58,207 nt of DNA, filler included, from Sphacelaria rigidula (GCA_964200075.2; 10 parts of 10 records of this genome joined end to end with filler, not necessarily neighbours in it); one strand, 5' to 3'. Positions 1 through 58,207 are shown, numbered from the whole stretch's first letter. Numbers and translations are program-made. The notes: generated from the letters alone by a model not told the origin.

Positions 1-422
1 GTGTTGGAGTGGTCTTAAGAAAAGAACCCAAAAGTCGATACAAGGGGGGGGAAGAGGGGGGGGGGGGGGGGTGGTATTTGATTCCACGAAAAACAGGGGC
101 TCATCAGTGTGTCAGACGATTAAATACGCTCGCGGTGCACCTGAATGTGGGTGGAAACGGTGTCAACAAGAGTATGAATGAGTGTGTCTCATTCATACCA
201 AGTGCATTCGAACAAAACTTTCTCGTTTCAAAGACGATTTGTAAGTGGCATTTTCGTTGAAGAAATGGTGCAAAATATCCCGTTTCCCCTATCGTAGGAT
301 GACTCCTAACAAAAAGAACCTGAAACAATACTGCGCGTCTGTCCTTGTGATCGTCTCTTTTGTGCGGAACCGCTGGGTAGGTAGTATTCGGCCCGGGGGC
401 TAGACGACATAGCGGTTCTTAC

Positions 423-3400
423 CTCTGTTACCACGCGATCGTACTCGGTCAGGGCCCAGTGCAGGTCGTGATAATAGCTCTTGAATTTCACCTCCTGTTG
501 TGTTGCACAGCGGCGGGATGTACGAAGAACATGGATAAGGTATCCACGCATGCACACGGTACCATGATCCTTCAGCACACTGCGATCGAAAACGAGGGGT
601 ATATCCGAGGAGATTACAGGCCACGCGCTGCCGTTCCCCTGTCAGTGCTTCATTTAGTACATGCGCAGCCACCCTCGACGTGCGGCCAATCAATCTATTG
701 TAGGGGCGGCTCTTCACGCAGCAGTAAATGAAGCCACGCGCTTTCATCTCAGCGCGTTACTCGCTTTGGGCGGTCGGGTTTCTTTACCGTGTTCAAAAGC
801 ATTCAAGCCTGTTATGAAGGGTTCGCTACGGCCGGCAGCTTGTGTTGAAAAGTGTTGATTATCTTACGCGCCTGGAACAGAGCAATCTTGGCTGACTCCG
901 GGATCTCAATGCCCATGCGGTCAAGTATCTTCGCCTCTCGAATAAGCTGCAGAATTTCTTGGTCGAAGTTGACGTACAGCTTTCCGTCATCCGGATGTCG
1001 AATGATCAGCGTCGCCTGTGGTTCAAGATCCGCGATGGCGCACACCGCAGCAAGGGATCAGCCAGGCATTATGACATCCCCCCAATCAAGTACGTCGCGA
1101 TGTGTGTGTATCCTTGATTGGAGTCAAAAACACGTGGAGAGCGTTTCTATTCACAAGTAAGTATACCATACAGAAGAAGTGAAGATTCAAATACTATTAT
1201 TTGATATTAACAAGCTCAATCGCACTCTGTGTATATCACTTATTCAAATAAAAACATTCGTTGGAGACCGTTTTGTACTCACATCCCATACAGAAGAAGG
1301 TAACACTTGAAAAAAGCCAGCCGATATAAAACAAGCTCAAACGAACTTTAGAAGCAGTCGAATGCTTCGATTCTACGCACGACCAGGTTACCACGATGAA
1401 CTGAGGGGAAATAGATGAAACGACGCGAGAATTTCATCTTAGCAATGCTACGGCAGGGGCTGCACTTTTTTTTAGCGAAAACGTATCTCGAGGCTGCTCG
1501 GGGTGTGTGGACGGATCATTCTGAGAATTGGCATCATTTGTTTTTGAAAAAGACTGAAAATGATGCCGATTCACGAAAAGGCCCCTGCGTGCAAACACCA
1601 TGTTTCGAGGAGGCCCGTCTCCGGAGATTTGGGTTGCACAGTAAGCCCTGCATATTTCGGCTCCTACAAAAAAGAGACCCAGAAACAAAACGTGCAACCC
1701 CTACCGTAGCATTGTTCATGTCGGTGTCCCTGGGAACGAATCGACAACGACGTAACGACGACGGAAACTCGTCGTTCGAGTGCCAAGTACATATCATACT
1801 TCTAACTGCCCGCCGTTAATGCTGACTGTTCACGGATCCCCGATGGCACACCAACCTGCAACCCAGCCTTCGCTTGTTCGATGCTTTGCACCCATGCCTG
1901 GTACCAAAGATATTCGAAGGCAACCAGCGTTCGCGCGACCTTGTTGTAGATCTGCCGAGGAACACGAGAGGGTTTAGAGGAAATCGACGGGGTTTATCGA
2001 TACAGTTTTCCTTGCACGCATACAACTGTCGCAGTAAAAATTAGTGCTTCAATATGACCAAAGTGCAGCGAATACCCTGACATCACCCTGTAGCATGACA
2101 TTTTATAGTTTATCAGGGTGAACACAGAAGATGTGCTGTCTTCCTCCATCACTCTTTCAATCCAGTGTGCCCATGATTCCTCGCCACAAAGGCGTTCAGG
2201 TTAAAACATAATATAGGGATCCGCACCGCAGCGAAACAAGGAAAGAACGTTGAAACGTATCCGATCCCATCCATTCGGCGCTCGCCACACAACGTCAGGA
2301 ATTCCACATTGCCATTGTTTTGAGTTTAAATCAATCAGGAAACATGTAGACCTAACCCTGTGGTCATATTTGATCGCCTCTGCAACAGAAACGATCCAAA
2401 AGGCTCGCGTGCCAAATTAAATTCTTTCGCGTGGGACCGGAAAGTTCAGTATTCAGCGTATCCGGTAAACGCCTCCAAAGGTCTTGTCCGAAAGTAGAAA
2501 CCTCACTAGGAAGTCTATGTGCGCGCATTTTCTACCATAGCAAGCTTTCGCACCCTGGATAACGACGAGGAAGTACATTGACAATAATTCTACCGTGTAC
2601 AGTATCAACTATTACCAGCTATTGCCAACAGGAAATAGATTTCATACTGTACGCAGTACATTTTTGACAATGTAATCTACTGCCATTGTCCGCAGTGTGC
2701 AAGATTTTGCCTCGTACGGCGTTAGTGAATCGAAGCGTTTACGAGGGTATTACCTACTGAAAGCTGTTTGACATCAGCGTAGTGAGTGAGCCGACATGAA
2801 AGTTCACTATATTCTGACCTTGATGATTCTCTTGGCATCCTTCCCCGCCAGGACGTTCTGGTTGCTCTCAAACTGCTTCATGGGCTCTTCGATTCGTTTG
2901 AGGAGATGCCTGCGTTTTGTCATGTTTTTGTAACCGGATTTCGACCCATGCAGGAGGACATGGGACAAAGGCAGCCAAAAAGAAACCGCTAAGGAGTTAA
3001 AGATACAGCACCAAAGATTATTTTGCAGAGATACAGCACCTGTACCGTTGTTCAGGACCAATCGTGAGTTTCCGGAGTTGCAACGTGGCAAATAATTTTC
3101 GCGTCTCCCTCGAAGTATCCTTTCCTCATTGCCGTCTACAAATATCTTCCGCCTCCGGTAAGAAAACAATGCCCTTCCCGCTTCCTGAGGGAAAAGGAGG
3201 TAGGCTATTCCAAGGATGGAATGACGGAGTTGTAATCTCTCCAATTTCACCCCGCAACCCTCTATTCACCTCACGGTTTACCTAAACACGTGCACGACTC
3301 TTTACCTTGACCACGTGATATTACCCGCCACGGGAGGCAAGTTACGGGAAATTGGAGGGTCGTGTTTCTGTTTTTCGTAGAGCTGTTGCACCTGCTCCAA

Positions 3401-5115
3401 CTCCATGCCGTAGTTCTGAAATATAAAAACACAAGAAGCACGAAGGGACGAGAAAAAAAAGAAGTAAAAAAAAGAAACGGGAAAAGAGCAACAAAACAAA
3501 CAATTCACTAACTAACTCTCTGAGAAGGGGGAAGACTTGTACGAAGCTCAAGGTCGTATATATTACGATGCCGCGCCACCTCTGGCAGTGTTTCGCGTTT
3601 GATCCCCCGGACCGCGAAGCACTGCAGTCACTTTGACTCTGCTCATAACATGGTTAAGTGATTCCATTCCCGTGTGCAAATCCTCCTGCAATAAAGATCC
3701 CCAACTAGTGTACGGTTAGAGGGCTAAGAAAATGTCGAACGTTTTAAGGCTCCTTTTAAGACGGGGTCCTGGAAACGGGATTTTATAAGAAAAAGAACTG
3801 AGATCGAAATTATACGTGAATATTGCAACCTGGTACCGAGTAGTCAAACGTATTAATCTGAACACTTCAGAGGTACGTTTAACCCTGTACTTGTTGCAAC
3901 ATTCTCAACAATTCCAACCTCTGCTCGTTCTCGTAGAAAAGTCTCGTTCTCATTTTACAGCATCCCGTGTTCTTTACACGTGTCCGGTAGTGCAAGAGCC
4001 TGGTCGACCCTGGTTAATCCTTCATCGGGCAACGTCCAAGTGATCGACGCTGGCTATGGGTAGCTATAGAGCACCGCGTTTCCGAGAAATTTCCTTGAAA
4101 ATTCGTCTTTCTTGGCTATCCCCGTAGCTGATGCTTCACGCTATTTCTCCGCGACCCTTGCATGCGTGGCGCAGTGGTCTTACCTGAAAGATGATGTTGA
4201 GCTTAGAATCCAGATCAGACTTAAGGCTCTCTCTCTGCAGGATGGATTGGAACTTATGCAAGAGCTTGAGGGAATGCTCGATGGAGGTGATATTCTCGAA
4301 GCTCTGGTTAATGAAGGCCTGTGAATACCCGATGCATACGGAAGAGTGGGATACGCCGAACAGGAGCTTGGTTGTCGCGGATGCAAAGTCACTTCCCCGC
4401 AGCACATTGTGGGACGTCACAAACGGGACAAAGAGCGACACGACACCTTGTTTTGCGAGCGACGAGGAATGCGCACTGCTGCAGCATATCAATGAACCCG
4501 GATCACGATTCTCCACAAGAATCGGTCCTTCAATTATCCCGCAACAGCGTACAAAAGCCGGACGGTTTTCATCATTATTTACTCCTACTATGTTATTGTT
4601 ATTATTAGTACTAGTATAGTTCGTATTACGGTTGTTAGGGTTCATATTACGATTATTGTTGTTGCTGTTTTACTGCCATCATTGCGGTTTGTCTTGTTAT
4701 TTCTATGCTTATTACCACTAATATCATCATTTTTATTGTCATCATCATTATCATCCCTATCACTGTTATCACCATTATTATCATCCTCATCCCCATTATA
4801 ATTATTGATACCCCTCACGATACCACCTGTAGAATATACACCCATGAGATGGTTTGTCATCTTCCACCAGAGTGACCCGATCTCTTGTTCTGAAGTGCAC
4901 AAAAGCGGCGTGAATTCGGGAAGTTCATGGGAAGGGATACGGGCACACACAGCACTTGCCTGTAAACTGCACTCGAGGTCCGAAATCTTGACGTTAAACT
5001 CAACATAGTCACGGTCGAACTTGTTGTTATGATATGCCAACAGGTCGTGCCGCTTCAGCCTGAAGTCTTTCACGATCGAATGAAATTGATCAATCAATCC
5101 TTCCATGCCCTCCAG
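423..5115 (-). CDS. Axonemal dynein heavy chain, internal N-terminal (DHC_N1/tail) fragment, outer-arm gamma/DNAH5-DNAH8-like; 7 exons, partial at both ends
   Basis: Minus-strand exons 5115-4960, 4318-4184, 3415-3306, 2909-2819, 1951-1856, 1015-872 and 494-423 splice in frame (804 nt, 268 codons), each with an AG acceptor. The product reads LEGMEGLIDQF...FDRDYVEFN...AFINQSFENI...RNLPPVAGNITWSRHLLKRIEEPM...IYNKVARTLVAFEYLWYQAW...LQATLIIRHP...LYVNFDQEILQLIREAK...EVKFKSYY, which matches remembered DNAH5/8-type motifs. Confidence 0.93.
4570..4812. repeat. Degenerate (ATT/ATC)n trinucleotide low-complexity tract in a dynein intron
   Basis: Runs such as attatcatcatcattatcatcc. They produce the spurious N/D-rich ORF extensions in the ORF track. 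Confidence 0.75.
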
Positions 5116-5564
5116 CTGAGAAAGGCACGAGCCAACAGCACGAGGCGTGCAGTCAACGGTGCACGACGCAAGGAGTGGAGAAAATACAAACGAAGCAGGG
5201 GGCGCTGGGGATTCCGCGCCTTAGACTCTGCATTTGAGCGAGCATATGCAAACGTGCTGGTAAAAGTCGACGTAAGCAGCCGCGACAAAGTAATTTTCAA
5301 TTTACTCAAGTCAGACCAATACTAACGCACACTTGAAATATTCAACAGCGCATGAGTGGTGCCGCGACATGGCCCCCCGACCCACAAAAGTGGCTGATTT
5401 GAGGAGGCAAAATCTACATGCGAATCATAATTACAACAAGCAAGCACACCGAGCAGCTACGAACTCCCACGTCTCGTATTTTTTTCACCAGTGTCGCCCA
5501 TATGAGGCGCTTCATGCAGTGTGAAACCAAGTGTGACAGGTTTGGGGCTGGTTTGGGGGAGGGG

Positions 5565-5731
5565 GTAGAGGGGAGGGGGGGGGGGGGCGTACTCATTTGT
5601 TGCTCGCCTTAGTCGTATGACCATTGACCACGCATTCCTTTCGAGACGAAGCAAGGGGGGAGGGGGGGGGGGGCGTACTCATCTGGTGCTCGCCTTAGTC
5701 GTATGACCATTGACAAGGGATCCCTTTGCAG
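5565..5731 (-). mobile_element. Two tandem 3'-end copies of the poly(C)-tailed non-LTR retroelement
   Basis: G-run followed by CGTACTCAT(T/C)TG(T/G)TGCTCGCCTTAGTCGTATGACCATTGAC occurs twice (about 5588 and 5674). The second copy is cut by the contig end. Confidence 0.8.
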
Positions 5732-5831
5732 NNNNNNNNNNNNNNNNNNNNNNNNNNNNNNNNNNNNNNNNNNNNTTAATTAATTAANNNNNNNNNNNNN
5801 NNNNNNNNNNNNNNNNNNNNNNNNNNNNNNN
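5732..5831. other. Artificial contig-joining linker (N44-TTAATTAATTAA-N44); repeated at 11563, 17394, 23225, 29056, 34887, 40718, 46548 and 52378
   Basis: The same 100-nt spacer, with stops in all six frames, separates segments of 5731 or 5730 bp. Confidence 0.98.
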
Positions 5832-5869
5832 GGGGTTGGTGGGTTGTGGTGGCGGTGGTGGGTGGGGGG

Positions 5870-5903
<34 letters not shown>

Positions 5904-6228
5904 TCAGGGATAAATAACCCCCAGGTGGGAAGTTCCTTGGAAATGCGAATAAAGTGCCCATGTGTGAGTTCCCTTACGTACCACTGCTCTACTCGTCATT
6001 AACCAGAAGGCTGGGTAGATGGGGCAAAAGGAAAATAGCGTTCATCACATGGGTTTACCTGGCTCAAAGAAAAATTCACCCTTACTCGTGTGCACGGCTG
6101 CTGCCGACGAACCGAGTTTCGATCACTCGAAAGGGTCTTTTGGAGCCGTAGCCATTTGGCGATAATAACGTCGACAGTAGATGGCTTACTTTTGAAGGAG
6201 CACGCCATTTTCGTGCGTGCTAGAAATT

Positions 6229-6489
6229 TTATAGGTAGATGCCAGCGGACCATCTTCTTTCTCTCGACGAATTTGATATAAGCTGTAGACTAAGCCCAAA
6301 GGGCATAAAATGCTCCACATTTACGTCCCATCTGAGAACTGCGATCCCGAGGAGTCGTGTGCGGCAGTTGCGAAAACATATGACACGTACATTGCGATAC
6401 GCACAAAGTAAACCGAGCAGTACGTGTGCTTGTATTCGGAATAGAGAAGGTGCTCCGTCCCACCAGGATAAACATGTCATCAGTAGCAT
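6229..6489 (-). pseudogene. Possible degenerate hAT-transposase C-terminal dimerisation remnant
   Basis: Across frames it reads LSWW...PNTSTRTARFTLCVS...MFSQ...DRSS...NVEHFM, loosely like the hATC pattern WW..FP.L..LAR..L...ERxFS...RS.L...VE.LMF. The match is weak and frameshifted. Confidence 0.3.
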
Positions 6490-6922
6490 ACTGGCATCTA
6501 CAAAATTCGGAGTGTTCTCTAGTATGCGCGAAGTTGCTGCGCCCCTTCAGAAGCCTTCAACGTAGAGAGAAGCTAGATGTCCCAAATGCTGAGATTGACC
6601 ACCATTGTAATACTTCCATGATATTTACAGCTGCCGGTGCTTCTCGGTATTACTATCTCTGATTCTTTCGACAGACGTCAAATCTCAGAGCATCCCTCGA
6701 AGGAACACGTGCGCCGGCGCGCGTGCTGGCATTTGATGAACGAGAGGGTCCTGATACTCACAAGTCGACGCCAGGTGGGAAGATAATTGATGCCCATGCT
6801 ACGACCGGTGTTTCTAAGGTATCGCCTTCGAACCGAGACCACGGGTTGTCATCGACGCCTCTGGCTACAGTGCCAATGGCATCATATGTCGTAAGGACTG
6901 CAGAGGTAAAATCAGCGACCGA

Positions 6923-7500
6923 TTGTGTTCAAGAAGCGAATAGTTCAACCTGTGACGGTTTAAGAGACAACCACCTAGACTACTGACCAGTCGGCGCTGA
7001 CTGGTCAGTAGTCTACTTGGTTGTCTCTTAAACCGTCGCAAAAGTTAGTCGCTGGTTCGATTCCCGTCGGATGCACTTTCTTTGAAGAAAAAAGAGGAGA
7101 GAAAACCTTGGCAAGACATTGTCCCAAATAAAACGGGAGGGGTATAGCCAGGTGGCTATGTTTGGAGTGTACTGCTAAGAACCCCAGTGCACACACTCTG
7201 GAAATGAGTGGGCGAGACGCGTAACTCTAGGGTACGGTGAGAGTGTCAACATTAGAAGTGCTGATTGCAGTCAATAGAGCGCTGGCAAGGGGAGTCGCCC
7301 TCCTCGGAGTGAAAGTGACGGGGATCAAACCCCCACGACTAACTTTTGTGACAGTTTGAGAGAAAACCAATTAGACTACTGACCAGTCAGCGCTGACTAG
7401 TCAGTAGTGTAATTGGTTTTCTCTTAAACCGTCACAAACCCATCGAAAACCAGTGAGCGCTCACTGGTTCAATGGGTAAACTGTTCGCTTCCTGAACAGA
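6923..7500. mobile_element. Foldback element with internal palindromes and inward-pointing tRNA-like (B-box) sequences
   Basis: Near-perfect ~90-nt palindromes are centred at 6995/6996 and 7391/7392. GGTTCGATTCCCG lies at ~7054 and a reverse counterpart at ~7321. The outer arms TGTTCAAGAAGCGAATAGTT and AACTGTTCGCTTCCTGAACA are inverted copies. Confidence 0.7.
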
Positions 7501-8020
7501 AGTTGCGTCAGCTACCGACCTGGTGCGACCAGTGCCAGATACGCTAGACCCTGCGATCGAAGTGTTCATCGAATAGTACATTATAAAATAGATACACATA
7601 CACGTGATTCAGAAACCAGCAGGGAAGGAGCAAGAGACGACTCCTCTGTCCATCCAACCACGTTATTTCTACTCTTGAACACAACCCAACTAACGCTACG
7701 TGATCATCATCGTCTTTGTTGCTTCGAAACAACAAGTCCCAACGAACGTCAATTATGCGTCTGCTGATAAGTCCGATGGCATCCAGGATCAAAGTGATGT
7801 CACATTATAAGGATAGCAGGGGGGGGTCCGAGCCACATCTTGCGCGAAGGAGCCGGTTTGCAGCGTCGATGTACTGGGCACATTTTATTTCAAAGGTTCT
7901 TGGATTCAACGTAAAACACGTTATTACACCGCTTGATATTATTCTCGAAGAAAAAACACGCCCATAGATAACGTGGCTTCTGAAACACTCTTGGGAACTA
8001 ATTTCTACGTATAATAAAAC

Positions 8021-10192
8021 ATGCCCCTTTCCATCGTAGGACCATTCATCATTCCCTCGGCGAAGGAATCAGCGGTCGGGCGTGGCGCATCACGCCTGAC
8101 CGAGAAGTCGCCACGAGTAGCAAACACGAAGGGAACAGGCATGGGAAGAAATGGCGTTGTAGACAAGGATGTTCGAAAAATTCGCATTCGCGCACGGTCC
8201 GGACCCACTATCGTCGCACCGCCAGCACCACTACCACCGATTACCCAAGTCTCGGCTGCGGTAGGAGAAAACTGTGCGAGAGCCCCTGCAGGTGAGGACG
8301 ACATCACGCCCGCATCACAGCAATATCTCAAGGCCGTTTCAACAACGGGAGGAGTTACAGGAGATTTCAGTAGCAAGCACGTGGACAAGAGTCGGGCTCG
8401 CAAGTCGTCGTCCTCTGCCACAGCCGCATCGTGCGGCGATCTCGGGCAGCTCAAGCAGCAATCAAGCGTACGAGCGGTAGCGGCTGCTACGGATGATCGC
8501 TATGCAGAGCAATCGACGAGCAAGAATCATCAACATTGTCGTTCTCGTAGCAAAGTAGCGTCGACCGTACGGTGTACCGTCACTCCCAGTGCGGGAGGGA
8601 AGTCTATATCAGGGAGTAAAGATGGCAAAGGTCTGGCTCGTACGCATTCGCAGCAGGCGGCTCGAATAACTACATCTACTATGCGTCCGGAGACGATGCA
8701 CTCAGTGCCTAGGGTAAAACCTTCGAAAGTTCCAGGGGAAGCGCCTCCCGCTACTACGGCCAATGAAACCACACTATCTTGCGGCGAGATATGCAAAAAT
8801 GGGTACGATATTTACGGTTTTAGGGATCCCAGGCAGGCGTACAAACGGCAGCAAATCCTCCGGCTTGCAAAGGCTGACATTGAGTACGTGAAAAGAACAA
8901 AGGATCTCCAGCGAGCTGAAAATGATCTCCAGCGCTGCAAGATGCAGCACGCCCAAGCGATGAATTGGTCTTGCTGGGCGAACGCTCGGGTACAGAGCGC
9001 GTCCCAGGCCGTTTGCGCTCTTCCGGTGTGGGAAAAAGAGGCGACAGCCGCGCTGGAAATGGCGCGCCTGGAGAAATTCAACTCAGAGGACACGGCTCGG
9101 GACGCCGAAGGATACCTTCGCCTCTCGCGAAGCAGGTTGGCCGAGGCTAGTAAGAGTTTGCTCTGCGACAAGGTGGTCGCCAAGAAGCGGGCAGAACTGG
9201 CGTTGCGTCGGTACGATGGTGAGATACAAGAAGATGTGAGGGACGAGCCTGTCGGAGATTCGTCTGCTGCACTCGATGCTCTCGAGGAGTACTGCAAGAA
9301 AATGGAAACCGCTGGGAAAGCAGGTGTTATGCACTCCGTAGGAATCAATCTACAAAGCGAAGAAACAACGGAGCAAGGTACTGTCAAGCAGGCTATCAGC
9401 AGTGCTACTTCACGCAAGCGCGGCAGAGACAGTGATACCGCTACCGTTGACTATCTCGATGGTGACTCCAGCACCGCTAAAGGCGAACAGTGCTTCCACA
9501 GAAGCAGTCGTCGGCCAGAACGCAAGTTTTTGACCCAACGAGAGATCGAAGAGGCTTTGAGAAGGGGACAGATCGCAGAAAATGCCATCAGGGAACGCAT
9601 TGCGAGGCGAGAGACCACGGTGTGCGCGGCAGTGAACATTCCGACTGGGAAGGAGGACTCGCTGGAGGCAGACAAGACTGAACACTGCCCCCATGAAAAA
9701 CAGTATGAAACCCGAGCTCTACTGCTCCACGCCGTCAACGTCGCGAAGTTCGAGGTCGAAGCCACCCAGCGAGACATTTGGGAGTTGTCGAAAGCTGCGG
9801 CGTGCGCTAGTTTGGCGCTCGACATGGCGCGCGCCGACCCAAGAGTTGTGACGGCCACGGCCATGCTGGCGGCCGCGGAGCAGGCACTCGAGACGGCCAA
9901 GAGGAACAAGGGCCCCGCCCGCCTGTGGATGGATAGAGAGCTCGACAATAAGAAAAAAGCGCACGATTGGGAGATTCACGTTAGAGGGGAGCTGGCGCGC
10001 TCGTATGAGCGGTGGAAGGTTGCTGAAATTGAGTCCGAAAAGGCGAAGATGGAGAAAAATGCAGCGGCCGCTGCGGTGGACGCCCTCCCAGAAGAGATAA
10101 AGCGGGGTTTCCGGTGCACCCCTCATAACATGTTCAACTTAGTCGTGGAGGAGTCGTACTACAAAGATATGCACGATGACGATGAGCTGTAG
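8021..10192 (+). CDS. Hypothetical 723-aa intronless protein: disordered S/T/K/R-rich N-terminus and two Ala/Glu/Lys-rich predicted coiled-coil regions
   Basis: A 2172-nt ATG-to-TAG ORF, far longer than chance. It has an AT-rich upstream context (TATAATAAAAC-ATG) and helical composition. No family recognised. Confidence 0.7.
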   Translation: MPLSIVGPFIIPSAKESAVGRGASRLTEKSPRVANTKGTGMGRNGVVDKDVRKIRIRARSGPTIVAPPAPLPPITQVSAAVGENCARAPAGEDDITPASQQYLKAVSTTGGVTGDFSSKHVDKSRARKSSSSATAASCGDLGQLKQQSSVRAVAAATDDRYAEQSTSKNHQHCRSRSKVASTVRCTVTPSAGGKSISGSKDGKGLARTHSQQAARITTSTMRPETMHSVPRVKPSKVPGEAPPATTANETTLSCGEICKNGYDIYGFRDPRQAYKRQQILRLAKADIEYVKRTKDLQRAENDLQRCKMQHAQAMNWSCWANARVQSASQAVCALPVWEKEATAALEMARLEKFNSEDTARDAEGYLRLSRSRLAEASKSLLCDKVVAKKRAELALRRYDGEIQEDVRDEPVGDSSAALDALEEYCKKMETAGKAGVMHSVGINLQSEETTEQGTVKQAISSATSRKRGRDSDTATVDYLDGDSSTAKGEQCFHRSSRRPERKFLTQREIEEALRRGQIAENAIRERIARRETTVCAAVNIPTGKEDSLEADKTEHCPHEKQYETRALLLHAVNVAKFEVEATQRDIWELSKAAACASLALDMARADPRVVTATAMLAAAEQALETAKRNKGPARLWMDRELDNKKKAHDWEIHVRGELARSYERWKVAEIESEKAKMEKNAAAAAVDALPEEIKRGFRCTPHNMFNLVVEESYYKDMHDDDEL

Positions 10193-11239
10193 ACGCCATG
10201 TTTCAACATAGGGTCGCCTTGACCCTCATCCTAAAGCGTACATAACCCTTGACAGTAAAATGTAGCAAATCCTGGATGACTTTTGAGCTCATTGAAAATG
10301 AAGACTTTGAAGGGGATGGAGGGGACAGCTTAAGCATATACAGATGTGATTTTGTGAGCTTCGCATTTAATTTGAAAAGGGTACGCATGTAAGCATGACT
10401 ACACAGAAGCTAGTCGATAATGGGAGGTTAGCTTGGTACAGTAATGACCTTACGTGTGCTCTTACTTTCGATTAGCCAGGGGCTAACGCCGTGATCAAAG
10501 CGTGCCATTCCGTAAGGGCGACTGATGCGAAAGCGTTAGGCAGGCGTTAATGTTCGACGTTCCATTTCATTGCAGCTTCGAAGCTTGCTGCTGTAGACCT
10601 GCCATTACCCTTGCATGCTGTTCCTAGAAATACCAATCAAGAGATTCACAGTTTTTTCGGTCAACGCAATAGTCCCAACGACACGATGATGGACGTAGTA
10701 CAGTAGTCTAAGAAGAGGGCTGGGGTGGAAGCGAGCAAGGTGTGGTGGAGTATAACGCGAAAAAAGGAAAGAAGGAAGAACAACTACCGAAAAACGTATT
10801 AGAGCCAAGACACCAAATAAGAATAATTTGAGTGGAGACGCAGAATGTAACTAGCCCCATATCCTGCTACCACTAGTGCGGTATTCCCGGTACCAATAGA
10901 CATTCCCGACTTCATGAATTTAATCTTGGTCAAGAGGGTTTCGATTGGATGGCCAGAATAGAAGGCAGGGTTGGAGGGGGGTTTTACAAGAAGTGCAAGC
11001 GCCTGGTGCAGACTTGCCCAACAGTGTGTATGTGTGGTATGATGTACAGTATACAATAGTAGGCGATGAAAATATCGTGCTCCTGTAAGAAGTGATAGCG
11101 CCTGGTGGAGACGTGTCCTACCGTGTGTACGTGTTCTAAGATGAACAATGATAGGCAAATGGAAATATTGTGTTCCAGAGCAGTGTATATATGGCATACC
11201 ATCACGATTACCGCGTGTAACGAGCTGAATTGCCGAGGC

Positions 11240-11330
11240 GGAGGGAGGCGGCGTCGTACTCATTTGTTGCGTGCCTCCTGAATCATTTGACCATTAACAA
11301 CACACCCCTATCGAGACAGAGCACCGTTCG
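11240..11330 (-). mobile_element. Diverged 3'-end copy of the poly(C)-tailed LINE; another stub lies at 11501-11562
   Basis: GTACTCATTTGTTGCGTGCC...TTTGACCATT...CGAGACAGAGCACCGTTC preceded by a G-rich tract. Confidence 0.65.
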
Positions 11331-11729
11331 CCGGGGCGGAAGGGGGAACCTGAAAACCATTTGTTCGCTTGATGTTAACGTTGACCTTGTCTTTCGAGGC
11401 ATGTACAAGTATCGTAGTATAGTAGTACGCAAGGAGGGAGTTAAGCGGATAGTTCGCGAATGTTGAAGTTTCATAGTCGAAAAATACGGAGCCATGTACG
11501 GCGGGAGGGGGAGGAGGGGGGGGGTGTACTCATGATCATGCATGCCATAGTCATCAGACCATNNNNNNNNNNNNNNNNNNNNNNNNNNNNNNNNNNNNNN
11601 NNNNNNTTAATTAATTAANNNNNNNNNNNNNNNNNNNNNNNNNNNNNNNNNNNNNNNNNNNNGGGGCGAGGGATAGCACACACGCAGGGGCTGAGGTTGT
11701 GTGAGACGGGCATGGGACCAGCAACGCGT

Positions 11730-12290
11730 GGGGGGGGGGGGGGGGGGGGGGGGGGGAGGAGGAGTATTCATTGTTTTGCTTGCCTTAGTCGTTTGACCAT
11801 TGACCACGCCGACAGAGCACCGTTCCTACTCCTACAAGAGGCACCTCCAGCATTTGGGCGCCATCACGCTTGCTCCTTCCATGTGTTACACAAAAACCGT
11901 GTACATATCTCATCTCCTTCCTGTTTCACCGTCTGTGGCCACCATCTATCCCCTAGTATAGCGATCGCTTTCTCGCTACTGTCCTGCGAACCAAACAATT
12001 TCATGCCACCTTCGCTGACTTTCCGTTTTTCTCCCTCTAGCACGCCCCGTTCCTCCTTGCATAGCTCACATTCTCCCACATGAGTTCCACTCTCTACCGC
12101 TTTGCCGCAGGGGGAGTTCTGTGCAACTACTTCCTCCCCCACTCCGCTACTGTGCTCCGTCTCGAAAGGGATGCGTGGTCAATGGTCACACGACTAAGGC
12201 AAGCAACAAATGAGTACGCCCCCCCCCCCCCCCACTCCGCTACTGATACACCTCTTCCTTCTTTGGTGGCGTGGTCCAACTAGTACGACT
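11730..12290 (-). mobile_element. LINE 3' fragment: degenerate ORF2 C-terminus, 3' UTR and poly(C) tail
   Basis: Minus-strand translation ...PCGKAVESGTHVGECELCKEERGVLE...AILGDRWWPQ...FLCNTW is followed by GCGTGGTCAATGGTCAAACGACTAAGGCAAGC and a C-run. It is collinear with the copy at 34390-34886. Confidence 0.8.
12153..12228 (+). mobile_element. 76-nt 5'-truncated poly(C)-tailed retroposon insertion with a 17-bp TSD
   Basis: TGCTCCGTCTCGAAAGGGATGCGTGGTC...CAAATGAGTACG-Cn is flanked by direct repeats CCCCCACTCCGCTACTG at 12136-12152 and 12229-12245. Confidence 0.88.
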
Positions 12291-13242
12291 TGCAGCACAT
12301 GAAACCCGGAGGTTAAGGGTTGGAATATCGCACAGACGCGGCTCTCTTTGAGGGGAATCTGGATTCCGTCGATAGAAATGTCAAGGTGTAACTATTGTTG
12401 GGGAGAGAAACGTCGACGAGGGTCCACGCGATGCAGGAACGCCGATTCCATCTGCGGTACCGACATGACAGGCATGTATGGGGAGAGAGATTGGCTGATG
12501 ATCCCTCGAGACTCGCGTCTTGTTTCGAGCAAGTGAAGATGAAGCAAAAAAAAAGAAGTAAAGCAATAAAATAAAATAAAAATCGTCCGGAGGGAAAGCT
12601 GCTGAAGTACTCACTCTCAAGCAACTTGGAAAATATGGTCTCGTTTTGAGAAAGTGGAAGTAATAAGGCCGGATGTCATGGCAAACAGAGTTCTGGCCCC
12701 CGGATTGTTCACCTCTGGGACGTTTGATCTAGAGCCTGGTATAGATATACCCCTAGCCTATACATACCCCCCTATACTATATGATATTTCATATACCTTA
12801 GTCATGTTTTTTCGGAGGGTGTATGATGTAAAATGATATTTTTTATGACTTTATATCATATACCCTGTATGGAGCTTTTTCAGCAAAATGTGACTAGCAA
12901 GGCATATGACATGTGGTACAAGGTTTCCCTTCGGGAGGTTGGTACGGGCCTCCCGGGGGTGACGCAAGTCAAAAGTATAAAATATTCTTCGTATGCCTTC
13001 TCAGTGCGCTGCAAAAAAAAAGCGTGGGAAAAAATGTCTTGCTGGCAGAGTAAACTCGGCAAGAGTGGTGAAAAATGCGAAATGATACATGTACATAATA
13101 TACACGGGTTGAATAAAGAGAGAGCAAGCGCGCGAGTCATCGCTTTGTCCGCGACGATCGAGCAGGTATTTGTTACCCTCCGCGAAAAATAAAGAGACGT
13201 GGACAAACAAACACGACTGATGAGGGGGCCTTCAATTACACA

Positions 13243-13540
13243 GAACAATGTTTTCGTGAGATTGAGAGTAGAGGATACGATTGGGACTGAGAAGCGGTCA
13301 ATGAGTGAAGTAGTCGTTTCAGTTCCGAAATACCCCTCCGCGAGGCCCGATATGCTTTCTGTAGTAGCATGCCTCTGACGCCATTGATATCCCTGAGTAA
13401 GATATCGATGTGTAACTATAAGCACGTGCCAGTGATGGAGGCAAAGAAAAGCACGCACGGAATAAAAAACCGGGCAAGTTAAATCGAATAACCAAAGCCA
13501 CTCTCAATCAGCGCTCTACAATGCTCTCAATCTCACGTTG
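13243..13540. mobile_element. MITE, same family as 47762-48066 (opposite orientation)
   Basis: Ends AACAATGTTTTCGTGAGATTGAGAGTAG ... CTCTCAATCTCACG. The internal sequence is the reverse complement of the contig 9 copy. Confidence 0.7.
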
Positions 13541-13899
13541 TTACAGGTCACGTACGACTTCGAATGCACACCTTTGGCCACAATTGAATCATTCATCTAT
13601 CATATCATGAACCCACATTTTCTAATGTGATGATTGGTCCTCGATTTTACTTGATTTCAGACTGAAGAAAGGTCTGAGGAAATCCATGATTTGGGGCAAG
13701 TGAGCAGTGATGAGCACTAGACCCAGGTCGTCCAGAACATGTTCTGGTCCAAAATTGGCTCAAAGGCGTCGATTTGAGCTCTCGCAACGCACGCTTTACT
13801 CAGGGCCTTTATTATTTGTCATCCCTGTCACAAGGGCATCCCTGTGCCGGTACTTTACAGGTGCATCTTTTGAGGGAACCCTCTCTTGCGGGTTGCATG

Positions 13900-14430
13900 A
13901 TCACAGGGATTTCGTCACCCCCCTGCACTGATCCTCAACAGCTGACCAACAGTGAGGACGTTTGCCCACGTGTGTGCCTCGTTCAACTCGCCAACAGCTC
14001 ATTGCACGGTCTTGTATTTGCTGGTGACTAAGACGGATGCAATGTTCAATGGTTTCCAAGTGCTTTGCTCTCATGTTCTCGTGACACTCGCTGCATAAGC
14101 GCCGTCTTCGTGCTCCCGAATCAACGAGAACGCAAAGGAATACCCCGCCATGAACAGGCTTTTGTTGTTTTGGTTCCTGTTTGAAGTTTTCCATCATCTT
14201 GAAGAGGCTTTTGTGGTTCGGGATCGACACCCCGCGAAAAAGAGCCAGTGTGGGCGACTTTCGATGGCCGGAACACGCGCCACAGGTATCAGATGACACC
14301 CAAACCCAAAGGGTAATGTACCGCTGCGCCTTCTTGGTGCACATCAAAAGAAAGCGCGTGATAAGATGCTCTGCCGCCAGAGAAAACTCGGTAAAAGTGG
14401 TGAAAAATGAGAAATGATACGTGTACATAT
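13900..14430 (-). repeat. Dispersed repeat (unclassified transposon-like); inverted copy at ~16270-16870 and partial copy at ~12990-13100
   Basis: Both copies translate near-identically: QRYIT..VWVSSDTCGACSGHRKS...PNHKSLFK.MEN.KQE...LC..CHENMRAK.L.TIEHC. Confidence 0.75.
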
Positions 14431-14824
14431 ATATACCTGCGTCGGGTTACATACAGGCCAATATCAGGTGATATTGAACACTTTGTTGCCCTTACCAGGT
14501 GATCTACAGCGGAATATATGGCTATATTACGTGATGCATGTGAGATATCGGCTTATATCGGTGCAATGGGTAATTGAACAACTTAAAACTAAAAGCAAAT
14601 TAAATGATATATAAGAAGTAATAGATGGGTAATAACTATTAATGAATTACATACATATTAAGGTTGGGTTGGGGTGTGGATTGTTTTTTTAACAAGGAGA
14701 AGGCATAATCATAATCATAATAACAAAAATGATAACAACAATAATAATAAAGATATAATATATTATAATCATTGAATCAATGTTTGAGGATGGAATGGGA
14801 ATGTTTGTTGGGATTTGTTTTTAT

Positions 14825-15115
14825 CTCACACTTTGAACCCCTCCCCTTCCTCGGGATCAGTCCGTGGTCTCAAGGGATCAACCCATCTCTCCCCTGGTAC
14901 GTGCCTTTCATTTTTCATCTCGCGGATTGGATCAGCACTCCCGCACCGCGTCAACTCCCGTCACACAAACCCAGTCGACTACTTTGTTTACTGACGTTCT
15001 CACGCTTCCACGGTGGAAACCATACATTTCAAATAAAAACCCAATGCATCGGGAGTCGAACCCCCGTTCTCTCCACCCTAATGGCGACAGTCGGACCATT
15101 ACACCACTGGGGCGC
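14825..15115 (-). mobile_element. tRNA-derived SINE (family A)
   Basis: The minus-strand head has an A-box (TGGTGTAATGG) and a B-box (GGTTCGACTCC). The body is shared with 35074-35365 and 46648-46822. Confidence 0.75.
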
Positions 15116-16269
15116 GGCGGCTGGGAACTGAATTCTACTTTTTGGACAAGATGGAAACAATATGACATACAGTGCGCGGTATCGTTGACGCCTGCCTATT
15201 ACCTACACGAAGGGAACACGACGTCTGTCAGCGTTTCCTCATTGAGGTGAAGTTTTGTCTCAACCAATGGCAGGTACTGATGTGACACGGTGATAGGTAC
15301 ATAGAGGCGAGAGTATCACTGGAAAACGCGACATATCTTATACATGCGGGGATATATGACTAATACACACACAAAAAAATATATATCATATAATTGATTG
15401 ATCAATTAATGATTGTTTGGGGATAGTTGATAGATGGTTGGATGGTTGGTTAGATTGTATTTTTTGGACAAGGCAAATACAATAATGCAACACACCACAT
15501 GATTATGTTCCAAATAGATTAAATATCAGGTTATTTTATCATCATATAGATGCCAGGTGATGAACGTCACATAGGCCAGAAATCAGGTGATATCTAGTAC
15601 ATATAGTGTATATACCCCTATATATATCATATACCCCAAATATATCACATTCATATCGATATATGGAAAAACGTGGGGTATATGAACTTGACTACTGGAG
15701 GACTGTTACGATTATCAAGCAGCTCATAGACTATGATCTTGTTTTGAAAAAGTAGAGGTGAAGAAGACAAAAAACAAAAGTAACGCAATAAAAGGGGGGA
15801 AAGCCATTCAGAGGGAAAAACTGCGGGAGAATTGACCCTCAAGCAACTTCAACACTACAGAGTGAGGTAGTTTTACCGAGATCGTTGATTCACCAAGATC
15901 CAACGGGTCCGGGTGCATGCGGAGGAATCGTTCTGATTTTATCACGAGAACATATGATGGCGGATGACAATAATATGCAGCGGAAAGTTCATCTCTGGAT
16001 CTTGCAATATTGCATGCTAGCTTTTGTACACGATTTTATCGGCCCTTCAGTCATGGTTGAAAACATTCACCCGTGTTGTCTTTCCCGCCATACATATTGC
16101 GCGCCGGGAGACTTTTGCATGTCCCATGTTACTGCAGTACAGCAAGTCTTCGTGCAACCAGCACATGACATGGTACGAACACTACTGCGAGGAACGAAAC
16201 TGCCCAAGCGTCGATGCCCGCAACAAATGTTTGGGTCAGGAGAGCGCAGCAGCTACTCTAATATGCATA

Positions 16270-16870
16270 TGTATCATTTCACATTTTTCACAACTTTTGC
16301 AGAGTTTTCTCTGGCGGCAAGGCATTTTTTTCCCGCGCTTTCTTTTGCGGTGCACTGAGAAGGCTCAGCGGTACATTACCGTTCAGGTTTGGGTGTCATC
16401 TGATACATGTGGCGCGTGTTCTGGTCACCGAAAGTCGCTCAAACTGGCCCCGTTTCGCGGGGTGTCGATCCCGAACCACAAAAGCCTTTTCAAGATCATG
16501 GAAAACTTGAAACAGGAACCCGAACCACAAAACAAATCCTGTTGAAGATCATGGAAATCTTCAAACAGGATTACTTTTGGCGGGGTATGTTTTCCTCGTG
16601 TTTGTCTTTGTCGCGTTCTCGTTCATTTGGGAGTACGAACACACCGGTTATGCCGCCAATGTCACGAGAACATGAGAGCAAAGCAGTTGAAAACAATTGA
16701 ACATTGCCTTGGCCTTGGTCAGCAGCAAACACAAGGCTGTGCAATAGGCCGTTGGCAAGTTGAACAAGCAACAGCAGCACGCTTCACAGGATGTTTTTGC
16801 CGCAAAAAACAACCACCCTGTTTTAGAGAAAGACCCGGTGATGTGGAAGCCACAGTGATCTACAAAAGAC
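16270..16870 (+). repeat. Second copy of the 13900-14430 dispersed repeat
   Basis: Reverse-complement similarity to 13900-14430, with a short internal duplication (AAGATCATGGAAA twice). Confidence 0.72.
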
Positions 16871-17784
16871 ATGCCAAGAATGTTCGACGCATTCCTTTTT
16901 TCCGAAAATGCCTCCCGCTAGTATGTCTCTGTGGTACGAGAGCTAGGTCACACTCTGGCACCTCGGGTATGACACACATATCCTACGCCGGCGGTTCCGC
17001 CGTCGGCCTCCGTCTGAATTCCCATATTCCCGAACGACATCCGATAACGCGTGCGATGTTCTGTACAGCCACAACCACTGCTGTACATTTAGATATAACA
17101 GCAGCTTCTCTTTACAACATATCTTCGACTTGCGTCACCCCGGGAGGCCCGTACCAACCTTCCAAAGGCGAACCTTGCGTGTGTATATATATATGGAGAG
17201 GGCGATAGGGAAAGAGAGAACAAAAAAGGAGTCTACAGAGGTGATGAAAGCCACGAATACTCCACAGTGAAGCAAGTGCGAGAACACACCCAGGGAGCAC
17301 CACAAAACCACTGACCGGAGACAAAACTACAAGGGTCGGACAAATAATAATTCGTCTGAAAATTACTTTGTTTTGGTATAATGAGTCGACTCGNNNNNNN
17401 NNNNNNNNNNNNNNNNNNNNNNNNNNNNNNNNNNNNNTTAATTAATTAANNNNNNNNNNNNNNNNNNNNNNNNNNNNNNNNNNNNNNNNNNNNCAGAAGA
17501 GCTGGGGAGTCCCTCAACAGCATTTAGACGCTGCAGTACTAGCAGACCTGCTAGCAACACCCCCCCCACCAAAACCAGCTCAAAGTGTCACGAAAACAAT
17601 GGCCATACAACGCCTGATGTTCGGGTTCAGGTTGCATGAAGCGTCTCATATTGGCGACATTGGCCAGAACGAACCCAAGCGTGGGGATTCCCAGCTTCTC
17701 GTTGTGCTCGGCGTTTCCCATTACGATTTACGTGAAGAGTTTGCCTCCGAAAACCATGCACTTGTTGGGGGGTGGCTATCGTAG

Positions 17785-18388
17785 AAAGTGTCTGAGATCT
17801 CCACACCAAGGTATGTATACTGGTCTACGATCGGCAGTTTCTCTTCTCCCCACTTCCACTTGAACTCTGCCGGATTACTCTCATCTTTATTACAGACGAG
17901 TACCGCGCATTTGTTGACGTTCGCTGTCACTCTCCATTCCCTAGTGTATTCGAGCGCCTTACCTATCTCTGTCTGTAATGCTTCTGGTGTTTCTGAAACC
18001 CTCACAAAATCACCCGCGAACATCAATCCTGATACCATATCTTCACCGACCTTGACTCCTTGCTTTGCTGCTTCTATTGCTATTATCAAAGCATTGATAG
18101 ATACCTTGAACAAATTGGGTGATAACGTACATCCTTGTGCAGCTCCTTGTAAGATATCGAACATTTCGATATTTCCCCGTCTAGCACCATGGCACTTTTG
18201 GCACATTCCGTCATCTTCTCCACCATTCTCCACATCTTCCCTCTGATCCCAGCTTTCCACAACTGTTTCCACAACCCGTTTCTCCATACTGTGTCATAAG
18301 CCTTTTACACGTCCAGAAATAAACTGTACCTTATCCGCCCAGTGTCTTCCCTACCCTGAATAGTCTTACTTAGTGTGTACACATGGGC
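17785..18388 (-). mobile_element. LINE reverse transcriptase fragment (pseudogene)
   Basis: RT motifs FLDV*KAYDTVWRNGL, QGCTLSPNLF, LMFAGDFV (degenerate FADD), ANVNKCAVL and YTYLGVEI, with frameshifts and a stop. Confidence 0.9.
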
Positions 18389-18832
18389 TACGCAACTACG
18401 GTTTGGTCTAAATCCTGCTTGTGCCTCGCTGATTGTGTCTTCAAGATTGCAGGTCTGTTCAGAGTTGGTCGGGTTCGGATGTGAGCTTGTATATTGGTAA
18501 AAGATGGCGAGATAGATCGGCTAGGACCGATATAGCTCGCCCACCCTCCAGCACTATCAACTGCTCCTCTATTGCGCTCCAGCAAAAGAAGTCTAACTAT
18601 CGGTGAGACGCATTGGGTTGAATTGGACTGATTGCGTGGGTACTGGAGTTAGAACCAAGATAATCAAGAGAGAAGTGAAGAACCTATTCGCGTGAACCTC
18701 GTCTGATATTTGGATGCTGAGCAGGTCACACTATATCTACAAGTTGTAGCAGCCTGACGGTTGTACACTTGTCTGCCAAGCTTGTGCCTTGGGTTGCAAG
18801 CTGTGTCCTTGCATTATACTGCCGCTTGCTCT

Positions 18833-19924
18833 TCATTACAACATGGTCAACCTGATTCGAGATGCACCTTCGGTTAACTTCACGCCGTCACAGGTCAAGG
18901 CATATTTTGAGGGAGTAGGTCTGTGGCCTGTGGACATGCACCGGGCTCTGAACAGGCTACGCGGGCGTAGATTGCAACGATTAGGGCTGCAGGGTGCTCG
19001 GTCACCTTTGGCGGACGTGCCAGTCGCGATAAGCGAGTATGTGCTCGCTTCTGCACTTGGTGATCGTGGTGTGTGCAAGCTCCAAAGTCGAGGCCACATT
19101 ATTACTGGACTGCGGGTTAGTACGGTCATGTTTGGCGGGTACCTAAAACACTAGAAGCAAGGAGGCGTTCATCGATCTCCAGTCGCGCGAGTGGAATTGC
19201 CCGGGGAGGCCTCCTCACTTGTGACGAGGTCATGGCAAGATACGAGGAGGACGAGCGTCAAAGACGGGACGAAGAGCAAGCGAAGGCAGATCGTGGCACC
19301 GCACGGCTAGCCAAGAAGGCAGCACGGGAGACTGCCGCTGCCGCTGCAGGCCGTGGTAAAGGACGGAGCATGGGTCGTGGTGAAGCCCCGGTTACTGGCC
19401 TAGGAGGAGGCCGTGATGGGTATGCGGTGGGCAGGCGTGGAGTGCCTCCGAAAGCGGGTGGGCGTGAAGTACCTGCGAGAGGTGGGCGTGGGATGCCTAC
19501 GGCACAGGGTGTTCGTGGTGTGCCTGCAGGACAAGGTGGACATGGTGTGCGTGCGAGACGGGGGCGTGAGATCCCTGCGACAGGAGGTGGGCGTGGGATG
19601 TCTGCGAGAGGAGGTGAGCGTGGGGTGCCTGCTACAGAGGGTGAGCGTGTTGTGCCTGCAGGAGAAGGTGGGCGTAGGGTACCTGCAGGAGGTGGGCGTG
19701 GGGCGTCTGCGAGAGGACGTGGAAGCGATCTCTCGGGACGTGGAAGGCTTGCGCCGACTACACAAGTTAGCCGCGGTGCAGTTGCTACAGGAGGTGGACG
19801 TGGGCGCGGTACGTCCACGACAGTAGGTACCCCAGGTGGCCGGGCAAGTCCGCGCGTACGTGAGGGTGGCCCGCCCTCGCCACCTTCGAAACGCACCCGG
19901 GGAGCGACTGCTGCTGCTGCATAA
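18833..19924 (+). mobile_element. pogo/DDE_1-like transposase C-terminal remnant (frameshifted) with a Gly/Arg-rich minisatellite tail
   Basis: FTPSQVKAYFEGVGLWPVD resembles the end of DDE_1 domains. After a frameshift near 19150, GLLTCDEVMARYEEDERQRR... continues into about ten GGRGVPA-type units. Confidence 0.6.
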
Positions 19925-20039
19925 TCTACATGAGCTGTGCGGCAGCGTTAACAAGCTTTCGACTCTTACAACGCTGTCAGCGGTAGATTTGGTGAAGTTT
20001 CGCTGATGGGTTTGCTCAGTTTCGTGCTCGCTGCTCGAG

Positions 20040-21050
20040 CTTTGTCTGCCATTCTCGTAGTCATTGTCGATTTTGGTGAAACGTTTGTGTTGGGGAGGAG
20101 GGGGGTAGCAAATGTGCCTCGTTGTAAACTCACTCACATCCCTCGAACACCAACTTTGGTGAGAGTTTTGTCGAAAGTAATTCCAATTGGTTGGGTAGCT
20201 CTCAACAAACGGAAAATTTAGAGCTCTACGAACGTGTTCGTCGAGTTCGGCGTTGCCAAACACTGAGAAGAATGTCCAAATTTGTTCCGAAAATGCGGGG
20301 TTACGCCAATTTAATCCCCGAATTGCCTCTTTTCCCTCTTTGGTGCCGGAAAGTGATACACTGTGGTGCACTGTGATGCATAAAGGTTTGTGCCAAAGGA
20401 AAAGGTCTGAAACCTTATAGGTGTTCCATTACCGTAGTCATTGCCGATTTCTGGTGGAAAATGAGTGATTATGGGGCATCACTCAAGGTGCGTCATAGTA
20501 CCTGAATCGTAACACACATGGACATCAATTATTGGGAGATTACGGTCAAAACGTATTTCAATGGCTTAAAAAGGGGGGGAAAAAAGAGAAAATGTTTGCG
20601 TCGGGTACGGCGTTGTCAAACTCTGACTTGAAGGCCAGATTTGTTCCGAGAGCTAGGGGATAGGCTACTTTCATCTCCGTATCGCTTATTTAATATCTTT
20701 CTTCAGAACGGACAGCACCAACCACATGGAGGTTTGTATCAAAGGTGAAGGTCTGAAAGGTCCCGGGTCTTCCATGCTCGTAGTCATGAGCTCTACCGAT
20801 TTCTGGTAAAAAATGAGTGATATGGGGGCATCACTCAACGTACGTCATAAACTCCCTTCATCGTAACCGATGAAAACCAATTTTCGGGAGATTACTGTCA
20901 AAACGTATTCCAATGGATTGAAGGAGGAACAAAAAAAAAGGTTTTCGACGAGAACGGCGTGGCCGAACACCGACTTAATGGCGAAGTTTGTTCCGAAGAC
21001 CAAGGGATAGGCGATTTTCATCCCCGCACTGATTTTTGTTTCATTTGTTT
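20040..21050. repeat. Three diverged ~370-400-bp direct repeats, probably transposon subterminal repeats
   Basis: Recurring CGTAGTCATTG..GATT(T/TC)TGGT, GGCATCACTCAA, CGGCGTTG.CAAAC and TTTGTTCCGA blocks at ~20055, ~20432 and ~20779. Confidence 0.65.
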
Positions 21051-22733
21051 TTCAAAACGGACTGCATTAATGTCATGAACATTTTTACCAAGGGAGAATG
21101 TCGGAGACGTCTAAGGTGGCGAGAAATCAACTGCTGCGTAAAGCGTACCGTAATTGAAACAGAGGGTGTTTTGGTCGCATTTTCCCGTCAACAGAGCCAT
21201 ACTCCACATCAACTCCTGCAACTTGGTTTCATTATTTTTCAACTTTAAACAGCTTAGGTGAAAGAGGAATAAATTATCTCTCTCCGGATGCTCTAGTCAT
21301 TGTTCTACGTGTCGTGGTTTTCACGAATCAGAGTTTTCCCCGTCAGATCCCTTAAGCGTACCTCAATTGGTACATTACCTCTAGTAGTGGAGTAGGTTGT
21401 AAGAAGGAGTGCAATAAATTGAACAACAGAGAAACAATTCGCCCAACGACGGAAGAGTAGGAACACAGGGGCTCAGGTGATACTATATCACTACGACCTA
21501 GGCCGGCCAAGAGTTTATTTTGGCGCTTCAACAGTTTCACGCCGTTTAATTTTGGTAGTTGAAGCGCTTCTTGATACGACACCTGGAAACGACTTGCTCC
21601 ACTCCGTGGTTCCAGGACGCCTCTGCGACTTCCAGTGGCGGCAGTTTTTTTCTGCGAAAGTTGCATTTTGAAAACCAAACGATAAAGTTATCAATGATTG
21701 GCAGTTTGTTGCTGTTTGTTGACAACTTGACCGCTTCTCATTGGAGTTTCAAAAGTGGCCAAAAATACTGCGGCAAACGGAAACCCAAAGGTGTCCTAGG
21801 ATGGCTTCCACGAATATGGCCAGTCCAGTCATTCCGAGGTGTCAACATCCGCGTGGCCCTCTTTCACGGTGTCAACCGACGCGGAAGGATGAAAAATGTA
21901 GTTTTCACAATATACGCAGGTTTTTACATACAGGACGTGACCCTTTTGTAGTGCTACATAAAATTTCACAAAAAACAAGTGTTTTGACCCGACTAGATAT
22001 GAATCGACAAAGGGTTCCTTCTTGTGTACAAAGAACGTAAGGCGAACCGTTTACAATAATACGCTTTCCAGTTTTTTTATCGCCAAGCACCCATTCGCAT
22101 GTGATCCAGGTGTTGTCAAAATCGGAAAAGCAGTTTTCATCGCGTTCTACGAGGCGTGTGCGCATAAGCTTCGAATTCTGGGCCGCGCGAGAGAGATAGC
22201 CCTCTGCTGTTATATCGCGATGTACGATCCGTACTGTACTGTAACATTGACTGAGCAGTACTACTATGTAGGCTGCACGACGCGACACTAGTCACGAGCG
22301 CACCGCTTTCCCGTAAAAGCCAATCATTCATGTCGAGGATAGAGCTTTTCATTGAGGATGAAAACCCGGATGATTAAAATGTTCGCATCCACACCAACTT
22401 TTCGAGATATGGTTCCATTCCTTCATCTGCTGGTTGCTATTTACAACTGCTACACGCTCCACACATTTGAATTCCGGTTACCGAAATTTGGGGGTCCTAC
22501 GTGAAAAAGGAAATGTTGGTTGTATACATGATCCGGCCGAATCACCTAAATCTCCAACTCACGCGCATGTAATGTCATCGCTCTTCACTGAACACTCTCC
22601 TATTTTCCAAAACATCAACACAGTGTGAAGCTATGCTGTCAACACGAGAGGGGTCAGGCAGTAAGGACTACGAGCAGAGTGAAAAGCACGTTATCTGTGT
22701 CCATGTTATCTCTGGTTGCACACGCGACCATCA

Positions 22734-23049
22734 GGCTACCCCCAAACTTCCTCCAGGTCGGTCAACTTTTCGAGCCTCCAGAGGGATTCAACGCCTCCGA
22801 CGGGGTGCGCGGCCCTCCAGATAGGATTTTTTTGGTTTCCTCTACAGGGATTAAACGCCTCCGGAGGCTTGTTTTGCCTCTGAAGGGCCGCGCATCTGTC
22901 CGGCAGCATTTTGCTACCCCCAAATTCCTCCGGAGGGGTGCGCGGCCCTCAAGATCGGTAGTGTTTGGCTTCATCCGGAGGGACTGAAGGCCTCCGGAGG
23001 CTTGAATTGCCCCTGGAGGGCCGCTCCGGAGGCATTCTGGGGGGTAGCC
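22734..23049. mobile_element. MITE-like element with CCTCCGGAGG internal repeats
   Basis: Inverted termini GGCTACCCCC / GGGGGTAGCC, many CCTCCGGAGG palindromes and an internal direct duplication. Confidence 0.55.
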
Positions 23050-23374
23050 AAATGACCGCGTCTGTGAATGGTGATGGCAGACTTCATCTGTGAAATTTCA
23101 ACCTCTTCTTCAAGCTGAGGTCAGAACTCCTAAGTTGGGCAACGCATTCAACTGTTGTTTGTGACACCTCTGTGTTCATGTGAACAGGTACACTGGGTGA
23201 ACATGCACACGTACGGATATAATTNNNNNNNNNNNNNNNNNNNNNNNNNNNNNNNNNNNNNNNNNNNNTTAATTAATTAANNNNNNNNNNNNNNNNNNNN
23301 NNNNNNNNNNNNNNNNNNNNNNNNCACCTGTGGGGGGGGGGGGGGGCGTACTCAACAAATGAGTACGCCCCGCC

Positions 23375-24545
23375 CCACAGGTATTTTGGTAGGTTCGCCT
23401 CGTTCAAGAGGCAACGGTTCATGTTCAGAATAGTTCTTCCGTCGCGTTCTGACATACCATTTTTCTGTGGAGTATGGGGTGTCGTGAATTTTTGGAGAAT
23501 TCTTGTAGTTTTGCAGTATCGTCGAAAGTAATCTGCGATATATTCCCCCCCACCCGATCCGACCGCAGGCGGTATACTCGAAGTCCTAAAGGAATTGCAA
23601 CGTCTTGAACATACTTGCACAGGGTAGAAATTGCCTCACTTTTTGCCTTGATGGAGTATACAACTTTCAGTCGACTACAGTGGTCGGTGAATTCAGCCAT
23701 ATACCTATATCCTCCTAATGCAGTTGGTGTGATGGTTCCTGACAGATCGGTAGTTACCAGTTGTAGACGCTCAGTCACTGATGAAAAGTCCGCGGTCTTC
23801 GGATGGTTCTGCTGGGTGCTTTTATTCAGCATACAGGTGTCACAGAAAGAAAGTGCACCTGTAAACTTGACACCTGTCGCAGGTGTATTCATTATACGAC
23901 GCATAACTGGTTCAGTTGGATGGCCCAGGCGTTTATGCCATATTTCTGCACTTACAGTGGTTGAAAGAGCCACGGGGTCGTCCTCGGTGGCCATGGCTGT
24001 AAATGATGTCCCTGGGCCCATACATTCTCCAGAAACCACCTCAGCAGTAAACGTTGACCCGGAGTTGGTGCGGAAGGTGTTCTGATCCCGAATAATCTTA
24101 ATGTTGAGGAAGTGTACCGTACCGGTGTTGTCGGTGCGAATGGGAATTTTGAAACTTCCAAGATCCACGTGAAAGTTGACCGAAAATATGTTCGATACTC
24201 CTTTCAATAATGCCTCGACGGGTGAAAAATGATGTTTACCGAGGGCTGAAATAATAATGACCGGAAGGCGGACGGAGTGTTGATTACCCTGTTGATCACA
24301 GACGATGGAGTGAAGTACTCCCTTTCCTGTTCTGCTGAGGAGATGACGACCTGCTGTCAGAATTCTCATGGGAGGATCGAGTTTCACATAATTAAACATC
24401 TCCTCTTCAATATTAGGAAGTAGCTGATTGTCGAGGTAGTAATGACTGGCCCCGGAGTCGCATACCATCTTGAATGATATCGAAACCGGTAGCTGAGTGT
24501 TGTCTTTGTCTGCAGGATCAGCAAAAAAGGTATACCCTATGCCGC
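23375..24545 (-). mobile_element. Ty1/Copia pol fragment: protease, GAG-pre-integrase and integrase core (frameshifted, truncated by contig end)
   Basis: VCDSGASHYY (protease), WHKRLGHP...CDTC (HHCC), TDLSG, FTDHCSR and LRSD, then in another frame GGEY...TPQKNGMSERDGRT...LPKYLWG. The PR-IN order is Copia-type. Confidence 0.93.
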
Positions 24546-25865
24546 TTGGTGGCGCGCATGTGTCAATGTCGAAGATGAAGGTCTGCTGGTGTCTTGAGCT
24601 TGGTCACTGGAAGGAAGAGTAGTTGAAGAGGTGCTTGACGCAGGATCCATGGTGGCGGTATTCGCTTGATTCGGATGATTGATGGTGTTGTTTGCGCTGC
24701 AGCCGGAGTTGTTGTTGTTGTTGCGTGTGTTGTTGCGACGGCGATGAGTGTTATTTTTATAGTAGTTGTTGTTCCTGCTGCTACTCGTCGGCGCACTATC
24801 GTTAATGATTTGATTGCATTCAGAGTCGTCGTGCTTATCTGTACGATGCAGCGTGCACCATTTCACAGTCCTGCTCCTGCTGTTAGGTTGTCGTTTAGAG
24901 CGACAGTCTCGGCTATGGTGTCCAGGCCGACCGCAGGAAAAACATTTCCCAGTGAATTTTGTAGGTGTTGCAGATGAATCGAGAGGTGAGGTTGCTGTCA
25001 TGGCAGAATCACGGCCGCGTACTCCCTTCGACAAAATTCCGCGTGCGACGCGATTTGAATACATATTCCTCATTGTTACTTCGATGTCGGAGATGCTAAA
25101 GTCTGGGTCACGCTCTGTATCATACATTATCCTGTCGTATTCACCTGTTAAGCCTTTCATCATGATGTCCGTAAGTCCATCATCTGAAATGGGCTCACCA
25201 ATGTACACCAGCTGATCACGTAGTTCATAGATCTTGGTCAAAAACACGTCAGAATCTTGGCCAGGTGACATCTTGATGTTATCTAGCTGACGCATAAAAA
25301 TACGCCGCCGTTGCTTCGAAGAGTCCTCGTATTTACCGACCAGTGTCTCCCATGCAATTTTTCCATCCGGTTTTGCGTGGCCCTTCGGCTCGAAGCGAGG
25401 AAGAAAACTGCCCGCTGGGCCTGTAGTTGTCAAGTATAATATATTGAACAATGGTTCGTCGCAGCGATCCCAATTATCAACTTCAGATCTGTTCACCACA
25501 ACTCCTACATGTGTGTCCTCCCGAGAGAAGTCCACTTCGCTGCCAGCCAGCGGGCCCCCAACTGGATCACTTGTTTCAGCTGCCTCTTCAGATGAAGACG
25601 GCGGGGTGCCTTGGGAGCGGGTGTGTGGCGAAGTTGATCTTGACCTGGGTCGTCCAACTGGAAGTGATTGGGCACCTTGAATGAGCTCCACGTCATCAAA
25701 AGTTTCCGCGGGACGTTTATCTCCATTCATCATGTCCGAAATCCCAGGATGTGTTAGGGAAATCATTGCGCGCGTGCTGCGCTTTCATTCGAGGAAACTT
25801 GTTCCATCAAATTTCCTGATGCTCCTGATGAGCTGTGCAACAGATGGCTCTCCTTGATTATTCAT
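24537..25865 (-). mobile_element. Ty1/Copia gag (degenerate: premature TGA near 25786, frameshift before pol)
   Basis: MNNQGEPS...FLE* is in frame with the 409-aa ORF. It carries a zinc knuckle CFSCGRPGHHSRDC and a WCTLHRTDKHDDSEC motif. Confidence 0.88.
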
Positions 25866-26057
25866 CTTGTTACAATATGTGTGAAAATTTTATCACACCT
25901 GAAACCTTGTGCAAAAAAGAAATATGAAGGCTGGACTCTTCTCACTTCTAGCTGCCGTGACGACCTTGATGGGAAGTCCCTTCGCTGGTGCTGACCGACG
26001 TAGTCTTGAAGTCTTGACTCGAAGGCTGATGAACTGATGACCTACGTGGTCGCGAAT

Positions 26058-26674
26058 CTATGGCTCAAAACCTGTTGGAATAACTCGTGTTCGTAGTTGT
26101 GTCCTTGCGGCAGGCCAACTACCGTTCAGCGAACAGCAGTATGCAGAGGTTGCACCGTGGTTGATTAGACCACTTGTTTCTGCAGCTTCAGAATAAAATC
26201 AGTGAAGCAAATGGTTGATTGGGCTCTTTATTCGGCCAAGAAAAGCAGAACTCGCAGTTTCCTCTCAAGGCGGAGAACTGATGGTAGTGAAAGAGAGTGA
26301 CTGTAGAGGGCAGTGAGGACCACCAAATACAATTGCTCAATCCTCGGAACAAAAAACAAAGCTCTACACGTACGTAGACTGAAACGCGTCCTTGACTCTG
26401 ACTTGTTGGTTTGCCAGCTCACAGACAGGATTCTTACTCAAGCTACGACACTCACAAACAGTGGCAGCACACTGCCTTATTCTACGAGCTCACGTGGCAA
26501 GCCTGGCAGGATATTGAACTCAAGGATCCATATAAAAAACAGTACTTGAACCCTTGGTCAATATTGGGTGCTCCCAGTTGAACCAGAACATATTGTCCCG
26601 CTGATTTGCTACAGAGTAAAAACTCACACACAGAAGATAAACAGCTAGATTGCTGGCTGTATAAATTTCCAACA
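26058..26674 (-). mobile_element. Copia 5' LTR and primer-binding site
   Basis: The minus strand reads ...CCAACA|GGTTTTGAGCCATAG, resembling the Copia half-tRNAiMet PBS GGTTATGGGCCCAG. The inner LTR edge is at 26073. The outer edge is tentative (TGTTGG at 26674). Confidence 0.55.
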
Positions 26675-27363
26675 ACTCCTTGATAACCTTACCGTGGTAA
26701 AACAACCGGCATATTAGAAATTGTGGCACTTTTTTCAATCAGATTTTGCGTATAGGACCGAGGCGAACAAGCAAGTATAGCATGTAGACGTAGGTTGTAT
26801 TGTGTGGACAAAGAAAAGGTGGGAGGTCTTTTTCTAGCGAACCATCCTCCTGGTGTGTTGAATCGTGGGCTGAATTTGGATGGTGTCACCTCCTATGGGA
26901 AAGTACACCGAACACAAGCATCAATTGGGCTGGGAACTGGACCAATTAATACTGTCTATTTCCACTGTAACTGGAGATGAACCGGAAATGGCTGCGAGAG
27001 CGCCAGTTGTTCAGTTTGTCTGGGGTTTTGTGGTGACCGGGTACTTTTAAAATGGCTTTTATTATGGTAAGTTTATAACAAAGAAACACTGTATACAATT
27101 AGACTGTACGATTGAAGTCTGCACTCTACAGTAATACAGGTACCACAAACTTCGTTGGTACCTTGTTGTTCTGCAGTTTTCCATCTATCGACCATGGTGG
27201 GTCAGTCGGCGGTTGGTCAGTCGAATGAGGGAAATTAAGAAATAAACAAGGAGCGTGACTTATTCATGGCGGGACGCATGCTGCGGAAGTGCCGTACGCC
27301 AAACCCCAATTGCCAACTGCATGGTGAAGAGCGTTCTGAACATGATGCAGTACATGCACACTA

Positions 27364-28907
27364 CAGTAGTCAGCGTCAGAAGTATGCGGAAATCGTAATT
27401 TCTTAGTTTCTCAAAGATTTTCCAAATTTGTTTCGCTTACCACCGCTCATCGCAGTGACTGTTGGATGCCAAAAAAAATGGTCATCAGCAGATATTTTGA
27501 CCCTCTTGACAAATATTAAAAGGAAACATATCTGCGATCAATATTGAGTGACTTACGGGCTTGATTGATCTTCGAGGGTCCTGCAAAAGTTCAACCTCAG
27601 GTTCTAGCTTTTCGGTATTTTCGGTGGACTGACTCGATCCCGATCATATGAGGGAAGACTCTAAAAAGATTAGTTTTTTGAAACTCCACCTATTTACTGC
27701 GCTCAAGCCGGAAATCTATGTTTTTCGGACCATTCACGGTCAATAATACCCTCCTGATAAACGGGGTCTTTACTCCGTATCGCCCCAAAAACACTAACTT
27801 GGGCATGGTGATTTGAGCACGGTCTGCTTGTTCAGCCAAAATTATCGACGCTAGCACTTTCGAGTGCTCATGGAAAACGTTATGCCAAAAAAAGACGAAA
27901 AGAGGCCATCCGCAGAAAATGCTAAACTGAGGTCTGTGCAGTATAGGAGGAAAACACGATCTCGATCGTTATTGCAAAGAATTCTATACGTTTTTTATCT
28001 GAATATCCACCGTTTCGTTGCGGAAGAGCCGGAAAACTACGTTTCTTGGACCATTAGCAGTCAATAACAACCTCCTGATAAACGGGGTATCTAGACCGTA
28101 TCGCCCCCACAACAACTTGGGCATGGCGATTTGAGCGCTGTCTGCTTATTTAGCCAAAACTATCGACGCTAGCACTTTCGAGTGCTCATGGAAAATGTTA
28201 TGCCAAAAAAAACGAAAAGAGGTCATCCGCAGAAAATGCCTAACTGAGGTCTGTGCAGTATAGGAGGAAAACACGATCTCGATCGTTTTTGTAAAGAATT
28301 GTATACGTTTTTTATCTGAATACCGACCGTTTCGTTGCGGAAGAGCCGGAAAACTACGTTTCTTGGACCATTCACAGTCAAAAACAACCGCCTGATAAAC
28401 GGGGTATCTAGACCGTATCGCCCCCACAATACCAACTTGGGCATTGTGAGTTGAGCATTGTCTGCTTCTTTCGCCGAAACTGTCGATGCTAGTACTTTCG
28501 AGTGCTCATGGAAAATGTTATGCCAAAAAAAAACGGAAATAGACCATCCGCAGAAAATGCTAGACTGAGGTCTGTGCAGGGTAGAAGGGAAGCACAATCT
28601 CAATCGTTATTGCGAAGAATTGCATACGAATTCATTTATCTGAATACCGACCGTTTCGTTGCGGAAGAGCCGGAAAACTGTTTGTATTGGACCAAAAACG
28701 GCCAATAACACCCTCCTGATAAGTGGGGTACCTTGTCCGTATCGCCCCACAAACACCAACTTGGGCACTGCAGTTTGAGCGCGGCCTACGCTTTCCCCCT
28801 AAGTCTACCCTCGCTAGCACTTTCAAGTAGTAATGAAGAATAGTACTCGAGAAAACACAAAAACTACAACAATTACGAATTCTGAAGACTTCTGATGCTG
28901 ACTACTC
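27364..28907. mobile_element. Non-autonomous Tc1/mariner-type TIR element containing a ~320-bp tandem array (about 3.5 units)
   Basis: TA|CAGTAGTCAGCGTCAGAAGT ... ACTTCTGATGCTGACTACTC|TA. Array units start at about 27726, 28046, 28363 and 28688. Confidence 0.82.
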
Positions 28908-28990
28908 TACACCTCGAAGTGATGCAGCAGATGCATACCTCATCCGAAAAAACAATAACAAATGATAACCCGCGATCACAAAATACACAA

Positions 28991-29055
28991 AGCTGGTCGC
29001 CCCGGTGGCTCAGTTGGTAACCTCGAAACCTCCTGACGGTTGGGTCGTGGGTTCA
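28991..29055 (+). mobile_element. tRNA-like SINE head (family B), cut by contig end
   Basis: GCCCCGGTGGCTCAGTTGGTAA...GGTCGTGGGTTC matches the reverse complement of ~47295-47360. Confidence 0.6.
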
Positions 29056-29769
29056 NNNNNNNNNNNNNNNNNNNNNNNNNNNNNNNNNNNNNNNNNNNNT
29101 TAATTAATTAANNNNNNNNNNNNNNNNNNNNNNNNNNNNNNNNNNNNNNNNNNNNCAAGTAACTTCTTCCGAATAAGAGCTTGTCCTCGATACTTCTACT
29201 ACAAAACGTTCACAAGTCGGGTTGCCCACTTGAACCTCATCTCGAAGTTAAACCTCAATTCGCACAACTTGCTGTTACATGTGATCTATTTCCACGAGAT
29301 GCCTTGCACTTTGATGCCGGATGCATCTGCTGTTTCTACATGCCTAGGCACTAGGATACTGATCGGTCCACGGGCGCCTGGGATTTTCATGTCCGGGTTC
29401 TGGGATGCCTTCGGTTCCGCTGACACCGGAATAGGACAACGTCCTCGTGTAAGTAGCAAAGCGGTATGATGTTTGTCATACGAGCCGTACGCTCTTTGGT
29501 TAAACATCATCGAAATGATTTTTGCTTCTTGTCAGCACCACCCCGATTGCTGTGTGGCTATCTTCCTTGGGAAGTTGCACACCAGTCACCATTGACATGC
29601 CAGATATTTTCCCGTTCATGTCTACATCGTTCTAACGTCTTTTTTTGTTTTCTTCTTTCGTGACCCTAATTGATCTCCGAATTGTGACCCCGGGCTACTG
29701 CTCAACACTTGAGCGTTTTTGCTAGGACGCTCGAACAGTCTGTTGTGTCTGTTGTCACATCCGTTTCCG

Positions 29770-32700
29770 TTACCTGGTATTCTCAGATTTCGACTCCGGA
29801 TGTGAGCGCTTTGCTAACCCGCTGTCATGACGGTATATATCGATGAGGTGTCTACCTTGAGGTGTTTCGTCAGCTCGATAGGTTAGGTCAGCTGCTGGGC
29901 TGTAGTTTTTGAATATCGACCTATACTTATGGTGATGAAGACTCCCCCGACCTGGTCCTGGAGCGTAGACTACCACTTTTTCGACAGCGTAGTCGTTCCA
30001 TTGTAGGCAACGTTTCGTCTAGTTGGTCTCTCTGGTAGAGGTATCTGTTTGTCTAGGAACAACTCGCTCGATTTATCGACATCTGATGCGGGTGGCGTTT
30101 CCCGCGGACGATATTGCTTCAAGTGAGTGGGATGTACTGGCATTTCTTGAGAGTTGTCGCCTATTTTGATTATGTACACAACCGGCGATCGTCTTTCGGT
30201 TATCATGGAAGGTCCTCTCGATGGTAATTGGAGTTTCGGGTTCGGCCCTTCTGAGTCCTGGTATGATCGCTACATGTGTACCTTTAGACCGGGCTTGGTC
30301 ACTGGGAACGGTTTTTATTTGTTTATTTCTTGCGCGTTCGCTTTTTCTCGTAGAGCTTATCTCGCAATTTCCAATCCAAACTGTAGGTTTTCCGTGTTTC
30401 TTTGGAAAAATCTTCGGATGTCGCGGCTTTTCCCGGATGACAAATGTGGTAAAACTCTATCGATAAAGTTCTGGCTATCGACGTGGCCTGTCTATTTGGT
30501 ATCAAAATGAGAAAGGTATACCCTGTGAGATGGACCATTACGGACAGTACCTATCTAGTACTCCAGCTTTTGACATCGAATATGTTTTCGTATTCGACTA
30601 GGTTTGTCGACACTCTCTCGTATGGCCGTCCTACCGCAACATGTCCCATCGGAAAAGTTTGGCCGGTTGACTGACAGCTCTCGGTCACCTTGCACTGGCT
30701 TCAAACGGTCGAGCTTCTCAGCTGATATTTGACGGTGATATATGGCTCAGTTATTTTGCAGCGCATAGTCTTTTGGCACGTTACCACATATTCGTGTAAG
30801 CGACGGTTTGATTTCAGCTTTTCGTCGCTCTGGAGTAGCGCAAACAGTCGTGAGAGGATGTCCGGAAAAGCATGAAGTTTCTCCGGTTTTTGTCTCACAT
30901 CATTATCATGAAATTTTTCCGGGGTTTACATGCGGGCTCTACAGGTTGGCGATTGTACCATTTCCGTTTTATTCGTCGCTGACTACGTGCGTGTTGTCCT
31001 TGAAACGATGATGCGCGTGGATGCTTGAGGTACATCAGGCGATCGAGTGTCTTCCTCGGTTATTATGCGTGGCTGCACGACAGCTGATGTTGTAGTTGAC
31101 GGACGGGGTATTTTCTGTTTTAACAAATAACACGGGATCTTACAAATTGGGGATGGATCATTTATTGGGGATGAGAAACCCGGAGGATTAAAATCTTCAT
31201 ATCCACACGAACTTTTCAAAATGTGGTGCCATTTCTTCACCTACTGATAGCTATTGGCAACTGCTACACGCTACAGAAATTTGGATTTCGATCACTAAAA
31301 CGCTGGGATCTTGGGTGGAAAACCAGTTTCGGAACCATTTTGGCGTCCGTTCGGACCCCCGAAATTCCCCCAAAATGGTTTTTCACCTAGGACCCCAACA
31401 TTTCGGTGATCGAAATCCAACTTTGTACAGCGTGTAGCAGTTGTCAATAGCTATCAATAGGTGAAAAAATGGAACCATATTTCTAAGATTTCGTGTGGGT
31501 ACGAAGATTTTAATCCTCCGGGCTTCTCATCCCCAATAAATGACCCATCCCCAATTTGTAAGATCCCGTGCTTAATGCTGCCATTTCATGCAGGAACGCT
31601 CGGATTTTTATGGGGGAACCGTCCGCGCTTCTGAGATTGATGGGTCCTGACGGTGCTGTTTTTATATCATCAGCTGCCATGATGGCCGGGTGTTCATCTA
31701 TGAACGTGTTTCTGCCGATACACGGCACATCTGCTGCGGAATCGATCGTGACTTTTTCAGCGGGGGTGCCGTTCACTCTGGCTGTGACTCTCACATGGGC
31801 TGATGCACAGGATAACGCTAGGGGCGCATCTGTATACCTGGGGAGCGATGATGCGTTGTATGAGTCAGAACAGTGATCTTCCAAGACCGGGTTGAAAAAA
31901 GGAAGATTGCTGTTTCAATTTGGAATCAACAGCCCCTGCTTACAACGTTGTTGTTGTTTTTTCCTGGCTTCCGGTTGAACATGTGTCAGCGCGGGATGCA
32001 ACGTTACCGATTCATTGGGGTACGGCGCAGAATGTAGCAAGGTTGAGAGCCTCATCAAGTTGAGCTACATGTTCGGCGATGATGGCCCTCCGTGTGGTGT
32101 ATTGTTTTTTCCACAGCTGCTCCGAAGGCTGCTTAGGAACCAACTCTCACCGTGCTCTTCCCAGCTTCTGCTCCTAGTATGCACTTTCACATCACAACTG
32201 AGGGCTGTTTTGGTGCCCCGCTGCAGGAGTGAGTTACTGTACTGACCAAGAAACCCGCATTTCTCCGATATATTTTTTTTCCCAGACGGTGGACACTTTT
32301 CCCTATTTCATGCGTTATGAGGTGTGGAATCTTGAAGTGTCTGCTGTGTTCAACTCTTCTCAGCTTGTGGGCTGGGATGCGGTAAGACCATCCAATACAC
32401 CTCCCTTTCTTTCGTTTGCTCGATGGTAGGGAATGACAAGGTCGTGCATTCGCAGGTTGGGAAACTTTGTTTGTTAGTGCTATTTCGAGTCACCGCGTTT
32501 CCAGAGGTCTGCCTGCTTGATTAATTGCCGTGCCTTTCGCACTATGGTGGTGAAAGGTTGGTTGATAAGTGTGGATTCGTTGTTCAATCAGCCATTCTGG
32601 TGAGATAGATAATGCATGCTGATGAGACTAATTTTCGCGTTCTCGCGGTTTGACTAGCCATACAGGTGACATATACTGCACCCTGAGGAGTCTAACTTCG

Positions 32701-32950
32701 CGTTTCGCTCTTTGATTAGTCATGCGGGTGACATATATATGCACATTGAGGGGGCTAATTTCGCGTTGACCCGAACACATGACTCCAATAACCTCTCAAC
32801 TCGAATAATTATGCACATGACCCATGCGTTTCACCTGGAGTAGCGTTCCTTGGAGGACCCTAGTGTTTCCGGTGACGGGGAGCAGTCGGTTCTCGTTCCA
32901 ATTTTTTACGTCTAAGTCCTGTCTTACCTGAGTTCTGTTCTGGTGTGGCC
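29770..32950 (-). mobile_element. Highly degenerate Ty3/Gypsy LTR retrotransposon internal region
   Basis: Aspartic protease VTIDSAADVPCI...LRSADGSPIKI (31510-31884), integrase C-terminus ITERRSPVVYII...VHPTHLKQY (29970-30206) and a chromodomain-like KYR...YSPAADLTY (29770-29976). Many stops. Confidence 0.75.
31131..31570. mobile_element. Foldback MITE (~200-bp arms) inserted in the Gypsy pol
   Basis: CACGGGATCTTACAAATTGGGGATGG ... CCATCCCCAATTTGTAAGATCCCGTG. Related arm sequence occurs at ~22340-22510 and 42790-45700. Confidence 0.85.
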
Positions 32951-33185
32951 AATGTAAGGAAGGCGTATCGCTAGAGTAGTCAGAGACCTACGGGGGAGAC
33001 TGCCGTCCTGATGCCGAAGGAACTCCGAGGCTGGCGATGATCTCCTCTTGTATATGTAGGCAAGACGTTGGGTCAGACGAGAAGTGGTCACCAGGGGCGA
33101 CCAGTTCCTCGGGGGATGTTGAACCGTCCTAATATTAGGCTCTTCCTGACATCACCCCGAGTTGTATAGTTACGTCGGCATTACA
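32935..33185 (-). mobile_element. Putative Gypsy 5' LTR (32953-33185) and PBS
   Basis: The minus strand reads TGTAA...CCTTACA followed by TTGGCCACACCA, a PBS-like TGG. No second LTR is available to confirm it. Confidence 0.45.
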
Positions 33186-34389
33186 GGGTCCTCGGTAACT
33201 GGTCCTTCCGGACCGTTCCTACCTTGTCCCTGCTTGCGCTGGTTCTTCATATATGTGTGGCATCAATATCTGATATGTCACTGCAAAGAGGTATCTTCCA
33301 CATACATGGCTATCGTGGCTTGTGTACACAATACCCAGTGTTCAACTGTCAAAGTAAGTGACAGGAGCAATCAGTTCGACTTGTGAACCCAGCTCTGACA
33401 AGAGAGCTTGCAGACGCTGCATAGTGTTGGTTAAATACTTGCCTGTGCAATGAGAAGAAATGTTTTAAACTTGGCACTTCATCCGGCCGTTACTCACATC
33501 AAACACAATCAGTCTTTACTCCAAAGGAATTCTGATGACAAGCTGGTAGGCTTACGTGAGGTGGGTCGCTTTTGAGAGTAATAGCGTAGGGCTATTTCAC
33601 CATCTCGACAAAACTCTTGGATAGTAAAAAACTGTTCATCCAAACTGTTGATACCTTAGACCCTTCGTGCTCAGCTCTTCAATATTCTGACAATATATGC
33701 TGACTTTCTGCATACGAGCTACACAGTACATGAGCTTTTCATTATTCTACGATAGATATTCCACTTCTTCGGTTATTTCTACGATCTTTGTTCTAACAAT
33801 GAACCGTTACTGGTTTTACCGCTAATCTCGAGTATTTATGTTCGGGTCCAAGGGGCAGTCGAAAAAAGAATTCGGGACACGTAGGCCCCAAGATCGAAAA
33901 TTCGAGTTTTTGAGGGGGGGGGGGGGGGTACACCAAGCCGTGTGTCCCCTGCTTTTTTGCCGAAGCGTTGGCGGATGCGGTCAGCTGCCGTGTACAGTAG
34001 AGATCCTTTTATTTTATATATGATATATGATATATGATATTTTATATATGATGCATTATATATGATATATTATATCTCATATACTATATTTCATAGACCA
34101 ACCGATGTTCCCTTATGGAATACGCCGCCTCAACGTCTCATGCACATTATTCATACCTGGTGGGCATGTTGTGCGTGCGGTGTGCCGGCCGGTGGGGTGA
34201 TGGATACTATCATTCAAGGATTGGACGAATTAATTATTCATCTGAATATTGCTTGATCTTGGTGTGAGTGAGTCATACCGTACGTTTCTCTCTCTTTCGA
34301 GCAATCGGGCCTCACAAATCGTGGATTTGGTGATTCAAATCGGCGATGATTCGTCCAAATCTTCGAGCGATCCTACAGTATAGGTGGGA

Positions 34390-34886
34390 GTGGGGAGGGG
34401 GGGAGGGGGGCGTACTCATTTGTTGCTTGCCTTAGTCGTTTGACCATTGACCACGCATCCCTTTCGAGACGGAGCACCGTTCCTGCTCCTAATAGAGACA
34501 CCCCCAATATTCCGGCGCTCATTACGTTTCTTCCATAGCTCATTACGTCTCTTCCATACATTACACAAAAACCTTTGACATGTGTCCCCCCCGTCCTGTT
34601 TCGCCGTCTCTGGCCACTATCTATCTCCTAGTATAACCATCGTTTTCTCCCTACTGCCTTGTGCATCAAACGATTTCATGCCATCTCCGTTCACGTCCCG
34701 CACCCCCCCCCCTGCACGTCCCGTTCCTCCTTGTATAGCTCACATTCTGCCACTATAAATATGACTTCTGCTCTCTATTCCTTTGCCACAGAGGCAATTC
34801 TGTCCATCGCCTTCCTCCTCCTTTCGACGACTGGTATATCTCTTTCTTCTTTCTGGCAGGTCTAGGTCCCCCACCCGGAATCGCAG
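34390..34886 (-). mobile_element. LINE 3' fragment with zinc-knuckle-like C-terminus, 3' UTR and C-rich tail
   Basis: LRFRVGDLDLPERRKRYTS...CLCGKGIESRSHI, then ...GACTAAGGCAAGCAACAAATGAGTACG-CCCCCCTCCCCCC. Confidence 0.85.
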
Positions 34887-35073
34887 NNNNNNNNNNNNNN
34901 NNNNNNNNNNNNNNNNNNNNNNNNNNNNNNTTAATTAATTAANNNNNNNNNNNNNNNNNNNNNNNNNNNNNNNNNNNNNNNNNNNNCAGAGACAGCCACG
35001 GCTTTTACACTGCCTCATGGGTATCTAACCAGATCCAACAGCCATGAGAAAGATTGGCAACCAGAAGGCTGCA

Positions 35074-35365
35074 GCGTCCCGGTGGTCTAATGGTGGTCAA
35101 ACTGTCGCGGTTTTCAGGGCGACGAGAACGTGGCTTCGATTCCCGATGCCTGAGACCTTTCCCTCGAAGAACGTGATTTCTACCGTCGACAGCGTGGGTA
35201 CCTGAGTAAACAAGAAGAGTTTGAATGAGGTTGGTTTGACGAGGGGTGACGCGGTGCGGAAGTGCTGAGCCAATCCGCGAGACCAAAATACATGGCGCGT
35301 ACCGGGGAGAGACGGATTGATCCCTTGAGACCACGCACTCGTCCCAAGGAAGGGGAGAGGTTTGT
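35074..35365 (+). mobile_element. tRNA-derived SINE (family A)
   Basis: A-box TGGTCTAATGG and B-box GCTTCGATTCC. The body GACGCGGTGCGGAAGTGCTGA..CAATCCGCG...GATCCCTTGAGACCACG is shared with other copies. Confidence 0.75.
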
Positions 35366-35376
35366 TATTTTTGTGC

Positions 35377-37765
35377 CAGATACTGGTTGACTGCTGACCT
35401 ACTACGCCAGCACTGGCTGAGTAGCTCAGCAGCCAACCAACATCCATCAAGCGCCAGGCTCTGGATTCGAATCCCCGTGAAAGGAAAAACATTCTTCGAT
35501 TTGGGAGCACCCGGAGTGCGGTCTAAAGGCTTAGAAACTTCGACGTCGCGGAGAAATGCGTTTGACTCGTTGACATTGGCCTCGTTGGTTACAGGGCGGC
35601 AACCCTTGGGTGTGAGCGATCGGTGTTGTGCGACTTACCCACCAAACTTGACTCTCGCTGGATACTGGTTGACTGCTAAGCTACTCAGCCAGCACTAGCC
35701 CAGTAGCTCACCAGTTAAACACTATTAAACAAAATCCAGGTTATAGACTCGAACTACCGAGCTACTCAGCCAGTGCACAGCCAGAGCACGCGCGCTGGCT
35801 GCTTAGCTCAGCAGTCAACAAATATCCACCTTAAGCCAGGTTTTGGGTTCGAATCCCTGTGAAAGCAAAAATATTCTTCGATTTGTGGGCACCCGGGAAT
35901 TGGTCGAAATGCGTGAGGGCTTCGACGTCGCGGAATGCAGTCGCCTGGTTGACGTTATCAGCGTTGGTTACAGGGGTAATATCCCCGGTTCTGTTCGGTA
36001 ATTGATGATGATCTCGGCAACTAATCTCCAATTCACTAGGGCTCATGGCCCAGGAATAGTGACATTAAGGTGGCGAAGTGGTGATCACGTCAGGACCCAT
36101 CTTCATGCCACCATTCCTGGGCCATAAGCCCTAGTTAATGAGATGAGTTGCTGATATAATCATCAATTACCGAACACGGCAGCGCATATCGGCCGAAAGT
36201 GCGGACTAATCATCCGTACAGCGATGATTTAGGCCAAGGAAGTCGTTGGTCCATCGGAAGGTCGCGCCCGTACTGTACAGGAAAAGGAGATGAGTTGACA
36301 CCTTGACTGAGGGTCGTTAACGCAGTGGAGAAACAGCGGCGGCTGCGGGAAGCTCCCCACACCGGACGGCGCGCCGGTAGGTCGTCGGTGCAAAAGGGAC
36401 TTAGTCTTTGAAGTTGTTGTTAGACAGTATCGACGAAGGGCAGGACTTATGCAAGCCCAAGCAGGAGATAGACGTGGTGGTTGCCGGTGTCCACCAACAT
36501 AGTCCTCAAGTCCGATCAGCTACTGGGTCAGCGGAGTAGTGGGCGTTGTTCGTGCGGATTGAGAACCCGCCATCACTACTACGGATTTGAAGAGGCTTCA
36601 GAGCAGCAGGGAGCTGATGGATTCCATGCTGCTGATACCGTGTGCGTAGGTGCACTTGGCAAGATGTTTGTCTACTGCTGTGTGTACTTCCAGTACTACG
36701 TACAGCTGTCGGTATGATGCCCAGGCGTGAATTTTCCGATAGTTACCACGATAAATTGGATTTTCGTATGATGTAGATGTACGCCAATGTTCATATATTC
36801 CATTGACAGACGGGATAGTACAATATGATGGGGCAATGCTGTAGTAGCCGCCAAAGCGTGTTGTCTGTTCGCTGTTTCCTGTGTGATGTTGCCTGTTTGC
36901 AGGGAGAAGTCATCCCCGTTCGATGAAGGCAAGTAGCGTTGAAGGGCTCATCCAATGCGGTCGACTAGTTGCCATCATCAGCGTTGGTTACGGGGATGAC
37001 AACTCTGGGGTGTGAATACTCGCCCTTGTGCGACGGAGTCACCGAACTTGATTTTTGATGAATACGGAGTGACTTCTGAACTACTCAGATCAGTTCATTG
37101 CTGAGCTACTCAGATAAGCTTCGCCGAGTAGCTCAGCAGTCAACCGATATCTAACAGAGGTCAGGTTCTGGGTTCGAATCCCTTTGCAGGTAAAACTATA
37201 CTTTAACTCTTGAGCACCCTAGGTTTGGTCGAAACGGCTAAGAACTTCGACGTCGCGGAGATACGCCGTCGACTAGTCAACATTGTCACCGTTATTGGTC
37301 ACAGGGATGGCATCCCTTTGATGTGAGTACCTGGAGTTAAGCGATGAACCAGGGATTCCATCCCTGTAATCAACGCTGATGACGTCAACCAGGCGACCGC
37401 ATTCAGCGACGTCGAAGTTCTCAAGCCTTTCGACCGCACCACGAGTGCTCAAAAATAGAATAACTGTTGGCTGAGTCTAAAAACCTGTCGCACGCACCCT
37501 GGGTGCTCAAAAATCGAAGAATATGTTTACTTGTACGGGGATTTGAACCCAAAACCTGGCTTTTGTTACATACTGGTTGACTGGTGCGCTACTCAGCCAG
37601 CGCTGGCTGAGTCTGCAGCCTTTTGGACGCACCCCGCGTGCTCACAAATCGAAGAATATTTTTACTTGCACAGGGATTCGAACGCAGAACCTGGCTTTTG
37701 TCACATACTTGTTGACTGCTGAGCAGCATTGCTGAGCGCTGGTAACTCAGCAGCCAACCACTATT
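35377..37765. repeat. Cluster of palindrome-headed, B-box-containing repeats in both orientations
   Basis: About six hairpins of the type GGTTGACTGCTGAGCTACTCAGCCAG-CG-CTGGCTGAGTAGCTCAGCAGTCAACC. G(G/A)TTCGAATCCC lies at ~35464, 35846 and 37171, and reverse copies at ~37538 and 37673. Confidence 0.72.
35992..36178. repeat. ~190-nt foldback hairpin (small MITE-like)
   Basis: TGTTCGGTAATTGATGAT...CTAGGGCTCATGGCCCAGGAAT pairs with ATTCCTGGGCCATAAGCCCTAG...ATCATCAATTACCGAACA. Confidence 0.72.
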
Positions 37766-37799
37766 CAAGTCTGACAGAATCTAAAGGCGACTTTACTTC

Positions 37800-38640
37800 C
37801 AGGCCTGCGACGATCGACGGCTTCAATAAGCTGGTGCTTCTCCGGCAACTCAGAGGTAGGAAAACATTTGAATCTTCGTCTCATGACATGCAACTCCGAA
37901 GTCATACTCGTGAATGATGAGCACTCGGCTGCGCTTTTGAGCAACACTAAACTGCGAACGAAAGCGCAAGGCGGCACCAAAGTGGAAGACTATGATCCTC
38001 TGAGTCCAGCGAACGAGATTTTTCTGCTCGTGGATACCAACATAGAACCTCACCACCACCAGCAGCTCCGTTGATGATGTATGTCGTGCTAGATGTTATG
38101 TTGCACGGTGCCTCTCCGCCGTCGTCGCAGATGACTCCTGCATCGATGACTGGGGAAGTGCAGCAGCAATCAGAATGTAACAGGGTTGTAAGTGTGACAA
38201 AATCAAAGGTGATTCCAATTCCAGGCCCCCGACGATCGACGGCTTCAATAAGCGTTTGCTTCTCCGGCAACTCAGAGGTAGGAAAACATTTGAATCTTCG
38301 CCTCGTGGCATGCAACTCCGAAGTCATACTCGTGAATGATGAGCGCTCGGTTGCGCTTTGGGGCAACACTAAACTGCAAACGAAAAGGGAAGGCGGCACC
38401 AGAGTGCCAGACTATAGTCCTCTGAGTCCAGCGAACAGGACCTCTCTGCTCGTGGATACGAACATGGAATCTCACCACCACCAGTAGTTTCGTTGACGGT
38501 GTCTGTCGTGCTAGAAGTTACGGTGCTTTCACTGACGGTGTCTGCGGCGCTGGAATTTATGGTGCACGGTGCCTCTCCGCTTTCGTCGCAGTAGACTCCT
38601 GCATTGATGATTGCGGTAGTGCAGCAGTCACCACCATTGA
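37800..38640. repeat. ~420-bp tandem duplication of the 3' half of the Cys-rich exon plus the following intron
   Basis: 37800-38170 matches 38222-38630. The translations DCC...AGVICDDGGEAPCNI and DCC...AGVYCDESGEAPCTI correspond. Confidence 0.85.
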
Positions 38641-38772
38641 GGCCAGCGCTCTCGGCCCGTGCCGCACAACCAGTCCCGCCGCACATCCCGCACTCGATCG
38701 AACAACATTGACCATCGCTCTCTACACCGACAATACCGTTACTACAAGTAGTCTCCACCTGGGCGAGCGCCA
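38476..38772 (-). CDS. Exon encoding a cysteine-rich extracellular module (C..G....CC...CG.CGG.GC...CC...I..AG..C.....PC.I) followed by a Ser/Thr linker
   Basis: TTCACAG acceptor and G|GTGAG donor bound a 297-nt symmetric phase 1-1 exon. It encodes TCSNGIVGVESDGQCCSIECGMCGGTGCAARAESAGLNGGDCCTTAIINAGVYCDESGEAPCTI, a motif I recall from brown-algal secreted proteins. Confidence 0.75.
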
Positions 38773-40084
38773 CTGTGAACAGTGCATGCATGACCGAACA
38801 AATGTGGGTACAAGGGACTTATACGTGTGTGCTCAGGTCGGGCTGCGGAGGGTTGGTTAGAACGCGGACAGAATGTGGCCAGATTGCTCGGCAGTGCTTG
38901 CGTCGAACCTGCGCGACAATCGCTTGGAAACGTATGTATGCTGCCGGTTTTGATCATCACTTCAACCAGTAAATCATGCGAACCAACATTTCTGCTCCAG
39001 GTGGCAGGCGAGTGTTTCTCGTTCCAAGCAACCGGTACGAATAATATGGACGCACGTATGCCCAATGGCACGACAGAATATCAATTACCGTTATACACCG
39101 TGCACGCACAGCAGAAGGGATGAAAGGGATACTGCAGTCTACCGCGGACGACAAAATACGGTGAAATCGTTCCAAAGTAGCAACACCTGGCAATGCTGCA
39201 CTGATCTGGCAGTGTGTTGTACCACTACTGATGAACGATGAGAATACGGGCCCCTCTCCGTGCTATTGTACATTGACTTCATCCTTCTATGTTTTACTGG
39301 CGCATAACCGTAAACATCGTGTAACGTCCCATCATCATGCGCTTTTTGTTGTATTACTGCATTGCCTATATCTATCTGGACATTTCCTTTTGTTTCGTGG
39401 ACGAGTTGGATGAGCTGACAGCTTCTTTTGGTATCGCCATAATATCTGTCGTGATGAGGTGCAATGTGCTGTGGCCATTCGATCGTAATGCATTAAGGCA
39501 TAGTACAGAGGGACACAGGTGGGAAAAGGCTGGCTGAAATATCGGTTACTTATCGACCTAGAACTGCATGTAGTTCCAAGAGTCGTGGTACCGTACTAGG
39601 GGGGGGGGGGGAGGGAGGGGGAGGTTGTTTGTTCCATTTCTCCCACGAAATTCCACTTTCTTCGAATTGCCGTTGGAAGCATCGACGATGAGTTTTGGTA
39701 CGTGTTTGTTACCGATAAATAGCACACAGTTAGATATGTGAATCGCTCACAAAACATATAGGAAATTTCCCCCCAAAAGTGTCCTGGCTCTTCCTGATGG
39801 ATAAATCGAGCCAGTCAGAAACAAAGGGTCCGTCCGGTCGGTTCCATGAGAACCCCAGAAGGCGTTCTGCGCACGCTACAAGCACTACCGCAGGTGCAGT
39901 GCTCATGGTGGAACTGATTATTCATTTTTCAAGTGAAGATTATTTGACGCAGATGACCCATCCTCGGGGTGACTATAGACAAACCCGAATAAAACAGAGG
40001 ACAATGGCAACAGTAGTACAATGCAGTACAAAAGCTGTGTGGTACAGTGCAGTATTGTCTCATCTCCCCCTCAACTGCAGAATA

Positions 40085-40717
40085 ATTGAAAAGGGTGAGG
40101 CACAGAGAGGCAGGTTGGACGTCATCCTCAGAGACCCGCACCTAGTCACTAGGATCAAGAGATGTATCGTGATGAACATGATCGTAACGAAGCTGGAATA
40201 TGCGGGAGGAGTATGGGAGGGGAATGTGAAGTTGGTGGAGAGGTTGGACACAGTACGGATGGCAGCAGCTAAGAAAATACTTGGATGCTCGAAAACAACG
40301 AGTAATACAGCTTTGAGAGCAGAGTTGGGAATGTACTCACTTGATCCAAACAGAGACATGAGAAAATTTCGATGGCAGTATAGCGTAAAGAACGTGCAGA
40401 GAAAGATATTGCCAGCTATAGTTGATAGGGCTGCATGGAAGAAGATTACGAAAGGGAAGGCTGGAATCAGGTGGGATAAAGAAGCCGACAAAATATGAAA
40501 GGAGGTAGGAAGAAACCGAGCCCAAATACTGTCCATAGCTGAATACGTAGGGCACAAGACAGAAATACGACATATGATAGAAATGAGGGAGAAAGGAGCG
40601 CTCAGACGCAAAGTAGACGAGGAAGAACACCTGGAGATACACGGGTGGTTGAGAGAGGGGATAGGGATGACAGCATATTTGCATGGCCCAATAAAAGAAA
40701 AAAAAAATATGAAATTG
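40085..40717 (+). mobile_element. LINE ORF2 fragment downstream of the RT domain (degenerate)
   Basis: KLEYAGGVW...AAKKILGCSKTTSNTALRAELGMYSL...W...YLHGP. The RAELG motif is typical of non-LTR ORF2. Confidence 0.85.
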
Positions 40718-40817
40718 NNNNNNNNNNNNNNNNNNNNNNNNNNNNNNNNNNNNNNNNNNNNTTAATTAATTAANNNNNNNNNNNNNNNNNNNNNNNNNNN
40801 NNNNNNNNNNNNNNNNN

Positions 40818-40918
40818 CAAAGGGCACGGGCGAGGAGCTTCCTCTCTGTCGTTGCTCCTCTCTCTGGTGACATCGTCATCGACACGCGTGTACACCGCAT
40901 TCCGTTGGGTGCACCTAG
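40818..40918. repeat. Fragment of the large foldback element arm family
   Basis: GGGCACGGGCGAGGAGCTTCCTCTCTGTCGTT...ACACGCGTG..CACCGCATTC matches 45370-45465. Confidence 0.7.
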
Positions 40919-42856
40919 CCAGAGTTGCTTAACCCTTGGACGGCGGTGCCCGTAGTCCATCTGGACCACGCGCGTACTTTTTCCAAGTGAATGTTGATGA
41001 CGATTCAGCAGGTGACCTACTCTCGCGGTCTGACGGTCGAGTCCTCCTGCGGAGTTTGGGGGGGGGAAATACTTTTGCTCTGTGTTACTCTTTTGTATCT
41101 TCCCTGCAAGAGAGAAATGCGACTTCAGCCCCATTATAGTGTTGAACCCCAAAATTTCAAATCGGCTCTTTAGAATGGAAATTCATTATCCAACCGCCAA
41201 GTTTTCTTCCCTGCGGCCGCTACGACAACTGAGATGCCCAAACGCCTCGGTTTTGGGGTGCTCGGTCGGGTACAGACTGACATTTTGGTGGTGAAGGTTC
41301 AATTTTGTATTCTGGCGAAAAAACATGAGAAGGAAAACGTTTACGGACACCATTTTTCGATTTTCCTCATTTTCGACCGCCTCGGGGGGAGGAGGGGGGG
41401 GGATATAACGTATTTCAATCAGTGAGACCCGTCGGGGAAAGCACTGTGTTGGGCTTCTCATTTCAGTGTACAACCTCGTTCTTCAGATTTGTCTGTTAAA
41501 GCACTTTTCGCACATTCTGTCTTTTTTTCACCATCCTTCCGATTCTCCCTCTGATCGCAGTTTCCCATAGCCCATTTCTTCATGCTGTATCATAGGCCTC
41601 CTGTACGTCTAGAAAGAAATAGTACGGTGCTACCTGCGCTTTCCTACCTTGAAGTATTTCACTGATGTATACACGTGGTCCACGCAGCTACGGCTTCGTC
41701 TCAGCGCTGCTTGCTCCTGGCGGAGATTTTTTTCCTCCTTGAGGCTTTTTTTTGGGGGGGGTGGGGGGGTGGGGGGACATGAAGGAGGCTCTACGATCAC
41801 AGCGAGTGATGATAAAAAAAAACAAGAGAAAGGGAAGGAGAGCGCAAAATATGAACCAATACAAAAAACTATGAAAAAAGAGTTGGTTGAATATTCTCAC
41901 GTATATGAGAACGGTGTGAAAACTAAATAGGAAGGACATGGAAATGGTACATCTTTATTAATGAGCGACGATCGAAGTACCTACAACAACTAACTGTACT
42001 ACCAGGGAGGAACCCGTACTTGCTGTAGCACGGGATGGATACCATGAGGTATCCCGCCGGTATTCGACGGCTTACCGGTCAGTGAAAACGCAAAACGAAA
42101 AAGATACAGTACCGAGTTTTCACCCGTACTAGGCAAGCGGTGACAACCTCTTTTACATTAATGGACAATCGAACACATCACATTTTGGCAAGAGAAACGT
42201 TTGTATCCAAAAGCAATCGGAGATTTGGGAGAGAAAATCAAACGTACTGGAGATTAAGAGCTCTAAGTCCCGCATTTCGGGGGCAGAAAATGGACTGAAG
42301 CGCCAATATTGGCTTTTTTCGGAGTGGATATATTGAACATGTATGTAAATATTCGTGGCGCAAGACGCGGAGTCAAGAGGCGTTAAGGCCCACTCACTTG
42401 CGCAGCTCCTCCGTGCCAAGTTCTTCCATTGGAGATCGGACTATCTGGCGTGACTGGCGCAGGCGCGGTTTCTTGTGACGAACTATGCGGTTCTCATACC
42501 TGAGTTTTGAATACATTTGGTACTATCAATCCGACGAGTTCCGTCGGCTTTGCTGATCCCGAGTCACGTTTTTGTTTTGCAATTCGTCGTGGGAACAAAT
42601 GAGAGCAACTCTCACGGGATCCTTTCAAAATCAGAACCCTGCCCGGTTTTGAACTAAATGTAAGACACAGTATCGTATGGGATAAGGTTGGTACGATTTT
42701 ACATAACATTGACCCCCACGATTTTAGATTTCGATCAACGAGCGGATTCCTGATCAAAATAACAGCTGATTATCGAAACTGATAATGAAGCTTTTCATTG
42801 AGGGTGAAAACCCGAAAAATTGAAATGTCTGTATTCACTCCAAATCTTCAAAACAT

Positions 42857-45605
42857 AACAGTGGATCCTGGAAAACGGAGTCGATCTCAAAAATGAGGTT
42901 CAAGTGACATATCTTTTTCGCAGGGATGACGCGACACAGTTACACGAAGCGAAACCACTTCCCCCCCCAGAACTCTGCAGCAGTAAATCAGTTGTGACTA
43001 GGTGCCCTCAACGAATGCGGTGCACACGCGTGTCGATGACCATATCGCCAGAGAGAGAAGTAACGACAGAGAGGAAGCTCCTCGCCCGTGTCCTCTGCGT
43101 GCCCTTGCGCGGTGATCACCAATCGCTCGAGACATGGCATCATCAATGTTACCAGCATATACCCAACTTTCCATATGCCCGTATTCATGTTATTATGTTG
43201 GTGCGCACAGCCCCCCAAAAAACATCGAGCTGCGGAGAGATTTCGTCTCTTCTAGCCTGTGGAGGTCACCAATGCGAAGATCGAATTCTCTCCGCCTCTC
43301 TTTTTGGACAGGACGCGCCTCTGTGCGCTGAAAAACATGTCGTTGAAGAACAAAGCAACGTTCTCGTCCCTGTTACGACTGCTTTCTGTCACACAGATGT
43401 CAGCAAGGCCGGTGCTGCGGCAATAAGAACAGATCCCATTTGAACTTTGGGGGGGGGTGTGATTCATCGTTGGTTTTACCCGATATACCCGATATGTGAC
43501 CATCTGGGCGCCCGAGCACACGAGCCTGCCACAGGCCAGTTGGGGTGTGCGTGAGAGAGAGAGAGAGATCAAACACTTGTGGAGACCTTCTTGACATGCG
43601 GAGTGAAAAAAAGGTACCTATGGTGGTATCTGAAGTGTTTGAGCATGGTGGAGAGGGATGCGGCAATGCTGTAATCTGGGGCTTCCCTTGCTCTACTCTA
43701 CTGACTGCCGTTTGCAAAGACGTCACCCATCGTGACAACATGTATGTACCGAATTTTGGAACAGCTATAGAAACGAAACAGTTCGATTTTATAAACTACG
43801 TCCACATAATTGGAATGACTCTTGTTGCCCGAGGAACTGTGGCTTCCACGTTCTCCTGCCAGATGTGAAAGAACGACAACAAAGTTTTTGCGAGTGCATG
43901 TAACACTCATGAGGGAACAGGGAATTTCTGTATGAAAATTCACCTTTTCCTACCTGCAAACCGTTTCATGCCCATTGCTTTCCAATACGAACCTTAAACT
44001 GTCGACTTCTGTTCGGTTCTGTAGTAATTAGCACATGTCAATGCCAGCAAAGTTTGGTAGTGCCGTTCGACAGAATCTTCGCAGGTTTGGCCGTACTCCT
44101 AGCGGCCACTTTCCCTCAGGTAACAAGAGTCATTTCAATCATGTGGACGTAGTTTATAGAACCAAACTGTTTCGTTTTTTATAGCTGTTCCAAAATTCGG
44201 TACATACATGTTGTCACGGTGGGTGACGTCTCTGCAGACGGCAGTCAGTAGAGTAGAGCAACGGAAGCTCCAGATTACAGCATTGACACATCCCTCTGCA
44301 CCACGCTCAAACAGTTAGGGCAGCACCATAGGTACATTTATTAACCGCGTGATTTCACTCATGGTAAATGTAAGATCCAGGATACTATAACGAGACTATC
44401 GGAGGAAAATGTGGCGGATTAACCGATGGGAAACGGTACTGTTGATTTCCAGATATGGTACTGAGAACGACGATTCGGATCAATTCTCGGAATGTTCTGG
44501 AAAGTGTTGGTTATTCTCACTTTTGGTCTCGAGTGATCCGGAAACGACGGGGAGTTATATTGTGGTATACGGTATGTTTCTGCGGGATGAAACAGGAGAT
44601 ATTTGCCGTAGCTCAAGAAGGATTCTCGACGGAGATGCGAAGGCGCATCTCTCCCCCCACCGTGTTCAGTGTTGTTTGTGTGCGTGTGCCTTCCTACCCA
44701 TGGGCGGTCTGATTTGAATGAGACAATAAAATACAACTATACACTTCTGCTTCTACTACTTCATCTTTGATAGCGGACGCTGTGCGAGATTGCCTTCTAC
44801 GTTTTTGGTTGAGCATTGGGTGCTCGAGCCATGTAGCTCTAGACTCCACCGAACAACGTTTTTTTCATTCCGTATGTCAAGAAGGTCTCCACAAGTATTT
44901 GATCTCTCTCTCTCTCTCACGCACACCCCAACTGGCCTGTGGCAGGCTCGTGTGCTCGGGCTCCCAGATGGTCACATATCGGGTAAAACCAACGATGAAT
45001 CACACCCCCCCAAAGTTCAAATGGGATTTGTTCTTATTGCCGCAGCACCGACCGTGCTGACATCTGTGTGACAGAGAACAGTAGTAGCGGTGACGAGAAC
45101 GTTACTCTGTTCTTCAACGACATGTGTTTCAGCGCACAGAGGCGCGTCCTGTCCAAAAAGAGAGGCGGAGAGAATTCGATCTTCGCACATTGGTGACCTC
45201 CACAGGCAAGAAGAGACGAAATCTCTCCGCAGCTCGATGTTTTTGGGGGGGCTGTGTGCACCAACATAATAACATGAATACTGGCATATGGAAAGTTGGG
45301 TATATGCTAGTAACATTGATGATGCCAGTCTCTCGAGCGATTGGTAATCGCCGAGCGAGGAAAGGCAGAGGACACGGGCGAGGAGCTTCCTCTCTGTCGT
45401 TACTTCTCTCTCTGGCGATATGGTCATCGACACGCGTGTGCACCGCATTCGTTGAGGGCACCTAGTCACAACTGATTCACTGCTGCAGAGTTCTGGGAGG
45501 AGAGGTGGTTTCGCTCTGTGTAACTGTGTCGCGCCATCCCGGCAAAAACAAATGTCACTTGAACCTCATTTTTGAGATCGACCCCGTTTTCCAGGATCCA
45601 CTGTT
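42857..45605. mobile_element. 2.75-kb foldback transposon with ~750-bp inverted arms, a nested inner inverted repeat and a 4-bp TSD (ACAT)
   Basis: ACAT|AACAGTGGATCCTGGAAAACGG ... CCGTTTTCCAGGATCCACTGTT|ACAT. Arms span 42857-~43610 and ~44860-45605. The inner IR spans ~43612-43870 and ~44100-44337. Confidence 0.88.
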
Positions 45606-46647
45606 ACATGGCTCCATTCCTCTACCTACTGGTTGGTCTTGACAACTGCTACACGCCATGCAAATTTAGATCGCGATAACCCAAAAGTTAGGGTCCTAGG
45701 TCGGGTGACGTTTAGGATTACTTTATCTATACTTGTTGTGATGCGGGAGAAGGTATGGTTGCAACACTCTCGTCCGTTTTCACGGACTGCGAGTGCCTTA
45801 CCCACGGTGGTCTAATTGGAGGTGATAATGACTGCAGTTGTTATTTCTGGATATGACCAGCGGGTACGAGGAGTGTATATTTAAGTCGAAATATTGAGCG
45901 CCCATCTGATCATCTATTCGCCAGCTTTTTCGTTTTATAAGTACGTCGTTGGTCGTTATCGTGTTGGATGACGTGGAATGATGCAGTTGAACGATATGCT
46001 ATGTACGCGTTTGATACCTTGAAGTAGTCGCGTTGGATGGATCTGTGTGTGATGACTATTCAAGAGCGTGTGGTTTCTCGCAGAGTAGTTCGGGGAGCAA
46101 CATAGCCAACCCCCCGCCAATTACTCCCGTCTTCACCGTCGCTTTGGATTTCAACCGTACAGTAGAAACTAATCAAACACTTTTCCCAGCTTCTGACACC
46201 ACTGCTACACATCCAGCCTTCTTCTGCTTCGGTGACTGGGTCCTCAAGAACAAACTATTGAGTGCGTTCTTGAGTGAATATTTGATTGAATTCTGCACGA
46301 GATTGTGACGACATTCGGCAGGTTGTTGATCGTGATAATTGCACTAGAAAAATGATTATAAGCACTCAGGAGTTCACGACTCAGCAAACTCTCAAGCAAG
46401 AGCTGATCCTGGGCTAGGTACCACCTTACTGTGGTTTAAACGGTTGGGCGACACCTTTCCACTTCACATCTCGGTCATAAACTAGGGGACAGCAGGCTGG
46501 GTGTCTTCCCCCCCCCCCCCCCCCCCCCCCCCCCACCCCCCCACCCCNNNNNNNNNNNNNNNNNNNNNNNNNNNNNNNNNNNNNNNNNNNNTTAATTAAT
46601 TAANNNNNNNNNNNNNNNNNNNNNNNNNNNNNNNNNNNNNNNNNNNN

Positions 46648-46822
46648 ACAAAGGAATCGACTGGTTTTGTGTGACGTGGGTTGACGCGGTGCGGGAGTGC
46701 TGACCCAATCCGCGGGACCAAAATGAAAGGCACGTACCGGGGGAGAGATGGGTTCATCCCTTGGGACCACGGACTCATCCCGAGGAAAAGGAGGGGTTCA
46801 AAGTGTGAGGGAAAAAAAAAAA
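46648..46822 (+). mobile_element. 3' part of SINE family A with an A-rich tail
   Basis: GACGCGGTGCGGGAGTGCTGA...GGGGTTCAAAGTGTGAGG followed by an A-run. Confidence 0.7.
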
Positions 46823-47119
46823 ATGTATGGGTGTTATCGTGTGCGATCTCAATGCTCTACCCCAAGTTTTGGGTACTTGAAATACCCGTTCGATTGTTAA
46901 AAATGCCCAAATGTAGGAAATGTCCTACTCAACACACCCTTGTAGGTACAGAAATGGATGTAGGTACAGGTACAGATATGTGTGTGTGTGTTGTTATCGC
47001 ATGTGTTCTGCACGCCAGTATACACCTTTCGGTATATGTGGGTCGATCAGTCTAGGTCACACAAGAGAAAGGTCAATCATATATATATATATATATATTC
47101 TTGTTTTAATACTCCACCG

Positions 47120-47360
47120 TCCTTGTGCGGTGCTTTGCGTCGTTTTTTATCGCGAGAGGGGTTCAGCAGTCCCTTTCCCTCGTCGACCGTGAAGTCGAAT
47201 TTTGTTCACCCACGATATATACATATATATTGTTGTTCTTCACTCTGTGGCATGATGTGGGAAAAAATCCCAAATTGTGTGACTTCACCGAGGTTCGAAC
47301 CCACGACCCAACGGTAAGAAGGTTGCGAGAGTACTGACGGAGCCAGCGGGGCAACCAGCT
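47120..47360 (-). mobile_element. tRNA-derived SINE (family B)
   Basis: Minus-strand head GCCCCGCTGGCTCCG...GGGTCGTGGGTTCGAACC, homologous to 28991-29055. Confidence 0.6.
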
Positions 47361-47761
47361 ATAGACAGAGACATATTTGTATTCATAGATGAAGATATTG
47401 CTGTGGTGAAGAGACATCACAGTTTTCGATCAAGAGAGTAACAAACTGCATTTTCGATTCCGTTTTTGTCGAGATCGAATGATTTTTTCCCGCCATCTTT
47501 TCCAAATCATTTGTCGTCGTCTTGTTCCATCGATTCGTCGGTACCCGCAGGTGGACTGTGCCTGATGTGTCCCAAGGTCAAGAGTACAAGATTGCGATAT
47601 GGGATGGAGTCACGGGTGTGTGCGTCATCAGTCATTCCTTCGCGATTTCCAATCCTCAGGTCAGCGGTTTCCTTCGTCGGCGTGCGCTGTCTGTCGCTGC
47701 ATGGATGGCATCGTATTCACCGCGTAGCGCAGTTTAGAAAATACGGCTGAAAGCTTGATAT

Positions 47762-48066
47762 AACAACGTTTTCGTGAGATTGAGAGTAGAGCGCTGATTG
47801 AGAGTTGCTTTGATCATTCGTTTTAAGTCAGCCAATCCTTCATTCGGTGTGTGCTTTTCTTCGCCTCCATCACTGGCGTGTGCTTACAGCTACACGTCGA
47901 TATCCTACTCGGGGATATCAAGGGCCTCAGTGGCAACCTATTACAACAAGCATATCGCGCGCCTCGTGGAGGAGCATTTCGGAACTGAAACAATCCATTC
48001 ACTAAATGACCGTTCTTCACTCTCAATCGTATCCCCTACTCTCAATCTCACGAAAACATTGTTGTA
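47762..48066. mobile_element. MITE with ~27-bp TIRs in a TA-rich context (Tc1/mariner-like)
   Basis: AACAACGTTTTCGTGAGATTGAGAGTAG ... CTACTCTCAATCTCACGAAAACATTGTT. A second copy lies at 13243-13540. Confidence 0.78.

Positions 48067-58207: not shown

Follow-up and report, generated by a model that had tools for sequence, protein, structure and literature searches.

The feature at 12136-12245 very probably arose when the 66-nt 3' module of a brown-algal LINE (one ORF, encoding both an APE endonuclease and a reverse transcriptase; the type catalogued as RTE-X in Ectocarpus) was recently inserted by target-primed reverse transcription (TPRT) into an older copy of this family that lies antisense to it. 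The module is followed by a run of C, at least 10 nt of which arrived with the insertion.

The window, i.e., the whole stretch of 58,207 nucleotides that was analysed, consists of ten sampled pieces of ~5.73 kb with N spacers between them. The DNA is eukaryotic, from a brown alga or a near relative of one; its best named protein relatives belong to Ectocarpus sp. CCAP 1310/34, and a public run that contains the stretch bears the label 'algae metagenome'. The insertion, its host and the other copies are listed in Table 1.

Table 1. Positions of the insertion, of the copy that it interrupts and of other copies of the LINE in the window (TSD, target-site duplication).
Feature	Position	Strand	Evidence or remarks
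Left TSD copy CCCCCACTCCGCTACTG, opens with the pre-existing C5	12136-12152	+	Direct reading; repeat search; L004 4754-4770
66-nt LINE 3' terminal module: last 20 codons (..GAPSRKGCVVNGHTTKASNK), TGA at unit positions 59-61, then GTACG	12153-12218	+	Covariance model, 99.2 bits
C15 run: tail of at least 10 C from the insertion; last 5 C indistinguishable from the start of the right TSD copy	12219-12233	+	
Right copy of the 17-bp TSD	12229-12245	+	Direct reading; L004 mapping; repeat search
Older, diverged, 5'-truncated LINE copy of the same family, host of the insert	11730-12278	-	76% to L004 4754-5165
3' end of another copy: frameshifted ORF2 C-terminus, unit 34411-34476, tail C6TC7TC4ACTCCCACC	34383-34886	-	5' end beyond the sampled piece
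Head-to-tail dimer	5575-5731	-	Unit 5674-5731 (cut by piece end), tail C12TC6T 5654-5673, unit 5588-5653, tail C13 5575-5587, then C-rich flank
Short old copy: element 11255-11329 (begins 6 nt before the unit start), decayed tail ACGCCG 11249-11254	11232-11346	-	
Terminus of a related subfamily (...GGCATGCATGATCATGAGTACA), tail C9TCCTC5TCCC	11500-11562	-	Cut by piece end
Palindrome at the first bases of a sampled piece	23325-23383	.	CACCTGT-G15-CGTACTCA / ACAAA / ACAAATGAGTACG (also read as TGAGTACG)-C4GC4-ACAGGT

Target-site duplication and the restored empty site

The direct reading of the strand gave CCCCCACTCCGCTACTG twice, as perfect 17-bp direct repeats. The 76 nt between them are composed of the 66-nt unit (TGCTCCGTCTCG...AAATGAGTACG) and 10 C, and the final 5 C of the uninterrupted 15-nt C-run are part of the right repeat. 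The first-pass annotation had described the insert as a 76-nt piece plus a 15-C run. Both figures are correct, but their sum is not, as 10 C are counted twice (66 + 10 = 76), a minor slip. An independent repeat search paired 12133-12152 with 12226-12245 (95% over 20 nt).

For the empty-site check, the two flanks of the insert were aligned separately to L004, a public locus that carries an intact relative of the LINE. The left flank (12152-12051, minus strand) aligned to L004 4754-4858 and the right flank (12278-12229) to L004 4723-4770. Both 17-bp copies map to L004 4754-4770, which means that a single host sequence was duplicated and that the repeats are a true TSD. The restored empty site, ...RRKRCISSGVGEEVV..., agrees with ...RRKRYTSSREEEEV... 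of the intact relatives, and L004 has CCTCCTCCCGG at the homologous position, without a long C-run. As the empty site contains C5 and the filled site C15, at least 10 C were brought by the insert. The target duplicated by the insertion measures 12-17 bp and begins at the C5 run. Thus, the reading of the repeats and the alignment of the flanks bear out that perfect 17-bp repeats enclose the insert, that the duplication begins at a pre-existing C5 and that excision restores the older LINE, all of which had been proposed at the outset.

The insert had also been regarded as a 5'-truncated piece. It is indeed a piece of a LINE 3' end, but it is not a product of random truncation, being a recurrent, discrete 66-nt module made up of the last 20 codons, the stop and 5 nt.

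The interrupted host copy retains the C-terminus of ORF2 at 11757-12135 and 12246-12278 and a decayed terminus ...AATGAATACTCCTCCT, and its tail is C27 (G27 on the plus strand, 11730-11756). No TSD was found for this copy.

C-tailed termini and unit arrays

An 18-mer allowed up to two mismatches occurred five times in the window vs. 0 times expected from 100 shuffles. BLAST and the covariance model added 5674-5730, 11763-11819 and an inverted partner at 23347, and a related terminus (...CATGAGTACA followed by C9) lies at 11525-11562. In total, nine termini are found across five of the ten sampled pieces, which agrees with the at least eight occurrences in five contigs counted at first. The terminus was also said to lie directly 3' of ORF2 coding sequence in the sense orientation in two copies; this is the case at ~11750-12278 and 34398-34886 (minus strand) and, moreover, the terminus itself is coding.

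The window itself contains only C-terminal and RT fragments of the LINE, and further fragments of this LINE group are located at 17793-18442, 40081-40692 and 41500-41739. The downstream unit of the dimer begins at the same TGCT.. base as the solitary insert. The C-rich 17-bp repeats at the flanks of the short old copy (11330-11346 vs. 11232-11248) are identical at 14 of 17 bases. The palindrome is near-perfect and consists of two inverted, extremely short C-tailed termini, whose flanks are inverted too; foldback or twin priming may have produced it, or it may be an assembly artefact of the contig end. Other elements of the window, at 23428-25784 and 4645-5220 (both minus strand), are Copia-type ORFs for gag (Retrotran_gag_2 E 7e-11), zinc knuckle and gag-pre-integrase (gag_pre-integrs E 5e-9), and the fragment of a dynein heavy chain N-terminus (DHC_N1 E 2.7e-9).

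The tails were compared at 13 termini, namely those of the window and of the four public loci L001-L004. A leading C-run of 4 to >20 nt was present at 11 of them, and at the other two, C made up 13 and 14 of the first 20 nt. None of the 13 was followed by an A-run (0-3 A in the first 20 nt), and the L1-like arrangement, a poly(A) tail after a polyadenylation signal, was seen at 0 of 13. The expectation of a C-run of variable length as the 3' end, never poly(A), was therefore confirmed, with 13 of 13 termini being C-rich.

The tails range from about 8 to >27 C in unrelated flanks. Both short copies with two recognisable ends, the insertion at 12136 and the old copy at 11232-11346, have C-rich duplications of ~17 bp that start in a C-run. 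A TSD was also sought for L004 and not found; the 5' end of L004 may lie off the contig. The copies start at different 5' positions and stop at the same end base, showing the variable TSDs, 5' truncation and common 3' end that are the hallmark of LINEs.

It should be added that C/G homopolymer runs of at least 12 nt outnumber A/T runs in the window 12 to 3. Seven of the 12 are unattached to the studied family (56-71, 5871-5902, 33914-33928, 39599-39611, 46508-46534, 49428-49461 and 49558-49575) and end other repeats, e.g., ...GGCTGGGTGTCTT+C27 and ...TTATCCCTGAT+C32. At 49428-49575, a T-rich repeat (...TTGCTTYGWTTGTTTTCTTGT) occurs twice in tandem, each copy with a long C-run behind it (C34 and C18) and with a 10-N gap between the two. 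The window is likely to hold further families of C-tailed retroposons, which are perhaps RTEX-N-like.

The surroundings of the unit were also followed in public data, in the contigs of four runs that belong to three studies; the figures are counts of contigs and not frequencies. Behind 12233, 7-15 more C were found before the consensus was lost (at least 794, at least 286, at least 675 and at least 59 contigs), which indicates that the C-run is terminal and variable and is no internal feature. Among the sequences listed ahead of the unit start, the commonest were LINE body and a long C-run: loose ends before 12152 were LINE body in at least 384, at least 316 and at least 362 contigs, and loose ends before 12153 were poly-C in at least 210 contigs of run X1 and at least 183 of X3. 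The C-run (12223-12232) was joined back to 12152/12153 in at least 32 contigs of X1, 11 of X3, 27 of X4 and one of X6. The last is one of four runs guessed to be RNA, which cover a small share of the stretch; in X6 the ratio of unit to unique depth resembles that of the DNA runs. Contigs that join the C-tail straight to the unit start show that head-to-tail unit-Cn-unit arrays are common. Judging by their sequences, such joints are what would be expected if new copies land in older C-tails.

These arrays could instead be a satellite amplified at the DNA level by unequal crossing-over or replication slippage. Their unit boundary is fixed, as in a satellite, and a non-autonomous partner of the Ectocarpus LINEs 'can be present in tandem' (PMC12477816). 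However, the unit at 12153-12218 is solitary, with the same 5' boundary and a perfect TSD, which shows that the monomer moves as a retrocopy, and the junctions between units contain 1-9 extra letters besides C-runs of variable length, like the 5' junctions that TPRT leaves. We therefore consider the satellite origin unlikely, although DNA-level amplification could still account for the growth of existing arrays.

In at least 11 contigs of three runs, the unit start was joined to an unrelated high-copy repeat that ends at 14894, a joint whose sequence hints at a non-autonomous partner. The discrete 5' end of the unit may be where an RNA module bound by protein has its edge, or where a short partner RNA begins. 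Ribosomes stacked at the stop codon were considered as another determinant of this end and rejected, since the footprint arithmetic does not fit 58 nt.

Two stretches of the window, 13244-13283 and 14735-15118, have a summed contig depth of ~5e5 vs. ~30-100 for unique bins. In public contigs there are joints between the unit's C-tail and 13244 and between 14894 and the unit start. The sequences suggest that these modules are composite non-autonomous elements that would use the LINE tail. A tRNA-like stretch containing a B-box lies near 15040-15116 (minus strand) and was not called by ARAGORN, which found 0 tRNA-like genes.

The LINE and its 66-nt terminal module

The locus L004 contains one intact ORF (1146-5147) with the domains Exo_endo_phos and RVT_1 (E 6.7e-32), whose end reads ...AAATGA GTACG C13. 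Exo_endo_phos occupies residues 170-392 in this ORF and in the protein P0003 (E 7.9e-11 and 3.4e-12, respectively), and Exo_endo_phos_2 was detected as well; RVT_1 was also found in the proteins P0001 and P0002 (E 2.8e-33 and 3.1e-31). In L004 the endonuclease is N-terminal to the RT in one ORF, which is the organisation of APE-type LINEs, and the initial assignment to non-LTR retroelements was correct.

L001 and L002 each have an open stretch of 671 codons that ends at the same TGA. In all three loci the 66-nt unit is read as part of the ORF (...GAPSRKGCVVNGQxTKASNK), which ends at the TGA within ...AAATGAGTACG. As this stop codon lies 5 nt before the tail, there is almost no 3' UTR (GTACG only). 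The combination of a single EN-RT ORF, seen in L004, with a simple-repeat tail other than poly(A), seen at the 13 termini, is a trait of RTE-X. Membership in RTE-X would rest on the published classification of the (C)n-tailed LINEs of Ectocarpus (best blastp RTEX-4_NV, RTEX-1_BF; PMC12477816).

Relatives of 33-40% protein identity keep the ...VNG... C-terminus behind a hypervariable linker. This C-terminus was present in 13 of the 120 relatives checked, including a named Ectocarpus protein that ends ...NGAPSRKGRVANGQMTTASNK. A pattern scan of metagenomes for further copies gave three loci only, and a scan of viral contigs gave none. Upstream of its ORF, at ~470-530, L004 has, in inverted orientation, a sequence similar to the 3' unit (reverse complement GGTGCTCCGTCTC...GGTCAATGGCAAGGCA...CATGAGTTC), which is either a separate inverted insertion or a part of the 5' region.

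In another eukaryote, a sister family has the same 3' module, which ends ...GTGGTCAATGGCGTAAGCGCTACGGCAGCAACATGAGTA with the TGA at the same place. Its contigs are Mb-size, LINE-rich and filed as a 'Nitrospirales bacterium' MAG (L006-L025). The tails of the sister family are T(ATT)n-like at 13 of 14 termini, with no tail at the remaining one, and its TSD candidates are 13-22 bp long, several of them beginning with ATT or TAT. More generally, the contigs L006-L038 (CBDBCZ01..., 0.09-2.8 Mb) and L004 (CBRFFM010000043.1) are filed as bacterial MAGs ('Nitrospirales bacterium', 'uncultured bacterium') and contain many APE/RT LINE copies. They are eukaryotic DNA, mis-binned or mislabelled in a prokaryote genome collection.

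The module at 12153-12218 is predicted to fold into two hairpins and a closing stem. The covariance model built from seven brown-alga units had 27 matches, 11 in brown algae and 16 in the sister family. On the model alignment 93.7% of 367 cells were paired vs. 33-52% with slid partners, and the two hairpins had 99% and 97% of their cells paired. Both sides had changed at four pairs; the two hairpins account for three of these, and the closing stem for one, which was seen in a single row. The covariation score was attained by 0 of 500 shuffles, for an alignment that is fitted to the model, comes from two families and contains about three independent compensatory pairs. The closing stem had no clear compensatory support, its first pair being unpaired in 10 of 21 rows, and the single-sequence folding energy of the unit was no better than that of shuffles (z -0.67; 48 of 200 fold as well). 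In this model-fitted alignment of two families, the two hairpins show what is known as a trait of stringent-type LINEs, i.e., conserved 3' stem-loops with compensatory changes. As judged from the compared sequences, the C-tailed family and its (ATT)n-tailed sister family show nucleotide-level conservation of their last 66 nt, with changes that preserve the hairpins.

A search of the window against Rfam at gathering thresholds returned 0 matches, so that the unit is not accounted for by any known ribozyme or RNA family. The pair ...AAAUGAG.../...CGAAAG... was considered as a hammerhead-like motif and rejected on inspection by eye, since its core bases do not fit.

Proposed priming by the C-tail and comparison with known systems

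We propose that the RT would recognise the structured 3' module ('stringent' recognition) and would start copying inside a templated C-run, where slippage would let the tail length drift. Judging from the starts of the TSDs, the nicked bottom strand would end in G's (5'-...GAGTGGGGG-3'OH), which would pair with the C-tail. Such G/C pairing would bias insertion to C/G runs and so give rise to C-rich TSDs and to nesting in older C-tails, from which unit-Cn-unit arrays would result. Pairing of the C-tail with a G-run at the nick, as a mirror image of L1, is plausible; a preference of the endonuclease for G/C runs would fit the sequences equally well.

Besides the satellite origin of the arrays discussed above, three other explanations concern the C-run itself. 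It might be added to the finished RNA by a nucleotidyl transferase that uses no template (polycytidylation) and then be copied, like the poly(A) of L1, but we know of no nuclear poly(C) polymerase. The tail length does vary (8 to >27) independently of the flank, and C-rich RNA tailing is described in the mitochondria of another alga (PMC5727444). Relatives with the same module, however, carry (ATT)n, and other RTE-X elements carry (CA)n or (CAA)n, which are best explained as templated repeats with slippage, and so polycytidylation appears quite improbable.

It is also highly improbable that the element has no tail of its own, i.e., that it ends ...GTACG and that its endonuclease inserts it 5' of pre-existing C-runs, which would then be target DNA. 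Microsatellite-specific LINEs are known, and the TSDs and flanks are C-rich here. In addition, RTEX-2_Ec32 of Ectocarpus is annotated with '(C)n termini/TSD' (PMC12477816). Against this, the empty site has only C5 and the filled site C15 after the unit, L004 is devoid of a long C-run at the homologous position, and 8-27 C stand behind the terminus in unrelated flanks.

That the C/G runs are sequencing or assembly artefacts, such as poly-G read ends, has a practically negligible probability: although 11730-11756 and 23332-23346 are near piece ends and the palindrome at 23325 looks like a foldback, most runs are internal, TSD-flanked and located at the same base of the element, they are found again in four assemblies or records that are independent of each other (L001-L004) as well as in the contigs of the public runs, and the published Ectocarpus annotation reports C-runs too (PMC12477816).

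A further reading may be offered, tentatively and with doubt. One 66-nt RNA module would serve both (ATT)n and (C)n families, and the tail would be set by pairing with the nicked target, not by RT recognition. The brown-algal RTE-X elements would then be G-run-primed, homing to C/G tracts and to each other's tails, and the module would be the minimal mobilisable unit, among the smallest retroposons known. If this reading of a shared module with a variable tail were true, the system would be a natural test bed for the choice of tail identity in target-primed reverse transcription.

C homopolymer tails are unusual among LINEs and make a clean natural counterpart to the A-tail/T-run priming of L1. 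The system could be used to separate tail/target pairing from endonuclease specificity in the choice of insertion sites, and a C-tailed LINE could help explain the abundant C/G homopolymers in this genome.

A C-tailed LINE was absent from the matches listed in a keyword search of the literature before the Ectocarpus library (PMC12477816); an L1 paper among these matches, in the part available, mentions internal poly-C tracts in 3' UTRs only, and nothing to the point was found in PMC3627910. This library, a curated TE collection of Ectocarpus sp. 7 (Genome Biol 2025, supplementary table MOESM3), describes RTEX-1a_Ec32 (5867 bp) as 'single EN-RT ORF; (C)n 3'' with a 'C-rich' TSD, RTEX-2_Ec32 as quoted above, RTEX-N1 (607 bp) as tandem-forming with '60 bp 3' end 83% RTEX-1/RTEX-2', and RTEX-N2 (188 bp). 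In descriptive terms, these entries already cover the (C)n tail and the C-rich TSDs as well as the 60-bp end held in common and the tandem partners; they also correct the first-pass annotation, to which no published description was known. The main text mentions the shared 3' end and gives RTE-X as 3.41% of the genome; in its parts at hand it contains no discussion of the C-tail, of a stop codon inside the terminus, of RNA structure or of mechanism, and the main text lacks the term 'C-rich'. New here are the stop codon inside the terminus, which leaves a 5-nt 3' UTR, the module as a conserved two-hairpin structure (in a model-fitted alignment of two families), the tail switch between sister families and the discreteness of the 66-nt unit.

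The family of the window has in common with the LINEs RTEX-1/2_Ec32 and their non-autonomous partners RTEX-N1/N2_Ec32 its occurrence in a brown alga, the single EN-RT ORF, the (C)n tail, the C-rich TSD, a high copy number and a 3' end of ~60 bp that is common to short, tandem-forming elements (PMC12477816). The named Ectocarpus protein ends in the same peptide. The best named Ectocarpus protein has 71% identity over 68% of the query, and for this reason the window may hold a sister subfamily or stem from another species. The family is likely to be RTEX-1/2_Ec32, the match being one to the published description and not to a consensus sequence.

Simple-repeat tails other than A are the rule in RTE-X and other stringent LINEs (PMC3747384). 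All six green-algal RTEX families end in non-A repeats, which are di- to heptanucleotide repeats such as (CA)n, (CAA)n and (CCAT)n (PMC3747384, Table 3). The eel elements UnaL2 and UnaSINE1 (PMC1636434, PMC3747384) resemble the window family in having a conserved 3' stem-loop module with a short simple-repeat tail and perhaps in sharing this module with non-autonomous partners; the tail repeats of UnaL2 have been linked to template slippage at the start of reverse transcription (PMC3747384). UnaL2, however, belongs to the L2 clade and has a (TGTAA)n tail and a module in the 3' UTR, whereas the window family has a C homopolymer and a module that is the end of the ORF.

In ORF architecture the sister family agrees with the window family, and both have the ...GTGGTCAATGG...GCAACA..TGAGTA module with the TGA at the same place. 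Its T(ATT)n tails and the di- to heptanucleotide repeats of green-algal RTEX differ from the C homopolymer of the window family.

In L1, a T-run at the nick anneals to the poly(A) tail, the TSDs are 7-20 bp long with first bases that match the tail, and 5' truncation is frequent. L1 has two ORFs, its A-tail is added by polyadenylation and its recognition is 'relaxed'. The window element shares with L1 a homopolymer tail, variable TSDs that match the tail and frequent 5' truncation, and would share the logic of tail/target annealing. It differs from L1 in its C-tail, its specific 3' module and its single ORF, and is no member of the L1 kind.
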